Source: a virus | Taxonomy: Duplodnaviria; Heunggongvirae; Uroviricota; Caudoviricetes | Reading direction: 5' to 3' (one strand) | Virus record (IMG/VR): IMGVR_UViG_2645727978_000010 | DNA: 38,285 bases | Made by a program: the position numbers and the translations under genes | Shown here: piece by piece, positions 1-38,285 of the stretch | How the letters are laid out: the number at the start of each line of letters is the position of its first letter | Position numbering within the stretch: the first letter of the stretch is position 1 | The notes under the pieces: generated by a model | Told to the model about the DNA's origin: nothing | Seen by the model: only the letters and a program-made list of their open reading frames with translations | Database searches by the model: none

Positions 1-30
1 GGCGGTGAGGCTACACCGCCATAGTAAATA

Positions 31-1083
31 TCAGGAGCCGATATATTCTGGTTTCATATCTGTCAGTGTCGTTTTATACGCCTCATATAATTCTCCCAGA
101 TGTGGTCGTGCAGCATTCAGCGTATTTTCCAGAGCAATAAATTTTTGTTCTGCTTCTGGATCACCTGATGAAGGCAGGTCATTTATCATCGTCTCAATAC
201 GGGCAATAGCATTGAGACGGTGATGACGCTGAACCACTTTTCCTTTAAGTTCTGTGTAGAGAGCGCCAAGAGTATTTTTATGATCTTCCACTTCCTGGCG
301 AAGTGATGTTGTTTCTCCGGTGCTTTGTGCCTGCTCAATACGTTCACGGAAAGCACTGATCCAGTTTTCCCCGGCATCCTGCTCAATAATTGTTGTTTCA
401 CGTTCCGCACGGCAGGCGGATGTATTTTTATGTTCCTGAACCGGATTAATGATTTTTTCCTGTGGTTCGTCCAGTTCGTCCCGGGTGTACACTCCAAGAA
501 TCACTTCAGGGCAATAAAGGCGCGCCCAGCGTTTCAGTGCCAGATAGGCAAGCTGCTGGCGAGGATCATCGGCCCATAACGTTGAGTTACGTGTTCTGGC
601 CTGCGCCAGAAGTAACTCCAGTACGCGTGGCTTGCTCTCTCCGCGTAGTGTTGCCTGGACGCGAACTCCGATCCCGTTTTCATCGGCCAGCTTCCAGCCA
701 GGTACACGATATTCTTTCCCCTTGTCGTTCTTCCTAATTTCAAATTTCCCGATAATTTTTTCCCACGGCCCGAACCAGTCATATTCAATACGCCCGGTTA
801 GCGGCCCACGAGTACTGATTACGGCATTAACCAGTTGCGCTTCATATCCGAGCACACCATTCACAACGAAAGTTTTCTGAGCTACTGCGTAAGGGTTCAT
901 TTGCCACTGCATCGCCTGCATGGTGATGGCCATGCAGTCTGATGGATTTCCCCGGAGGTGTTCCGGTACAGTAGCCATGCCGGAAGCCATTACCTGGGAA
1001 AATGTCTGAATTGCAGCCAGGGACTGAGGGCTGAAAACCGCAACATTAGAGTTAATATTTTCTTGTTGAGTTAATTCGTTCAT
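31..1083 (-). CDS. recT: RecT/Redbeta-family single-strand annealing recombinase (350 aa)
   Basis: Track ORF; GAGGAAGGA RBS just upstream of ATG (rev-comp of 1084-1100); directly downstream of and co-oriented with recE-like gene; sequence recalls RecT/Bet-type SSAPs; C-terminal ~120 aa is extra relative to the 269-aa K-12 RecT as I recall it. Confidence 0.75.
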   Translation of the reverse strand: MNELTQQENINSNVAVFSPQSLAAIQTFSQVMASGMATVPEHLRGNPSDCMAITMQAMQWQMNPYAVAQKTFVVNGVLGYEAQLVNAVISTRGPLTGRIEYDWFGPWEKIIGKFEIRKNDKGKEYRVPGWKLADENGIGVRVQATLRGESKPRVLELLLAQARTRNSTLWADDPRQQLAYLALKRWARLYCPEVILGVYTRDELDEPQEKIINPVQEHKNTSACRAERETTIIEQDAGENWISAFRERIEQAQSTGETTSLRQEVEDHKNTLGALYTELKGKVVQRHHRLNAIARIETMINDLPSSGDPEAEQKFIALENTLNAARPHLGELYEAYKTTLTDMKPEYIGS

Positions 1084-1094
1084 TGTGTCCTTCC

Positions 1095-4000
1095 TCAGAT
1101 GCTCAGTGCTTCAAGACGACGAAGATCAAAGTCGTTTAATTCGTCGGTATAACTTTCGGTAATCGGTGCTGGCCAGTTGTTTGTCTCCAGAGCTTCGTTT
1201 ATCTGTCGTAGCGTCCGGCGATATTCCTGTCGACCAAGTTCCAGGAGTTCCTGCGAGGCTTCCACGACGGCCACCCAGTGATAGCCAGCATCTTTGTTGA
1301 CGAAGATCCAGAAAAATTTGTCCAGGTTTGCCACATCGCAATACATTGCTGCGCTGAGGTGATAATCACGCTCAATAATTTCACGGTGCAGGCGATCTTT
1401 CAGTCGTTCCTGTCGCACATAACCGAGGCTGACTGACTTCACGTCGGCGCAAATGCTTTCGTATGGCAGCCGGATTTCGATATCAGGACGGACCCTGATT
1501 TCCAGCCCGGTTTCTTCATCAAACCCGAAATAGCTGATTTCAGATTTGCGATCCGGGTGGTTGAGTAGCCTTGCTGCATCAGTATTGTTTTGCAGTGCTG
1601 CGTGAATATTTTTTGCCTGTTCATACATATCCGGACTGATAAACGTTTTCCCGGCGTTTTCTTCTTGCTGGCATTTTTGCCAGTCCTCCAGTGTCACCAG
1701 TTCCGGGCGAATTTTCCGGGCGATTTCGGTTAATTGCTCTTTTGTGCCACTGATGTTGTAAGGCAAAGATTTAGCACGTTCTTTTTTTGCCAGTTCTGGA
1801 TCTACAGTTTCAATTTGCTCCAGGAGCTGCTCCCGTGTTCCACTGGCTTTCAGCAGAGGAGGGAGGCTTGCGTTGTATTCTTTAATACAGGCTTTCATTG
1901 CTGATGCTGTGTGTTTTTCCCCCTCAGGAATACGCCGGAATTCCTCCGGAAGCGAACCGTAAAGGATGCCTGTTTCTTCGGCCCCGGCACTTACCGACAG
2001 TGGCTGTATAAGAGTGCTGTTGTAGCTTTCGATCCACTCTTTCATCTGCTCTGGTGTCATCAGTGCTGGCAGACTGGCATTGTGTTTTTTAATGATGGCG
2101 ATCAGTTCGTTAGAAGTAGTAACCACATATTCAGGAACCGGTACCGGAATGGCATACTCATCAGCGAATTTATCCGTTTCCAGAACATAGCTGTGAATAA
2201 TCCGCCCACGCAGCAATGCATCACTTTCCTCGCCCAGAATAGTTCCGGCAATGTGCCGTCCGTGGTAATACATCAGGCTGATGCGGGCATCCTTCAGCAT
2301 TGTGCTGCTTATTCCGTTGGCGGAGTGATAAACCTCGTTCGGGAGGTTTTCATAGCGGCCAGGCTCGAAATATGACGGCCACATGATTTCAGTTACTACA
2401 GGTGCTGTCGCTTCACCAGCTTCATCACTGCAATCGCAATGCGGATTGCTGCCAGCGTTCTCCTTGTGCGGATGTTCAGCACCTTCCATTTCCTCCGGAT
2501 CATTTTCCTGAACTTCAACCTGATTCTCTTCATCGAATGTTTCCTGGTATGTTGCGTCGCCCATCACCGCGCCACAATCAGGGCAGTTGCCGCCACCGCT
2601 CTGACCGCAGGCGGTGAAGACTTTTTCCGGTTCCTGTTGCGCTACTGGTTCGGATTGTTTCGTTTCTGGCTCGTTTTGTAACGCATTTGGGCTGTTTTGT
2701 TCCGCTTTTTGGTCGTTCCGTTCCGATTCATGCTGGTTCTGGTTCACAGAATCGCGAGTCTGGATCCCCTTGACCCATTTCGGATCATTAGGGTCGCTAA
2801 TCCCCTCAACAAATTCACCACGCGATACAGCAAGTAACTTATCGGCGTCAGGCTGGCTGATATTGGCTGCCTGCATAATTTTGTTTACTTCGTCAGCGGT
2901 GACTTTTACTTGGTTAGCGGAACTCACCTGCGACTGAGCATCCAGCGACTGCGCGTTCTGGCCATGTTCAGTTGTATCCGGTTCCATTGTTTCAGTTGTT
3001 GCCTGTTCACCTGCCATTGCGTCAGATGGTTGTGGTTTTTCTTCTTCTGTTTCACGCTCAGTAACCACCTCGCGGTTAATTTCTTCCAGGATATCTTTTT
3101 CCGGCGTATGCCGGGCAGCTGTGAGAGTTTCCTTGCTGGGGTTCTCGTGATCAGTTTCCGTCAAATAGGCGTTGATATACCCCTGAAGGCGTCCCGGGTA
3201 GTGATAAAATTCAGGGTGTGCGCTTCGGATAAGTGCAAAAATAGCGGCGCGGGAATAGTCCAGAATACCCGGGGTTGCACGAAGTGCTGCGGACCATTCT
3301 TTGAACGGACTTTCTTTGTTCAGGACTACTTCTTTTGCGCGACGATAAACGCTGCCCGGAATTTCATAAATATTAAAATCCATCGGAAGTGTGGCTGCTG
3401 CAATCTCCACATCCAGTGTGTCGAGGGTGTGTACTAAATTCGGATTGCGATCGGTTTTGTTCCCACCGCCAGCATTAGCACCGGAAGCCGTGCGGGTGAT
3501 GCGTGAAACACGATTTCCTTTCATCCACTCTTTTGTCAGCAGACCCCGATCAGTGTAGTCAGCGTCCAGGTATGCTTCGAAAAAAGCAGTTATTAGTCCC
3601 AGGTCTGAATTACCAGGATTAGGGAAAACTTTGTCAGTGTCACGAACCAGTTTGTGGAGGTCGCGAATCTCCAGCGAGTCGAGCAGACTGGTTTTATGCG
3701 AAATAGCCAGGGCAGTAACAGCCGGTAGTTCTTCAGCCCGTGCAATGTGTAATGCCTGGAGTTCGTCGCGTGAAACGTGCGTTACTGGTTTTTCGCTGCC
3801 GTGTTGAGCAAGCCAGCGAATGGGCAGCTCCTGGCCAGAAATCGGAAGTAGCATATTCTCCTCAATCTCCGTCATGTCTTCGCCATTAACATTGGTGTTG
3901 TCAGTGCTGGCTGGTTTGCCCTGCGCAGAGGGGGAGGGCGCGATAAATACCATTGTGATGCCATCTTCCCCGCCTTTTTCGTAACGGTTGCAGAATTCCG

Positions 4001-4238
4001 TATCAAATACGCCTTCTGGCGGGAGGTCATCAACAATGGGCAAATTGACGCGAACAGGTTTTTTGAAGTCATCTTCATCGTAGCCAGCATCGTCAATTGC
4101 AACAGCACCACGGGAGATGGCAATGGATAATTTTTTCGCTTCAGCCCAGTAAAAACCGCCTTTAATACCGAGACGTTTTCTTACTTTGTCATTTTTTGCT
4201 TCGTAATACAGTGGGTAAACTTGTTTATCGGTGCTCAT
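1095..4238 (-). CDS. recE: Exodeoxyribonuclease VIII (RecE-like), 1047 aa
   Basis: Track ORF; GAGGT RBS; long stretches match my recollection of Rac RecE (e.g. NTNVNGEDMTEIEENMLLPISGQELPIRWLAQHGSEKPVTHVSRD, CGQSGGGNCPDCGAVMGDATYQETFDEE zinc-ribbon-like motif); the C-terminal nuclease region is present but diverges from K-12 RecE. Confidence 0.85.
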   Translation of the reverse strand: MSTDKQVYPLYYEAKNDKVRKRLGIKGGFYWAEAKKLSIAISRGAVAIDDAGYDEDDFKKPVRVNLPIVDDLPPEGVFDTEFCNRYEKGGEDGITMVFIAPSPSAQGKPASTDNTNVNGEDMTEIEENMLLPISGQELPIRWLAQHGSEKPVTHVSRDELQALHIARAEELPAVTALAISHKTSLLDSLEIRDLHKLVRDTDKVFPNPGNSDLGLITAFFEAYLDADYTDRGLLTKEWMKGNRVSRITRTASGANAGGGNKTDRNPNLVHTLDTLDVEIAAATLPMDFNIYEIPGSVYRRAKEVVLNKESPFKEWSAALRATPGILDYSRAAIFALIRSAHPEFYHYPGRLQGYINAYLTETDHENPSKETLTAARHTPEKDILEEINREVVTERETEEEKPQPSDAMAGEQATTETMEPDTTEHGQNAQSLDAQSQVSSANQVKVTADEVNKIMQAANISQPDADKLLAVSRGEFVEGISDPNDPKWVKGIQTRDSVNQNQHESERNDQKAEQNSPNALQNEPETKQSEPVAQQEPEKVFTACGQSGGGNCPDCGAVMGDATYQETFDEENQVEVQENDPEEMEGAEHPHKENAGSNPHCDCSDEAGEATAPVVTEIMWPSYFEPGRYENLPNEVYHSANGISSTMLKDARISLMYYHGRHIAGTILGEESDALLRGRIIHSYVLETDKFADEYAIPVPVPEYVVTTSNELIAIIKKHNASLPALMTPEQMKEWIESYNSTLIQPLSVSAGAEETGILYGSLPEEFRRIPEGEKHTASAMKACIKEYNASLPPLLKASGTREQLLEQIETVDPELAKKERAKSLPYNISGTKEQLTEIARKIRPELVTLEDWQKCQQEENAGKTFISPDMYEQAKNIHAALQNNTDAARLLNHPDRKSEISYFGFDEETGLEIRVRPDIEIRLPYESICADVKSVSLGYVRQERLKDRLHREIIERDYHLSAAMYCDVANLDKFFWIFVNKDAGYHWVAVVEASQELLELGRQEYRRTLRQINEALETNNWPAPITESYTDELNDFDLRRLEALSI

Positions 4239-4338
4239 TGTTTTTTAACCTCAACTCAGATTAAAATTCGTTTGTTCAGTGAATAATCTTGCCGGATACA
4301 CACTGTTCATAGCCTGCGCCATACGCAGGCTATTTCTT

Positions 4339-4614
4339 TCAGATTTCACCTTTTAATTTCATTGCAATCAGAGTTGCCAGAAATCCGGCTTTTTTTTCTG
4401 CGGGCAGATTCTTTCCGATATGCACCAGGCACATTTTTTTGACGCCTTCGTTAAGTGTTTTAACGTTGCCTGATGGACCGTCGATATCAACCACAGTGAA
4501 TGGGGTTTCTTTATTTTCTGTTTTAATCACGTAGCCAATACGCTTTCCTTCCAGATTAACCTCGTGAACAATGTCATCAGTAGTTACAACAGTGGCTTCA
4601 TAACTGGTAATCAT
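4339..4614 (-). CDS. racC: RacC-like small protein (91 aa)
   Basis: Start chosen at internal ATG (codon 17 of track ORF 4339..4662) because of AAGGAG RBS 6 nt upstream; position upstream of recE and 91-aa size match Rac racC. Confidence 0.6.
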   Translation of the reverse strand: MITSYEATVVTTDDIVHEVNLEGKRIGYVIKTENKETPFTVVDIDGPSGNVKTLNEGVKKMCLVHIGKNLPAEKKAGFLATLIAMKLKGEI

Positions 4615-4688
4615 GTTTTTCTCCTTAATTAAGGTTGAGCGAATCCCTGCCATTGCTGGCATAAATTCAGTTTCGAATAGTCAGTTAA

Positions 4689-4859
4689 TTAAAGTTCGTG
4701 TGCCATCTGGTCTTTTTCGGCACAACTTTCACTACAATATTTTTTCATTTCCGTCGTTGGTATAACTCCACGCATGAAATGAAGTGGTCTTGTAATGATT
4801 TTGCTTTCTTCAATTTCTTTATTGCAAAGGTGATAAGCACATTTTATTTTCTTAGTCAT
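4689..4859 (-). CDS. ydaE: YdaE-like Cys-rich (putative zinc-binding) protein, 56 aa
   Basis: Not in ORF track (below 60 aa); hand-translated [56 protein letters not shown]; four Cys in CxxHxC...CxxxC arrangement; start ATG overlaps kilR stop (TAATG); position between racC and kilR as in Rac. Confidence 0.55.
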   Translation of the reverse strand: MTKKIKCAYHLCNKEIEESKIITRPLHFMRGVIPTTEMKKYCSESCAEKDQMAHEL

Positions 4860-5080
4860 TACCATGACTCCGCCTTTACAGGTAAACCATCACGACCGAG
4901 GAAGACTTTAATCATGCAGTCAGAAATGCATGTTTTTGTAGTCAGGCTACGAATATAAAGTTTTCGCTTTTTAATATTGTTTGCCGAGGCGATATATGTC
5001 CGACCTTCATGAAGAACATAATCGCCAGGGGTCACACACTGACGTGGTATTTCATCAGTTCCGAAGTGATGAGCAATCAT
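4859..5080 (-). CDS. kilR: KilR-like cell-division inhibitor (73 aa)
   Basis: Track ORF 4859..5092 trimmed to second ATG, which has a GGAG RBS 7 nt upstream; 73-aa product [15 protein letters not shown]... matches my recollection of Rac KilR size and position. Confidence 0.65.
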
Positions 5081-5413
5081 AATTATCTCCATTTTTACAA
5101 ATGAATTTTGTCGATGCGGTGCCTGGTGCCTCCAGGTGACGTTAACCAGTTAACAATTAACGCCGGATAATCCACCCATAACACTGATGCTTTTAACTGT
5201 GCCGCGTGCGCTTAGCCGCATTCACCGCATCACAAAATTCACTTTAAAAAGGGGCGACAGGGCAGCCACGGAGTAGAACTGATGCCGCCAAAGACTACAC
5301 ATAGCAATGTCGTTATTTACAACCGGAGGCGCACTCCCACCATTTAAATTTAACAGACAAGACCGACTCTTTATGAATACCGGAAATGCGCCTTCGTGTT
5401 GTGCGCCTGTCTT

Positions 5414-5441
5414 TTTACCACTTCAGGCTCGGTGGTATACT
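5414..5441 (+). promoter_or_regulatory. Candidate sigma70 promoter (TTTACC -16 bp- TGgTATACT) upstream of 64-aa ORF
   Basis: -35-like TTTACC 5414-5419, 16-bp spacer, extended -10 TGnTATACT ending 5441; read by eye only. Confidence 0.25.
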
Positions 5442-5475
5442 GGAGTTCTCACACAACCAGTAATAAGGTATTCCG

Positions 5476-5670
5476 ATGGATAATAAAGACAAAGCCTGGC
5501 TACTTGCTTTAGCTTTCAGCATCAGATCGCAGCGAGAAACAACTCATCAAGAATTTTTCTCGGAAATCGAGAATGCTGAGAATGAGTTTTTGTCACTACT
5601 CAATGAACGTGATGCTAAAAAAAGCGCCGATTCACTTAAGGCTTGGGCGAAACTAGGCTCTTCAAAATAA
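5476..5670 (+). CDS. Hypothetical small protein (64 aa)
   Basis: Track ORF with ATG start and weak RBS; occupies the slot where Rac carries sieB but is far shorter; 3' end overlaps the convergent 72-aa ORF. Confidence 0.3.
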   Translation: MDNKDKAWLLALAFSIRSQRETTHQEFFSEIENAENEFLSLLNERDAKKSADSLKAWAKLGSSK

Positions 5671-5854
5671 TTGCTTCTGTAGCGGCATGAACAACTGTTT
5701 TTGCCGCCTCTTCAACTTCCTTGTCTGGACGACCAGCCTTTACTTTTTCTGCAATGACATCCAGCACAGTTGGAAGAACCTTGCTAATAAGCATGGCTGC
5801 CACATCTTTGCTGCACAATTGACCGTTAATAACAACCAGATCTTCACCAACCAT
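5636..5854 (-). CDS. Hypothetical small protein (72 aa)
   Basis: Track ORF 5636..5911 trimmed to internal ATG with AAGGGG RBS (rev-comp of 5855-5868); lies between repressor gene and kilR on the early-left strand. Confidence 0.35.
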   Translation of the reverse strand: MVGEDLVVINGQLCSKDVAAMLISKVLPTVLDVIAEKVKAGRPDKEVEEAAKTVVHAATEAIILKSLVSPKP

Positions 5855-6098
5855 CTTTTTTCCCCTTAACGCCGGGTGGCGGAACGTTTTATCTACTGCG
5901 CTTTGTATCAATCAACAACTGCCGTCATGTTCGTATGCCTCAGGCTGGCTACTTAGCCCTGTTCAGTGGCTGGATAACTCGAGGTATTGTCCTGCCGTTC
6001 TCTGGTGGGGCGTTGTTTGGATATGCTTATTAAACACAATGCGTTTTCTTATGTCAACACGATATGTGTTTTGTGGTGAGTGTCATATGATGATGGTA

Positions 6099-6124
6099 CA
6101 AAAAAGCCCGCTGATAGCGGGCTG
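6099..6124 (-). terminator. Rho-independent terminator after repressor gene
   Basis: On minus strand: AGCCCGC-TATCA-GCGGGCT hairpin followed by TTTTTT (forward 6100-6105 is AAAAAA); 30 bp past the racR-like stop. Confidence 0.5.
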
Positions 6125-6153
6125 ATTGGCATATTACTGTGATAGCAAGATCA

Positions 6154-6573
6154 TTACTCCGGTGGGGGATTATCTTTAAGCCTGCCTCTCAAATATTTTT
6201 CTACATACTCATCGATTTCTTTTAGCCGGACTTCAAATAGCTCAATCATTCGTTGTTGTTCTGAGCCCGGTAGCTGGTTAAACAACTCAAGAAGTTTTCG
6301 TTGGGATTCATTTAACCACAATTCAGAAGATTCCTGTTCTCCAAATAGGAGCTCAGGAGGAGATATGCCAAGTGCCTTTCCCAATACGACAGCGTCATGC
6401 ACTCCAACATTTCTGCTGCCCGCCTCATAGTTACCTATACGCGATTGCGTCCATCCGCAGATTTCAGCAAGTTTTCCTTGAGATAAACCAAGCTTCTGCC
6501 TGCGCTCTTTAAGACGCATTGCAATTTTGTCATTGAGCCTACTAGCGGCAATTTTTTCGTTTTCTTTTTCCAT
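6154..6573 (-). CDS. Phage repressor, HTH XRE family (RacR/CI-like), 139 aa
   Basis: Track ORF; AAGGA RBS; clear helix-turn-helix LGLSQGKLAEICGWTQSRIGNYEAG; divergent from a Cro-like gene across an operator-containing intergenic region. Confidence 0.8.
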   Translation of the reverse strand: MEKENEKIAASRLNDKIAMRLKERRQKLGLSQGKLAEICGWTQSRIGNYEAGSRNVGVHDAVVLGKALGISPPELLFGEQESSELWLNESQRKLLELFNQLPGSEQQRMIELFEVRLKEIDEYVEKYLRGRLKDNPPPE

Positions 6574-6584
6574 TGCATCCTTGT

Positions 6585-6599
6585 ATCACGAATCGTGAT
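6585..6599. promoter_or_regulatory. Operator-like perfect palindrome ATCACGA-A-TCGTGAT
   Basis: Perfect 7-1-7 inverted repeat in repressor/cro intergenic region, overlapping the repressor gene RBS. Confidence 0.5.
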
Positions 6600-6620
6600 T
6601 TATATAAAACACAAAACAGC

Positions 6621-6651
6621 TTGACCATATAACACAAGGTGTGTTTAAAAT
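6621..6651 (+). promoter_or_regulatory. Candidate rightward early promoter (TTGACC ... TAAAAT) with embedded operator palindrome AACACA-AGG-TGTGTT (6631-6645)
   Basis: -35 TTGACC 6621-6626, -10-like TAAAAT 6646-6651 (19-bp spacer; alternative TTTAAA with 17 bp); palindrome between them; a further AACACA half-site at 6608-6613. Confidence 0.4.
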
Positions 6652-6669
6652 TGTCATCGGAGGTTTTCA

Positions 6670-6912
6670 ATGAACAAAATTTCAACATATCGAAAACAGC
6701 TTGGGCTGTCTCAAAGACAACTTGCTGTTCAGTTAGGGTGGATACAAAGCCGACTGGCAAATTACGAAGCAAATTTTCGTACCCCTGGACTAGAGGAGTG
6801 CAGAAAAATTGTTTCTACCCTTAATCGGCTTGGCACTCATTGTGGACTTGACGATGTATTCCCCCCAGACGGTAAGCATAGCGAAAACAGCATAGGAGCG
6901 GTTGATTCATGA
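6670..6912 (+). CDS. Cro-like HTH regulator (YdaS-like), 80 aa
   Basis: Track ORF; GGAGG RBS 6659-6663; HTH LGLSQRQLAVQLGWIQSRLANYE; first gene of rightward operon, divergent from repressor. Confidence 0.75.
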   Translation: MNKISTYRKQLGLSQRQLAVQLGWIQSRLANYEANFRTPGLEECRKIVSTLNRLGTHCGLDDVFPPDGKHSENSIGAVDS

Positions 6913-7331
6913 AAATCAGGCATGAGCACATCGAATCAGTGTTGTTAGCCCTGGCAGCCGAAAAAGGGCAGGCGTGGGTCGCTAACGCAATTACTGAAGA
7001 ATATCTGCGCCAGGGGGGCGGCGAATTGCCCCTTGTACCAGGCAAGGACTGGAACAATCAGCAGAATATCTATCACCGTTGGTTGAAAGGTGAAACGAAA
7101 GCGCAAAGGGAAAAAATTCAGAAACTGATCCCTGCGGTTCTGGCAATTCTTCCGCGCGAGCTGCGTCACCGACTCTGCATCTTCGATACCCTGGAACGCC
7201 GTGCATTACTGGCGGCGCAGGAAGCGTTGAGTACGGCAATTGATGCGCATGATGATGCAGTCCAGGCCGTTTACCGGAAAGCACATTTCAGCGGTGGTGG
7301 GTCGCCCGGCGATTCTGTCGTAGTGCATTGA
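6909..7331 (+). CDS. ydaT: YdaT-like protein (140 aa)
   Basis: Track ORF; ATGA overlap with upstream cro-like gene; 140-aa size and sequence recall Rac YdaT. Confidence 0.65.
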   Translation: MKIRHEHIESVLLALAAEKGQAWVANAITEEYLRQGGGELPLVPGKDWNNQQNIYHRWLKGETKAQREKIQKLIPAVLAILPRELRHRLCIFDTLERRALLAAQEALSTAIDAHDDAVQAVYRKAHFSGGGSPGDSVVVH

Positions 7332-7375
7332 TTGAAATTAATCGTGCCGGATTGTTTTGTTCGGTATCAGTTAAA

Positions 7376-7396
7376 TGTAACGCTGCGAGCGTTACA
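7376..7396. repeat. Iteron-like palindrome TGTAACGCT-GCG-AGCGTTACA (copy 1)
   Basis: Perfect 9-bp arms; 13 bp upstream of ydaU-like start codon. Confidence 0.6.
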
Positions 7397-7408
7397 AGGT
7401 GAAAACAA

Positions 7409-8221
7409 ATGGCTTCAAACTGGATAAAGCTCGAGGTTATTACGCCGGATAAGCCGGAAATATTCAGGCTTGCTGAGATTCTGAATATTGATCCAGATGC
7501 CGCATTAGGGAAGGTTATTCGCTTCTGGGCATGGGCGGATCAACAAATGATAGACGGTAATGCAGATTGTAACGCTCGCGGCGTTACAAAAAGTGCAATA
7601 GATCGCATCACTTTTATGGCTGGTTTTGCTGATGCGTTAATTCAGGTTGGATGGCTGGTCGAAAATGACGTTGGGCTTTCTCTACCTAACTTTGAACGTC
7701 ATAACGGAAAAAGCTCTAAAAAACGGGCGGTTACAAACGAGCGAGTTACAAAAATACGCGAACTGAAACGAAAAGGTAACGCTGCCAGCGTTACACAAAC
7801 GGATCAAAAAGCGTTACCAGAGGAAGAGGAAGAGGAAGAGGAAGAGGAAGAGGAAGAGGAAGATCTAAATACTGATCTCCCCCTAAATCCCCCTCGCCAA
7901 AAACGAGCGTCTAAAAAATTCGAGCCGGAGGCTATTGAGCTGCCTGATTGGTTGCCGGAAACACTCTGGCATGAGTGGGTCCGGTTCAGACAGGCATTGC
8001 GAAAACCGATTCGAACGGAGCAGGGCGCTAACGGGGCGATACGGGAACTGGAAAAATTCCGTCAGCAGGGTTTTACACCTGAGCAGGTGATTCGACACAG
8101 CATCGCCAATGAATACCAGGGCTTGTTCGCACCGAAAGGTGTTCGGCCTGAGACGTTGCTCCGACAGGTTAACACCGTCTCGTTGCCGGACAGTGCGATC
8201 CCGCCAGGCTTCAGGGGGTAA
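7409..8221 (+). CDS. YdaU-like phage replication protein (270 aa) with internal poly-Glu tract
   Basis: Track ORF; AAGGTG RBS; immediately upstream of DnaC-like loader (O/P-like arrangement); contains iteron-like palindromes and a 14-Glu run. Confidence 0.6.
   Translation: MASNWIKLEVITPDKPEIFRLAEILNIDPDAALGKVIRFWAWADQQMIDGNADCNARGVTKSAIDRITFMAGFADALIQVGWLVENDVGLSLPNFERHNGKSSKKRAVTNERVTKIRELKRKGNAASVTQTDQKALPEEEEEEEEEEEEEEDLNTDLPLNPPRQKRASKKFEPEAIELPDWLPETLWHEWVRFRQALRKPIRTEQGANGAIRELEKFRQQGFTPEQVIRHSIANEYQGLFAPKGVRPETLLRQVNTVSLPDSAIPPGFRG
7568..7588. repeat. Iteron-like palindrome TGTAACGC-TCGCG-GCGTTACA (copy 2, inside ydaU-like CDS)
   Basis: Perfect 8-bp arms sharing the GTAACGC core with copy 1. 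Confidence 0.6.
7730..7751. repeat. Direct repeat of GTTACAA half-sites (7730-7736 and 7745-7751)
   Basis: Two copies of GTTACAAA 15 bp apart, same core as the palindromes. Confidence 0.45.
7776..7794. repeat. Iteron-like palindrome GTAACGCTG-C-CAGCGTTAC (copy 3, inside ydaU-like CDS)
   Basis: Perfect 9-bp arms; an extra AGCGTTAC half-site follows at 7810-7817. Confidence 0.6.
7820..7861 (+). repeat. Hexanucleotide tandem repeat (GAGGAA)x7 encoding 14 consecutive Glu
   Basis: Seven perfect GAGGAA units, in frame within ydaU-like CDS. Confidence 0.9.
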
Positions 8222-8227
8222 CAGACC

Positions 8228-8974
8228 ATGAAAAATATTGCGACAGGCGGCGTTCTGGAGCGTATCCGCAGACTGACCCCACCACATGTAACCGCCCCAT
8301 TCAGAACGGTTGCGGAGTGGCGCGAGTGGCAACTTGCTGAAGGCCAGAAACGTTGCGAGGAGATCAACCGCCTGAATCGTCAGTTGCGGGTGGAAAAAAT
8401 CCTGAATCGCTCTGGCATCCAGCCGTTGCACCGCAAATGCTCGTTTGCGAATTACCAGGTGCAGAACGAAGGGCAGCGATACGCGTTAAGCCAGGCGAAA
8501 TCCATCGCCGATGAACTGATGACCGGGTGTACAAATTTTGCGTTCAGCGGAAAACCTGGTACCGGGAAGAATCACTTAGCGGCAGCTATCGGGAATCGCC
8601 TGCTGAAAGACGGTCAGACAGTGATTGTGGTTACCGTGGCTGATGTTATGAGCGCCCTGCACGCCAGCTATGACGACGGGCAGTCAGGCGAAAAATTTTT
8701 GCGGGAGCTGTGCGAAGTGGATCTGCTGGTTCTTGATGAAATTGGCATTCAGCGCGAGACGAAAAACGAGCAGGTGGTACTGCACCAGATTATTGATCGA
8801 CGGACAGCGTCGATGCGTAGCGTGGGAATGCTGACAAACCTGAACTATGAGGCCATGAAAACATTGCTCGGCGAGAGGATTATGGATCGCATGACCATGA
8901 ACGGCGGGTGTTGGGTGAATTTTAACTGGGAGAGCTGGCGTCCGAATGTCGTCCAGCCAGGAATTGCGAAGTAA
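8228..8974 (+). CDS. DnaC-like replicative helicase loader (IstB-like AAA+ ATPase; YdaV-like), 248 aa
   Basis: Track ORF; Walker [16 protein letters not shown] and Walker [10 protein letters not shown]; follows the replication-initiator-like gene. Confidence 0.8.
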
Positions 8975-8996
8975 TTTTTACCGGGAGAAAAATTTA

Positions 8997-9758
8997 ATGG
9001 AGACTGTTTTTGACGCACTGAAAGCAATGGGAAAAGCCACGTCGGTAGAGCTGGCTGCGCGACTTGATATCAGTCGTGAAGAAGTGCTGAACGAACTATG
9101 GGAACTGAAAAAGGCTGGTTTTGTTGATAAAAGCGCGTACACCTGGCGTGTGGCTGATAACAACGTTCAGCAGGAACAGCCAGCGCAGGCAGAACTGCCG
9201 GAAGAAACCACCACAGCAACAGTAGCGAAAATCTCAGAGTGCGATTTAACCGCGACGATTGAACAACGCGGACCACAAACGGCTGATGAGCTGGCTACAT
9301 TGTTTGGTACCACATCACGCAAAGTGGCTTCAACGCTGGCAATGGCAATCAGCAAAGGTCGTCTGATTCGCGTAAATCAGGGCGGTAAATTTCGTTACTG
9401 CATACCGGGCGATAATTTACCAGCAGAGCCGAAAGCAGCATCGGTAGCGGAAACTGATGGTAAGGCCTTTCCTCAGCCCGCAGGTGTTGCGTTACCAGTA
9501 CGTGAGGCTGCAACACAGGAAGATATTAAAACAGAAACTGTGGCGGACATTGTGCAGTCGCTGCCATCGTTTACTGAAACGCGAGCGGATGACCTGGTTT
9601 TACCATCGCTGCATATGGCAAACCGCGAACTGCGTCGGGCGAAAAGTCATGTCCAGAAGTGGGAACGAGTCTGTGCTGCGCTGCGGGAACTGAACAAGCA
9701 CCGGGATATTGTTCGACAGATTACTGATTCTTCTCGCTGTGTTGCATCGGAAAAGTGA
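8997..9758 (+). CDS. Hypothetical phage protein (253 aa)
   Basis: Track ORF 8946..9758; start placed at ATG 8997 preceded by GGGAG-type RBS (alternative ATG 8946 overlaps upstream gene and lacks RBS). Confidence 0.5.
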
Positions 9759-9773
9759 TTGCCGGAGGCACCT

Positions 9774-10196
9774 ATGGCAAAAGTATTTACACCAGAAGAG
9801 CGGGAAAAAATTAAAGGGCAGGTTGTTGAACTTGTACGTCTGAGCGGTCGCGAGACGTTACGGGCTCTGGAGGCTAAAACCGGTGCATCAAGGTATTACA
9901 TAAGCACTCTCGCCAGAGAACTGGTCGCCAGTGGTGATGTTTACAATTCTGGCTACGGATTATTCCCGTCTGAGCAGGCGCGTAAAGACTGGCAAAACGC
10001 CCGCAAAAAACTATCAAGGGCAAAGGTGAAGAAACCGGTTGTGGTTGATCCTGACCTTATCTGGTCATTACCAGACGGAGAAATACGTCGTTACAACAGA
10101 CGACAGAACATAATCTGTCGCGAGTGCCGGAATAGTGAGGTTATGCAGCGAGTGCTGGCGTTTTATCAGGGGAGTTTTCAGGAGGTGGTGCTGTGA
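9774..10196 (+). CDS. Hypothetical phage protein (140 aa)
   Basis: Track ORF 9759..10196 begins at TTG; ATG at 9774 has GGAGG RBS 9764-9768. Confidence 0.5.
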   Translation: MAKVFTPEEREKIKGQVVELVRLSGRETLRALEAKTGASRYYISTLARELVASGDVYNSGYGLFPSEQARKDWQNARKKLSRAKVKKPVVVDPDLIWSLPDGEIRRYNRRQNIICRECRNSEVMQRVLAFYQGSFQEVVL

Positions 10197-10253
10197 GTGA
10201 AATTAGCTATCAGGCTTCAATTGCCGCTGGCATTCGCATCAAAGGAGAGGAGC

Positions 10254-10610
10254 ATGGAAATAAAACCAGAAGATGAGTTAAGTAATATTGTTTTATTTCC
10301 GGTAAAAGAGGATGACCCACGTAATCAGGTTAATTTTCTTTATGAGCCATCGGAAAGACCATACTGCCATCACGCTTCTGTCCGGGTTGACGAAAAAGAG
10401 CGTCAGGTCCGCTGTAAAATCTGCGGTGCAGTTGTGGAGCCATTTGACTGGATGCTCTCTGTGGCGAAAAGAGAAACCAGACTGGCAGATGATGTAAAAC
10501 TATTGCGCCAGGAGGAACAGGAAAGGCGAAAAAATATAGAAAAGCTAATTCAGATTGAGCGTAATGCGAAAGCACGGATACGCAGGGTGACAAAATCCAG
10601 AACTGAATAA
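10254..10610 (+). CDS. Hypothetical Cys/His-containing protein (118 aa)
   Basis: Track ORF 10197..10610 begins at GTG immediately after upstream stop; ATG 10254 has AAAGGAGAGGAG RBS; CHH...CKICG motif suggests a small zinc-binding fold. Confidence 0.45.
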   Translation: MEIKPEDELSNIVLFPVKEDDPRNQVNFLYEPSERPYCHHASVRVDEKERQVRCKICGAVVEPFDWMLSVAKRETRLADDVKLLRQEEQERRKNIEKLIQIERNAKARIRRVTKSRTE

Positions 10611-10881
10611 TTAAATTTAGCACTGTTAAAAATTTAATCCTTAACCGGAGGGATTTCTGCACCCTCAGAACATCAGGAGGCCGCCCGAAAGGGCGGAACA
10701 GATAATGCTTACGTTGAAACATTTTATCGACATACCAACATGGTTAGCCGTCATTGCTTTTGTTAAAATACACATCCACTTTTCTGTGCAATGTTTAACC
10801 ACTGGTCATATCAAATGGCATTCATGCGAACCATGATATAGAATCATGGCTTGAGAGAGTCGATGAAAGCGCAACTATGGT

Positions 10882-11460
10882 ATGAGAGACATTGATGTAA
10901 GAAAGGCTGTGCATGCCAAGATTTTGAGAGATCATCATAAAGATCCTGACACCCTAATCATTGATGAGTTTACGATGAATCTGGGGGCTAGCAGAGCTGA
11001 TATAGCAGTGATCAATGGGCTTATACATGGTTATGAGTTGAAGAGCAAAAGTGATAACTTGCTCAGATTACCAGCGCAGGTGCAACATTACTCATCAGTG
11101 ATGGATAAAGTAACGTTGGTTGTCTCTGATTGCCATCTTTATGATGCTTTAAGCATAGTTCCATCATGGTGGGGGATAAAGCAAGTTACGCAAGGTGCAC
11201 GGCAAGGTATCCATTTAAAAACAATTCGAACTAGCAAGTTGAATCCACAAGTGGACAAACTTTCCTTAACAATGCTTCTTTGGAAAGATGAATTGCTTTC
11301 CCTATTAAGTGATGTAGGGGAGCTACAGAATTTGAAAAATAAACCTAAACGCGTCTTATGGTCAAAACTCGCCAATAGTATGGATGTTGGCGAGCTTCGT
11401 GAAGCTGTTCGAGTTAAACTTAAAGCCCGTAAAGAGTGGCGAGTTGCTCAACAACCTTAG
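10882..11460 (+). CDS. Predicted PD-(D/E)xK nuclease-fold protein (192 aa); sce7726-like by recollection
   Basis: Track ORF with ATG start; AT-rich; motif IIDEF...RADIAVINGLIHGYELKSK fits the D...D-x12-ExK restriction-endonuclease-like signature; family assignment not verified. Confidence 0.6.
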   Translation: MRDIDVRKAVHAKILRDHHKDPDTLIIDEFTMNLGASRADIAVINGLIHGYELKSKSDNLLRLPAQVQHYSSVMDKVTLVVSDCHLYDALSIVPSWWGIKQVTQGARQGIHLKTIRTSKLNPQVDKLSLTMLLWKDELLSLLSDVGELQNLKNKPKRVLWSKLANSMDVGELREAVRVKLKARKEWRVAQQP

Positions 11461-12517
11461 TTATGTGATGGTTTTGCCCAATCCTACGCCATACCTCTGG
11501 GCTACCAAATTTATAGTTACCAGAGGGATTGGCTTTGTAGGCTTGATACTCGTTTGCATAATATTCTATGTCTCTATCTCCCGCACAGAATGTAGGCCCT
11601 GAATATTCTCGATGAGCAAGAATATCCTCACTATGTTTACCATATTGTTCATAACCAAAGCGATTAGCTACTCTTCCTCGAAATACCCAAAAGTCATTAT
11701 CTCCAGAGTATCTGACGCTGGCAGATACGCTAGGGAATCGCGTCGAAAGCCTATTAAAGTCGGGGTGCTGTACTCCATAATCACTATAAATCACATTTCT
11801 GGCAAGTTCTTTTCTATTCATTAAACTCTGCCATAAAATCCACTCGATTCGAGGTTGAGAATATAGACCAACAGAAATATCACTGAGATCTGTAGGAAAT
11901 GAACCCCCAGAAAGAATCACTTTTCTGTATTCATTGAGGTGCGCCAGATTGTTTATCAATCCCATTGCCAAAGTATATAGTTCGCCGGAATTAAGTTTAT
12001 CCTCGGTTAACTCATCTCTTAAGTCAATAATTATATCAATATTTGATAAAGGAATTCCCAGATGATTAATGTAATGCGTTATTAATTGTGGGTTAACCAG
12101 ATCTAACGTGGTTAATCTCAAGCATATTTCATTCTGCATTAATTCATCAATCGCTCCTTTATAGTTAGATGGGCGAGTTGGTGAACTGACAGGAATAACT
12201 CTTATCCCCATATCTCTAACTTGATTAACCGCATTTATTATAGGGTAATGATCTTCAGGAGAAATAAAATGCTCTTCAATTAATAATCCATCAATATAAA
12301 CACCTTGCATATCTGAGCAAGATTTTGAGACTTTCTTTCCGAACTCTATAAGAGTCTCGTTATAACTCTTTAAGGCAATACCTGAATCAGGGTCAATTGG
12401 CACTGGTTCAATTTCGAGTAATGGCAAAATTTTTGATTTCTTTTCAATGGATAGCTGCGATAAAGCTGATAACTCAGAACGTTTCGCTTTCAGAATAGGA
12501 ATATATGAAATTGTCAT
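11420..12517 (-). CDS. 365-aa protein of unknown function; 'beta protein'/sce7725-like by recollection
   Basis: Track ORF with ATG start and AAGGT RBS (rev-comp of 12518-12535); AT-rich; convergent with the nuclease-fold gene with 41-bp 3' overlap; N-terminus MTISYIPILKAKRSEL recalls that family. Confidence 0.6.
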   Translation of the reverse strand: MTISYIPILKAKRSELSALSQLSIEKKSKILPLLEIEPVPIDPDSGIALKSYNETLIEFGKKVSKSCSDMQGVYIDGLLIEEHFISPEDHYPIINAVNQVRDMGIRVIPVSSPTRPSNYKGAIDELMQNEICLRLTTLDLVNPQLITHYINHLGIPLSNIDIIIDLRDELTEDKLNSGELYTLAMGLINNLAHLNEYRKVILSGGSFPTDLSDISVGLYSQPRIEWILWQSLMNRKELARNVIYSDYGVQHPDFNRLSTRFPSVSASVRYSGDNDFWVFRGRVANRFGYEQYGKHSEDILAHREYSGPTFCAGDRDIEYYANEYQAYKANPSGNYKFGSPEVWRRIGQNHHITKVVEQLATLYGL

Positions 12518-12869
12518 GTTAATACCTTATACAGAATCAATTAACAATTAATGGTTCTTCGGACATTGAAATTTATATCGCAAAAATTGGCAAACTCTCC
12601 TCGACTACTCACTTGTGGGTATCCTGGCGTAAAAGGAATGACTTGGCAATACCCGGTGTGATCATAAGTCATTGAAAATGATCATTTTTATCAGTCTTTC
12701 TTCCATGATGAATGCTAATGCCATTTGATTTGTTGAGGTAAAAACTGTTAAAAATCAAAACGATGTAATTGAAATGAACGTTCGGTAGCATTCACGCTTT
12801 AAATGTTTCTTTTGTGCTGATTGGATGAATTTTGGTCACTTATGATGAGAGATGTTGCAGGAAAAGAAG

Positions 12870-12898
12870 TTGGCATTGATCTATTGGATAGTTAGAAT
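12870..12898 (+). promoter_or_regulatory. Candidate hok mRNA promoter (TTGGCA -17 bp- TAGAAT)
   Basis: -35-like 12870-12875, -10-like 12893-12898; leader beginning CTTGAGGCTATCTGCCTCAGG follows, resembling the 5' end of plasmid R1 hok mRNA as I recall it. Confidence 0.35.
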
Positions 12899-12964
12899 TG
12901 CTGCGGGTGCTTGAGGCTATCTGCCTCAGGCATGAACACCAAAAGGCAGATAGAGAAAAGCCCC

Positions 12965-13027
12965 AGTTAACATTACGCGTCCTACAAGACGCTTAACATT
13001 AATCTGAGGCCCAATCTATGTCTCACA
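12965..13027 (-). ncRNA. Candidate Sok-like antisense RNA (approximate extent)
   Basis: Minus-strand promoter-like TTGCCT (13061-13056) -17 bp- TAACCT (13038-13033) inside the hok leader, reading across the leader ORF start; hairpin GCGTC-n6-GACGC at 12977-12992; ends not determinable. Confidence 0.3.
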
Positions 13028-13074
13028 AATGTAGGTTAGCCTCTTACGTGCCGAAAGGCAAGGAGAAGCAGGCT

Positions 13075-13230
13075 ATGAAGCAGCAAAAGGCGATGTTAAT
13101 CGCCCTGATCGTCATCTGTTTAACCGTCATAGTGACGGCACTGGTAACGAGGAAAGACCTCTGCGAGGTACGAATCCGAACCGGCCAGACGGAGGTTGCT
13201 GTCTTCGTGGACTACGAATCTGAGAAGTAA
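13075..13230 (+). CDS. hok: Hok/Gef-family type I toxin (51 aa; RelF/HokD-like)
   Basis: AAGGAGAAG RBS; product MKQQKAMLIALIVICLTVIVTALVTRKDLCEVRIRTGQTEVAVFVDYESEK has single TM helix plus conserved Cys, matching my recollection of HokD/RelF; the in-frame upstream extension (track ORF 13018..13230) occupies the mok position. Confidence 0.85.
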   Translation: MKQQKAMLIALIVICLTVIVTALVTRKDLCEVRIRTGQTEVAVFVDYESEK

Positions 13231-13300
13231 GAGTGACTAGGCGGGAGAGTAATCTCCCGCCACCTCTGATGTGTCAGGCATCCTCAACGCACCCGCACTT

Positions 13301-13324
13301 AACCCGCTTCGGCGGGTTTTTTGT
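13301..13324 (+). terminator. Rho-independent terminator after hok
   Basis: CCCGC-TTCG-GCGGG hairpin followed by TTTTTTGTTG; an upstream 8-bp-stem hairpin GGCGGGAG-AGTAAT-CTCCCGCC (13240-13261) resembles the hok fold-back element. Confidence 0.7.
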
Positions 13325-13507
13325 TGCGCGCTGAATGCGCAGGGTGAAAAATAACCATATATTTGATTATATACACAACAAAAAATAAAAGTCATTGTAC
13401 CTGCACATTAAACAATCAAATATACGGCGTGAAATAAATATTTTTCAGATTAATATTTTTGTCTCTATGTGGATATAACCGTTTGTACTTATAAACCTGG
13501 AGGCATC

Positions 13508-13720
13508 GTGGAAAAAATAAAGAGACTATTTAGTAGCAAATACGCAGTCATACGTCGTGATGACCTGTCAGTTATAGTCGAAATGGATTACTTCCCTGAA
13601 ACCCCAAAATCAATGATGTATCGTAATGGTCGAAAGGCAATTTTTTTACCGATGAGGGTAAGTGACATTATGGGAAATGATAAACTGCTGGATGAATTGC
13701 GAGTCAGAGCATCATGTTAG
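13508..13720 (+). CDS. Hypothetical small protein (70 aa, GTG start)
   Basis: Track ORF 13469..13720; GGAGG 13499-13503 precedes in-frame GTG 13508; AT-rich region. Confidence 0.3.
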   Translation: MEKIKRLFSSKYAVIRRDDLSVIVEMDYFPETPKSMMYRNGRKAIFLPMRVSDIMGNDKLLDELRVRASC

Positions 13721-13791
13721 TATTGGCATTAATTCTGGTATACTACATAACGGGCTGAACACCCATTCTACTGCGCCAGCGGAGAACTACG

Positions 13792-14391
13792 ATGGCGCAT
13801 ATACAACTGGTCAAACAAACCTCTTCCGGATTACTTCTCCCGGCGACGCCGGAGAGTTGCGATTTTTTGCATCAAATCAAAATAGGTGAGTGGATACACG
13901 CAGACTTTAAGCGTGTGCGTAACTACGCATTTCACAAGCGTTTTTTCAAACTCCTGCAACTGGGATTCGATTACTGGACTCCGAGCGGTGGGGTGATCAC
14001 GCCTCGAGAACGAGAACTGGTATCAGGCTTCGTTGAGTACCTGTGCGAATCAGTAGGTCGGGAACATACGCCAGCTCTGAGCGAAGCCGCAGAGCAATAT
14101 CTGAATACAGTTGCGACACGCAGAACCCGGGATACGGCATTGCTAAAGTCGTTTGAGGCTTTCCGCGAGTGGGTAACCATTCAGGCCGGATTTTACACCG
14201 AGCATATTTATCCAGACGGTAGCCGCGGGCGCAGGGCAAAATCTATCGCATTTGCGAACATGGACGAAACCGAGTTTCAGCAGGTTTATAAATCTGTACT
14301 GAATGTGCTGTGGAACTGGATCCTGTTCCGTAAATTTTCCTCTCCGGAGGAAGTCGAAAATGTGGCCGCGCAGCTACTGGAGTTTGCGTAA
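13792..14391 (+). CDS. Hypothetical phage protein (199 aa); nin-region, possibly YbcN/DUF1367-like
   Basis: Track ORF; stop overlaps start of ybcO-like gene (TAATG); family name from recollection only. Confidence 0.55.
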   Translation: MAHIQLVKQTSSGLLLPATPESCDFLHQIKIGEWIHADFKRVRNYAFHKRFFKLLQLGFDYWTPSGGVITPRERELVSGFVEYLCESVGREHTPALSEAAEQYLNTVATRRTRDTALLKSFEAFREWVTIQAGFYTEHIYPDGSRGRRAKSIAFANMDETEFQQVYKSVLNVLWNWILFRKFSSPEEVENVAAQLLEFA

Positions 14392-14681
14392 TGGTGAGTT
14401 TACGTAAAGCAGCGCGGGGCCAGATGTGCCAGGTCAGAATCCCTGGCTACTGCAATCACAATCCCGAAACTTCTGTGCTGGCGCATTACAGGCTGGCGGG
14501 GACGTGCGGAACAGCGACAAAACCACACGATATGCAGGCAGCGATTGCCTGTAGCTCATGCCACGATTTAATCGACGGGCGGGTAAAAACCAGCGATTAC
14601 ACCAAAGAAGAATTACGCCTGATGTATGCAGAAGGTGTTTTTCGCACACAAGAAATCTGGAGAAAGGAAGGTTATTTATGA
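14391..14681 (+). CDS. ybcO: YbcO-like (DUF1364) putative nuclease, 96 aa
   Basis: Track ORF; N-terminus MVSLRKAARGQMCQVRIPGYCNHNPETSVLAH and Cys-rich motifs match my recollection of DLP12 YbcO; same 96-aa length. Confidence 0.7.
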   Translation: MVSLRKAARGQMCQVRIPGYCNHNPETSVLAHYRLAGTCGTATKPHDMQAAIACSSCHDLIDGRVKTSDYTKEELRLMYAEGVFRTQEIWRKEGYL

Positions 14682-15220
14682 TTTACCCAACAAATACAGG
14701 CAAAAGCGGGGAACACCTTCGTCTCACCACGCTGGAAAGTGTCTGGATTCAGGGAAAACTGCGCATGTGGGGGCGCTGGTCGTATATTGGCGGCGGTAAG
14801 ACGGGAAATATGTTTAACCAGTTGCTGGCATCCAAAAAATTGACGAAAACAGCCGTCAATGAAGCCCTGCGCAGGATGAAAAAAGCGGGAATAGAGAAAC
14901 CTGAGCTGGAAGCGTTTTTGCGAGAGATGATCAATGGCAAGCAAAAGACCTGGCTGGCGCATTGTACTGATGCAGAGGCGTTATGTATTGATAGAGTCAT
15001 AAGTGAGGTGCTGGCAGAGCATCCTGGATTGATTAGTGTCCTCCGGCAACGGTATGAAGGACGGGGGATGACTAAGCGCAAAATGGCTGAATTGCTAAAT
15101 GATGCACATCCTGAGTGGTGTTTTAGCACATGCGAAAAGCGAATTGCTAATTGGTTGGCTGTTGCTGAGTATGCCCTATATATTCCCATGCGAGAATCAT
15201 TTGCTCAAAAAATAGCTTGA
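14678..15220 (+). CDS. Putative late-gene antiterminator (Q-like), 180 aa
   Basis: Track ORF 14558..15220 trimmed to ATG 14678 (ATGA overlap with ybcO-like stop, AAAGGAAGG RBS); last gene before a terminator and the lysis cassette; assignment largely positional. Confidence 0.45.
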   Translation: MIYPTNTGKSGEHLRLTTLESVWIQGKLRMWGRWSYIGGGKTGNMFNQLLASKKLTKTAVNEALRRMKKAGIEKPELEAFLREMINGKQKTWLAHCTDAEALCIDRVISEVLAEHPGLISVLRQRYEGRGMTKRKMAELLNDAHPEWCFSTCEKRIANWLAVAEYALYIPMRESFAQKIA

Positions 15221-15303
15221 TTTTTTACGCATAAACTGCTTCAATTCCGGTATGCTTCGCAAAGCTGTATCGCGAGGCGAACCAAGCGCATGAACTTTAC
15301 CAG

Positions 15304-15333
15304 AACCCGCCATTGAGCGGGTTTTGTTGTTTC
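15304..15333 (+). terminator. Rho-independent terminator downstream of Q-like gene (tR'-like)
   Basis: ACCCGC-CATTGA-GCGGGT hairpin followed by TTTGTTGTTTC. Confidence 0.6.
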
Positions 15334-15441
15334 TGGTACTGGCGAACCTGATGTTTCATTTCTGGAGCGCGATTCCTGGCGGAATACCTAGAATCGAGAC
15401 ATTCTGGTAAAATTGTTTTCAGTACAGGATGTGGAGGTGAG

Positions 15442-16011
15442 ATGAGAGAACTACCTAAAGATTATTTTTTAGGAGTAGATGATGAGCTCGTCGATTATCT
15501 TGAAAAACAAGGGGAAGAGACGATACGAGAGATTCATCTTTCTAACAAAACCAATGTTGAGAATGGATACAAACTTCTGAACATTCAGATTGTTGGAATT
15601 GGCTCATCTTTTTTATTGCTGACACAGAAAACTAATTTCGATTTTCTCACCGCCGGAATTACCACATTTACATTACTATGGACATGGTGCGCCATTTACT
15701 TGGTATGTACTGGTTTATCTGTGAAGGTTAGGGGCCTGATCAATGCCCCTCCTGATCATCTATATCATGAAAAATATAAGGATATGGAGCCCTCGAGCTT
15801 TAAAATATTCGCTGATGCAGGATATTTAGGACCTGATAAGTTATTGCCGCTTATACGAAGGTATCGCCTTGTTGACTTGAGTGATACAGCAAGAGAGTTA
15901 CTGTTGGAAAATGAGAAAATCCGCACGAGTCTCGATAAAGCAAGGATGTATACCATCCTTGCTCCGGTAGCGGCGATGTTTATCTCGGCTGTTTTTTTAT
16001 ATGTTCAATGA
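15442..16011 (+). CDS. Hypothetical membrane protein (189 aa), moron between Q-like gene and lysis cassette
   Basis: Track ORF; GGAGG RBS 15433-15437; AT-rich; ~50-aa soluble N-terminal region then hydrophobic segments (IVGIGSSFLLL; FLTAGITTFTLLWTWCAIYLVCTGL; MYTILAPVAAMFISAVFLYV). Confidence 0.55.
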   Translation: MRELPKDYFLGVDDELVDYLEKQGEETIREIHLSNKTNVENGYKLLNIQIVGIGSSFLLLTQKTNFDFLTAGITTFTLLWTWCAIYLVCTGLSVKVRGLINAPPDHLYHEKYKDMEPSSFKIFADAGYLGPDKLLPLIRRYRLVDLSDTARELLLENEKIRTSLDKARMYTILAPVAAMFISAVFLYVQ

Positions 16012-16141
16012 CTGAGTCGGCAGAATCTCCAACAAAAACACGACGTGTAGCAAAGTCCGCAGTACTTTGTGTTGGAGTTGGTTTTGGTGCCACGGGTTGC
16101 TGAGGTTTATTTTCACCTTGTGGCTTGTTTTTTTCAGACAT
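15980..16141 (-). CDS. Hypothetical small Pro-rich protein (53 aa)
   Basis: C-terminal part of track ORF 15980..16372 starting at ATG with AGAGGA RBS (rev-comp of 16142-16155); convergent with and overlapping the membrane-protein gene by 32 bp. Confidence 0.25.
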   Translation of the reverse strand: MSEKNKPQGENKPQQPVAPKPTPTQSTADFATRRVFVGDSADSVIEHIKKQPR

Positions 16142-16235
16142 AAAAATCCTCTTTGTTTGAATTGTTACTTTTGGCGATTTAACGATATCAAACACGAGTA
16201 TATACCGCCAGAAGCTTAATCTGGCACTCCATCTG

Positions 16236-16265
16236 GCCCCGGCATGTCCCGGGGCTTTTTCGTTG
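16236..16265 (+). terminator. Rho-independent terminator upstream of holin
   Basis: GCCCCGG-n6-CCGGGGC hairpin followed by TTTTTCGTTGTT. Confidence 0.6.
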
Positions 16266-16358
16266 TTAGGCTCCGGAAACATCCTCGACTTCTTGTTAGC
16301 AAGCCTGAGAGCCTGAATCTTACACTTAGCACCATCCGAACTCTCGGAGGTGAGGCTT

Positions 16359-16700
16359 ATGAAAATGCACAATGCCCCTCATTCCTGGCCTGACTTACTG
16401 GAACTCTTACAAAGTTGGTGGCGTGGAGATACGCCGCTGGGTGCAGTGGTTATGTCAATTATTATGGCTGGTTTGCGCATTGCCTATTTTGGCGGTGGCG
16501 GCGGCTGGAAACGAAAAACGCTTGAGATTCTGCTTTGTGGTGCTCTGACGCTGACCTTTGCATCCGCGCTTGAGTATGTCGGATGGCCTAAATCACTTTC
16601 TGTTGCCATTGGTGGTGGGGTGGGGCTGATTGGTGTTGATGCTATTCGTGGTGCGGCAATGAGGGTCATCGGTAACAAGTTCGGTGCCCATAAGGAGTAA
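16359..16700 (+). CDS. Class I holin with lambda S-like dual start (Met-Lys-Met)
   Basis: Track ORF 16350..16700 (GTG) trimmed to ATG 16359 after GGAGG 16346-16350; N-terminus MKMHNAP parallels lambda S107/S105 MKM starts; three hydrophobic segments; directly precedes endolysin. Confidence 0.75.
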   Translation: MKMHNAPHSWPDLLELLQSWWRGDTPLGAVVMSIIMAGLRIAYFGGGGGWKRKTLEILLCGALTLTFASALEYVGWPKSLSVAIGGGVGLIGVDAIRGAAMRVIGNKFGAHKE

Positions 16701-16703
16701 TTA

Positions 16704-17180
16704 ATGCAGACACTGAATTCCCAGCGTAAAGCTTTCCTTGATATGGTGGCATGGTCAGAAGGAACAGATAACGGACGGCAGAAAACCAGAAATCACGGTT
16801 ATGATGTTATTGTCGGTGGCGAACTGTTCACTGATTACTCCGATCACCCCCGCAAACTTGTCACGCTAAACCTCAAACTCAAATCAACAGCAGCCGGTCG
16901 CTACCAGCTTCTTTCACGCTGGTGGGATGCCTACCGCAAGCAACTTGGCCTGAAAGATTTTTCTCCAGAAAGCCAGGATGCTGTAGCGCTGCAGCAGATT
17001 AAAGAGCGTGGCGCTTTACCGATGATTGACCGCGGCGATATTCGTCAGGCAATCGACCGTTGCAGCAATATCTGGGCTTCGTTGCCGGGGGCTGGTTACG
17101 GTCAGTATGAACATAGAATCGGTGACCTGATTGCCCGATTTAAAGAAGCGGGTGGGGTGGTAAATGAAGCTGAGATATAA
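16704..17180 (+). CDS. R: Endolysin, lambda R-type lytic transglycosylase (158 aa)
   Basis: Track ORF; sequence QRKAFLDMVAWSEGTDNGRQKTRNHGYDVIVGGELFTDYSDHPRKLVTLN... is near-identical over most of its length to lambda R as I recall it. Confidence 0.9.
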   Translation: MQTLNSQRKAFLDMVAWSEGTDNGRQKTRNHGYDVIVGGELFTDYSDHPRKLVTLNLKLKSTAAGRYQLLSRWWDAYRKQLGLKDFSPESQDAVALQQIKERGALPMIDRGDIRQAIDRCSNIWASLPGAGYGQYEHRIGDLIARFKEAGGVVNEAEI

Positions 17181-17556
17181 GCTGGTTATTGTTGCCTTCT
17201 TTGTTACCGTCATCGGTTCTTTTATCTGGTCTGCCGGGCATTACTACAGCAAATATCAGCACGAAAAGGAGCGTGCTGATGAGGCTGTACGAAATGCTGA
17301 ATCTGCAACAGCCATTACCAGTAACGTCCTGCAATCTCTGCAAATCATCAATACAGTTATAGAGGCTAACCAGCATGCAAAACAGCAGATCGCACTGGAG
17401 TCACAGAGAACCCAGGAAGATATCAAAGTGGCTGTTTCGGGTGATGATTGCGCTGTTCGTATCGTTCCTTCTGGCGCAGTTAAGCGGTTGCACGAATACG
17501 CGAACGGTATACGTGTCGGTGCCGGTCGTTCCGTTACCAGCCAGTCTGACGGATGA
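17164..17556 (+). CDS. Rz: Rz-like inner-membrane spanin (130 aa)
   Basis: Track ORF; start overlaps end of R; N-terminal TM segment LVIVAFFVTVIGSFIW then charged helical region; follows endolysin. Confidence 0.7.
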   Translation: MKLRYKLVIVAFFVTVIGSFIWSAGHYYSKYQHEKERADEAVRNAESATAITSNVLQSLQIINTVIEANQHAKQQIALESQRTQEDIKVAVSGDDCAVRIVPSGAVKRLHEYANGIRVGAGRSVTSQSDG

Positions 17557-17719
17557 AACACCCCAGCCAGATTTACCCGACCCGTTTACGTGGGGAGCTA
17601 GCCTTAACCTGAATGTTGCGTTGTTGTCAGCGTTAGCACAGTGCAACAGGGATAAGGCTGATATCAGGGCTTTTGAGAAAAACAGGGCAGCACAAACCAA
17701 TGGCACGATTAAACGTTAA
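17444..17719 (+). CDS. Rz1: Rz1-like outer-membrane lipoprotein spanin (91 aa), overlapped architecture
   Basis: +1-frame ORF (track 17375..17719) beginning inside Rz; ATG 17444 gives MIALFVSFLLAQLSGC with lipobox LSGC, then a Pro-rich region; extends 163 nt beyond the Rz stop. Confidence 0.65.
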   Translation: MIALFVSFLLAQLSGCTNTRTVYVSVPVVPLPASLTDETPQPDLPDPFTWGASLNLNVALLSALAQCNRDKADIRAFEKNRAAQTNGTIKR

Positions 17720-17854
17720 AGTTATCCCACCAGACAGCGAAACGATGAACGGGATTTTTGCAGAGATTGAACGTAAATATGCGCATCAGCCGATGACGCC
17801 AAAAGTTATCGATGAAATGCAACGCGAAGCTTCATAATTTCCTCAGGTATATCA

Positions 17855-18406
17855 ATGGCACTCACCGACAAGCAAGAAATGTTCTGTCGCGAGTACCTCA
17901 TCGATTTAAACGCCACGCAAGCGGCTATTCGGGCGGGGTACAGCGCAAAGACAGCTAACCGTACCGCATCCGAAAACCTGTCAAAACCTGACATACAATT
18001 CAGAATCGCTGAACTGAAAGCGCAACGCAATGATCTTGTTGGTATTAATGCAGAATATGTACTTAATCGCCTTATTGAAATCGACCAGATGGATGTGCTC
18101 GACATTCTCCTGCAAAACGGTGAGCTAAAGCCCATTAAAGACTGGCCTAAGGTATGGCGCACAACGCTATCAGGAATGGATGTCGTGGAGATGGTATCCG
18201 CAGATAGCGCCGCACTTCTGAAGAAAATCAAATGGCCTGATAAGGTTAAAAACCTTGAGTTGCTTGGGCGTCATGTTTCTGTTCAGGCGTTTAAAGACAA
18301 CGTCAAAAATGAAGTGACTGGCGCTGATGGAGGACCAGTCAGAACAGAAATTACCAACTTAACGCCGGAGCAGGCTGCAGAGGCGTATAGAAAAATGATG
18401 GGCTAA
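17855..18406 (+). CDS. Terminase small subunit (183 aa)
   Basis: Track ORF; N-terminal [28 protein letters not shown] is typical of phage small terminase; immediately upstream of large terminase. Confidence 0.75.
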
Positions 18407-18408
18407 GT

Positions 18409-20031
18409 ATGCCGTTACCATTCCCCTTCGATTTTAAACATCCTGATTACCAGATGGTTTTTGAATGGCGGATGGAACGCCTACAGCGCATTCGCCAGAA
18501 TCCTGAAATATTGCCCGTATTGAAGCAGTTTTACCGAACCAATCCGGCTCAGTTCATCATCGACTGGGGCATGACAACGGACCCGCGTAATATTGATTAT
18601 GGCCTGCCGGTGACCATTCCGTTTTTACTCTTCCCTAAGCAGGAGGAGTGGATCCACTGGATTATGGAACGCTGGGGCAATCGGGAGAATGGTATTACCG
18701 AAAAATCCCGTGAAATGGGGCTCAGTTGGACCGCGATCGGACTGGCCTGCTCGCTTTGTCTCTTCAACAAAGAAATGGTTATCGGTTTCGGCTCCCGTAA
18801 AGAGGAATACGTCGACAGCACCGGTGACCCGAAAGCATTGTTCTGGAAGGCACGCAAGTTCGTGGAAACGCTACCTGTAGAGTTTCGCGGTTCGTGGAGC
18901 GAGAAGAAGCACGCGCCATATATGCGTGTTGAGTTTCCTGAAACTGGTGCCGTTATCAAAGGCGAGGCTGGCGATAATATTGGTCGTGGTGACCGTACCA
19001 CGCTTTATCTGGTTGATGAGGCTGCATTCCTTCAGCGTCCTCTGCTGATTGATGCGGCGTTGTCACAAACGACGCGTTGCCGTATCGACCTGAGTTCAGT
19101 TAACGGCATGGCTAACCCGTTCGCTCAGAAGCGTCATGGCGGGAAGATACCGGTATTCACATTCCACTGGCGGGATGATCCTCGCAAGGATGAAGAGTGG
19201 TATCGCAGGGAATGCGAGAAAATCGATAATCCGGTGGTGGTGGCACAGGAACTTGATCTGAACTACAGCGCATCAGCGGAAGGCGTTCTGATTCCATCCG
19301 AATGGGTACAGGCTGCCGTTGATGCGCATATCAAACTGGGTATCCAGCCAACAGGCAAACGACTTGGCGCGATGGATGTCGCCGACGAAGGCAGGGACAA
19401 AAATGCCTTTTCCACCCGTCATGGCTTCCTCCTGGAAAATGTGCGGGAATGGTCCGGTGTGGGCAGCGACATTTATCAGTCCGTCGAGAAGGTTTTCGGC
19501 TTTTGCGAACAGGACAACCTCGAAGAGTTTCGCTTTGACGAGGACGGGCTGGGCGCTGGCGTTCGCGGCGATGCACGCGCTATCAACGAACTGCGTAACG
19601 CTGCGCGTCGACCGTCAATACTTGCCACACCGTTTCGAGGTAGTGGCGCGGTATTTGATCCGGATGATGAAGCTGTTCGCGGGGACAACGGGCAAGCCGC
19701 ACGTCTGAACAAGGACTTCTTCGCTAACGCCAAAGCCCAGAGCTGGTGGCGGTTACGTAAACTTTTTCAGAATACCTGGCGCGCCGTGGTTGAAGGTATG
19801 GCTTACAACCCGGACGAAATCATCTCAATCAGCAGTAGCATGGCACTCAAAGATAAACTCATCATCGAGCTTTCGCAGCCGACCTATTCCATTAATGGTG
19901 TGGGAAAAATCGTTATTGATAAACAGCCTGATGGAACCCGATCGCCAAACCTTGCCGACTCGGTGATGATCAACTATGCCCCAATGAATTCAGCCCTGAA
20001 CATCTGGGAGCTGCTAGGGAGACAGGCCTGA
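18409..20031 (+). CDS. Terminase large subunit (540 aa)
   Basis: Track ORF; size and position between small terminase and portal; Walker-B-like [10 protein letters not shown]. Confidence 0.8.
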
Positions 20032-21497
20032 TGGCACGAAACAAACAAGCCCTGCGGCGAACTGCGCAGGCCACAGCTGATGGTTATGAGAATTTTATTG
20101 CCCGCGTAGGGATGCAGACACCTAACCAGCACTCAGCATCCACCTACCGGGCTAATTTCACCAGTCGTAACCGCATGCTGGTGGAATGGTCCTATCGTTC
20201 ATCCTGGATCATCGGCGAAGCAGTCGATGCTATCCCGGATGATATGACCCGCAAAGGCATTCGCATCACGTCGGAAATTGATGCAAAAGATCGTGGCATT
20301 CTCGAATCACAACTGGATGAGTTGCAAATCTGGGATGCGCTGAATGACGTGCTGAAATGGTCGCGCCTCTACGGCGGCGCGGTGGGTTTCATCATGATTG
20401 AGGGGCAGGCACCAATGACCCCGCTGCGACCCGAAACCATCGGTAAGGGCAAGTTTAAGGGGATTCTCCCGCTCGACCGCTGGATGATCGACCCGGTACT
20501 GACCCGCCGCATTAAAGATATGGGGCCGGACCTGGGTAAACCTGAGTTTTACGATGTGGTGACCACAGCAACGGGAATTCCTGCCTGGCGCATTCATCAC
20601 AGTCGCCTGATTCGCTTTGATGGCGTCACGCTGCCATTTCAGCAGAAGATGACCGAGAACGAATGGGGAATGTCGGTTGTAGAGCGTATCTGGGATCGTC
20701 TTACCGCGTTCGACAGCGCTACTGTCGGCGCGGCGCAGCTGGTCTACAAGGCGCATCTGCGCACCTACAGCGTGGAGAAGCTACGCGAGCTTATCGCACT
20801 TGGTGGTCCTGCGTATGAAGCGTTGCTGAAGAATATCGACCTGATTCGACAGTTCCAGAGCAATGAAGGTATGACACTCATGGACTCGCGGGATAAGTTT
20901 GAAACGCATCAGTACAGCTTCAGTGGTCTGGATGACATCCTTTCGCAGTTTGCAGAACAGATTAGTGGCGCTGTTGGTATCCCACTGGTGCGGTTGTTCG
21001 GACAGTCCCCGAAAGGATTTTCTACCGGCGATGCAGACCTTGCCAACTATTACGACCGGGTAAGCTCGTTACAGGAGAGGCGTTTACGTCTTCCGGTGCG
21101 GCGGATACTGGACATCATGCATCGTTCGGAGCTTGGCAAGCCGCTGCCGGACGATTTCACGTTTGAGTTTAACCCGCTCTGGCAAATGTCTGATGTCGAT
21201 CGCTCAACGGTGGCGTTAAACACTACCAACGCAATCAGTACGGCGCTGGGTGATGGTCTGATGACACTGAAAGCCGCTATGACTGATTTGCGCGAAAATT
21301 CTGACGTAACCGGCATCGGGGCATCCATTACCGACGAGGACATCGAGAATGCCGAAGATGAAGCGCCGCCCGGCATCGGCGAATCTGATGACGAACCGCA
21401 GGAACCGTCAGGCGGAAATCCGCTATCGAACCAGCCTACGCAGGATAGCGCGGGCGGTCGGAGACATCGTAAATGGTCGCTACGATGGTTCAAATGA
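20031..21497 (+). CDS. Portal protein (488 aa)
   Basis: Track ORF; ATG overlaps terminase stop (TGATG); size and position; acidic C-terminal tail. Confidence 0.7.
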   Translation: MARNKQALRRTAQATADGYENFIARVGMQTPNQHSASTYRANFTSRNRMLVEWSYRSSWIIGEAVDAIPDDMTRKGIRITSEIDAKDRGILESQLDELQIWDALNDVLKWSRLYGGAVGFIMIEGQAPMTPLRPETIGKGKFKGILPLDRWMIDPVLTRRIKDMGPDLGKPEFYDVVTTATGIPAWRIHHSRLIRFDGVTLPFQQKMTENEWGMSVVERIWDRLTAFDSATVGAAQLVYKAHLRTYSVEKLRELIALGGPAYEALLKNIDLIRQFQSNEGMTLMDSRDKFETHQYSFSGLDDILSQFAEQISGAVGIPLVRLFGQSPKGFSTGDADLANYYDRVSSLQERRLRLPVRRILDIMHRSELGKPLPDDFTFEFNPLWQMSDVDRSTVALNTTNAISTALGDGLMTLKAAMTDLRENSDVTGIGASITDEDIENAEDEAPPGIGESDDEPQEPSGGNPLSNQPTQDSAGGRRHRKWSLRWFK

Positions 21498-22122
21498 CAG
21501 TATCACGGAAATTATTGAGGCGCTGGAACGCTACAGTGAAATCATCACCCCCTGGGCGACAAAGGTCGCGGAAAACTTTACTGCGGACCTAACCCGGCAG
21601 AACGAGAAAGTTTGGCGGCAACACAGCAAGAACATCAGTCGCGAGCTCCGCAATCTTGTGGAAAGCGCTCCTGTGGGCCAGGTGATGCAATCCATCATCG
21701 CCGAACAGGTCAAGTACATCAAATCGCTCCCCCTCGAGGCGGCTGACAGGGTGTACGACATCCAGAATCGGGCGACAGAAGCTGTTGTGACCGGTGGGAG
21801 AGCAGAATATTTTGCTAAAGAAATAGCCGCATCGGGTGATATAGCAAAGTCCAGAGCTGACCTGATTGCCCGTACTGAACTTGGACGTGCAACCGGCGCG
21901 CTGGATCAGGCGCGTGCGCTGTCAATTGGTTCGAATAGTTATATCTGGCGTACAGCCGAAGATGGTGACGTCAGGCATTCTCATCGGGAAATGGAAGGTA
22001 AATTTGTCGAATGGGGCAAACCTCCAACGCTTGACGGCATGACAGGTCACGCTGGCGAGCTCCCGAATTGTCGCTGTTATAAAGAAATCGTTTTTCCCAC
22101 CTCCCAATCTTATCCCGCCTGA
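21349..22122 (+). CDS. Head morphogenesis (minor head, Mu F/SPP1 gp7-like) protein; start uncertain
   Basis: Track ORF in +1 frame relative to portal, overlapping its last 149 nt; in-frame ATGs at 21349, 21358 and 21388; family assignment positional. Confidence 0.55.
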   Translation: MPKMKRRPASANLMTNRRNRQAEIRYRTSLRRIARAVGDIVNGRYDGSNDSITEIIEALERYSEIITPWATKVAENFTADLTRQNEKVWRQHSKNISRELRNLVESAPVGQVMQSIIAEQVKYIKSLPLEAADRVYDIQNRATEAVVTGGRAEYFAKEIAASGDIAKSRADLIARTELGRATGALDQARALSIGSNSYIWRTAEDGDVRHSHREMEGKFVEWGKPPTLDGMTGHAGELPNCRCYKEIVFPTSQSYPA

Positions 22123-22136
22123 ATCGCAGGTAACAC

Positions 22137-23357
22137 ATGAAATATTTTTTCAATACCCGGCTGGGGGAAACCCGCTATCAGCTGGCTGACGGCTCGTTGC
22201 TGTGCAGAGACGTGCCGATAGGACGAACAGGTAAGCAGCTCTATGGTGCTGATGACCTGCCAAAACTGAAACCCGATAAGTTCGGTGAAATAGTCGTCAC
22301 GCGTTCTCCTGAGCAGGTATTCCATCCGGCCACGCTTGCCTCATTCGAAGGGATGAGCATCACGATTCTGCATCCTGAAGATGAAAACGGGAATGTGCGG
22401 CTGGTAAATCCCGAGAACTGGAAAGAGCTTGCTGTCGGGCACCTCCAGAATGTCCGGCGCGGGACGGGTGAGCAGTCTGATTTGATGCTGGCTGACCTTA
22501 TCGTCAAAGACGAAAACGCCATTCAGCTTATCGAAGATGGCCTGCGCGAAGTGTCGTGCGGCTATGACGCGGAGTACGAGCAGACCGAGCCAGGTAAAGC
22601 TGAGCAGGTCGATATTACCGGAAACCATGTGGCTCTTGTCCCTAAAGGCAGAGCCGGAAATCGTTGTGCAATTGGAGACAGAGACACAATGGCAAATCAA
22701 AAGAAAAACTGGTGGAACCGCATGCGTGCGGCCATCAAGACAGGAGATGCCGACACCATGAACGAACTGGTGGAGTCGGCTCCCGCATCGGTTACAGGAG
22801 ATGAGGGGGATTTGCCGCAGGGCGTTAATCTCAATATCAACCTGTCCCCGCAGCAACCACTACCGGACAAAGCACCAGAGATGGGGGGAGGCCCAACCGG
22901 CGACAGTGATGATGACCTCAAAACATTACTGAAAGCCCTGCTGGCTAAGCTGGAAGGAAATGCCACGGGCGATAACGATAATAAGCCTGACGATAATCCG
23001 ACCGGTGACGGCGAGGACGATGAAGAGGAAACCACGATTACTGGTGACTCAGCCTGGCGTGCCGAAGTTATTGTTCCGGGTATCGATCTGAGCCGTAAGA
23101 TGAAACCGACCGCGTTCAAACGCGAGGTTCTGGCTTCCGCTGACAAAACGCTGGTTCGCCAGATAGTCGGTGATGCGGATATCCGCAAATTGCCGAAACA
23201 ATCGGTCGACATGGCGTTTAATGCCGTGTCTGAGATTGCCAAAGGGCGAAACACCCGCGCCACCACCGGCGATGCACAGCGCCTAAACATGGGCATGACC
23301 AGTATCGCTTCCCTGAACAAACAAAACGCTGAATTCTGGGCAAACCGTAAAGGGTAA
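22137..23357 (+). CDS. Putative capsid scaffolding/prohead-processing protein (406 aa)
   Basis: Track ORF; between head morphogenesis gene and major capsid gene; acidic low-complexity middle (GDSDDD, GDGEDDEEE). Confidence 0.45.
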   Translation: MKYFFNTRLGETRYQLADGSLLCRDVPIGRTGKQLYGADDLPKLKPDKFGEIVVTRSPEQVFHPATLASFEGMSITILHPEDENGNVRLVNPENWKELAVGHLQNVRRGTGEQSDLMLADLIVKDENAIQLIEDGLREVSCGYDAEYEQTEPGKAEQVDITGNHVALVPKGRAGNRCAIGDRDTMANQKKNWWNRMRAAIKTGDADTMNELVESAPASVTGDEGDLPQGVNLNINLSPQQPLPDKAPEMGGGPTGDSDDDLKTLLKALLAKLEGNATGDNDNKPDDNPTGDGEDDEEETTITGDSAWRAEVIVPGIDLSRKMKPTAFKREVLASADKTLVRQIVGDADIRKLPKQSVDMAFNAVSEIAKGRNTRATTGDAQRLNMGMTSIASLNKQNAEFWANRKG

Positions 23358-23360
23358 AAA

Positions 23361-23867
23361 ATGAATAATGTATTTCTGTACCGGATGCCTGTTGGTATTG
23401 CCGGGGCTGTCTCTCGCCCGCAGGACTTAACCGTCGAACCGGTGGTCCTTAAATCCGATAACGCCTTCGCTGCCTATGGGCTGGCTGGTAAATACGATGA
23501 TGACGGTTTTTTCGTGCCGCTGGCAGATGGTGATACCGCAGACAAGGTGAAGGGGATCTACGTGCGCCCTTATCCGACCACGTCGCAGCCGGACATGGTT
23601 CACCAGGTGGGAACAGGCAAGAACTTCCCGGGCGACGCCATGAAGCGTGGCTACGTGACCGTTAATCTCGGTTCTGATTTTGATGCCAGCACTATCAAAA
23701 AAGGCGACCCGGTATACGTTGTCGTCTCCACTGATGAATCCATCAAAGTGCCGCTGGGTGGATTCATGTCCACGTCAGTCAGTGGCAAAAATGTGGTGCT
23801 GACCAACGCTGAATTCACAGGTGCCGGTGATGCTAACGGCAATGCAGAAATTTCCTGGAAGATTTAA
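23361..23867 (+). CDS. Hypothetical head protein (168 aa), possibly decoration-type
   Basis: Track ORF immediately upstream of major capsid gene; function positional guess. Confidence 0.4.
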   Translation: MNNVFLYRMPVGIAGAVSRPQDLTVEPVVLKSDNAFAAYGLAGKYDDDGFFVPLADGDTADKVKGIYVRPYPTTSQPDMVHQVGTGKNFPGDAMKRGYVTVNLGSDFDASTIKKGDPVYVVVSTDESIKVPLGGFMSTSVSGKNVVLTNAEFTGAGDANGNAEISWKI

Positions 23868-23878
23868 GGAACAGACGA

Positions 23879-24820
23879 ATGATTACTTTTGATCAGGCAA
23901 CCGTTGACAGCTCTGGTGCCTTTCTCATCGGGGAGCTGGAGCGACTCGACCAGACGCTGAACCTGCCACTGGTGGGGTACACCTGGACCCGCGATATTCA
24001 GTTGCGTGAAGATGTCTCTATCGCAGATGACATTTCCAGCTGGACGAATACCAGCTTCGCCGCTGCGGGTACTGGTGCAAATCCGAATGGCAAAAACTGG
24101 GTAGGCAAAGACTCAACCGCTATTGCTGGCGTGAACGTGGATACCGGCAAATCCGGTAACCCGCTGAACCTGTGGGGGATGGAACTTGGCTGGACGGTCA
24201 TAGAATTGCAGGCTGCTCAGCAGGTCGGCCGCCCGATTGATACGCAGAAGTATGACGGGATGCAACTGAAATGGCAGATGGATAACGATGAACAGGTATA
24301 TGTTGGCGATTCCGCATTAAACCTGAAAGGCCTTGTTACCCTGGACGGCGTGCCTGTCAACAACGCTGCCAAAACGTGGGCAACCTCAACACCGGACGAA
24401 ATCCGCGCAAGCATTAACCAGGTGCTGTCTGATGCGTGGGCCGCTTCTGGTTACTCTGTGGTCCCGCGTGATTTGCTGATCCCGCCTGAACAGTTTGCTC
24501 TGTTGTCCAGCATCATCGTTTCATCTGCGGGTAACCAGTCCCTGTTGACGTACCTTCAGACCAACACCATCAGCTATCACCAGAACGGTGTTCCGCTGAA
24601 TATCCGCGCGGTTAAATGGCTGAAAGGCCGTGGTGTGGGGAATAAGGATCGCATGGTTGCGTACACCAACGATAAAAAATACGTCCGCTACCCGCTGGTT
24701 CCGCTTCAGAGCGTGCCGGTGCAGTATCGCGGCCTGTATCAGATCGTCACTTACTACGGCAAGCTGGGTGCAGTCGAGCCAGTGTATAAAGAAACTCTGT
24801 CCTATGTGGACGGTATCTGA
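23879..24820 (+). CDS. Major capsid protein (313 aa), putative
   Basis: Track ORF; size, position and a GC-hairpin immediately downstream (24831-24846), as is common after major capsid genes. Confidence 0.55.
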   Translation: MITFDQATVDSSGAFLIGELERLDQTLNLPLVGYTWTRDIQLREDVSIADDISSWTNTSFAAAGTGANPNGKNWVGKDSTAIAGVNVDTGKSGNPLNLWGMELGWTVIELQAAQQVGRPIDTQKYDGMQLKWQMDNDEQVYVGDSALNLKGLVTLDGVPVNNAAKTWATSTPDEIRASINQVLSDAWAASGYSVVPRDLLIPPEQFALLSSIIVSSAGNQSLLTYLQTNTISYHQNGVPLNIRAVKWLKGRGVGNKDRMVAYTNDKKYVRYPLVPLQSVPVQYRGLYQIVTYYGKLGAVEPVYKETLSYVDGI

Positions 24821-24860
24821 TAACCAGAATGGCCCCGAAAGGGGCCTGAAGGAAACTGAA

Positions 24861-25229
24861 ATGGCGAAAGAAAAGCTGGTTACCATCCATGTTCACACCC
24901 CGTTTACGCTGACGCTCGGCGATCAGTCAAAACAGGAGTTTGGCCGGGGACGGCATAACGTACCGGAAGAGGTCGCGTCGCACTGGTTCACCCAGGCGCA
25001 CTCTGAGCTTTCCGAAAGCGTGATTAGCGACACCGATGATCTGCAACCCATTATCGACGGCCTGCAAGCGCAGATTGCCGACAAAGATAAGCTGATTGCC
25101 GATCTTAAAGATGCATTGCTCAAACTGCAGGAGCAGAACGACAGCCTGCAGGCGCAGATTACTGCCGCCCGGACTGGCGGTAATGGGGCTAAAGATGTCA
25201 AAGAATCAAAGTCTGCCAGCGGTAAGTGA
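24861..25229 (+). CDS. Hypothetical phage protein with coiled-coil C-terminus (122 aa)
   Basis: Track ORF 24630..25229 trimmed to ATG 24861 with AAGGAAA RBS; heptad-like region [42 protein letters not shown]. Confidence 0.5.
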
Positions 25230-25602
25230 TTTTCGCCGCGACTTCCCGCAGTTTGCTGACCCGGCAAAATATCCCGACGCCCAAATCGGGTTCCGTCTGA
25301 ATCTGGCCGATGAACTGCTGAGCGAAAATGTCACCGGCAAAAAGTTGTTTCCGTACTTTGCCGGGTTGTTCGTTGCTCACTACATGACGCTCTGGGCGGC
25401 TGACAGCAGAGCGATGCTGGCTGGTGGTCCGGGCGGTTCAACCAATGGTGTTCAGTCCTCAAAGTCCGTGGATAAGGTAAGCGTCAGCTATGACACCAGC
25501 GCGACGCTGAATCCTGATGCAGGTTTCTGGAATAACACCCGATATGGCGCTGAATTTTATCAGTTGATCACGATGTTCGGTGCAGGCGGTCGCCAGCTAT
25601 GA
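25195..25602 (+). CDS. Hypothetical head/neck structural protein (135 aa)
   Basis: Track ORF 25096..25602 trimmed to ATG 25195; start uncertain. Confidence 0.45.
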
Positions 25603-26153
25603 GTTTCAAAAGCGGTGTAACAACGAGGGTGGATAACGCTAAGGCCATTCTGGATGCGCTCAGGTCGTTAACCAAAAAAGATGTGCTGGTCGGCATCCCT
25701 TCGGAAGACAGCGAACGGGATGATGTTCCGTTTGGTAATGCGGGCATCGGTTACCTCAACGAATACGGCTCACCAGAGCAGAACATCCCGCCACGACCTC
25801 ACCTGGTCCCCGGCGTTAAATCGGCAGAAGAGCAGACGGTGCCGCAGCTTAAAGCCGCGGCGCAGGCTGCACTTGATGGTAATGCTGCGGGAGCAGAAAG
25901 TGCACTCAACCGTGCCGGAACGCTGGCCGTTAATGGCGTCAGGCGTTACATGACCATTACCGGCTTTACGCCGCTTGCTGACAGTACTGTTGAAGCCCGG
26001 GCTCGTCGGGGGCGCAAGGGGGCAACACTGGAACTTGCCCGGCGTGTTGCTGGCGAATCTCCCGGAACCGATCTGGCGAAACCATTAATTGACACCGGGC
26101 AATATCGCAGAGCTATTACCCATGTAGTGAGGGATAAAGATGCCGACTCTTGA
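25599..26153 (+). CDS. Hypothetical head-tail joining region protein (184 aa)
   Basis: Track ORF; ATGA overlap with upstream gene suggests translational coupling. Confidence 0.5.
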
Positions 26154-26529
26154 TGTAACAGATGTGCTTTTTGACCCCGATTTTTGCGACTTCAATTTGT
26201 GGGTAACACGCCGTGTGCAAACGGTGGATGAGGACGGAATCGGCAGCGACAGCGAAGTTAAAAAGCAGTTTGCCGGAGTCGTTACTGTTGATCGCTCTCT
26301 GGAAAACCGTCGTATGCAGGCCGGGCAGGTAATCAGTGGTGCAATTCTGATTGTGACGACTGAGCGACTGACGCAGGGACAGACTGGCCGTGATGCCGAT
26401 ATCGTGACGTATCAGGGCCGTGATTACCGTGTGACCTTCGTCGACCCGTATACAGCTTATGGGGCCGGATTCGTTCAGGCGCATTGTGAGTTGATGCCGT
26501 TTGATGGGGGAACTCCGGTTGAGCAATAA
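26140..26529 (+). CDS. Hypothetical structural protein (129 aa)
   Basis: Track ORF; overlaps upstream gene by 14 nt. Confidence 0.5.
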   Translation: MPTLDVTDVLFDPDFCDFNLWVTRRVQTVDEDGIGSDSEVKKQFAGVVTVDRSLENRRMQAGQVISGAILIVTTERLTQGQTGRDADIVTYQGRDYRVTFVDPYTAYGAGFVQAHCELMPFDGGTPVEQ

Positions 26530-27067
26530 CACCAGTACAGAGCGCGGATGGTTAATACCAACCAGTGGCGATCCGGATTATGACGAAGCGCTCGACAGGC
26601 TGTTAAGCCAGTGGATACGTAACGTTTCCGGTCTGTCTGCCGGGATGGTTCGCCCGCGCTGGCAGAAAGAGCAGCCGCCACTGCTACCGGTTGAAACGAA
26701 CTGGTGTGCGTTTGGGGTTATCGGATGGTCAGGTGATGACAGTCCGGCATTCACCAGACAGACCGATGATGGCTCTCAGCTCTGGCGGCATGAAACGATT
26801 GAGTGTATGGCTTCGTTTTATGGACCGGCGGGGATGGTGTATGCGTCCCGGTTTCGTGACGGTATATCTGTGCCGCAGAACAATGCAGCACTGAATGCGC
26901 TGGGGCTGTCTCTTGGCGATTACACAGGTCTGACTCCCTTCCCTGAACTTATTAATCAGCAATGGGTCCGCCGCTACGATATGACGGTGCGCCTGCGCCG
27001 GAAGGTTGTGCGCGAGTACGGTATTAAATCGCTGGTGGATGCACCAGTCATCTTTTTCGGAGATTAA
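26504..27067 (+). CDS. Hypothetical structural protein (about 187 aa); start uncertain
   Basis: Track ORF 26501..27067; candidate starts ATG 26504 or TTG 26519 (the latter after GGGGGA). Confidence 0.45.
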   Translation: MGELRLSNNTSTERGWLIPTSGDPDYDEALDRLLSQWIRNVSGLSAGMVRPRWQKEQPPLLPVETNWCAFGVIGWSGDDSPAFTRQTDDGSQLWRHETIECMASFYGPAGMVYASRFRDGISVPQNNAALNALGLSLGDYTGLTPFPELINQQWVRRYDMTVRLRRKVVREYGIKSLVDAPVIFFGD

Positions 27068-27070
27068 GCT

Positions 27071-28216
27071 ATGGCACAGGGCTTGCCTGTATCAAACGTT
27101 GTTAATGTTGATGTGATCATGTCGCCGCGTGCAGCATCAGGGCGAAATTTTGGTGCATTACTCATTCTCGGCCCGTCCACAATCATTCCGGTAAGTGAGC
27201 GCATTCGCCGTTATTCTGCCGCGGAAGATATTGGAAAAGATTTTGGCGTGGAATCACCAGAATATAAGGCTGCGCAGGTGTTTTTCTCTCAATCACCGAA
27301 ACCTCAGGAGGTTTTTGTTGGTCGTTGGGTGAAAACGAAGGGGGACAGCGAACAGGCCACGCCTGAGACGCTGGAGCAGGCTGTGAATGCCATGCTTGAT
27401 TATACTTCATGGTATGGGCTGGGGATTGCAGACGATGAAGATATTCAGGATGCAGACTGGCTGAAAGTGGCTGCGGCGATCGAATCCTCTTCTGTAAGCC
27501 GTATTCTGGCGATTACGACAAGCGATGAGAAATGCCTGCAGACTGCATCCAGCGATGATTTGGCATCAAAACTGAAAACCGCCGGATATTCACGCAGTTT
27601 TATTCAGTATTCATCGGGTAATAAATACGCTGCGTTATCTGCATTTGGCCGGGCATTCACGGTTAATTTCAATGGCAGTAATACCGCGATTACGCTCAAG
27701 TTTAAGCAGGAGCCGGGTATCGGGTATGAAACACTGACAGTCAGCCAGGCATCGGCACTTGATGCAAAAAACTGCAATGTATTCGTGTACTACCAGAATG
27801 ATACGGCTATCCTCCAGCAGGGAGTGATGGCTAACGGCGATTTCTTTGATGAACGCCACGGCCTGGACTGGTTACAGAATTATGTGCAGACCAACCTCTA
27901 TAACCTGCTTTATACCAGCACCACGAAAGTTCCCCAGACTGAAGCCGGTATTACCCGACTGTTATCAAATGTTGAAAAATCACTGGATCAGGCCGTTCAG
28001 AATGGACTGATTGCTCCGGGCGTATGGAACGGGGGCGACCTTGGTCAGTTGTCATCAGGTGACACACTGCCCAAAGGTTATTACGTATACGCTCAGCCGC
28101 TGGATGAACAGGCTCAATCAGAACGTGAAGCCCGTAAGGCTCCGGTGATTCAGGCTGCAATAAAACTTGCAGGCGCGGTTCATTACGCTGACGTACAGAT
28201 TAACGTTGTTCGCTAA
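27071..28216 (+). CDS. Tail sheath protein (381 aa), putative
   Basis: Track ORF; largest gene immediately upstream of tube/chaperone/tape-measure block. Confidence 0.65.
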
Positions 28217-28226
28217 GGGGAAGTGA

Positions 28227-28667
28227 ATGTCTACCTATTCTTTTATGGATGTCACTGCGACGCTGACCGGGCCGACAGGTTCGATTGACCTCGGGTACGG
28301 TTCGGCAAGTTCTGAAGAGGGGATTGTGGTTGCGATGGGCGGTCCTAAAAACACCATGACCATCGGTGCTGATGGCGAAGTGATGCACAGTCTCCATGCA
28401 GATAAAAGCGGGACGATTACCGTTAACCTTCTGAAGACATCACCGACAAATAAAAAATTGTCGCTGGCGTATAACGCACAGAGCCAGTCTTCTGCCACAT
28501 GGGGGAATAACGTTATCGTGATCCGCAACAAGGTCAGCGGCGACATCATCACGGCACGCAGTGTTGCGTTCCAGAAACAACCGGATAACGCCAACGCTAA
28601 AACCGGTAATACGATGCCGTGGGTGTTTGACTGCGGCAAGATTGACCAGGTTCTCGGGGAGTTTTAA
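28227..28667 (+). CDS. Tail tube protein (146 aa), putative
   Basis: Track ORF; between sheath and tail assembly chaperone. Confidence 0.6.
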   Translation: MSTYSFMDVTATLTGPTGSIDLGYGSASSEEGIVVAMGGPKNTMTIGADGEVMHSLHADKSGTITVNLLKTSPTNKKLSLAYNAQSQSSATWGNNVIVIRNKVSGDIITARSVAFQKQPDNANAKTGNTMPWVFDCGKIDQVLGEF

Positions 28668-28670
28668 TGC

Positions 28671-29123
28671 ATGGAATTCGAAATTAAAGGCGTGAAATAT
28701 CGCACGGCAAAACTCAGCGTTTTTGACCAGCTGAAAGTGACCCGCAAACTTCTGCCGGTGCTGGCAGGAATGATGTCAGATTTCGGGAGTATTCGCTCCC
28801 GTTTGCCTGCTGACGGCAAAATCGACACCGTGAAATTCGAACAGTTAAAACCGGTGTTTGAAACCATGCTCCCGCGTATCGCTGAGGAACTGTCTTCCCT
28901 GACCGAAGATGACACCGATGCGATTATTCATCCCTGTCTTGCGGTGGTATCGCGGCGTCATATGGACGGATGGGTGCCGGTATTTACCCAGGGCGAACTG
29001 ATGTTTGATGATATTGACTTGCTGGTCATGCTGCAGCTGGTGGCGCGGGTGGTCGCCGATTCGCTGGGAAATTTTTTGCCTACACCCCTTACCAGCACGA
29101 CGCAGAGCCTGCAACAGGGCTGA
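28671..29123 (+). CDS. Tail assembly chaperone (150 aa), short isoform
   Basis: Track ORF; directly upstream of tape measure gene; contains slippery heptamer near its 3' end. Confidence 0.6.
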   Translation: MEFEIKGVKYRTAKLSVFDQLKVTRKLLPVLAGMMSDFGSIRSRLPADGKIDTVKFEQLKPVFETMLPRIAEELSSLTEDDTDAIIHPCLAVVSRRHMDGWVPVFTQGELMFDDIDLLVMLQLVARVVADSLGNFLPTPLTSTTQSLQQG

Positions 29124-29311
29124 CGTTTAACAGCCTGCCGGACGGGCTGTCCTACCTTCTCAATCCGGTTGACGCCGGGTTAATTCCTTATACAGCACTT
29201 AAAGATGGCTCTGTCGATTTGTATGACATTGCTCTCTTGAATGACCATCTGGCGGTAAAAGCGGATAACCAGCGACGCATTGAGAAATGGAGAGAGGATA
29301 ATGAACGCTGA
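28671..29311 (+). CDS. Tail assembly chaperone, predicted -1 frameshift-extended isoform
   Basis: Slippery heptamer G_GGA_AAT at 29066-29072 followed by T-run; -1 frame open for 80 codons from 29072 to TGA 29309-29311, overlapping the tape measure start. Confidence 0.5.
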
Positions 29312-31289
29312 AACTATTAAAGATTTCCTCGTCTCGCTTGGCTTCAGTGTGGATGATGCAGGAGCGAAAAAGTTCGGTTCTGTCCTCGCCGGTACAACTG
29401 CAAATGTCATCAAAATGGGGCTGGCTGTTGAAGGAGCTGCGTTGTCCGTGGTGGCCTTCACGGCTAAGATCGCCTCCGGCCTGGATAATCTTTACTGGGC
29501 GTCACAGCGCACCGGCGCGACAGTCCAGGGAATTCAGTCTATTGGCTATGCGGTTTCGCAGGTTGGCGGCAGCGTGGACGCTGCGCGATCTTCTCTGGAA
29601 AGCCTATCCCGGTTTATTCGTAACAATCCCGGTGCAGAAGGCTTTCTGAATCGCCTGGGCGTACAGACCCGTGATGCCAGCGGTAACATGCGTGACATGG
29701 CCGCTATTTTTACGGGCGTTGGACAGAAACTCAGCAGCATGCCGTATTACCGGGCTAACCAGTATGCGCAGATGCTGGGCATTGACGAAAATACCCTTAT
29801 GGCGATGCGCCGGGGTGTGGGTGGCTTCTCCGGGCAGTACAGCGCAATGGCGAAAGCTATCGGCTTCAATGCTGACGAGGCGGCCAGAAGCTCCAACAAA
29901 TTTATGACCTCCCTGCGTGAGTTTGGCGCGATGGCAGGCATGGCCCGTGACAAAATCGGCTCTAATCTTGCGGGGGGGCTTGCGGGTTCGCTGGACACCC
30001 TGCGCCGCCATATCCTGGACAACTTCCCTCGTATCGAGCAGACCCTGACGAAAGCCATAAAAGGCATTCTGGCGCTCGGGGATATTATCGGGCGGCTGTT
30101 CTTCAGACTGATTGAGGGGACATCAGGCCTTATCACCTGGTGGCAATCGCTGGATAAGCAAACGCGGGAGTTGATCTCGCTGTTTGGCGCACTGACGATT
30201 GCGCTGCGCATTCTGAACAGTACGTTCTGGATGTCGCCGATTGGCCTCATTACCGCGCTGGCGGCGGGTATTGCCCTCCTGTGGGAGGACTATCAGACCT
30301 GGAAGGAAGGCGGCGACAGCCTGATTGACTGGGGCAAGTGGAAACCGGAGGTCGATGCCGCGCTGAAGATGGTTCGTGACCTTAAAACGACCGTTAACGA
30401 CCTGGTGAAAGCGCTGGCGAAACTGCTCAATATTGACCCCAAATCATGGTCCCTGAAGTGGGATTTCAGCAACTTCATCGACCAGATGGGCGAATTCAGC
30501 AAAATGCTGAACATGATCGCCGACCTGCTCAACGCTATCAAAGATGGCCGCTGGGCTGATGCCGTCAGCATCGGCAAACAGATACTTAATCAGGGCAGCG
30601 AAAATCCGTCAGCGATGCCGATGGTTACAGACAGCGCTAACAGTACTGCCGACTGGATTAAAGAGCACTGGGGATTCGATCCCCGCAGTGTGGGCCGGAC
30701 GGTACGCGGCTGGTTTGGTGATGATGAGCCGGAACAACATGCACAGGCTACGAAACGAGGAGAACGGAATAACAATCCGGGAAACCTTAATTTTGCTGGT
30801 CAGGCAGGGGCTTCTCTTGAACGCCCGGGCGGGCGATTTGCCAGATTTGAAACTGCTTTTGATGGATTACGGGCTCTTGCTCGTCAGTTAATGCTGTACG
30901 CCGGACGGGGAATAAACAGTGTGGAGAAAATTATCTCTACCTGGGCACCTGCGTCTGATAATAACAACACAACTGCGTATATCAGGGCTGTATCGCAACG
31001 ACTGGGAGTGGATCCCCGGGCTGCCCTGAATATGAGCGATCCGCAAACCATGTCAGCATTGATGAGCAGCATTATCCAGCATGAGAATGGAAGAAATATC
31101 TATTCTCGGGAGCTGATTAATAAGGCTGCCGTGGCGGGAATTAGTGGCAAAGTGACAGAGGTTAACCAGCAAAATACCTACCACATTTACGGTGGTGGAG
31201 ATCCGCACGCTGTCGGTAATGAGGTTGCACGTCGGCAACAGTCTGCAAATGCTCAGGTCATGCGAAGTAATCAGGTGAGGGTGGGTTAG
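29301..31289 (+). CDS. Tail tape measure protein (662 aa)
   Basis: Track ORF 29280..31289 trimmed to ATG 29301 (GGAGAGAGGA RBS); long Ala/Gly-rich helical protein with internal hydrophobic segments; follows chaperone. Confidence 0.8.
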   Translation: MNAETIKDFLVSLGFSVDDAGAKKFGSVLAGTTANVIKMGLAVEGAALSVVAFTAKIASGLDNLYWASQRTGATVQGIQSIGYAVSQVGGSVDAARSSLESLSRFIRNNPGAEGFLNRLGVQTRDASGNMRDMAAIFTGVGQKLSSMPYYRANQYAQMLGIDENTLMAMRRGVGGFSGQYSAMAKAIGFNADEAARSSNKFMTSLREFGAMAGMARDKIGSNLAGGLAGSLDTLRRHILDNFPRIEQTLTKAIKGILALGDIIGRLFFRLIEGTSGLITWWQSLDKQTRELISLFGALTIALRILNSTFWMSPIGLITALAAGIALLWEDYQTWKEGGDSLIDWGKWKPEVDAALKMVRDLKTTVNDLVKALAKLLNIDPKSWSLKWDFSNFIDQMGEFSKMLNMIADLLNAIKDGRWADAVSIGKQILNQGSENPSAMPMVTDSANSTADWIKEHWGFDPRSVGRTVRGWFGDDEPEQHAQATKRGERNNNPGNLNFAGQAGASLERPGGRFARFETAFDGLRALARQLMLYAGRGINSVEKIISTWAPASDNNNTTAYIRAVSQRLGVDPRAALNMSDPQTMSALMSSIIQHENGRNIYSRELINKAAVAGISGKVTEVNQQNTYHIYGGGDPHAVGNEVARRQQSANAQVMRSNQVRVG

Positions 31290-31876
31290 TGGATATTCTC
31301 TCTACACTTTTTCATCAGCAGAGCAGAAAAATAGGAATGATTGTTCCCTGTGTTGTTATTTCAGAGAAGCATACAGATATGCTTGAAATAACAGAGCATC
31401 CGGTAGAGGTCGGGGCCGCTGTCGCTGATCATGCCTATAAAAAACCGTCAGAAGTGGTGATGGAGGTTGGTTTCGCCGGTGGTGGCGCATTGCTGGATTT
31501 TGCCAGTAACCTGACGGCTACCAGCCTGCTCGGCCTGAGTCCTCAGCAGACGTATCAGGAGCTACTGGATCTGCAGGAAAGCCGTATCCCCTTCGATGTG
31601 GTAACCGGTAAACGACTGTACAGCAACATGTTGATCCGGGCGCTGGAAGTGACGACGGACAAGACAACCGAAAACGTCCTGTCCGCCGTCCTCACCCTGA
31701 GGGAGGTCCTTATCTCCCGGACACAGCAGATTTCCGTCGCGGATAAAACCAACATGAAGGAAGGGGCCAGCACGTCGGCGGTACAGAACAGCGGCAACAA
31801 AACCACCAAGCCTCCAGATACTTCACTGCTGAAAAGCATCACGGGTAACGTGGCGTCATTACTGGGGGGCGGCTAA
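31289..31876 (+). CDS. Hypothetical tail/baseplate protein (195 aa)
   Basis: Track ORF; GTG start overlapping tape measure stop (TAGTG). Confidence 0.45.
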   Translation: MDILSTLFHQQSRKIGMIVPCVVISEKHTDMLEITEHPVEVGAAVADHAYKKPSEVVMEVGFAGGGALLDFASNLTATSLLGLSPQQTYQELLDLQESRIPFDVVTGKRLYSNMLIRALEVTTDKTTENVLSAVLTLREVLISRTQQISVADKTNMKEGASTSAVQNSGNKTTKPPDTSLLKSITGNVASLLGGG

Positions 31877-32178
31877 TGGCAATTCAGGAAATTCCGCTGA
31901 CAGCGGACAACCAGCAGTTCAGCATCGTCCTGGGTGGTGTTACCTGGCGGATTAGCATCATATGGCGCGATCTGTACTGGATTATGGACCTGCAGAACGA
32001 CAGAGGGGAGCCGGTAATCTCCGGTATTCCTCTCGTCACTGGTGCTGACCTGCTGGCGCAGTACGCCTGTATGGGGCTTGGTTTTAAGCTGGTGGTGGTC
32101 TGTGATGACAACACACAGGATTACCCCACAAAAACTGACCTGGGCGGTCGCAGCCATTTACTGGTATCAACGGAGTAA
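31876..32178 (+). CDS. Hypothetical tail/baseplate protein (100 aa)
   Basis: Track ORF; ATG overlaps upstream stop. Confidence 0.45.
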   Translation: MAIQEIPLTADNQQFSIVLGGVTWRISIIWRDLYWIMDLQNDRGEPVISGIPLVTGADLLAQYACMGLGFKLVVVCDDNTQDYPTKTDLGGRSHLLVSTE

Positions 32179-32180
32179 GC

Positions 32181-33242
32181 ATGTCACAGAACTGGATGAG
32201 ACATTTCGAGCTGCAGCTTGTGGACGGGAACGGTCAGGGAATTGAGCTAAGTGATTTTAAAGTGACCTTTACGATCGACTGGTTCAACATCAGCAGCGCG
32301 TCCCGGGTAGGGACTATCAAAATTTATAACCTCTCGGCAGATACTGTGAACCGAATCACCGGGCGGGAGTTTTCGAAAGTGCGTCTGATTGCGGGTTACG
32401 ACGGTATCGCGCCGGAGGTGTCGGCAAGCGACGTCGGGATCGTGCGGGAGGTTGATGCGGCGGACGTGGGCCAGAGTGATGGCCGCAACTACGGACTGAT
32501 TTTCAGCGGTGAAATTCGCTACTCGGTTACAGGAAAAGACAGTCCGGTTGATTCCTACGTCCTGATTCAGGCAGCAGATACTGATCTGGCTTTTGCCACC
32601 AGTATAACCTCACAGACGCTGGCTGCCGGTTACACGGTCGCTGATGTGAACCGTGCGCTGATGAAAGACTTCGAAGCCAAAGGTGCGACCGAAGGCCTGA
32701 CGCCTGAAATGCCTGCTACTGTATTCCCCCGGGGGCGGGTGCTCTTTGGCATGACGCGGCATCTAATGGATAACGTAGCCGGGCAATGTGGCGCAACATG
32801 GCAATTCGTAGACGGTCAGCGCCAGATGGTGGCGAATAATGAATATGTTCACGAAGCGATTGTGCTCAACAGCGCTACCGGGCTTATTGGCATGCCGCAG
32901 CAGACCATCGGCAACGGCGTAAACGTTCGCGCGCTTATTAATCCGAACATCCGGGTTAATGGGCTCATTCAACTGGATCAGGCTTCCGTATATCGCACCG
33001 CGTTGTCGAACAACGATATCGCTATGGCTGGTGGGCAGATCACCGACCAGAACACGGACGGAAATATTACGCTAAGCGGCACCACATCGCAGCCTGCCAG
33101 CATCGCAACGGATGGCGTTTATATTGTGCGCGGGATTATGTACACTGGCGATACAAGGGGCCAGGCGTGGTACATGGATATGATGTGCGAAGCGCGTGGC
33201 GCGGCGGATCTGTATACGCAATCGGCTTTGCAAAGGGAATGA
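32181..33242 (+). CDS. Hypothetical baseplate protein (353 aa), possibly hub
   Basis: Track ORF; position between tape measure and spike gene. Confidence 0.5.
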   Translation: MSQNWMRHFELQLVDGNGQGIELSDFKVTFTIDWFNISSASRVGTIKIYNLSADTVNRITGREFSKVRLIAGYDGIAPEVSASDVGIVREVDAADVGQSDGRNYGLIFSGEIRYSVTGKDSPVDSYVLIQAADTDLAFATSITSQTLAAGYTVADVNRALMKDFEAKGATEGLTPEMPATVFPRGRVLFGMTRHLMDNVAGQCGATWQFVDGQRQMVANNEYVHEAIVLNSATGLIGMPQQTIGNGVNVRALINPNIRVNGLIQLDQASVYRTALSNNDIAMAGGQITDQNTDGNITLSGTTSQPASIATDGVYIVRGIMYTGDTRGQAWYMDMMCEARGAADLYTQSALQRE

Positions 33243-33245
33243 GCA

Positions 33246-33587
33246 ATGAGGGGTATTATTTTTCTGTTAGCTGTCTTTTCTGCGTGCAGCGCGTGGGCGG
33301 ATGGCTTCACGGTTAAATGCGGTGGCTACACTATGGTTGCAAACCAGGGCGAGTTATCGACAATCAACGGTGAAAGAGTTACCTCTCAAAAAATCACCGA
33401 ACTGGGTACCAATGGTTTGAAAGTAGACATGGGGCTTATGCCTGCCAAAGACGGTAACAACTACGGCTTTGAATACATTCGTCGCCCTGGTACCGAAACG
33501 CGATTCCTGAATGTCCAACTGCTGCAGAACAGCATGGATGCGCCGAAAATCATCGGTTCCTTTCCATGCAAAAAGATTGTTGATTAA
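33246..33587 (+). CDS. Secreted protein of unknown function (113 aa) with N-terminal signal peptide
   Basis: Track ORF; AGGGA RBS; MRGIIFLLAVFSACSAWA/DG looks like a Sec signal with AxA cleavage motif; embedded between baseplate genes. Confidence 0.55.
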   Translation: MRGIIFLLAVFSACSAWADGFTVKCGGYTMVANQGELSTINGERVTSQKITELGTNGLKVDMGLMPAKDGNNYGFEYIRRPGTETRFLNVQLLQNSMDAPKIIGSFPCKKIVD

Positions 33588-33604
33588 TCACTCGTAATTA
33601 TAAT
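33577..33604 (+). promoter_or_regulatory. Candidate promoter (TTGTTG -16 bp- TATAAT) for the small membrane-protein gene
   Basis: -35-like 33577-33582, perfect -10 TATAAT 33599-33604; AT-rich intergenic region. Confidence 0.35.
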
Positions 33605-33640
33605 GTGGTACTTCTACTTTCACGATAAGGAATTTGTCGC

Positions 33641-33880
33641 ATGTTCGGATTTGATAAATTAATAACTCCAAAAATCATCAACGTTCTGTATGGCATCACA
33701 ATGTTACTTCTGGTTGTTGCCGCCATTATAACGTTTGTTAATGGGAAGGCTGCTGGCGCTTTAGTGCTTTTGTTATGTGCTGTATTTTGCCGAATATTCT
33801 TTGAGTGCATCATGGTTTCATTTAAAAACAATGAGTATCTTCGCCGAATAGCTGAAGCGTTAGAAGCAAACAAGCAGTAA
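33641..33880 (+). CDS. Small membrane protein (79 aa, two predicted TM helices)
   Basis: Track ORF; AAGG RBS; hydrophobic segments IINVLYGITMLLLVVAAIITFV and ALVLLLCAVFCRIFFECIMV; AT-rich; own terminator. Confidence 0.55.
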   Translation: MFGFDKLITPKIINVLYGITMLLLVVAAIITFVNGKAAGALVLLLCAVFCRIFFECIMVSFKNNEYLRRIAEALEANKQ

Positions 33881-33898
33881 TGAAACTTCAATAATGAA

Positions 33899-33922
33899 CC
33901 CGCCACCCGGCGGGTTTTTTGC
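33899..33922 (+). terminator. Rho-independent terminator after small membrane-protein gene
   Basis: CCCGCC-ACCC-GGCGGG hairpin followed by TTTTTTGCTTTC. Confidence 0.65.
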
Positions 33923-33939
33923 TTTCTGGAGCCTACTAA

Positions 33940-34692
33940 ATGGCAGTATCTGACCAGACCCGCAGCGGCGACCTTGCCGAAACATTCAAATCTGAACGGG
34001 AAACCACAAAGAACCAGATCCGTGTCGCCTTGCCTGGCATTGTTCAGTCATTCGATCCCGACGCGGTGACGGCGGTTGTGCAGCCAGCTATCCGTTCGGT
34101 TGAAAAGGATAACGACGGTAACCGCATTACCAAAAATTACCCGTTGCTGGTGGATGTGCCAGTGGTATTTCCGCGCGGCGGAGGCTGTACGTTGACTTTT
34201 CCGGTTAAAGCCGGGGATGAGTGTCTTGTTGTTTTTGCCGATCGTTGTATTGATTTCTGGTGGCAGAACGGCGGGATACAGGAGCCTGTTGATGACAGAA
34301 TGCATGATTTATCGGATGCGTTTTGTATTGTCGGTCCCCAGTCGCAGGCGAGGAAGATTAGCGGTATTAATACCAGTGCCACACAGTTGCGTAGTGACGA
34401 CGGCAGCACCTATTTTGAGCTTAATCCTGATACCAGGAAAATTAAAATTGTCGCTCCGGGTGGTCTTGATGTGGTTGCCCCTCTGGCTGATTTTTCTGAG
34501 AAAGTAACCATTCATGGCCTGTTAACCTGGATGGGTGGCATGGTGGGGTCTGTGGTTTCTGGTGTGGCTTCAAAAATCACTGGTGCTGTTGAGTTTTTGG
34601 GTAGCGTGAAGGCTAACGGCAAGCCAATCGATGATACGCACACTCATGGCGGTGTTCAGCGCGGTGGAAGCAATACCGATAGGGTAAACTGA
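33940..34692 (+). CDS. Baseplate assembly/spike protein (gpV-like), 250 aa
   Basis: Track ORF; GGAG RBS; position in baseplate cluster; Gly-rich C-terminal region. Confidence 0.6.
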   Translation: MAVSDQTRSGDLAETFKSERETTKNQIRVALPGIVQSFDPDAVTAVVQPAIRSVEKDNDGNRITKNYPLLVDVPVVFPRGGGCTLTFPVKAGDECLVVFADRCIDFWWQNGGIQEPVDDRMHDLSDAFCIVGPQSQARKISGINTSATQLRSDDGSTYFELNPDTRKIKIVAPGGLDVVAPLADFSEKVTIHGLLTWMGGMVGSVVSGVASKITGAVEFLGSVKANGKPIDDTHTHGGVQRGGSNTDRVN

Positions 34693-35045
34693 TGCGATAC
34701 AGACGTGAAGACGCCGATGGCGATTACACCTTTGGCAGCGGTGATGACACCTGGCTGATTAACTCACCGGAGGCCGTGGCGCAGGCGGTAAAAACGTGAT
34801 TTGAATTGTGGTATGGGCAATGGTTTCTCGACACCACCGAAGGGACCCCGTGGATCCAGTCTGTGCTCGGTAAGCAGAAGCCGGAAACCTACAACCTGGC
34901 GATCCGTAAGCGCATCCTCGAAACGCGGGGCGTTAAATCAATCCTCTCTTTCAATACGACGGTGGATACCACGACCCGACGTGTCATGTTTTCCGCTGAA
35001 ATCGACACTCTCTATGGAATAACGACTGTTAAATCGGAGGCGTAA
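34692..35045 (+). pseudogene. Baseplate protein gene (gpW/gp25 position) interrupted by in-frame TGA at 34797-34799
   Basis: ATG 34692 (overlaps upstream TGA) opens 35 codons, then TGA, then the same frame stays open for 82 codons to TAA 35043-35045; combined ~117 aa fits a single small baseplate gene. Confidence 0.5.
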
Positions 35046-36244
35046 TGGCTCTGAACCTTGATTCTCTCGGTTTATCTGCAAAGGTAACCGCGGAGGGGAT
35101 CAGTGCGCCTGATTATCAGACGATACTCAGCACCCTGATTAGCTATTTTCAGCAGATTTATGGCAGTGATGCCTACCTCGAACCGGATAGTAAAGACGGC
35201 CAGATGGTGGCTCTGATGGCGCTGGCGATTCATGATGCCAATAATACTGCGATAACTGTCTACAACTGTTTTTCACCGGCAACCGGCTATGGGGCCGCAC
35301 TGACCAGTAACGTGAAAATAAATGGTATTTCACGTAAAGGCGCGACGAATTCTACGGTTGATTTGCTTCTTACAGGAACTGCCGGAACAACCATCATTAA
35401 TGGCAGCGTGAAAGACAGTAATAGTGTGATATGGCGTTTGCCTGCTTCAGTGGTGGTCGGCGTGGATGGTACAGTGATGGCGACCGCAACATGTTCCGTC
35501 AGTGGTGCAGTGGCGGCGCTGGCTGGAACTATCACTGAAATTAATACGCCAACCCGTGGCTGGGTTTCGGTAACTAATCCTGCTGCGGCTACTGTTGGCT
35601 CTCCGGCAGAAACTGATGCGGAGTTACGTATCCGCCAGTCGCAAAGTGTTGCGTTGCCATCAATAACCCCATTTGAAGCACTGGATGGTGCTGTTTCTAA
35701 TGTTACCGGTGTAACCCGCCACAAACTCTATGAAAACGATACTGGTTCGGAGGACGGTAACGGGTTACCGCCACACTCTGTTGCTGTAATTGTGGATGGC
35801 GGTGATGTGATGGATATTGCTCAGGCTATCAGAGGGAATAAAGGCCAGGGGACAGCCACTCACGGTACAACATCCGTTACGGTTCCGGATAAATACGGCA
35901 ATCCCCATGTAATCAAATTCTCGCGTTCCAGTGATGTGCCTGTTTATGCCCGGATTAAATTAAAAGTTTTTACGGGTTATACCTCACAGATAGGGCAGCA
36001 GATCCAGCAGGCTATTTCCGACTATATCAATAGTCTGATGATTGGTGATTCGGTCCTTTTAAGTCGCATTTACTCACCGGCGAATCTTGGCGTGGTGAGT
36101 GGCGGGAATGCACGCTATTACGATATTCAGGAACTGACGATTGGGAAATCTCCGGGGGCTTTGTCGTCATCAAACATTGATATCAGATACAACGAATCTG
36201 CGTCCTGTACCCCGGAAAATATCGTTATAACGGTGGAGTCATGA
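35045..36244 (+). CDS. Baseplate J-like protein (399 aa)
   Basis: Track ORF; ATG overlaps upstream TAA; size and position. Confidence 0.6.
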   Translation: MALNLDSLGLSAKVTAEGISAPDYQTILSTLISYFQQIYGSDAYLEPDSKDGQMVALMALAIHDANNTAITVYNCFSPATGYGAALTSNVKINGISRKGATNSTVDLLLTGTAGTTIINGSVKDSNSVIWRLPASVVVGVDGTVMATATCSVSGAVAALAGTITEINTPTRGWVSVTNPAAATVGSPAETDAELRIRQSQSVALPSITPFEALDGAVSNVTGVTRHKLYENDTGSEDGNGLPPHSVAVIVDGGDVMDIAQAIRGNKGQGTATHGTTSVTVPDKYGNPHVIKFSRSSDVPVYARIKLKVFTGYTSQIGQQIQQAISDYINSLMIGDSVLLSRIYSPANLGVVSGGNARYYDIQELTIGKSPGALSSSNIDIRYNESASCTPENIVITVES

Positions 36245-36921
36245 GCAAATACACCGAACTAATCACGAACTACCACGCCACCAAACCTAAATTTCTTGCA
36301 CATGTTGATCTGATGACCCGGCCGCTTATTGATGTTGCGGCGGCCACCAGAGGGCTGATTACTGCATTTGATATTGACTCTGCGGTTGGTGTGCAACTTG
36401 ACATTCTGGGATTGTGGATCGGACGTAGCCGTGTTGTCAGCCAGCCTATCTCAGGTGTTTATTTCAGCTGGGATACCGACGGGCTTGGATATGATCAGGG
36501 TGTATGGCAGGGACCATACGATCCTGATTCCGGATACATGTACCTCAGCGATGAAACTTATCGTGTCATCCTTAAAGCGAAGATTGCGATTAATAACTGG
36601 GACGGACGGAATGATTCGCTTCCGGCAATTCTTGACGCGGCAACAGCAGGATCCGGGCTGCGAATGCAGATAGTCGATAACCAGGACATGACGATATCGG
36701 TCTGGGTCTTTCCTGATACTGATATTTCAGATGTATCGCGTGAGTTAATTGCGGCAATTAAACAGGGGTATCTCACAGTAAAAGCCGCCGGGGTATGGGC
36801 GGGGGGCATTGAAACTCCTTCGGTGGAAACCCCATCGGAAGGCTCAAAATTTTTTGGTTTTGATATGGATAACGAATTCATCAGTGGTTTTGATGTAGGA
36901 GCATGGGGAGTATTACTCTGA
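36241..36921 (+). CDS. Tail/baseplate protein I-like (226 aa)
   Basis: Track ORF; ATGA overlap with J-like gene; precedes tail fibre gene. Confidence 0.55.

Positions 36922-38285: not shown

What the first reader, a model, noticed from the sequence alone, without database searches (positions are those of the whole stretch)
21349..21497. 149-nt out-of-frame overlap between portal and head-morphogenesis ORFs
The head-morphogenesis ORF is in the +1 frame and its only in-frame ATGs (21349, 21358, 21388) all lie inside the portal 3' end. No ATG, GTG or TTG start is available downstream of the portal stop. This is either an unusually long genuine overlap, a recoding or fusion event, or an indel that extended the portal frame.
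Basis: seen in the sequence. Interest (0 to 1): 0.35.

Follow-up and report, generated by a model that had tools for sequence, protein, structure and literature searches.

The report
Conserved long portal/MuF gene overlap
The last 149 bases of this prophage's portal gene are also the first 149 bases of the next head gene, read in another frame; the overlap is real, old and selected in both frames, but it is an ordinary (if long) overlapping gene pair that annotation pipelines mis-start, not recoding or an error.

Summary
The portal ORF (20031-21497, PF06381) and the MuF/SPP1-gp7-like head-morphogenesis ORF (21349-22122, PF04233) share 149 nt, with MuF in the +1 frame.

It is neither an assembly artefact nor a recent indel. 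The same 146-158-nt overlap occurs in all 173 related enterobacterial loci examined and in 339 of 5,426 complete E. coli genomes.

Of the three in-frame ATGs, only 21349 is conserved (ATG in 157 loci, GTG in 16). It has the best Shine-Dalgarno (GAGGA, 21336-21340), and portal-synonymous sites that maintain this SD and the start codon do not vary.

Both frames are under selection:
- The 3' half (21409-21497) evolves in MuF phase but is the slowest segment of the region.
- There, MuF-synonymous sites are frozen where they spell the portal tail "SN.PT.DS...LRWF(K)*".
- No conserved RNA structure explains this.

Relatives outside Enterobacterales encode the same MuF N-terminal helix downstream of the portal stop, with 4-8-nt overlaps. 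The long overlap is therefore derived, arose once, and looks like mutual overprinting. I found no conserved +1 slippery site and no portal-MuF fusion proteins.

Verdict: a genuine long dual-coding overlap, a new member of a known kind, of modest interest. Its main practical value is correcting the MuF start, which PGAP and phage records place variously to give 244, 202 or 176 aa instead of 257.

The parts
20031..21497 (+). Portal gene (488 aa, Phage_portal_3/DUF1073). The structural core is roughly residues 15-452; residues 440-488 are encoded in the overlap.
   Evidence: ORF. (PF06381, E = 7e-106, residues 55-402). (aligned to Pam3 portal 8hds over residues 15-413 and to 9jlf/9l01 over 61-452).
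21349..22122 (+). MuF / SPP1-gp7-like minor head (head-morphogenesis) gene, 257 aa, in the +1 frame relative to the portal gene.
   Evidence: (PF04233, residues 137-243). (homology from residue 1 or 17 onward in distant relatives).
21349..21497 (+). The 149-nt dual-coding overlap.
   Evidence: The clade shows overlaps of 146-158 nt in 173 loci.
21336..21340 (+). Shine-Dalgarno GAGGA for MuF, inside portal codons D-E-D, 8 nt upstream of the ATG.
   Evidence: Conserved in 82 of 83 unique sequences, including the portal-synonymous site 21338, which is always G (GAG, not GAA). Anti-SD duplex energy is -5.9 kcal/mol, against -3.0 (ATG 21358), -2.1 (ATG 21388) and -3.5 (ATT 21514).
21349..21351 (+). 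The MuF start codon; the only conserved start.
   Evidence: ATG in 157 loci and GTG in 16. The portal Asn codon that contains it is AAT in 73 of 73 sequences with Asn, never AAC. In several lineages an in-frame stop lies immediately upstream (ORFopen = start - 3).
21358..21360 (+). Second in-frame ATG; not conserved, so not the start.
   Evidence: Position 21359 is C in 41, T in 39 and A in 3 sequences. Absent in SEN34 and Omnitron.
21388..21390 (+). Third in-frame ATG, used by PGAP to give a 244-aa protein; not conserved and has a weak SD.
   Evidence: PGAP start in the identical E. coli prophage. Met in only 66% of the 83 unique sequences, and no start codon lies at that position in most divergent lineages. 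SD energy -2.1 kcal/mol.
21349..21408 (+). 5' half of the overlap. Encodes the acidic, proline-rich portal linker (NAEDEAPPGIGESDDEPQEPS) and the basic MuF N-terminal arm (MPKMKRRPASANLMTNRRNR). Constraint is low in both frames.
   Evidence: Fastest-evolving segment (pairwise difference 0.443), with no dominant codon phase and about 0.40 amino-acid identity in both frames. The portal motif DIE.A..E.PP is shared with non-overlapping relatives.
21409..21497 (+). 3' half of the overlap. Encodes the conserved first helix and loop of MuF (QAEIRYRTSLRRIARAVGDIVNGRYDGSN) and the portal tail (GGNPLSNQPTQDSAGGRRHRKWSLRWFK*). Constrained in both frames.
   Evidence: MuF-phase substitution pattern, but the slowest segment of the region (0.262). 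MuF amino-acid identity is 0.74; portal-frame identity is 0.53 against an off-frame baseline of 0.25-0.31. Synonymous-codon entropy is 0.476 against 0.750 in non-overlapping MuF (P = 0.004).
21481..21491 (+). Invariant block TACGATGGTTC. It reads Y-D-G-S in MuF and R-W-F in the portal, the portal's terminal Trp motif.
   Evidence: All 11 positions are identical in 82-83 of 83 unique sequences, including the MuF third positions 21483, 21486 and 21489. Identical in 15 divergent lineages. No conserved RNA structure covers it.
21495..21497 (+). Portal stop codon TGA, lying inside MuF codons AAT-GAC.
   Evidence: Across the clade the stop moves by at most a few codons: LRWF*, LRWFK*, LRWFKR*.

Best explanation
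This is a genuine, ancient, out-of-frame overlap of two separately translated head genes.

**How it works**
- The portal is translated through to TGA 21495-21497.
- The MuF-like minor head protein starts on its own at AUG 21349, using the SD GAGGA (21336-21340) that lies inside the portal coding sequence.
- The shared 149 nt therefore encode two things: the portal's C-terminal tail (residues 440-488, beyond the solved portal core) and the MuF N-terminus (a basic arm plus the first conserved helix and loop).

**Shown**
- The overlap, its frame, start codon and SD are conserved in every member of an enterobacterial phage/prophage clade (Brunovirus SEN34-like).
- Both frames are under purifying selection in the 3' half.
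- The 5' half is a low-constraint linker in both proteins.
- Relatives outside the clade have the usual 4-8-nt overlaps.

**Inferred**
- The arrangement arose once. Either a deletion or a stop-loss plus start-shift joined ancestral portal DNA (up to about 21408) to ancestral MuF DNA (from about 21409) out of frame.
- On that view, the distal portal tail and the MuF N-terminal arm are each overprinted on the other gene's DNA.
- MuF translation changed from termination-coupled reinitiation to independent internal initiation. Portal-translating ribosomes passing over that site may help keep MuF a low-copy protein.
For: **Anatomy.**

**Conservation of the arrangement.**
- 173 loci show 146-158-nt overlaps, all in the +1 frame, with ATG (157) or GTG (16) at the position of 21349.
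- 339 of 5,426 complete E. coli genomes carry the region.

**Start site.**
- The second and third ATGs are not conserved.
- In several lineages an in-frame stop sits directly upstream of the first ATG.
- The SD is conserved, with portal-synonymous site 21338 frozen, and the Asn codon holding the ATG is AAT in 73 of 73.
- It has the best anti-SD pairing of all candidate starts.
- The start region is not structured (z = +1.27).

**The MuF N-terminus is real.**
- MuF-phase substitution and 0.74 amino-acid identity in 21409-21497.
- The same helix (ERRY..LRKIARVVG) is encoded downstream of the portal stop in Sulfuricella, Gallionella, Bryobacteraceae and other relatives.

**The portal tail is also selected.**
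- MuF-synonymous sites are frozen at 21429, 21438, 21444, 21447, 21483 and 21486 (83 of 83) and at 21489 (82 of 83). Several of the MuF codons involved are ones I know to be rare in E. coli (CGA, CTA, ATA).
- T is absent, apart from one sequence at 21432 that I did not follow up, at the MuF third positions where it would create a portal-frame stop upstream of LRWF, even where three other bases occur. The T at 21492 is the exception: it ends the Yersinia portals at LRWF*.
- P(portal frame open) = 0.029 under synonymous resampling.
- Portal-frame identity is 0.53 against an off-frame baseline of 0.25-0.31.
- No conserved RNA structure.

**Derived, single origin.** The overlap clade is monophyletic and nested among short-overlap clades in an NJ tree of the MuF core.
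Against: - There is no direct expression evidence: no N-terminal sequencing, mass spectrometry or ribosome profiling.
- The evolutionary sample is dominated by close E. coli relatives. The 13-lineage thinned analysis gives the same picture but is not a formal phylogenetic dN/dS test for overlapping frames.
- The AF2 model of MuF is poor (pLDDT 53), so the structural role of residues 1-50 is not established.
- The origin scenario (deletion versus stepwise shifts) is inference only.
- The portal tails of non-overlapping relatives also end in a Trp motif (..IKAWING*..LIAWVKGNA*). This is awkward for a purely de novo origin of the LRWFK tail.
Confidence: 0.85

Rival explanations
1. The overlap is shorter or absent because MuF really starts further downstream. 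Candidates are ATG 21388 (PGAP's choice, 110-nt overlap), a non-canonical or reinitiation start just after the portal stop (ATT 21511/21514, which is ATG in many relatives), or GTG/ATG at about 21658-21685.
For: - PGAP annotates 21388 in the identical E. coli prophage.
- SEN34, yong1 and many E. coli prophages are annotated from an ATG 13-16 nt after the portal stop, giving 202 aa.
- 689R2 is annotated from a GTG at +94.
- The Pfam MuF domain covers only residues 137-243.
Against: - ATG 21388 is not conserved and has a weak SD.
- The post-stop ATG is ATT in the window and in 60 of 83 unique sequences and has no SD.
- The region upstream of all these sites evolves in MuF codon phase with 0.74 amino-acid identity.
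- That region is homologous to the N-terminus of distant MuF proteins that do not overlap their portal gene.
Confidence: 0.08
2. A programmed +1 (or -2) ribosomal frameshift within 21349-21497 produces a portal-MuF fusion protein, either as the only route to MuF or in addition to separate initiation.
For: - The codon-phase signal switches from portal phase to MuF phase near 21408/21409, as a frameshift junction would.
- From my own knowledge, not tested here: MuF domains are fused to portal or protease genes in some phages.
- A PP(G) motif with a CCC_G codon context lies at 21366-21374.
Against: - No slippery site is conserved. 21371 is C in 56, A in 21 and G in 6 sequences, and the stop context differs between lineages.
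- The MuF ATG and SD are kept by selection on portal-synonymous sites.
- The portal frame is selected right up to its own stop (LRWF).
- No conserved stimulatory RNA structure.
- No fused portal+MuF protein among the 120 listed homologues.
- Relatives with 4-8-nt overlaps need no frameshift.
Confidence: 0.03
3. The overlap is an artefact, or a recent lesion of this particular sequence: an assembly or sequencing indel, or a pseudogenising frameshift, that extended the portal frame.
For: Long out-of-frame overlaps are a common signature of indel errors. 84% of annotated viral gene overlaps are under 50 nt (PMC7017920).
Against: - The same arrangement is found in 339 complete E. coli genomes (24 at 99% identity or more), in cultured phages of Escherichia, Salmonella, Citrobacter and Hafnia, and in 173 loci overall.
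- Both frames show purifying selection.
Confidence: 0.01
4. The portal tail encoded in 21409-21497 has no function: the portal frame simply reads on until the first stop. The frozen MuF-synonymous sites would then reflect something other than portal protein selection, such as codon or translation-rate effects at the MuF 5' end, or mRNA features.
For: - The tail lies outside the solved portal cores.
- L139 has an independent 74-nt overlap whose portal tail lacks any Trp motif.
- Synonymous constraint near gene starts is known in general (my own knowledge).
Against: - The frozen sites coincide with invariant portal residues (N, T, D, S, R, W, F), and MuF uses rare codons at several of them.
- T is avoided at the positions that would create a portal-frame stop upstream of LRWF.
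- The stop position is fixed within a few codons in 173 loci, although P(open) is only about 0.03-0.10 by chance.
- No conserved RNA structure.
- Xenorhabdus-type relatives changed the portal segment upstream but kept the tail.
Confidence: 0.12

Closest known systems
Portal/MuF gene pairs of tailed phages: Mu gp29(H)/gp30(F) and SPP1 gp6/gp7
   Same: Same gene order, with muf immediately downstream of portal (PMC5576092), and the same Pfam families for MuF (PF04233). From that paper, SPP1 gp7 binds the portal and is present in 1-2 copies per capsid, which fits a low-expression gene next to the portal.
   Different: The annotated overlap in Mu is 20 nt. Non-enterobacterial relatives of this very family have 4-8 nt. 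Here it is 149 nt and out of frame, with selection on both frames. The portal belongs to PF06381 (Pam3/E217-like), not to the Mu or SPP1 portal families.
Brunovirus SEN34, Hafnia phage yong1, Citrobacter phage Omnitron, Escherichia phages vB_EcoM-689R2 and similar, and their E. coli/Salmonella prophage relatives
   Same: Orthologous locus at 79-95% nucleotide identity, with the same overlap, start and SD.
   Different: Nothing biological. Only the annotations differ: MuF is called from +16, +13 or +94 after the portal stop, or from the third ATG, so the overlap is hidden or shortened in the public records. The SEN34 paper does not mention it.
Classical overprinted, out-of-frame overlapping phage genes such as phiX174 D/E and A/B/K and lambda Rz/Rz1 (my own knowledge), and the viral overprinting literature (PMC8227390, PMC7017920)
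   Same: One DNA stretch is read in two frames, substitution is damped at sites synonymous in one frame, and one frame dominates in each sub-segment.
   Different: Here there is no embedded novel gene. The termini of two old, homologous genes overlap, so each protein seems to have gained a short overprinted extension (portal tail, MuF arm) rather than a whole new protein being born.
Programmed-frameshift fusions in phage morphogenesis genes, such as the lambda G/GT tail chaperone (-1) and T7 10A/10B (my own knowledge)
   Same: Two overlapping frames at a gene junction within a structural module.
   Different: Those need a conserved slippery heptamer and lack an independent start for the downstream frame. 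Here no slippery site is conserved and the downstream frame has a selected SD and AUG.

Membership tests
Phage_Mu_F / SPP1 gp7 minor head protein family (PF04233) | Significant match to the PF04233 profile above the gathering score | tested here: met
   65.3 bits against a cutoff of 29.6, residues 137-243.
Phage_Mu_F / SPP1 gp7 minor head protein family (PF04233) | Gene located immediately downstream of the portal gene in the packaging/head module | tested here: met
   gene order terL, portal, MuF, DUF2213, cement, MCP. The genomic context is as described in PMC5576092.
Phage_Mu_F / SPP1 gp7 minor head protein family (PF04233) | Low-copy virion or procapsid protein bound to the portal | not testable with these tools
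   Requires virion proteomics or cryo-EM. Known only for SPP1 gp7 (PMC5576092).
Phage_portal_3 (PF06381/DUF1073) portal proteins | Profile match, and homology to solved dodecameric portals | tested here: met
   (354 bits). (Pam3 portal 8hds E = 3e-37; E217 gp19 8fvh E = 2e-14).
Genuine dual-coding (out-of-frame overlapping) gene pair | Both ORFs open across the shared stretch, conserved in orthologues | tested here: met
   173 of 173 loci in the clade. Chance expectation 0.029.
Genuine dual-coding (out-of-frame overlapping) gene pair | Functional start signals for the downstream gene inside the upstream gene | tested here: met
   Conserved AUG/GUG and GAGGA, with frozen portal-synonymous sites. 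The evidence is sequence-based, not experimental.
Genuine dual-coding (out-of-frame overlapping) gene pair | Purifying selection detectable in both frames | tested here: met
   3' half: MuF-phase pattern plus frozen MuF-synonymous sites that spell conserved portal residues. 5' half: weak in both frames, so inconclusive there.
Genuine dual-coding (out-of-frame overlapping) gene pair | Both protein products detected with the predicted termini | not testable with these tools
   No proteomic or ribosome-profiling data available here.
Programmed +1 ribosomal frameshift fusion | Conserved shift-prone codon context (for example CCC_N or CUU_UGA) at a fixed position | tested here: not met
   CCC_G at 21369-21372 varies as CCC, CCA or CCG. 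The stop context is AAA_TGA or CGA_TAG.
Programmed +1 ribosomal frameshift fusion | Downstream frame lacks its own initiation signals, or fusion homologues exist | tested here: not met
   A selected SD and AUG are present. No PF06381+PF04233 fusion among the 120 listed homologues.

The most novel reading that the evidence does not exclude
The overlap records mutual overprinting after an out-of-frame junction of two old genes. The portal lost its ancestral C-terminal Trp motif (..[IL]KAW[ILV][NK]G* in short-overlap relatives). It then re-created a functional equivalent (LRWFK*) in an alternative frame of the MuF gene, placed over a tolerant MuF loop (YDGSND). Meanwhile MuF gained a new basic N-terminal arm read from the portal's acidic linker codons. 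This would be a case of convergent re-evolution of a terminal protein motif under dual-coding constraint. It might also produce charge-complementary partner segments (acidic portal tail, basic MuF arm) from the same DNA.
Probability: 0.3. Interest if true: 0.5.

Novelty: new member of a known kind. Interest (0 to 1): 0.3.

Why it matters
**Practical.** The MuF-family gene of a very common enterobacterial prophage group (6% of complete E. coli genomes) is mis-started in RefSeq/PGAP and in phage records, giving 244, 202, 176 or 149 aa instead of 257. This truncates its most conserved N-terminal helix and hides the overlap. Mutagenesis or engineering in the last 50 codons of the portal gene will also change MuF.

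**Conceptual.** This is a clean, datable example of how a terminal overlap between two essential, non-novel genes can arise once and then be locked in by selection on both frames. Sister lineages with 4-8-nt overlaps give the ancestral state. It points to two short, testable elements: the portal C-terminal Trp motif and the MuF N-terminal arm and helix. These sit at a portal/MuF interface that is poorly understood outside SPP1.

It does not reveal a new mechanism.

Tried and rejected
- **Recoding.** I looked for conserved +1 shift-prone sites and stimulatory structure and found none.
- **RNA structure as the cause of the frozen synonymous sites.** RNAalifold on 15 divergent lineages gave -1.36 kcal/mol with no covarying pairs. 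The start region folds no better than shuffled sequence (z = +1.27).
- **Structure prediction of MuF.** The aim was to see whether residues 1-50 are integral to the fold. The AF2 model was poor (pLDDT 53, pTM 0.38), so I used only its secondary-structure outline and ran no fold search.
- **PDB sequence search for MuF.** No hit.
- **Literature.** No paper describing this overlap turned up in searches for portal+MuF+overlap or for SEN34.
- **Homology of the MuF N-terminus 'MPKMKRRP' with 'MPRLKRP' of a Bryobacteraceae relative.** I judged this probably coincidental. The DNA encoding it in the window is homologous to the portal motif DIE.A..E.PP shared with non-overlapping relatives.
- **Ancestral overlap later resolved by duplication in other clades.** Rejected as less parsimonious, because the overlap clade is nested among several short-overlap clades.
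Full report
**Observation**

The window carries a myovirus-type head module:

| Gene | Coordinates | Family |
|---|---|---|
| Large terminase | 18409-20031 | none found |
| Portal | 20031-21497 | PF06381 |
| MuF / SPP1-gp7-like protein | 21349-22122 | PF04233, residues 137-243 |
| DUF2213 protein | 22137-23357 | PF09979 |
| Cement protein | 23361-23867 | PF23982, PF22758 |
| Major capsid protein | 23879-24820 | PF09950 |

The MuF ORF is in the +1 frame relative to the portal gene. Its in-frame ATGs are at 21349, 21358 and 21388, and the portal stop is TGA 21495-21497, so the overlap is 149 nt as reported.

GTG and ATG codons occur from about 21658, but using them would delete more than 100 conserved residues.

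**Not an artefact**

The 1.3-kb junction is present in 339 of 5,426 complete E. coli genomes, 24 of them at 99% identity or more. It is also present in cultured phages of Escherichia, Salmonella (Brunovirus SEN34), Citrobacter and Hafnia.

I fetched 216 related loci from genomes and viral contigs. In these, 173 loci from Enterobacterales (Escherichia, Shigella, Salmonella, Pantoea, Erwinia, Yersinia, Hafnia, Xenorhabdus and others) have the same +1 overlap of 146-158 nt.

**Where MuF starts**

Only the first ATG is conserved: ATG in 157 loci and GTG in 16. The second and third ATGs are polymorphic. In several lineages an in-frame stop lies directly upstream of the first ATG.

GAGGA at 21336-21340 sits 8 nt upstream and is conserved in 82 of 83 unique sequences. 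Selection on the start signals shows in the portal's synonymous sites:
- The portal Glu codon inside the SD is always GAG.
- The portal Asn codon that contains the ATG is AAT in 73 of 73 sequences.

The anti-SD pairing energy is -5.9 kcal/mol, similar to the capsid gene (-6.1). The other candidates are weaker: -3.0 (21358), -2.1 (21388) and -3.5 (ATT 21514). The start region is not unusually structured.

Public annotations disagree with this and with each other. PGAP uses 21388 in the identical prophage, giving 244 aa. Other records use an ATG 13-16 nt after the portal stop, giving 202 aa, or a GTG at +94. Protein databases hold versions of 257, 244/245, 221, 202, 176 and 149 aa.

**Selection in both frames**

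Across 83 unique clade sequences, variability peaks in different places:
- Portal-only DNA varies most at portal third positions.
- MuF-only DNA varies most at MuF third positions.
- The phase switches inside the overlap at about 21408/21409.

A set of 13 divergent lineages shows the same pattern:

| Segment | Pairwise nucleotide difference | MuF-frame aa identity | Portal-frame aa identity |
|---|---|---|---|
| 3' half of overlap (21409-21497) | 0.262 (slowest in the region) | 0.74 | 0.53 |
| 5' half of overlap (21349-21408) | 0.443 (fastest) | about 0.40 | about 0.40 |
| MuF-only DNA (portal frame is off-frame here) | 0.351-0.469 | 0.48-0.65 | 0.25-0.31 |

The 5' half encodes an acidic, proline-rich portal linker and a basic MuF arm.

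In the 3' half, MuF-synonymous codon entropy is 0.476 against 0.750 in the next 100 MuF codons (P = 0.004). Seven MuF third positions are invariant or nearly so: 21429, 21438, 21444, 21447, 21483, 21486 and 21489. Together they spell invariant portal residues N, T, D, S, R, W and F, and they hold several MuF codons that I know to be rare in E. coli (CGA, CTA, ATA).

T is absent, apart from one sequence at 21432 that I did not follow up, at the MuF third positions where it would create a portal-frame stop upstream of LRWF, even at sites where the other three bases all occur. The T at 21492 is the exception: it ends the Yersinia portals at LRWF*. Given the MuF protein, random synonymous codons keep the portal frame open only 2.9% of the time. 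RNAalifold finds no conserved structure.

The portal tail '..SN.PT.DS....LRWF(K)(R)*' is therefore itself selected. The MuF loop YDGSND that overlies it is hyper-conserved in this clade but variable in non-overlapping relatives.

**Origin**

Relatives outside the clade are environmental contigs and MAGs of Sulfuricella, Gallionella, Desulfomicrobium and Bryobacteraceae. They encode the homologous MuF N-terminal helix (for example ERRYGLTLRKIARVVG) downstream of the portal stop, with 4- or 8-nt overlaps or a gap. One lineage (L139) has an independent 74-nt overlap.

In an NJ tree of the MuF core, the long-overlap clade is monophyletic and nested among short-overlap clades. The portal motif TGI..I.DEDIE.A..E.PP is shared by both groups, so DNA up to at least about 21375 is ancestral portal DNA. 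DNA from about 21409 is ancestral MuF DNA.

The simplest inference is a single ancient out-of-frame junction, by deletion or by stop-loss plus start-shift. After it, the portal read on into MuF DNA and MuF recruited the cryptic SD-ATG inside the portal codons for D-E-D-I-E-N-A.

Many short-overlap portals end in a Trp motif (..IKAWING*..LIAWVKGNA*), and the overlapped tail ends LRWFK*. The motif may have been re-created by convergence. That is the most novel reading left open; I put it at about 0.3.

**Recoding**

A +1 frameshift fusion is not supported:
- There is no conserved shift site or structure.
- There are selected initiation signals for MuF.
- There is selection on the portal frame up to its own stop.
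- No fusion proteins appear among the listed homologues.

**Comparison with known systems**

A muf gene directly after the portal gene is the rule (PMC5576092). Mu H/F overlap by 20 nt as annotated. In viruses overall, 84% of annotated overlaps are under 50 nt, although about half of all viral genomes contain at least one overlap of 50 nt or more (PMC7017920).

So this is an unusually long but not unprecedented terminal overlap: a new member of a known kind. The portal core is related to the Pam3 and E217 portals, and the overlapped tail lies beyond the aligned cores. The AF2 model of MuF was poor (pLDDT 53). It only suggests a helix at residues 10-42, a loop at 43-51 and a helix at 52-82, which would place the portal's terminal motif and stop over a MuF loop.

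**Verdict**

The 'genuine overlap' reading is right, while the recoding and error readings are rejected.

The proposed mechanism is independent internal initiation of MuF within the portal gene, with both frames constrained. This rests on strong comparative evidence and no experimental evidence. Interest is modest at 0.3.

Noticed in passing
L029:238-2376 (Bryobacteraceae MAG DATGMC010000021.1): The portal homologue is 712 aa. It carries a C-terminal PBECR1 domain (a phage Barnase/EndoU/ColicinE5-D/RelE-like nuclease, PF18809, residues 622-709) after the PF06381 portal domain. This could be a portal-toxin/nuclease fusion. Here the MuF gene starts 124 nt after the portal stop.
   Followed up: partly
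L031:2324-3580 and L032:2459-4018: Distant MuF homologues have C-terminal extensions. The Desulfomicrobium MAG protein carries DUF6883 (PF21814). The Gallionella MAG protein is 519 aa with about 280 unannotated C-terminal residues. This recalls the MuF polymorphic-toxin architecture described in PMC5576092.
   Followed up: partly
window 22137-23357, compared with L005:4238-5457: The DUF2213 (scaffold/protease-like) gene is an intact 406-aa ORF in the window. PGAP flags it as 'frameshifted' (1,220 nt) in E. coli FDAARGOS_1059, whose portal/MuF junction is 100% identical.
   Followed up: no
L021:931-2613 and L153 (Xenorhabdus-type relatives): The portal C-terminal segment just upstream of the overlap is replaced by unrelated sequence (..AERIMGSVG..), and the MuF start context differs (GTGATGGC). 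Even so, the overlapped tail (..NQSTKDSA..LRWF..) and an overlap of about 150 nt are kept. The tail is inherited together with the MuF gene across a recombination boundary.
   Followed up: partly
window 21050-21493, minus strand: A mechanical 147-aa antisense ORF (TTG start) spans the overlap region on the opposite strand. There is no evidence that it is a gene.
   Followed up: no
L139:2337-2556 (IMGVR_UViG_3300000096_000003): An independent, intermediate case. It has a 74-nt +1 portal/MuF overlap in a different clade, and its portal tail lacks the Trp motif. This suggests the junction is evolutionarily labile in this phage family.
   Followed up: partly
window 20031 (terL stop / portal start) and L217 (phage Mu 16073-16092): The terminase and portal genes share a single nucleotide (terL ends at 20031 and portal starts at 20031). 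The annotated phage Mu gp29/gp30 overlap is 20 nt. I used both only as a baseline for typical junctions.
   Followed up: no

What the first reader, a model, noticed from the sequence alone, without database searches (positions are those of the whole stretch)
29066..29311. Programmed -1 frameshift signal in the tail assembly chaperone gene
A canonical slippery heptamer G_GGA_AAT (29066-29072) is followed by a T-run, and the -1 frame then stays open for 80 codons, ending at TGA 29309-29311 across the tape measure start. This matches the conserved G/GT-type chaperone frameshift and independently supports the tail-gene assignments.
Basis: partly seen in the sequence, partly recalled or inferred. 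Interest (0 to 1): 0.45.

Follow-up and report, generated by a model that had tools for sequence, protein, structure and literature searches.

The report
Tail chaperone -1 frameshift site
An E. coli prophage tail-assembly chaperone gene carries a conserved slippery run that lets a minority of ribosomes slip back one base and add an 79-residue extension; this is the ordinary, well-known phage trick for making two chaperone forms, here in a gene family where most databases mis-annotate it as two genes.

Summary
G_GGA_AAT sits at 29066-29072 in X_XXY_YYZ phase in a 150-aa tail assembly chaperone gene (28671-29123). The -1 frame is open for 81 codons to TGA 29309-29311, overlapping the tape-measure ATG at 29301.

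The interpretation (lambda G/GT- or P2 E/E+E'-type programmed -1 frameshift) is strongly supported:
- The extension is a curated domain (DUF6889) with no conserved start codon.
- It lies in the -1 frame in 69 of 70 loci from different species, and the exception has the same junction.
- Seven distant relatives encode the same two domains as one in-frame ORF. The two whose DNA I read have no slippery run.

Refinements:
- The signal is a 13-nt run, G_GGA_AAT_TTT_TTG, forming three overlapping heptamers.
T_TTT_TTN (the P2 T6G type) is kept in 79 of 80 genes, and A_AAU_UUU is the most efficient of the three in published E. coli assays.
- No conserved downstream RNA structure exists.
- A conserved upstream Shine-Dalgarno-like element (GGGUGGUC, 29047-29054) exceeds what the protein sequence requires.

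This is a new member of a known kind. Klebsiella phage Mulock already annotates the joined product. Interest is low to moderate.

The parts
27071..28216 (+). Tail sheath gene (context)
   Evidence: Pfam DUF3383, E 1e-100. The homolog is annotated as tail sheath in SEN34 and as E217_gp31_N.
28227..28667 (+). Tail tube gene (context)
   Evidence: Pfam KPP10_Orf10 / DUF3277, E 9e-61. Labelled Phage_Tube_PhiTE.
28671..29123 (+). Tail assembly chaperone, zero-frame product 'G' (150 aa)
   Evidence: ORF. Pfam Phage_TAC_15, E 4.9e-31. PHROG 1688 'tail assembly chaperone', E 3.6e-65. PGAP calls it 'phage tail assembly chaperone'.
29047..29054 (+). Upstream Shine-Dalgarno-like element GGGTGGTC; inferred stimulator that pairs with the 16S 3' tail GAUCACC(U)
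   Evidence: The strongest anti-SD pairing in the whole gene, averaged over 80 genes: -9.7 kcal/mol against -2.0 +/- 1.4. Arg126 is CGG in 50 of 70 Arg codons, against 8% background. A synonymous-resampling control gave -10.1 observed against -6.0 +/- 0.24. [quoted passage not shown] Function is inferred, not shown.
29066..29072 (+).
   Evidence: In phase. Present in 69 of 80 genes. Published E. coli efficiency is 0.069 / 0.112 / 1.05%.
29069..29075 (+). Slippery heptamer 2, A_AAT_TTT
   Evidence: In phase. Present in 73 of 80 genes. Belongs to the high-efficiency E. coli class H_HHU_UUY, measured at 0.070 / 0.355 / 11.4%.
29072..29078 (+). Slippery heptamer 3, T_TTT_TTG (T6G, as in P2 E/E+E')
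   Evidence: In phase. T_TTT_TTN is present in 78-79 of 80 genes and is the only heptamer left in 6 loci. The P2 T6G precedent is summarised in PMC3931495.
29066..29311 (+). -1 frame extension 'T' (81 codons plus TGA). The DUF6889 domain is encoded at about 29186-29302.
   Evidence: Translation. Pfam DUF6889, E 1.3e-20, residues 41-79. PHROG 4364. The first canonical start in this frame is TTG 29219, which lies inside the domain. In 80 genes the -1 frame has no stop, and it is better conserved than the zero frame (0.57 against 0.33).
28671..29311 (+). Predicted frameshift product G-T, 213 aa. Residues 1-134 come from the zero frame, then FFAYTP... (or FLAYTP... if the slip is on T_TTT_TTG).
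   Evidence: It is collinear, without a gap, with in-frame homologs P0169, P0211, P0263, P0270, P0271, P0278 and P0251. It is 99% identical to P0001, which comes from a T7 variant contig.
29301..31289 (+). Tape measure gene. Its start overlaps the end of the -1 ORF by 11 nt, and its RBS GAGAGAGGA (29290-29298) lies inside the T coding sequence.
   Evidence: ORF. Weak Pfam PhageMin_Tail hit. Homologs are annotated as tape measure or lytic transglycosylase. The PGAP start is at window 29301.

Best explanation
The window is an E. coli prophage of a temperate myovirus.

Most ribosomes translating the chaperone gene (28671-29123) terminate at TGA 29121-29123 and make the 150-aa chaperone 'G'. A minority slip back one nucleotide on the 13-nt run G_GGA_AAU_UUU_UUG (29066-29078). 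They continue in the -1 frame to TGA 29309-29311 and make a 213-aa 'G-T' protein whose C-terminal part carries DUF6889.

By analogy with lambda gpG/gpGT and P2 gpE/gpE+E', many copies of G and a few of G-T coat the tape-measure protein. The T part then recruits the tube protein so that the tail polymerises to the right length. Neither chaperone form ends up in the virion.

The slip most likely happens with tRNA-Phe on the first UUU codon. That codon would be in the A site for A_AAU_UUU, or in the P site for U_UUU_UUG. It is probably helped by pairing of the upstream GGGUGGUC (29047-29054) with the 3' end of 16S rRNA, and not by a downstream RNA structure.

Shown here: the sequence anatomy, the domain identities, the lack of an independent start, conservation of the -1 arrangement and of the slippery run, the excess anti-SD complementarity, and the existence of in-frame fusions elsewhere.

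Inferred: that the fusion protein is made, its abundance, which heptamer is used, that the SD-like element stimulates, and the roles of G and G-T in assembly.
For: (1) Position. The gene order is sheath (DUF3383), tube (DUF3277), TAC (Phage_TAC_15), -1 ORF, tape measure, Dit-like, plug, hub.

(2) The -1 ORF is real coding sequence: DUF6889 at E 1.3e-20 and PHROG 4364.

(3) It has no start of its own.
- The first ATG/GTG/TTG in frame is TTG 29219, inside the domain.
- PGAP has to use CTG 29147, which is GAA or GAG in 7 of 13 orthologs.
- Public gene calls for the extension range from 46 to 78 aa.

(4) The frame change is confined. Four orthologs have a -1-frame stop one codon before GGG, and the zero frame stops 49-58 nt later.

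(5) Conservation.
- T is in the -1 frame in 69 of 70 loci taken from one genome per species, at 35-86% identity. The exception, L047, has the same junction plus a later indel.
- All 13 lineages at 70% identity have an in-phase heptamer at this position.

(6) Nucleotide-level selection. GGA is used in 73 of 79 (background 10%), AAT in 74 of 74 (35%), TTT in 79 of 79 (49%) and TTG in 69 of 70 (11%). When residue 134 changes, its codon still ends in T.

(7) After the run, the -1 frame is better conserved than the zero frame (0.57 against 0.33). The zero-frame tail varies in length.

(8) Seven distant cluster representatives are single in-frame TAC_15+DUF6889 ORFs, collinear across the junction. 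The two whose DNA was read have no in-phase heptamer and encode the junction as TTC TTC or TAC TTC.

(9) One extra T in the run (T7, L014) gives a 213-aa ORF with both domains.

(10) Phage Mulock (59% aa identity) is deposited with a joined 'tape measure chaperone frameshift product'.

(11) The upstream SD-like signal is supported.

(12) Literature. The lambda G/GT mechanism and 30:1 ratio, and the higher efficiency in P2, are from PMC5009743. The P2 T6G run, with E' overlapping gene T and lacking an RBS, is from PMC3931495. Heptamer efficiencies in E. coli are from PMC4066793.
Against: - No protein-level evidence for the fusion exists here or, to my knowledge, for any member of this family.
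- Each of the three heptamers alone gave only 0.07-0.12% frameshifting in E. coli without stimulators, so useful efficiency depends on context that I could only infer.
- No conserved downstream structure was found and no Rfam frameshift element matched.
- The SD-like statistics are not corrected for phylogeny. There are only 13 lineages at 70% identity and 4 at 60%. Two lineages have weak complementarity (L062 at -6.6, L080 at -5.5 kcal/mol).
- The near-identity of the 32-nt upstream block among close relatives could partly reflect recombination, since there is a mosaic junction at L153.
- The structure prediction was too poor (pLDDT 48.7) to support the chaperone fold independently.
Confidence: 0.9

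Rival explanations
1. The slip occurs specifically, or mainly, on the reader's heptamer G_GGA_AAT (tRNA-Gly in the P site, tRNA-Asn in the A site), as in lambda's G_GGA_AAG. On this view the T-run is incidental.
For: It is in phase and present in 69 of 80 genes. GGA is strongly preferred (73 of 79 against 10% background). The SD-like GGTGG lies at the modal 14-nt spacing from it. In loci that keep only the T-run, the SD-like motif sits about 6 nt further downstream, which restores 13-15 nt. In Achromobacter L080 it is the only canonical heptamer.
Against: Ten of 80 genes have lost it and keep A_AAT_TTT and/or T_TTT_TTN. AAU to AAA re-pairing of tRNA-Asn is non-cognate. G_GGA_AAU gave 0.069 / 0.11 / 1.05% in E. 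coli and is over-represented in E. coli genes (z +6.85), meaning it is not avoided as shifty. The T-run is the most conserved element: 79 of 80, with TTT in 79 of 79 and TTG in 69 of 70. That would be unexplained if the run were incidental.
Confidence: 0.15
2. DUF6889 is a separate small gene translated by independent initiation, as PGAP and several phage records annotate it. No recoding occurs.
For: PGAP annotates a 54-aa 'DUF6889 family protein' from window 29147. Many records list 46-78-aa stand-alone proteins. Some orthologs have an in-frame ATG upstream of the domain.
Against: The window has no ATG, GTG or TTG before the domain. The PGAP start is CTG, has no properly spaced RBS, and is not conserved. 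Called starts are inconsistent between records. Amino-acid conservation in the -1 frame begins right at the slip run, upstream of every proposed start. In-frame fusions in distant relatives are collinear across the junction.
Confidence: 0.04
3. The frame change is made by RNA polymerase. Transcriptional slippage on the A3T6 run adds one nucleotide to a fraction of mRNAs, and these are then translated normally into G-T.
For: The site is a homopolymer run. One assembly carries T7 instead of T6, which shows the run is prone to indels at some level. Context-dependent slippage at short runs is known when a nascent hairpin lies immediately 5' (PMC5009743). The window can form a small hairpin at 29042-29057.
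Against: Efficient bacterial slippage needs about 9 A or T, and T6 is short. The upstream hairpin is not conserved: the consensus fold is empty and the MFE is at the 25th percentile of other windows. It also ends about 10 nt upstream of where the RNA-DNA hybrid would begin. What is conserved upstream is anti-SD complementarity through several different sequences. Distant members keep an in-phase heptamer without a long homopolymer: C_CCT_TTT in L079 and G_GGA_AAT with a broken T-run in L080. T6 is exact in 76 of 80 IMG/VR loci.
Confidence: 0.04
4. The overlap is a non-functional relic or a chance open frame in a decaying prophage.
For: Some related loci are decayed: L047 has a second indel and L061 is truncated.
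Against: There is a curated domain hit, conservation across 13 lineages and in isolated, viable phages (Mulock, SEN34, YP3, yong1, GZ7), and strong synonymous-site constraint.
Confidence: 0.01

Closest known systems
Bacteriophage lambda gpG / gpGT tail assembly chaperone frameshift (Levin 1993; Xu 2004, 2013, 2014; as reviewed in PMC5009743)
   Same: The gene lies between the major tail gene and the tape measure gene. A -1 shift near the 3' end of G gives a minor fusion product. The first heptamer differs from lambda's G_GGA_AAG only in its last base. The extension has no start of its own.
   Different: There is no detectable sequence relationship: only Phage_TAC_15 and DUF6889 hit, even at E <= 10. 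The phage has a contractile tail. The run has two further overlapping heptamers. G_GGA_AAU is about 40 times weaker than G_GGA_AAG in E. coli assays. The lambda-type cluster was scored 'no SD, structure present', whereas here it is SD-like present and no structure.
Bacteriophage P2 gpE / gpE+E' (Christie et al. 2002; summarised in PMC3931495)
   Same: It is a myovirus with the order sheath, tube, E, E', tape measure. E' is in the -1 frame, overlaps the start of the tape-measure gene and lacks an RBS. The slippery sequence is a T6G run, identical to 29072-29078.
   Different: There is no detectable sequence homology at the Pfam level. The GGGAAA prefix and the upstream SD-like element are not, to my knowledge, described for P2. 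I could not read the primary P2 paper.
Klebsiella phage Mulock CPT_Mulock_014/015 'tape measure chaperone' and 'frameshift product' (MN098327)
   Same: It is a true homolog (59% aa identity, about 70% nt). The run GGGAAATTTTTTG and the gene order are identical, and the depositors annotated a joined CDS.
   Different: This is annotation only. The genome announcement does not mention the frameshift, and there are no experiments. RefSeq/PGAP and most other phage records of the family do not join the ORFs.
E. coli dnaX gamma/tau and IS911-type -1 frameshift cassettes with an upstream Shine-Dalgarno-like stimulator
   Same: A heptamer is preceded by an internal SD-like sequence at a stimulatory distance. 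[quoted passage not shown]
   Different: Those cassettes also use a downstream hairpin or pseudoknot and an X_XXA_AAG heptamer. In dnaX the shifted product is the shorter one. Stimulation here is inferred, not measured.
In-frame TAC_15-DUF6889 proteins of distant relatives (P0169, P0211, P0251, P0263, P0270, P0271, P0278)
   Same: They have the same two domains in the same order and are collinear with the predicted G-T product across the junction.
   Different: They are encoded as one ORF without any slippery heptamer, in 60-65% GC contigs and in a different gene order. Presumably only the long form is made.

Membership tests
G/GT-type tail assembly chaperone frameshift (Xu et al. 2004 class) | The chaperone gene lies between the major tail (tube) gene and the tape-measure gene | tested here: met
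   Tube 28227-28667, TAC 28671-29123, tape measure 29301-31289.
G/GT-type tail assembly chaperone frameshift (Xu et al. 2004 class) | A second ORF overlaps the 3' end of the first in the -1 frame and lacks its own start codon and RBS | tested here: met
   The -1 frame is open from 29018 to 29311. The first canonical start is TTG 29219, inside the domain. No start is conserved in 13 orthologs.
G/GT-type tail assembly chaperone frameshift (Xu et al. 2004 class) | A slippery sequence lies in the correct phase within the overlap | tested here: met
   Three overlapping X_XXY_YYZ heptamers at 29066-29078. The permitted window is 49-58 nt in orthologs that have an upstream -1 stop.
G/GT-type tail assembly chaperone frameshift (Xu et al. 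2004 class) | The two-frame arrangement and the slip site are conserved among homologs | tested here: met
   69 of 70 loci are in the -1 frame. A heptamer is present in all 13 lineages. Codon bias at the site is shown.
G/GT-type tail assembly chaperone frameshift (Xu et al. 2004 class) | Both the short and the fusion protein are produced, with the fusion as a minor species | not testable with these tools
   This needs a Western blot, mass spectrometry or a reporter assay.
G/GT-type tail assembly chaperone frameshift (Xu et al. 2004 class) | Both products are required for tail assembly and are absent from virions | not testable with these tools
   This needs genetics and virion proteomics.
Pfam PF21822 Phage_TAC_15 | Profile match above the gathering score | tested here: met
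   108.3 bits against a cut-off of 22, E 4.9e-31. PHROG 1688 at E 3.6e-65.
Pfam PF21829 DUF6889 | Profile match above the gathering score | tested here: met
   73.3 bits against a cut-off of 23.9, E 1.3e-20, on the -1 frame translation.
Lambda gpG / gpT sequence families | Detectable sequence homology to the lambda chaperone families | tested here: not met
   A Pfam scan at E <= 10 returns only Phage_TAC_15 and DUF6889. NCBIfam returns nothing. The PDB sequence search returns nothing. The fold comparison was not informative because the model had pLDDT 48.7.
P2 gpE / gpE+E' | An in-phase T6G slippery run, and an E'-like ORF that overlaps the tape-measure start | tested here: met
   T_TTT_TTG at 29072-29078. 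The -1 ORF ends at 29311, 11 nt into the tape-measure gene. The P2 features are taken from PMC3931495.
P2 gpE / gpE+E' | Sequence homology to P2 E / E' | tested here: not met
   No P2-type family appears in the Pfam scan at E <= 10.
SD-stimulated -1 frameshift cassettes (dnaX / IS911 type) | [quoted passage not shown] | tested here: met
   GGTGG at 29048-29052 is 14 nt from heptamer 1 and 17 nt from heptamer 2, but 20 nt from heptamer 3. The criterion is met in 58 of 69, 62 of 73 and 32 of 78 loci respectively.
SD-stimulated -1 frameshift cassettes (dnaX / IS911 type) | The SD-like element measurably raises frameshifting | not testable with these tools
   The only evidence is indirect: excess anti-SD complementarity beyond the amino-acid constraint.
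SD-stimulated -1 frameshift cassettes (dnaX / IS911 type) | A downstream stimulatory hairpin or pseudoknot | tested here: not met
   Fold z-score is +0.34. The consensus fold is -4 kcal/mol with no covariation. Hairpins meeting the published criteria occur in 26 of 30 loci and in 26 of 30 control positions. There is no Rfam hit.

The most novel reading that the evidence does not exclude
This chaperone family may use a frameshift cassette of unusual design. It would combine a 13-nt run of three stacked heptamers (G_GGA_AAU_UUU_UUG), which gives the ribosome three consecutive chances to slip into the same frame, with an upstream anti-Shine-Dalgarno-pairing element and no downstream RNA structure. 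The position of the SD-like element would co-vary with whichever heptamer a lineage retains: GGUGG at about 14 nt from G_GGA_AAU, and GGAG or GGAGGA shifted about 6 nt downstream in the three lineages that keep only U_UUU_UUN. A conserved SD-type stimulator has not, to my knowledge, been described for phage tail-chaperone frameshifts. The two chaperone clusters in Sharma et al. 2014 were scored as lacking one.
Probability: 0.4. Interest if true: 0.35.

Novelty: new member of a known kind. Interest (0 to 1): 0.25.

Why it matters
**Annotation.** The module is present in 368 of 5,426 complete E. coli genomes and in many enterobacterial prophages and phages. Most records split it into a chaperone plus a spurious mini-gene. 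That mini-gene is named 'DUF6889 family protein', sometimes with a CTG start, or wrongly 'NTP pyrophosphohydrolase'. Recognising the frameshift assigns DUF6889 a role as the 'T' extension of a tail assembly chaperone and removes a mis-annotation that keeps being copied between records.

**Mechanism.** The family offers a natural series for studying how bacterial -1 frameshift efficiency is set without a downstream structure. The series runs from three heptamers to two to one, then to in-frame fusions with none, with an SD-like element that moves accordingly. This extends a well-understood phenomenon and does not reveal a new one.

Tried and rejected
A single-sequence fold of 29076-29175 gave z = +0.34. 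RNAalifold on 12 orthologs gave -4 kcal/mol with no compensatory pairs. Hairpins meeting the published criteria were equally frequent at control positions. Rejected.
- **Upstream nascent-RNA hairpin, as needed for transcriptional slippage.** There is no consensus structure and the MFE is unremarkable. Rejected.
- **Rfam scan of 28600-29500.** Only a chance miRNA hit at E 0.98.
- **Structure prediction of the fusion (P0001 with a 48-sequence alignment).** Mean pLDDT was 48.7 and pTM 0.28. I did not run fold searches because a low-confidence model gives meaningless matches.
- **PDB sequence search and NCBIfam.** No hits.
- **The primary P2 paper (Christie 2002).** It is not held, so I used the summary in PMC3931495. 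The Mulock genome announcement does not mention the frameshift.
- **P0001 as evidence for a natural in-frame fusion close to the window.** It comes from a single short-read assembly with T7 in place of T6. I treat it as a possible homopolymer error. It demonstrates only that one added base joins the domains.
- **Other in-phase heptamers near ORF ends in the window (about 5861 on the minus strand, and 13672 on the plus strand).** Checked and dismissed.
Full report
**1. The observation**

The + strand ORF 28671-29123 (150 aa) reads ...GAT TCG CTG GGA AAT TTT TTG CCT.... GGGAAAT at 29066-29072 is therefore in X_XXY_YYZ phase (G_GGA_AAT), and a T6 run follows at 29072-29077.

Translation from 29066 in the -1 frame gives 81 sense codons and then TGA at 29309-29311. 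The -1 frame opens at 29018. The next gene starts at ATG 29301, so the -1 ORF overlaps it by 11 nt.

They are G_GGA_AAT (29066-72), A_AAT_TTT (29069-75) and T_TTT_TTG (29072-78), and all three lead to the same -1 frame.

**2. More than chance**

All figures in this list are unless stated.
- In the window's 47 gene-like ORFs, in-phase heptamers occur once per 197 codons. About 0.10 are expected in a 19-codon window.
- A stacked triple occurs only here.
- -1-frame open runs inside genes have a median of 8 codons, and 0.1% reach 81.
- 2.5% of shuffles of the extension stay open.
- The -1 translation matches Pfam DUF6889 (E 1.3e-20, 73.3 bits against a cut-off of 23.9) and PHROG 4364. It is therefore coding sequence.

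**3. Context**

The neighbouring genes, all, are:

| Gene | Family |
|---|---|
| Sheath | DUF3383, E 1e-100 |
| Tube | KPP10_Orf10 / DUF3277 |
| Chaperone | Phage_TAC_15, E 5e-31 (also PHROG 1688 'tail assembly chaperone') |
| Tape measure, 662 aa | homologs annotated as tape measure or lytic transglycosylase |
| Downstream | Dit-like, Pam3_gp18 plug, E217_gp41-like hub |

The window is 100% identical to a prophage of E. coli 2011C-4251. The module occurs in 368 of 5,426 complete E. coli genomes, always on the chromosome. It also occurs in temperate myoviruses of Klebsiella, Salmonella, Yersinia, Hafnia and Citrobacter.

**4. No independent start for the extension**

- In the window, the first ATG, GTG or TTG in the -1 frame is TTG 29219, inside the DUF6889 domain.
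- PGAP annotates a 54-aa 'DUF6889 family protein' from 29147, which is a CTG. The aligned codon is GAA or GAG in 7 of 13 orthologs.
- Across databases the extension is called at 46-78 aa, named 'DUF6889 family protein' or, wrongly, 'NTP pyrophosphohydrolase'.
- In four orthologs a -1-frame stop lies one codon upstream of GGG. The zero frame ends 49-58 nt later. The frame change must therefore happen in that short interval, which contains the slippery run.

**5. Comparative evidence**

I scanned one genome per species with a TAC alignment (A2). That returned 71 loci at 35-86% identity, from Enterobacterales plus an Achromobacter and a Methylophilaceae MAG.

- With HMMs built from 13 orthologs, the extension lies in the -1 frame relative to the chaperone in 69 of 70 complete loci.
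- The exception, L047, has the same junction and run but a second indel further on. L061 is a truncated remnant.
- After the run, the -1 frame is better conserved than the zero frame (mean pairwise identity 0.57 against 0.33). It has no stop in any of 80 genes. The zero-frame tail varies from 14 to 20 codons.

Codon choice at the site departs sharply from the rest of the same genes:

| Position | Codon at the site | Background |
|---|---|---|
| Gly133 | GGA in 73 of 79 | 10% |
| Asn134 | AAT in 74 of 74 | 35% |
| Phe135 | TTT in 79 of 79 | 49% |
| Leu136 | TTG in 69 of 70 | 11% |

When residue 134 is Ser, Gly, Asp or Pro, the codon still ends in T.

**6. In-frame relatives as a natural control**

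An exhaustive search of 1.84 billion cluster representatives with the fusion proxy P0001 found seven distant representatives of 191-210 aa, at 29-34% identity. Each is a single ORF carrying both TAC_15 and DUF6889, and each aligns without a gap across the junction. Examples are DSLGNFF-AYTP against ASLARFF-TYAP, TLQPFF-SRKT and DNLHGYF-SYTP.

The DNA of two of them (L166 and L167, 60-65% GC) contains no in-phase heptamer anywhere in the gene. It encodes the junction as CCG TTC TTC TCC or GGC TAC TTC TCG.

The G-T polypeptide is thus a real protein architecture. In the loci examined, the slippery run is present where the two domains lie in different frames and absent from the two in-frame genes whose DNA I read.

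P0001 itself is 99% identical to the predicted product. It comes from one short-read assembly with T7 in place of T6. I treat it as a possible homopolymer error.

**7. Which heptamer**

Published measurements in E. coli (Sharma et al. 2014, PMC4066793, Table S3):

| Motif | No stimulator | IS911 stimulators | IS3 pseudoknot | Occurrence in E. coli genes |
|---|---|---|---|---|
| GGGAAAU | 0.069% | 0.112% | 1.05% | not avoided (z +6.85) |
| AAAUUUU | 0.070% | 0.355% | 11.4% | avoided (z -9.1) |
| UUUUUUG | 0.118% | 0.247% | 0.77% | neutral (z +0.14) |

[quoted passage not shown] H_HHU_UUY is one of the best classes.

Natural variation points the same way:
- 68 of 80 genes have all three heptamers.
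- 4 have lost G_GGA_AAT and keep the other two.
- 6, from three separate lineages, keep only T_TTT_TTN.
- One has only C_CCT_TTT.
- One, Achromobacter, has only G_GGA_AAT.

T_TTT_TTN is present in 78-79 of 80 genes. It is identical to the T6G run that P2 uses for E/E+E' (PMC3931495).

The products would be ...LGNFFAYTP... for a slip on heptamer 1 or 2, or for a P-site slip on U_UUU. A tandem slip on U_UUU_UUG would give ...LGNFLAYTP....

**8. Stimulators**

There is no conserved downstream structure:
- The fold z-score is +0.34.
- The consensus fold is -4 kcal/mol without covariation.
- Hairpins meeting the published criteria occur in 26 of 30 loci and in 26 of 30 control positions.
- No Rfam family matches.

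Nucleotide conservation across the gene instead peaks at 29028-29078. Several results point to an upstream SD-like element.
- Averaged over 80 genes, the strongest complementarity to the 16S 3' tail anywhere in the gene is a 9-mer ending 12 nt upstream of GGA. In the window this is GGGUGGUCG at 29047-29055, at -12.2 kcal/mol. The mean is -9.7 against a gene-wide -2.0 +/- 1.4.
- This is not simply amino-acid conservation. Arg126 is CGG in 50 of 70 Arg codons, against 8% background.
- Lineages with other residues still carry AGGUGAUU, GAGUGAUC, AAGGUGAUU, GGAGGA or GGUGGGUGA.
- Resampling synonymous codons gives -6.0 +/- 0.24, against -10.1 observed. No other position in the gene is stronger than -5.9.

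| Heptamer | Loci with SD-like motif in range |
|---|---|
| 1 | 58 of 69 |
| 2 | 62 of 73 |
| 3 | 32 of 78 |

All six T-run-only loci carry GGAG or GGAGGA about 6 nt further downstream, which restores 13-15 nt.

Caveats: the loci fall into only 13 lineages at 70% identity. Eleven of the 13 show -7 kcal/mol or better. The statistics are not corrected for phylogeny. Stimulation is inferred.

Sharma's two phage chaperone clusters were scored 'SD no / structure yes', and their screen did not include the three motifs found here.

**9. Rivals**

- *Independent initiation.* The absence of a conserved start, and conservation of the -1 frame from the slip run onward, argue against it.
- *Transcriptional slippage.* This is unlikely for four reasons. 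T6 is shorter than the roughly 9-nt runs that slip efficiently (PMC5009743). The upstream hairpin is not conserved. Distant members keep an in-phase heptamer without a long homopolymer. T6 is exact in 76 of 80 IMG/VR loci.
- *A decayed relic.* The conservation data and the presence of the arrangement in viable phages exclude it.

**10. Comparison with what is known, and verdict**

Functionally this is the lambda G/GT and P2 E/E+E' arrangement (PMC5009743; PMC3931495). It shares gene order, the T6G run and the overlap with the tape-measure start with P2. It shares the GGGAAA prefix with lambda.

It is not a sequence member of either family. It belongs to Phage_TAC_15 plus DUF6889.

A homolog, Klebsiella phage Mulock, is already deposited with a joined 'frameshift product', although its paper does not discuss it. 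No member has experimental evidence that I could find.

- Verdict: a real, ordinary programmed -1 frameshift site.
- Novelty: a new member of a known kind.
- Confidence: 0.9 that a G-T fusion is made by ribosomal slippage within 29066-29078.
- Interest: 0.25. The value is mostly a correction to annotation. The stacked heptamers and the upstream SD-like element are a modest mechanistic point worth one reporter experiment.

Noticed in passing
L153 (also L154-L159), IMG/VR loci; homologous to window 29036-29110: These prophages are 96-99% identical to the window's chaperone up to residue 136, which is exactly through GGGAAATTTTTTG. They then switch to the sequence of a different lineage (Omnitron-like GCAAGGACTCCC...). 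A mosaic recombination junction therefore coincides with the highly conserved SD-like and slip block. Recombination could contribute to the near-identity of that block among close relatives.
   Followed up: partly
window 29147-29311 and homologs (P0122, P0124, P0125, P0127, P0135, P0145; L006, L008): In many NCBI and phage records the -1 extension is named 'NTP pyrophosphohydrolase'. No such domain is detectable; only DUF6889 hits. It looks like a mis-annotation copied between records. PGAP's version starts at a CTG codon.
   Followed up: partly
L014 1897-1910 (Logan SRR23924998 contig), homologous to window 29066-29078: One assembly has T7 in place of T6. This fuses chaperone and extension into a 213-aa in-frame ORF (P0001; its 90% cluster lists 16 member sequences). 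It could be a homopolymer sequencing error, or a real GT-only mutant prophage.
   Followed up: partly
L166 2501-3133 and L167 1038-1664: Distant in-frame TAC_15-DUF6889 genes sit in a different gene order. In L167 the fused gene is followed directly by Dit-like, Pam3_gp18, a hub and a sheath initiator, with no tape-measure gene in between. In L166 it follows a 674-aa gene and is then followed by genes on the opposite strand. How these phages obtain a short chaperone form, if they need one, is open.
   Followed up: no
L010 (OM284015 'Elizabethkingia phage EKP1') and L026 (contig labelled Chryseobacterium sp. 18061): Two records attributed to Flavobacteriia hosts carry a tail module about 70% identical in DNA, or 69% in protein, to this enterobacterial prophage, including the same slip run. 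The similarity looks too high for such distant hosts. It suggests contamination or a wrong host assignment.
   Followed up: no
L047 about 1869-2113; L061 about 1851-2670: L047 has a second frame change inside the extension. L061 has the extension truncated after about 54 residues and fused to unrelated sequence. These are probably decaying prophages or assembly errors.
   Followed up: partly
window about 5861 (- strand) and 13672 (+ strand): There are other in-phase slippery heptamers. A_AAA_AAG followed by a second heptamer lies inside a TTG-started 91-aa ORF (5636-5911, minus strand), probably upstream of its real ATG. G_GGA_AAT lies 16 codons before the end of ORF 13469-13720, but the overlapping ORF 13662-13889 is in the +1 frame, not the -1 frame. 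Neither looks like a recoding site.
   Followed up: partly
window 29290-29311: The conserved C-terminus of the extension (…KWREDNER*) is encoded by the same nucleotides as the tape-measure RBS (GAGAGAGGA) and start codon (ATGAACGCTGA). The sequence GA(T/C)AATGAACGCTGA recurs in many distant loci. Part of that amino-acid conservation may therefore reflect constraints of translational coupling.
   Followed up: no

Follow-up and report, generated by a model that had tools for sequence, protein, structure and literature searches.

Two small genes of different kinds at the hub–spike junction of a SEN34-like E. coli prophage, with a possible role in superinfection exclusion

Introduction

Why should a phage tail operon carry, between the genes for its baseplate hub and its central spike, two small genes whose predicted products belong to the cell envelope? 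The question arises in a stretch of tailed-phage DNA of 38,285 nucleotides, referred to here as the window. The element hosting both genes is a SEN34-like E. coli prophage with a lambdoid genome and a contractile tail. It is tail-defective: the sheath-initiator gene carries an in-frame stop, and ORF113 and ORF79 are both intact. The lysis genes of the prophage, which encode a lambda-family holin, a GH24 lysozyme and an Rz1-like protein, lie upstream.

A preliminary description regarded both ORFs as envelope-targeted morons inserted into the baseplate gene cluster, with superinfection exclusion, receptor modification or another host-interaction function as candidate roles. We find that ORF113 and ORF79 are different kinds of gene, and we ask what each might do.

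Organization of the hub–spike junction

Both ORFs lie between the hub and spike genes at the positions originally proposed. The features of the junction are as follows.

32181-33242, forward strand: baseplate hub gene (PHROG 196 'baseplate hub', 3.5e-89; Pfam E217_GP41, 6.7e-5)
33113-33202, forward strand: 3' stretch of the hub gene, conserved left recombination arm (96-99% nucleotide identity, 11 alleles)
33201-33239, forward strand: last 13 hub codons, the start of variable segment V1, covarying with ORF113 allele type
33246-33587, forward strand: ORF113, predicted exported small beta-barrel protein (113 aa; PHROG 3443)
33246-33299, forward strand: ORF113 signal peptide, codons 1-18 (Sec-type leader pattern)
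33576-33895, forward strand: variable segment V2, the cargo slot (flank alignment of eight E. coli relatives; cargo inventory)
33577-33604, forward strand: promoter-like element of the cargo cassette (read from the sequence)
33627-33631, forward strand: Shine-Dalgarno sequence AAGGA, 9 nt 5' of the ORF79 start codon
33641-33880, forward strand: ORF79, predicted DUF4282 inner-membrane helical hairpin (79 aa; Pfam PF14110, 1.2e-10)
33896-33923, forward strand: intrinsic terminator, stem-loop 33896-33917 plus T-run (stem-loop scan; relatives)
33940-34692, forward strand: central spike gene, the right flank (Pfam spike N-terminal domain, 2.9e-44; Apex motif, 1.3e-4)

Both are real genes, with PHROG matches of 1.4e-47 for ORF113 (PHROG 3443; 396 homologue clusters) and 8e-48 for ORF79 (PHROG 12129; 87 homologue clusters). 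The junction is best described as a two-part accessory locus, V1 plus V2, rather than the site of two morons.

ORF113 encodes a putative exported beta-barrel protein

The leader of ORF113 follows the Sec-type pattern, with R2, a hydrophobic core and A16-W-A18 ahead of D19. Among 52 homologues, A18 is invariant and A16 is retained in at least 90%. A crude n/h/c signal rule was passed by 47 of the 59 full-length distinct family sequences; the remaining 12 look like mis-called starts. The signal peptide proposed at the outset is therefore supported by a positive n-region, a hydrophobic core and an AxA site that is conserved across the family. In the mature protein, C25 and C108 are invariant in a family that extends to ~23% identity. 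The structure model is an all-beta barrel, which is probably closed by a disulfide.

The string 'FSAC' made a lipoprotein worth considering; this was rejected, as homologues do not keep C14 and share an AxA site as their consensus. A lipobox is present in P0145, one distant homologue. Five giant T/S/G-rich proteins (P0124, P0143, P0149, P0159 and P0160) were discarded as relatives, being compositional false positives that arise from summed weak stretches.

The ORF113 model had no Foldseek match in BFVD or the PDB at E <= 1e-3, an NCBIfam search gave no usable match, and a Pfam scan at E <= 0.1 returned no MliC, PliC or Ivy match. Distant or fused family members, P0145 among them, had no match in Pfam. 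One relative carries the RefSeq name 'STY1065/STY2022 family', for which a literature search retrieved astronomy papers alone.

ORF113 belongs to the tail module

ORF113 begins 3 nt past the hub stop codon, and in other alleles its start overlaps that stop (ATGA). Sequence inspection and a consensus scan found no promoter or terminator of its own; within the hub 3' end no promoter was called, and just weak -10-like strings were seen by eye. Among 5426 complete E. coli genomes, ORF113 was found in 313, compared with 306 (~6%) that carry the hub gene. It directly follows the hub gene in 19/19 genome loci from ~12 genera and does so as well in phages SEN34, Mulock, YP3 and vB_EcoM-689R2. In the loci examined it was never observed away from the hub–spike junction.

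The absence of an independent transcription unit, the constant adjacency to the hub gene and the matching genome counts led us to abandon the view of ORF113 as an inserted moron. Judged from its genomic context, ORF113 is not a moron but a near-fixed part of the tail module, translated with the late tail operon. The preliminary description had held that universal conservation in the tail module would speak against its reading: ORF113 comes close to such conservation, whereas ORF79, present in ~83 of ~306 copies, does not. ORF113 is missing from L008, from Hafnia L044 and from phage GF-2, the last of which has abutting hub and spike genes. This indicates that ORF113 is not needed for assembly.

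Old alleles span the hub 3' end and ORF113

The ORF113 alleles are old. Synonymous divergence (pS) climbs from 0.32 to 0.73 at the last 13 hub codons and amounts to 0.73-0.82 in ORF113, compared with 0.32 in the adjoining hub sequence. The hub tails DLYTQSALQR.., DLVSSSARERGL, DLRSASSLQRE.., DMPSS.ALQRGL and DLLSSSAQQRIYS are each paired with one ORF113 type. V1 (33201 to ~33416) is best read as an old allelic cassette, in which the last 13 hub codons and ORF113 swap together. The maintenance of old ORF113 alleles in circulation is what a gene involved in conflict would be expected to show. Physical linkage would by itself suffice to explain why hub tail and ORF113 allele covary.

Positive selection on ORF113 finds no support in the dN/dS values of 0.29 in the N-terminal half and 0.09 in the C-terminal half, at saturated synonymous sites; the gene is under purifying selection. 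Covariation of ORF113 alleles with spike alleles was also considered and none was seen: type-B alleles pair with spikes that are 63-98% identical to that of the window. Pseudescherichia vulneris carries a tandem array of four units, each consisting of a hub 3' end and an ORF113 paralogue, and these paralogues are divergent.

ORF79 is a DUF4282 protein with a predicted hairpin topology

ORF79 matches Pfam PF14110 (DUF4282) with 42.2 bits (cut-off 27; E = 1.2e-10) over model positions 2-85 of 86, and DUF4282 is also the RefSeq annotation of an identical protein. Its two hydrophobic helices, residues 12-33 (TM1) and 39-60 (TM2), are separated by a short turn that is predicted to be periplasmic. 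The AF2 model is a helical hairpin (pLDDT 86.4) with helices at 10-33 and 37-78, and hydropathy and model together support a small membrane protein with two transmembrane segments. TM2 continues into a predicted cytoplasmic helix that bears the conserved motif FKNNEYLRRI. Hydropathy and charge distribution predict an N-in/C-in topology.

Invariant residues are I8, T9, P10, I12, Y17, G35, R51, E55, F61, K62, E65, Y66, L67, R69 and I70, of which R51 and E55 are charged residues within TM2. The conserved residues are predicted to face the cytoplasm (N-terminus, end of TM2 and C-terminal helix), and the periplasmic turn of ~5 residues is variable. At E <= 0.1 a Pfam scan returned DUF4282 and a sub-threshold YbhQ match only, with no T4 Imm, HK97 gp15/YebO or holin match. 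A literature search found nothing on DUF4282.

ORF79 occupies a variable cargo slot

The borders of V2 are sharp in eight E. coli relatives: the left one lies just past the FPCKK codons of ORF113, and the right one is the conserved terminator. GC content falls to 0.375-0.385 over 33500-33900, compared with ~0.53-0.57 in the flanks, in agreement with the AT-rich stretch initially noted; for the ORF79 gene the values are 0.38 and 0.51. Upstream of ORF79, a perfect -10 box (TATAAT, 33599-33604) follows a -35 hexamer with 3/6 matches (TTGTTG, 33577-33582) at a 16-nt spacer. The promoter-like element thus stands as far as its -10 box is concerned; its -35 is weak, and the element was not called by the consensus scan, which needs 4/6 matches per hexamer.

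The terminator that had been proposed for this cassette is present. It consists of a 9-bp GC-rich stem (33896-33917) followed by a T-run (z = -2.95), and it ends 17 nt upstream of the spike start. It is kept in 7/8 E. coli relatives with a variable loop, it is a short match common to many cassettes that lack DUF4282, and a terminator lies 3' of the DUF4282 gene in every context examined.

The DUF4282 cassette is present in ~83 of the ~306 E. coli module copies (~27%) and missing from ~73%. Other copies of the slot hold unrelated cargo: a YafO toxin (4e-17), T5orf172 (5e-17), HEPN pairs, PycTM-like membrane proteins (a weak match, 9e-4), a secreted tRNA_anti-like OB protein (2.5e-16) and further exported proteins. 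The idea that ORF79 is a moron gained support from its deviant GC content, its own -10 box and terminator, its patchy presence, its replacement by unrelated cargo and its occurrence in at least four genomic settings. As far as anatomy read from DNA can tell, ORF79 is a textbook moron that fills a recombination hotspot. We found no description of a hub–spike hotspot in the searchable literature.

DUF4282 genes recur beside genes of the DNA-delivery machinery

The cassette is mobile. A protein identical to ORF79 adjoins three different left flanks; in one of these backbones the hub is just 48% identical, and DNA homology to the window begins at 33513, inside ORF113. In four other contexts, DUF4282 genes have a GC content of 0.38-0.39, compared with 0.45-0.54 in their surroundings.

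Divergent homologues lie 0-62 nt past the tape-measure gene in 38/49 IMG/VR loci from at least two tail lineages, and in ~30 related IMG/VR loci this position is fixed. In Pectobacterium and Hafnia, homologues are found between hub and spike, and in phage GF-2 one sits between the tape-measure gene and an arc/arc/ant module. Hardly any spacer separates the tape-measure and DUF4282 genes in the Salmonella and GF-2 lineages, where the latter has the look of a late gene fixed in place and not of a moron. A DNA search of isolated phages for the Salmonella region comprising the tape-measure, DUF4282 and Dit-like (distal tail protein) genes gave no match. In a Pantoea prophage the gene lies just past the lysis cassette, and one close homologue has a non-phage chromosomal neighbourhood. 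The repeated placement beside tape-measure, hub or spike genes ties DUF4282 to the DNA-delivery machinery.

Proposed function

Our best guess, to which we assign about an even probability, is superinfection exclusion: both proteins may act in the envelope to hinder rival phages in delivering their DNA. In the periplasm, ORF113 would be directed at the hub, spike or tape measure of the incoming tail tip, in the manner of T4 Spackle or TP-J34 Ltp. For ORF79 the proposed site of action is the inner membrane, as with HK97 gp15, T4 Imm and P22 SieA (see the final section). We infer that both genes are expressed in the lysogen, that their products reach these compartments and that they serve in exclusion. 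Neither protein matched PADLOC-DB 2.0 at E <= 0.1 or an exclusion or defence family in Pfam and NCBIfam. A literature search found no paper that mentions either family, and the paper on SEN34 contains no proteomics and no discussion of genes of these types.

Several observations speak against exclusion. The tight tape-measure junction of DUF4282 in the Salmonella and GF-2 lineages and the homologue in a non-phage neighbourhood both count here. ORF113 is promoterless and coupled to a late gene, and may not be made in a lysogen. The variable ~5-residue turn of ORF79, together with its conserved cytoplasmic parts, is a misfit for a simple plug on the periplasmic side.

A more specific form of the exclusion reading appears rather improbable to us. 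The last 13 hub residues and the variable N-terminal half of ORF113 would form a co-evolving lock-and-key exclusion pair, with DUF4282 as a second, widespread blocker directed at the tape measure. Once the tail of an incoming phage of the same type has contracted, its exposed hub tail would be recognized by the ORF113 barrel in the periplasm, which would plug the DNA exit. Rare combinations of hub tail and ORF113 would escape exclusion and hence be favoured. Together with the inner-membrane DUF4282 protein, this would amount to a 'mating-type-like' phage exclusion system within the baseplate operon. Such a pair would explain the ancient alleles, the sharp step in divergence within the hub gene, and the 'orphan' array of four units in P. 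vulneris.

Exclusion in a lysogen has to be weighed against four alternatives. ORF113, and possibly DUF4282 where it abuts the tape-measure gene, could serve the lytic cycle of the phage itself rather than the lysogen, a reading that we consider unlikely though worth weighing. Following a logic like that of T5 Llp, the proteins might prevent injection by progeny or rival virions into a cell already infected or lysing, or into its debris; or they might adjust the envelope or cell wall ahead of lysis. The position of ORF113 directly at the hub stop codon, with no promoter or terminator of its own, would suit this role, as would the tight junction of tape-measure and DUF4282 genes in GF-2 and Salmonella-type modules; T5 Llp is itself an exclusion lipoprotein produced during infection (PMC9586334). 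However, this reading overlaps largely with superinfection exclusion and differs from it mainly in timing. Both ORFs have stayed intact in a prophage that is tail-defective through its sheath-initiator stop, and the -10 box and terminator of ORF79 suit expression from a repressed prophage.

It is rather doubtful that the two are lysogenic-conversion factors unrelated to conflict between phages, with ORF113 as a periplasmic inhibitor or binder that shields the host, for instance from lysozyme-type enzymes (compare PliC/MliC and Brucella PhiA), and ORF79 as a membrane stress or physiology factor. The lack of a match to the lysozyme-inhibitor families in Pfam argues against this, as does the confinement of ORF113 to the hub–spike junction, with an allelic diversity that follows the phage module rather than the host. 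A further point against it is that DUF4282 recurs beside genes for the tape measure, hub or spike in tail modules that are unrelated.

We regard it as quite improbable that ORF79, instead of blocking DNA entry, is a membrane-damaging effector, either an abortive-infection or toxin-like protein or a lysis regulator of the holin or antiholin type. In its two helices with both termini inside, and in its charged C-terminal helix, ORF79 resembles class II holins. The invariant charged residues inside TM2, the Abi- or TA-like nature of other slot occupants (YafO, HEPN and, weakly, the PycTM-like proteins) and the Pantoea gene next to a lysis cassette point in the same direction. Against this, ORF79 stands alone, a gene of 79 codons that lacks a partner or sensor, and it is carried stably in 83 E. 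coli genomes under a constitutive-looking promoter, which argues against strong toxicity. A role as the holin of this prophage was rejected, since a lambda-family holin, lysozyme and Rz1-like gene are already encoded upstream, and ORF79 has no Pfam holin match.

Finally, that one or both proteins are structural or assembly components of the baseplate or tail tip is highly improbable: the near-universal presence of ORF113, its translational coupling to the hub gene and the fixed DUF4282 position past the tape-measure gene would fit, but tails assemble in the cytoplasm whereas ORF113 has a cleavable-type export signal and an invariant cysteine pair, ORF113 is missing from L008, Hafnia L044 and GF-2, and DUF4282 is absent from most E. 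coli module copies. The earlier remark that neither protein resembles a virion component agrees with the searches, as neither has a structural Pfam or PHROG annotation, both families fall into the PHROGs category 'unknown', and neither family profile matched a PDB chain at a meaningful E-value.

Implications

If superinfection exclusion is the function, two uncharacterised and easily testable families, a periplasmic beta-barrel and DUF4282, would join the few proteins that block the entry of phage DNA in enterobacteria. A new cargo hotspot would be present in ~6% of complete E. coli genomes (306/5426), and its other cargo (YafO, HEPN, T5orf172 and several unknown cassettes) would be candidate new defence genes. 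With old alleles shuffled beside a nearly invariant hub, the evolution of exclusion specificity could also be followed in a natural setting. If the functional reading is false, what is left is a clean mosaic architecture within a tail operon and a caution that genes which seem 'inserted' among structural ones may belong permanently to the module.

Comparison with known systems

HK97 gp15 (Cumby et al. 2012) derives from a host membrane-protein family, adjoins the tape-measure gene and blocks DNA entry, with a specificity that is set by the incoming tail and maps to the tail region (PMC3594210). Like gp15, ORF79 is a small, and in its case predicted, inner-membrane protein whose gene forms a self-contained unit of deviant GC content, closed by a terminator, inside a tail operon. 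Unlike gp15, which belongs to the YebO family, ORF79 has no such Pfam match, and its site is the hub–spike junction.

T4 Imm and P22 SieA are inner-membrane blockers of DNA injection (PMC10883804). Both resemble ORF79 in being small integral inner-membrane proteins, which for ORF79 is predicted, but the Pfam scan revealed no sequence relationship. SieA has three transmembrane segments in 162-164 aa, whereas ORF79 has two in 79 aa, with its conserved parts facing the cytoplasm. On the P22 map, SieA adjoins the ejection-protein genes and the mnt-arc-ant region, and the DUF4282 gene of GF-2 likewise lies near arc/ant genes.

T4 Spackle (gp61.3) inhibits the tail-spike lysozyme gp5 from within the periplasm; it targets the hub–spike complex of superinfecting relatives and is produced in the phage's own lytic programme (PMC7677548). 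ORF113 would share with it the character of a small Sec-exported phage protein. The Spackle fold is helical, whereas the ORF113 model is an all-beta barrel, and the ORF113 gene is linked to the hub gene and highly polymorphic. Exclusion lipoproteins also stop DNA injection, TP-J34 Ltp by targeting the tape measure and T5 Llp and Cor by targeting the receptor (PMC3952083, PMC9586334). Like these, ORF113 is a small, predicted exported protein encoded by a phage or prophage; unlike them, it carries an AxA site of the signal-peptidase-I type, its family conserves no lipobox cysteine, and the folds are unrelated.

In P2-like phages and P4 satellites, anti-phage systems cluster in prophage hotspots (Rousset et al. 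2022, PMC9122126). As in those hotspots, unrelated defence, TA and accessory cassettes alternate in V2 at a fixed backbone position among near-identical prophages. V2 differs in its SEN34-like backbone, in its location inside a baseplate operon and in its boundaries, a terminator and the 3' end of a polymorphic secreted-protein gene.

CDI and Rhs loci carry orphan arrays of toxin tips and immunity genes, in which CT/immunity modules have been displaced. The P. vulneris array, with four units that each place a divergent small exported protein after a hub 3' end, resembles these in architecture alone. What is new here is the hub–spike hotspot and the two uncharacterised families, which are of a known kind.

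Two small genes between the hub and spike genes

ORF113 and ORF79 are set in a contractile-tail baseplate operon, between the hub and spike genes, where the preliminary description had placed them.

Features of the window
about 29301-31289: tape measure, first of the listed tail genes
31289-31876: Dit-like protein (Pfam 5.9e-33)
31876-32178: Pam3_gp18-type plug (6.1e-25)
32181-33242: hub (PHROG 196, 3.5e-89)
33246-33587, plus strand: ORF113, 113 aa
33599-33604: perfect -10-like TATAAT upstream of ORF79, with a weak -35 (TTGTTG) and 16-nt spacer
33641-33880, plus strand: ORF79, 79 aa
33896-33923: terminator, 9-bp GC-rich hairpin plus T-run, 17 nt before the spike start
33940-34692: spike (spike N-terminal domain 2.9e-44, plus Apex motif)
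34692-35045: sheath initiator (gp25-like), in-frame TGA stop at 34797-34799; followed by Baseplate_J protein, DUF2612 wedge protein and fibre
37888-38268, minus strand: IS66-family transposase, C-terminal part (Pfam 2.7e-23 and 6.1e-17), within 37272-38285

The GC content is 0.375-0.385 across 33500-33900, compared with about 0.53-0.57 on both sides; this AT-rich stretch and the terminator were both described correctly. The promoter-like element is softer than implied: its TATAAT is perfect, but the -35 is weak and a consensus promoter scan made no call. An AAGGA Shine-Dalgarno sequence lies 9 nt upstream of the ORF79 start codon. Because ORF113 starts 3 nt past the hub stop (in other alleles the start overlaps it, ATGA), and neither the sequence nor a consensus scan revealed a promoter or terminator of its own, it is a member of the late tail operon. 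The view of both genes as envelope-targeted morons is thus half right: ORF79 has the attributes of a moron, its promoter being a candidate, whereas ORF113 does not. The terminator region (33896-33939) lies inside the late tail operon and is kept in seven of the eight E. coli relatives compared with the window site (L002-L009), with a variable loop (CACCC, CATCC, CACTT, CACCA, GGAT...); late tail transcription has to pass it to reach the spike, presumably by antitermination.

A prophage in E. coli FDAARGOS_1059 matches the window at 99.94% identity as far as position 37272. Its early region is Rac-like (recET, kilR), it encodes a lysis cassette of its own (lambda-family holin, GH24 lysozyme and Rz1-like gene), and its structural module resembles that of SEN34, a temperate Salmonella phage that combines myovirus morphology with a lambda-like genome (PMC5261728). 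In the early region of the FDAARGOS_1059 prophage (~10883-13231, at approximately the same window coordinates, offset by up to 19 nt), RefSeq annotates an 'sce7726 family protein', an opposite-strand 'beta family protein' and a Hok/Gef toxin gene, which are further accessory or defence-like cargo, apart from the hub-spike finding. In the window, part of an IS66 transposase takes the place of the fibre-region end; since identity ends at 37272 and the transposase part stands at the window end, this region is disrupted or rearranged. The sheath-initiator stop, for which RefSeq also lists a pseudogene ('internal stop') in FDAARGOS_1059, and the IS66 fragment make the prophage probably tail-defective. 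Despite this probable defect, ORF113 and ORF79 are both uninterrupted.

Predicted topology and folds of ORF79 and ORF113

The two transmembrane segments foreseen in ORF79 and the signal peptide foreseen in ORF113 were both recovered. ORF79 matches Pfam PF14110 (DUF4282) with 42.2 bits (gathering score 27) and, as a second family, PHROG 12129. Its hydrophobic helices (12-33 and 39-60) form a hairpin in the AF2 model (pLDDT 86.4), the second continuing as a cytoplasmic helix. Because positive charges cluster at the N-terminus (two) and in the C-terminal tail (four), an N-in/C-in topology is predicted. The residues invariant in 31 homologues (I8, T9, P10, I12, Y17, G35, R51, E55, F61, K62, E65, Y66, L67, R69 and I70) fall into three places: the N-terminus on the cytoplasmic side, two charged residues close to where TM2 meets the cytoplasm, and the FKNNEYLRRI helix. 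Variation is found in TM1 and in the periplasmic turn of about five residues.

ORF113 belongs to PHROG 3443 (unknown function) and matched no Pfam, NCBIfam or PADLOC model. Its homologues form 396 clusters, Enterobacterales throughout; in 1.84 billion proteins they account for just 40 representatives at the 50% level, of which five, T/S/G-rich giant proteins, are regarded as compositional false positives. Judged from sequence, every full-length member carries a leader of the Sec type whose AxA site is conserved, and even homologues at about 23% identity retain C25, L88 and C108. The AF2 model (pLDDT 70.6) is all-beta, with about 7-8 strands, and a Foldseek search of the PDB and BFVD returned nothing significant. 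A structural role in the baseplate operon that encodes the two proteins is very improbable: as first described, neither looks structural, ORF113 being predicted to be exported, both being dispensable in some relatives and neither family profile matching any PDB chain.

ORF113 has a fixed position and divergent alleles

An ORF113 homologue lies between hub and spike, nearly always directly 3' of the hub, at 19 of 19 loci from other genera (Pantoea, Citrobacter, Enterobacter, Raoultella, Dryocola, Rosenbergiella, Shimwellia, Apirhabdus and others), and between the same genes in phages SEN34, Mulock, YP3 and vB_EcoM-689R2. Among complete E. coli genomes, ORF113-family DNA occurs in 313, the hub in 306 and the DUF4282 cassette in 83; variable presence among relatives thus holds for ORF79 and not for ORF113. 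The window's own ORF113 allele, at at least 80% query cover, is found in only 96 of them.

Loci with a hub 92-96% identical to that of the window share just 51-65% identity with it in ORF113. Across 11 alleles, nucleotide identity is stepped: 96-99% at 33113-33202, 38-59% at 33203-33368, mostly 73-85% with dips to 50-57% in the ORF113 3' half, and a second drop from 33567. Synonymous divergence rises at the same place, with pS of 0.32 in hub codons -150 to -16, 0.73 in the last 13 hub codons and 0.73-0.82 in ORF113; dN/dS is 0.29 in the mature N-half and 0.09 in the C-half of ORF113. Purifying selection acts on these variants, which are old alleles rather than an insert in decay. The last ~10 hub residues covary with ORF113 allele type, which may be functional or may merely reflect that no conserved sequence lies between the two; that the last 13 hub residues and the variable ORF113 N-half form a co-evolving exclusion pair of the lock-and-key kind is doubtful.

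The Pseudescherichia vulneris junction (NZ_BBMZ01000043.1; locus positions 330-2849) is built of four units in tandem, each about 625 bp long. In every unit a repeat of the hub 3' end (261 nt, 70-96% identical) precedes an ORF113 paralogue; the paralogues all differ, and three are intact while one is truncated. This layout is similar to orphan toxin-tip/immunity arrays. Some relatives do without ORF113: a 241-aa lipoprotein takes its place in one E. coli relative (L008) and it is absent from Hafnia, whose junction holds DUF4282 only, and from Edwardsiella phage GF-2.

A variable cargo slot precedes the spike

The eight E. coli relatives are colinear with the window until the FPCKK codons near the ORF113 end and again from the terminator hairpin (AACCCGCC-loop-GGCGGGTTTTTTGCTTTCTGGAGCC..ATG of the spike); all sequence in between is different.

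Cargo of the slot (30-odd loci, a dozen genera)
pairs of a TPR-like and a HEPN protein
YafO toxin (Pfam 4e-17) with a 190-aa protein
PycTM-like membrane proteins, weakly matched (PADLOC 9e-4), and a small partner
T5orf172/MUG113 protein (5e-17)
secreted tRNA_anti-like OB protein (2.5e-16)
several more exported or membrane proteins, and unknowns

An identical DUF4282 protein stands beside three different left flanks in IMG/VR contigs: a hub 97-100% identical to the window's with ORF113 of the window type (17 contigs), a different ORF113 allele (2 contigs) and a hub only 48% identical (12 contigs). Since in the last backbone DNA homology to the window starts at 33513, within the ORF113 3' end, the cassette moves by recombination between this end and the terminator/spike start.

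Two of these cargo types recur in the slot. HEPN cassettes (L002 2967-4095, L003 3057-4216, L017 and L021) join a 243-258 aa helical-repeat-like protein to a 123-142 aa HEPN protein (Pfam HEPN 1e-3; PADLOC HEPN_IX weak), a candidate undescribed prophage defence pair. HepS, encoded on Gifsy-1, is a single-protein HEPN system (PMC13043305) with which these two-gene cassettes may be compared. PycTM-like pairs (L004 2228-2934, L006 2223-2951, L014 4282-5039) comprise a 176-186 aa protein, with the weak PADLOC match, and a 57-65 aa acidic protein.

DUF4282 accompanies DNA-delivery genes

Close DUF4282 homologues (45-75% identity) are confined to Enterobacterales; their genes are always AT-rich, with a terminator after each.

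Settings of DUF4282 genes
Between hub and spike: Pectobacterium (with ORF113 homologue), Hafnia (without)
0-62 nt 3' of the tape-measure gene: 38 of 49 divergent IMG/VR loci
Adjoining the tape-measure gene, then an arc/arc/ant module: phage GF-2
3' of the lysis cassette: Pantoea lambdoid prophage
Non-phage neighbourhood: Franconibacter

Two main tail lineages show the tape-measure setting. One is a lambda-like siphovirus module of Klebsiella, where DUF4282 stands between the tape measure and a 158-aa protein at the lambda gpM position; the other, from Salmonella, is an E217-like myovirus module with DUF4282 between tape measure and Dit-like protein. Three further loci have tape measures of other types. 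Given these positions at tape measure, hub and spike, the recurrent neighbour of DUF4282 is the envelope-crossing DNA-delivery machinery. In GF-2 (NC_026611, 4294-8316), tape measure gp18 and DUF4282 gp19 precede two arc-like genes and an antirepressor gene; Dit-like, plug, hub and spike genes follow, the last two overlapping. The order in P22 is ejection genes, sieA, mnt, arc, ant, of which the GF-2 layout is reminiscent.

Possible functions and known systems

We favour, with moderate confidence and by analogy, envelope-level superinfection exclusion as the most likely function of both proteins; the old-allele pattern of ORF113 is compatible with a conflict gene. Against exclusion, neither protein is homologous to an exclusion family, ORF113 production may be confined to late infection, the conserved face of ORF79 is cytoplasmic and DUF4282 looks like a fixed late gene in some lineages. 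A role as lytic-cycle helpers, for which late expression and fixed late placement would be natural, is unlikely. Lysogenic conversion unrelated to phage is quite unlikely, DUF4282 recurring beside DNA-delivery genes, and a membrane-damaging effector is improbable.

Morons, exclusion proteins and prophage hotspots are all established categories (PMC3594210, PMC9122126). Three things appear undescribed in the searchable literature: the hub-spike hotspot, the ORF113 family, whose ancient alleles are linked to the hub, and the systematic placement of DUF4282 beside tape-measure, hub and spike genes. For exclusion by ORF79, the closest working analogues include T4 Imm and HK97 gp15. The latter is an inner-membrane protein from a moron that adjoins the tape-measure gene within the tail operon, and its exclusion specificity has been mapped to the tail of the incoming phage (PMC3594210). 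The analogues for ORF113 are T4 Spackle, which is periplasmic and binds the spike lysozyme (PMC7677548), Ltp, which is exported and targets the tape measure (PMC3952083), and Llp (PMC9586334).

What the first reader, a model, noticed from the sequence alone, without database searches (positions are those of the whole stretch)
34692..35045. In-frame TGA splits a small baseplate gene (35 codons, TGA, 82 codons)
The frame opened by ATG 34692 runs straight through TGA 34797-34799 to TAA 35043-35045, and the combined ~117 aa fits one gene in the gpW/gp25 slot. This could be an inactivating nonsense mutation (prophage decay, consistent with the IS66 insertion nearby), a sequencing error, or stop-codon recoding.
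Basis: seen in the sequence. Interest (0 to 1): 0.55.

Follow-up and report, generated by a model that had tools for sequence, protein, structure and literature searches.

The report
Nonsense mutation in prophage sheath-initiator gene
A single C-to-T change has turned a conserved arginine codon into a stop codon in a small, essential tail-baseplate gene of an E. coli prophage, making an ordinary, already-annotated pseudogene rather than a case of stop-codon recoding.

Summary
The frame from ATG 34692 to TAA 35043-35045 is broken only by TGA 34797-34799, which is codon 36. The gene is the gp25-like "sheath initiator" of a contractile-tail prophage and sits between the spike gene and the baseplate-J gene.

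Intact orthologs have CGA or CGC (Arg) at this codon. The closest intact allele (WP_001270633.1) differs from the window by this one nucleotide. In 12 aligned orthologs the column holds Arg in 11 and Lys in 1.

Among 5,426 complete E. coli genomes, 2 carry this TGA allele and 234 carry CGA in the two contexts queried. RefSeq annotation already flags both TGA loci as pseudogenes with an internal stop.

The T is present in at least ten independent assemblies, so it is not a sequencing error. I found no SECIS-like hairpin, no Rfam match, no suppressor tRNA in the window and no conservation of the stop, so recoding is very unlikely.

All 53 other prophage genes mapped from the strain 12A annotation are intact. 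An IS66-family element also interrupts the tail-fibre assembly gene. The best reading is a recent, inherited null mutation (R36*) in a prophage that is starting to decay. This is ordinary and of low interest.

The parts
34692..35045 (+). Sheath-initiator (gp25-like baseplate) gene, now a pseudogene of 117 codon positions plus TAA
   Evidence: RefSeq marks the 100% identical loci as pseudogenes with an internal stop.
34797..34799 (+). Premature TGA at codon 36, where orthologs have CGA or CGC (Arg). The change is C to T at 34797.
   Evidence: The next base is T (TGAT).
34692..34796 (+). The 35 codons still translated. They hold the conserved D7, D11 and Q31 of the family.
   Evidence: This exact 35-aa product is called in 42 blocks of the assembly collection.
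34800..35042 (+). 81 codons downstream of the stop that are no longer translated. They include the GEWFLD-type motif and the C-terminal core. An in-frame TTG at 34806 has no Shine-Dalgarno sequence.
   Evidence: The 79-aa restart product is never called in the collection.
33940..34692 (+). Upstream membrane-puncturing spike gene (PF18352 N-domain plus Apex motif). Its TGA overlaps the ATG of the pseudogene.
35045..36244 (+). Downstream baseplate J/gp47-like wedge gene, intact, with its own GGAGG at 35034-35038
36241..36921 (+). DUF2612 baseplate wedge gene, intact
37763..37857 (+). Tail-fibre assembly gene cut after about 32 codons by the IS66-family element. This is a second lesion in the same tail module.
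37858..38285 (-). End of an IS66-family insertion sequence (terminal GTAAGCG, transposase C-terminus). The contig ends inside it.

Best explanation
The TGA is a recent C-to-T nonsense mutation (CGA to TGA, R36*) in the gene for the sheath initiator of a contractile-tail prophage. This is the small gp25/gpW-type baseplate protein. Translation stops after 35 of 117 residues. The missing part includes the conserved TRxxLxxGEWFLD motif and the whole C-terminal core. In solved relatives that core clasps the baseplate wedge and provides the beta-strand 'handshake' on which the first sheath ring polymerises. By inference, the prophage can no longer build functional tails unaided, unless an intact copy in a co-resident related prophage supplies the protein. 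The allele is inherited vertically within one E. coli lineage that includes O111:H2 strain 12A. It sits in a prophage that is otherwise intact, apart from an IS66-family insertion in the tail-fibre assembly gene, so this is early-stage prophage decay. Shown here: the mutation, its ancestral state, its rarity, its presence in many assemblies, and the family assignment. Inferred: loss of function and the tail-less phenotype.
For: The stop is at codon 36. Orthologs have CGA (ES1, OkiPb01696, 12089, EH2252) or CGC (AB66) there. The window allele differs from the gene for WP_001270633.1 by that single base. Exact-word counts in 5,426 complete genomes give 2 for the TGA allele, 215 for CGA followed by TTC and 19 for CGA followed by TTT. 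RefSeq annotates both TGA loci as pseudogenes with an internal stop. The same allele occurs in NCTC long-read assemblies, in the window's own draft contig JHRE01000142.1 and in Logan assemblies of sequencing runs. The family assignment rests on PHROG 120 'baseplate wedge subunit' at 4e-37 and on solved sheath initiators: Pam3 gp21 at 5.5e-12, XM1 gp15 and phi92 gp139. Ten phage genomes have a single gene in the same spike-to-J position. The aligned column is Arg in 11 of 12 orthologs and Lys in 1. The role of sheath initiators is described in PMC9942802 and PMC13450770. In the window, 53 of 54 mapped prophage genes are intact and only this one has an internal stop. IS66 lies in the tail-fibre assembly gene.
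Against: No experiment shows that the lysogen fails to make tails. UGA is the leakiest stop codon in E. coli (general knowledge), so a trace of full-length protein with Trp at position 36 cannot be excluded. A restart at the in-frame TTG 34806 cannot be excluded either. The rest of the gene carries no further damage, which fits a very recent event but would also fit continued use. TGA at the same codon also occurs on a second haplotype (L027), which is slightly unexpected for a random lesion.
Confidence: 0.93

Rival explanations
1. Sequencing or assembly error: the true base at 34797 is C and the gene is intact.
For: It is a single-base difference from an intact allele, and the window is a draft contig.
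Against: The same T is found in two complete RefSeq genomes, in several NCTC long-read assemblies, and in independent Logan assemblies of sequencing runs. These assemblies differ from one another elsewhere: a synonymous G219A, IS66 present or absent, and the invertible segment in either orientation.
Confidence: 0.01
2. Programmed recoding: the UGA is decoded as selenocysteine, or read through (as Trp), to give a full-length protein.
For: The frame stays open and undamaged after the stop. UGA is the most readthrough-prone stop codon in E. coli (general knowledge). TGA at the same codon occurs on a second haplotype.
Against: The stop is not conserved: 234 complete genomes have CGA against 2 with TGA. 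Homologs have Arg or Lys here, not Cys or Trp. The 64 nt downstream fold less stably than shuffled sequence (z=+1.7; 194 of 200 shuffles fold at least as well). There is no Rfam match and no tRNA gene in the window. The base after the stop is U, which to my recollection of published E. coli stop-context work (not checked here) is the strongest termination context for UGA.
Confidence: 0.02
3. A functional split gene: the 35-aa N-terminal peptide and a 79-aa C-terminal protein restarted at TTG 34806 are both made and together, or the C-terminal piece alone, replace the intact protein.
For: An in-frame TTG lies 6 nt after the stop. Termination-reinitiation at nearby start codons is known in bacteria (general knowledge).
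Against: There is no Shine-Dalgarno sequence upstream of the TTG. Every ortholog examined is one gene. The 79-aa product is not called in any assembly of the collection. The restart product would lack conserved D7, D11, Q31 and the Arg of the motif. The split is one mutation old, so no adaptation to a two-piece form has occurred.
Confidence: 0.03

Closest known systems
Sheath initiator proteins of contractile injection systems with solved structures: Pam3 gp21 (7yfz), XM1 gp15 (7kh1), phi92 gp139. T4 gp25, P2 gpW and T6SS TssE are the classical counterparts (from general knowledge, not compared here).
   Same: Size of about 117 aa, position between the spike gene and the baseplate-J gene, and significant sequence similarity over nearly the full length, including the TRxxLxxGEWFLD-type motif.
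   Different: The window copy is interrupted at codon 36 by TGA, so it cannot encode the wedge-clasping and sheath-handshake parts. My Pfam and NCBIfam scans of the repaired protein found nothing. A precomputed PF10934 Sheath_initiator hit is on record for a C-terminal fragment of the same gene.
Prophage pseudogenes created by point nonsense mutations and IS insertions, as in cryptic and defective prophages of E. coli
   Same: A one-step CGA-to-TGA change in an essential virion gene, restricted to a lineage, accompanied by an IS insertion in another tail gene, and already annotated as a pseudogene with an internal stop.
   Different: Decay is at a very early stage. All other mapped prophage genes are intact, and the tail-fibre segment next to the annotated pinE gene is seen in both orientations among near-identical prophages.
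Bacterial selenoprotein genes (in-frame UGA plus a downstream SECIS hairpin)
   Same: Only the presence of an in-frame UGA in an otherwise open frame.
   Different: There is no SECIS-like hairpin, homologs have Arg or Lys rather than Cys, and the UGA is not conserved.

Membership tests
Sheath initiator / gp25-like baseplate protein | Significant sequence similarity to experimentally placed sheath initiators | tested here: met
   Pam3 gp21 at E=5.5e-12, gp87 (9zd7) at 2e-07, XM1 gp15 at 3.2e-07 and phi92 gp139 at 8e-05. PHROG 120 at 4e-37. These used the protein repaired with R at codon 36.
Sheath initiator / gp25-like baseplate protein | Gene position in the baseplate module, directly after the spike gene and before the baseplate J/gp47-like gene | tested here: met
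   Window genes at 33940-34692 (spike) and 35045-36244 (Baseplate_J). The order is the same in 10 phage genomes.
Sheath initiator / gp25-like baseplate protein | Match to the curated family models (Pfam PF10934 Sheath_initiator or PF04965; NCBIfam) | tested here: inconclusive
   No hit in my hmmscan runs against Pfam or NCBIfam. A precomputed PF10934 hit exists for an 84-aa C-terminal fragment of the same gene in L025. RefSeq names some near-identical orthologs 'contractile injection system sheath initiator'.
Sheath initiator / gp25-like baseplate protein | gp25-type fold with a C-terminal strand that pairs with the first sheath ring | not tested
   No structure was predicted. The fold is inferred from sequence alignment to Pam3 gp21 residues 22-123 and from PMC9942802.
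Sheath initiator / gp25-like baseplate protein | An intact reading frame able to produce the protein | tested here: not met
   TGA at codon 36. The window therefore holds a pseudogene of this family, not a functional member.
Pseudogene by nonsense mutation | Premature stop at a position that is a sense codon in close and distant orthologs | tested here: met
   CGA or CGC in E. coli orthologs. The column holds Arg in 11 of 12 orthologs and Lys in 1.
Pseudogene by nonsense mutation | The stop is a rare derived allele, not a conserved feature | tested here: met
   2 complete genomes with TGA against 234 with CGA in the two queried contexts. There is a one-base difference from the intact allele.
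Pseudogene by nonsense mutation | Loss of the protein's function in vivo | not testable with these tools
   This needs induction and electron microscopy, plaque assays or complementation.
Selenoprotein gene or programmed UGA readthrough | Conserved UGA (aligned with Cys or Sec in homologs) plus a stimulatory RNA structure just downstream | tested here: not met
   Homologs have Arg or Lys. The downstream fold has z=+1.7 against shuffles. No Rfam family matches.

The most novel reading that the evidence does not exclude
The CGA-to-TGA change at codon 36 has arisen, or been transferred, at least twice on prophage haplotypes about 3% apart (the window lineage and L027). This could mean the site is a mutational hotspot. 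It could also mean that knocking out the sheath initiator while keeping the rest of the prophage is favoured by the host, for example to disarm particle production, with leaky UGA or a co-resident prophage providing occasional rescue.
Probability: 0.05. Interest if true: 0.35.

Novelty: already known. Interest (0 to 1): 0.08.

Why it matters
It matters little beyond annotation. The locus should be labelled as a sheath-initiator pseudogene (R36*), not as two small genes or a recoded gene. The prophage should be scored as probably tail-defective when predicting inducible phages in this O111-related lineage. As a marker, the allele identifies a clonal group of strains. The co-resident intact copy in FDAARGOS_1059 illustrates how polylysogeny can mask such defects.

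Tried and rejected
- **Pfam and NCBIfam scans.** Scans of the protein, with X or with R at codon 36, gave no hit. The family was assigned through PHROGs and sequences of solved structures instead.
- **Recoding.** An Rfam scan at E up to 10 gave only a meaningless snoRNA hit at 11 bits. The fold of the 64 nt after the UGA was weaker than shuffled sequence. The tRNA scan of the window found none.
- **Restart product.** Looking up the 79-aa restart product in the assembly collection found nothing on record.
- **TGATTC context.** Searching for it (the L027 haplotype) in complete genomes found no match.
- **Stop-codon context literature.** One search returned only eukaryotic or viral papers, so that point rests on my own recollection.
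- **Dcm hotspot idea.** I considered Dcm-site deamination as the cause. The local sequence AACGCGATT is not CCWGG, so I dropped it.
- **Searches not run.** I did not run the large protein-database searches or a structure prediction. The one-base difference from an intact allele and the phage and PDB alignments had already settled the question.

Full report
**Observation.** The sequence is as described. ATG 34692 opens a frame that runs to TAA 35043-35045 and is interrupted once, by TGA 34797-34799. That gives 35 sense codons, the TGA, 81 sense codons and the terminator. The ATG overlaps the stop of the upstream gene (TGATG) and the TAA overlaps the start of the next gene (TAATG). The next gene has its own GGAGG at 35034-35038.

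**What the gene is.** The neighbours are a membrane-puncturing spike gene (33940-34692; PF18352 N-domain plus Apex motif), a Baseplate_J gene (35045-36244), a DUF2612 wedge gene (36241-36921) and a tail-fibre gene with a Collar domain.

With Arg restored at codon 36, the protein matches PHROG 120 'baseplate wedge subunit' at E=4e-37. It also matches proteins placed by cryo-EM as sheath initiators: Pam3 gp21 (7yfz, 5.5e-12), XM1 gp15 (7kh1, 3.2e-07, aligned from residue 1), phi92 gp139 and others. My Pfam and NCBIfam scans found nothing. A precomputed PF10934 Sheath_initiator hit is on record for a fragment of the same gene, and RefSeq names some near-identical orthologs 'contractile injection system sheath initiator'.

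In Pam3 and phi92 this protein forms a six-fold ring on top of the wedge. It clasps the wedge helical bundle and supplies the strands for the four-stranded 'handshake' with the first sheath ring (PMC9942802 and PMC13450770).

**What the stop replaces.** Aligning the window gene with orthologous E. coli prophage genes shows CGA at codon 36 in strains ES1, OkiPb01696, 12089 and EH2252, and CGC in the about 75%-identical AB66 copy. The gene of strains 12089 and EH2252 (WP_001270633.1) differs from the window at that single nucleotide and nowhere else. The event is therefore one C-to-T transition, CGA to TGA.

Ten phage genomes, from Escherichia phage vB_EcoM-683R1 (97% identity) to Burkholderia, Pantoea, Klebsiella, Vibrio, Iodobacter, Rheinheimera and Staphylococcus phages, each have one uninterrupted gene between the spike and J genes. 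In the alignment of 12 orthologs the column opposite the TGA is Arg in 11 and Lys in 1. It lies inside the conserved TRxxLxxGEWFLD-type motif.

**How common the allele is, and whether it is real.** I used 33-nt queries centred on the site, so that megablast's 28-nt exact word must span it.

| Allele context | Complete E. coli genomes (of 5,426) |
|---|---|
| TGA followed by TTT (window allele) | 2 (O111:H2 strain 12A and FDAARGOS_1059) |
| CGA followed by TTC | 215 |
| CGA followed by TTT | 19 |
| TGA followed by TTC (L027 haplotype) | 0 |

RefSeq already annotates both TGA loci as pseudogenes with an internal stop.

The window is 99.94% identical to the 12A prophage over 37.3 kb. It is the whole contig JHRE01000142.1 of draft assembly GCA_001265335.1.

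The exact 35-aa truncated product is on record in 42 blocks of the assembly collection. These include several NCTC long-read assemblies and Logan assemblies of sequencing runs. Nine of the ten loci shown carry the window's allele, apart from a shared synonymous G219A in one and a local shift in register at the gene's 3' end in another. A sequencing error is therefore excluded. The allele is inherited within a lineage.

**Tests for recoding.**
- The 64 nt following the UGA fold less stably than shuffled controls (z=+1.7; 194 of 200 shuffles fold at least as well).
- No Rfam family matches.
- The window has no tRNA gene, so no phage-borne suppressor.
- The base after the stop is U. To my recollection of published E. 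coli work this is the strongest termination context for UGA. I could not retrieve a citation for it.
- Homologs have a basic residue at the site, not Cys or Trp.
- The in-frame TTG at 34806 has no Shine-Dalgarno sequence, and the 79-aa restart product is never called in the collection. It would also lack conserved D7, D11 and Q31.

**State of the prophage.** In 12A the element lies between yebY and pphA. It has Rac-like early genes (recE, recT, kilR, ralR) and a full set of myovirus-type late genes, and the sheath-initiator gene is the only pseudogene flagged. I mapped those 54 genes onto the window. Only this gene has an internal stop.

The window carries a second lesion. An IS66-family element, with terminal GTAAGCG at 37858 and a transposase C-terminus on the minus strand, cuts the tail-fibre assembly gene after about 32 codons. 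The same insertion is seen with a full-length transposase in an NCTC assembly (L024). This fits early-stage decay.

**Likely consequence (inferred).** A 35-residue product lacks the motif and the whole C-terminal core that binds the wedge and primes the sheath. gp25- and gpW-type proteins are essential baseplate components in T4 and P2 (established knowledge). The prophage should therefore be unable to make functional contractile tails unaided.

Two things could soften this. One is trace UGA readthrough. The other is trans-complementation: FDAARGOS_1059 carries a second, related prophage with an intact and otherwise identical gene (WP_001270633.1) and identical J and DUF2612 proteins. That second prophage has its own IS66 insertion and an annotated frameshift. 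Ending translation 246 nt before the J start might also reduce downstream expression through polarity, but J has its own ribosome-binding site. This last point is inference only.

**An unexpected detail.** One Logan assembly (L027, run SRR15731923) has TGA at the same codon on a different haplotype. That haplotype has six other differences within the gene, including one 5 nt away. The prophage DNA is about 3% diverged and the upstream cargo genes are different. Its nearest intact allele, in strain C25, differs from it at two sites.

This points to an independent C-to-T hit or a conversion patch of less than about 80 nt. The look-up was by exact 35-aa product, so only same-codon events could be seen. 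The gene has just 15 transition-type one-step nonsense sites. A coincidence is therefore not remarkable, and I give the hotspot or selection reading about 5%.

**Verdict.** It is an ordinary nonsense pseudogene that public annotation already records. Interest is low.

Noticed in passing
window 29072-29078 (with genes 28671-29123 and 29147-29311): A likely genuine recoding site elsewhere in the window. The tail assembly chaperone gene contains the canonical -1 slippery heptamer T_TTT_TTG in its zero frame. The -1 frame is open from about 29010 to the stop at 29311, overlapping the tape-measure start. RefSeq annotates the downstream part as a separate 54-aa 'DUF6889' protein with a CTG start. 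This looks like the conserved tail-chaperone programmed frameshift, mis-annotated as two genes.
   Followed up: partly
window 33246-33880; compare L002, L003, L004, L006, L007, L027: The slot between the baseplate hub gene (32181-33242) and the spike gene is a variable cargo site. The window has a 113-aa protein with a signal-peptide-like N-terminus and a 79-aa DUF4282 membrane protein. Related prophages hold unrelated genes there, including a Phd/Doc toxin-antitoxin pair (AB66) and a DUF2335 protein (L027). Neither window cargo protein hit PADLOC.
   Followed up: partly
L027 4001-4354 (Logan SRR15731923): TGA at the same codon 36 on a prophage haplotype about 3% diverged from the window (context TGATTC, different cargo genes). 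Its nearest intact allele is in strain C25, 2 differences away. This is an independent mutation or a very short conversion patch.
   Followed up: partly
window 37250-37275 and 37253-37857: The tail-fibre C-terminal segment is in the opposite orientation to strain 12A. The breakpoint lies at a partly palindromic Pin/Gin-type crossover sequence (CTCGAAAACCTTGGTTTGGGAG), and 12A has pinE next to the segment. Both orientations occur among near-identical prophages, so the invertase appears active in the lineage.
   Followed up: partly
window 37858-38285: The end of an IS66-family element is inserted about 32 codons into the tail-fibre assembly gene, and the contig stops inside the IS. FDAARGOS_1059's second related prophage has a separate IS66 insertion, in the other orientation, in its own tail-fibre assembly gene.
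   Followed up: partly
window 10882-11460 (+) and 11420-12517 (-): Two convergent, overlapping prophage cargo genes match anti-phage defence models. The 365-aa protein matches PD-Lambda-2_C (2.8e-41) and the 192-aa 'sce7726 family' protein matches PADLOC model 'cll' (2.4e-28). This is possibly a partial or variant PD-Lambda-2-like system.
   Followed up: no
window 7819-7836: An in-frame 18-bp expansion of an AGAGGA hexamer repeat relative to strain 12A, inside the 270-aa hypothetical early gene 7409-8221. Apart from three SNPs, it is the only other difference over 37 kb.
   Followed up: no
L003 1693-2046, L002 1693-2046, L006 4193-4546: RefSeq names near-identical intact orthologs of this 117-aa protein inconsistently. 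WP_001270632.1 is a 'thioredoxin domain-containing protein', WP_001270631.1 is a 'contractile injection system sheath initiator' and WP_001270633.1 is a 'hypothetical protein'. The first two differ from each other by one residue. The thioredoxin name looks spurious.
   Followed up: no
L029 (NZ_CP066032.1 2615724-2624756): FDAARGOS_1059 is a polylysogen with two related prophages of this type. The copy at 2.62 Mb has the intact sheath-initiator gene, and the copy at 3.52 Mb has the TGA. This makes trans-complementation or inter-prophage gene conversion possible.
   Followed up: partly
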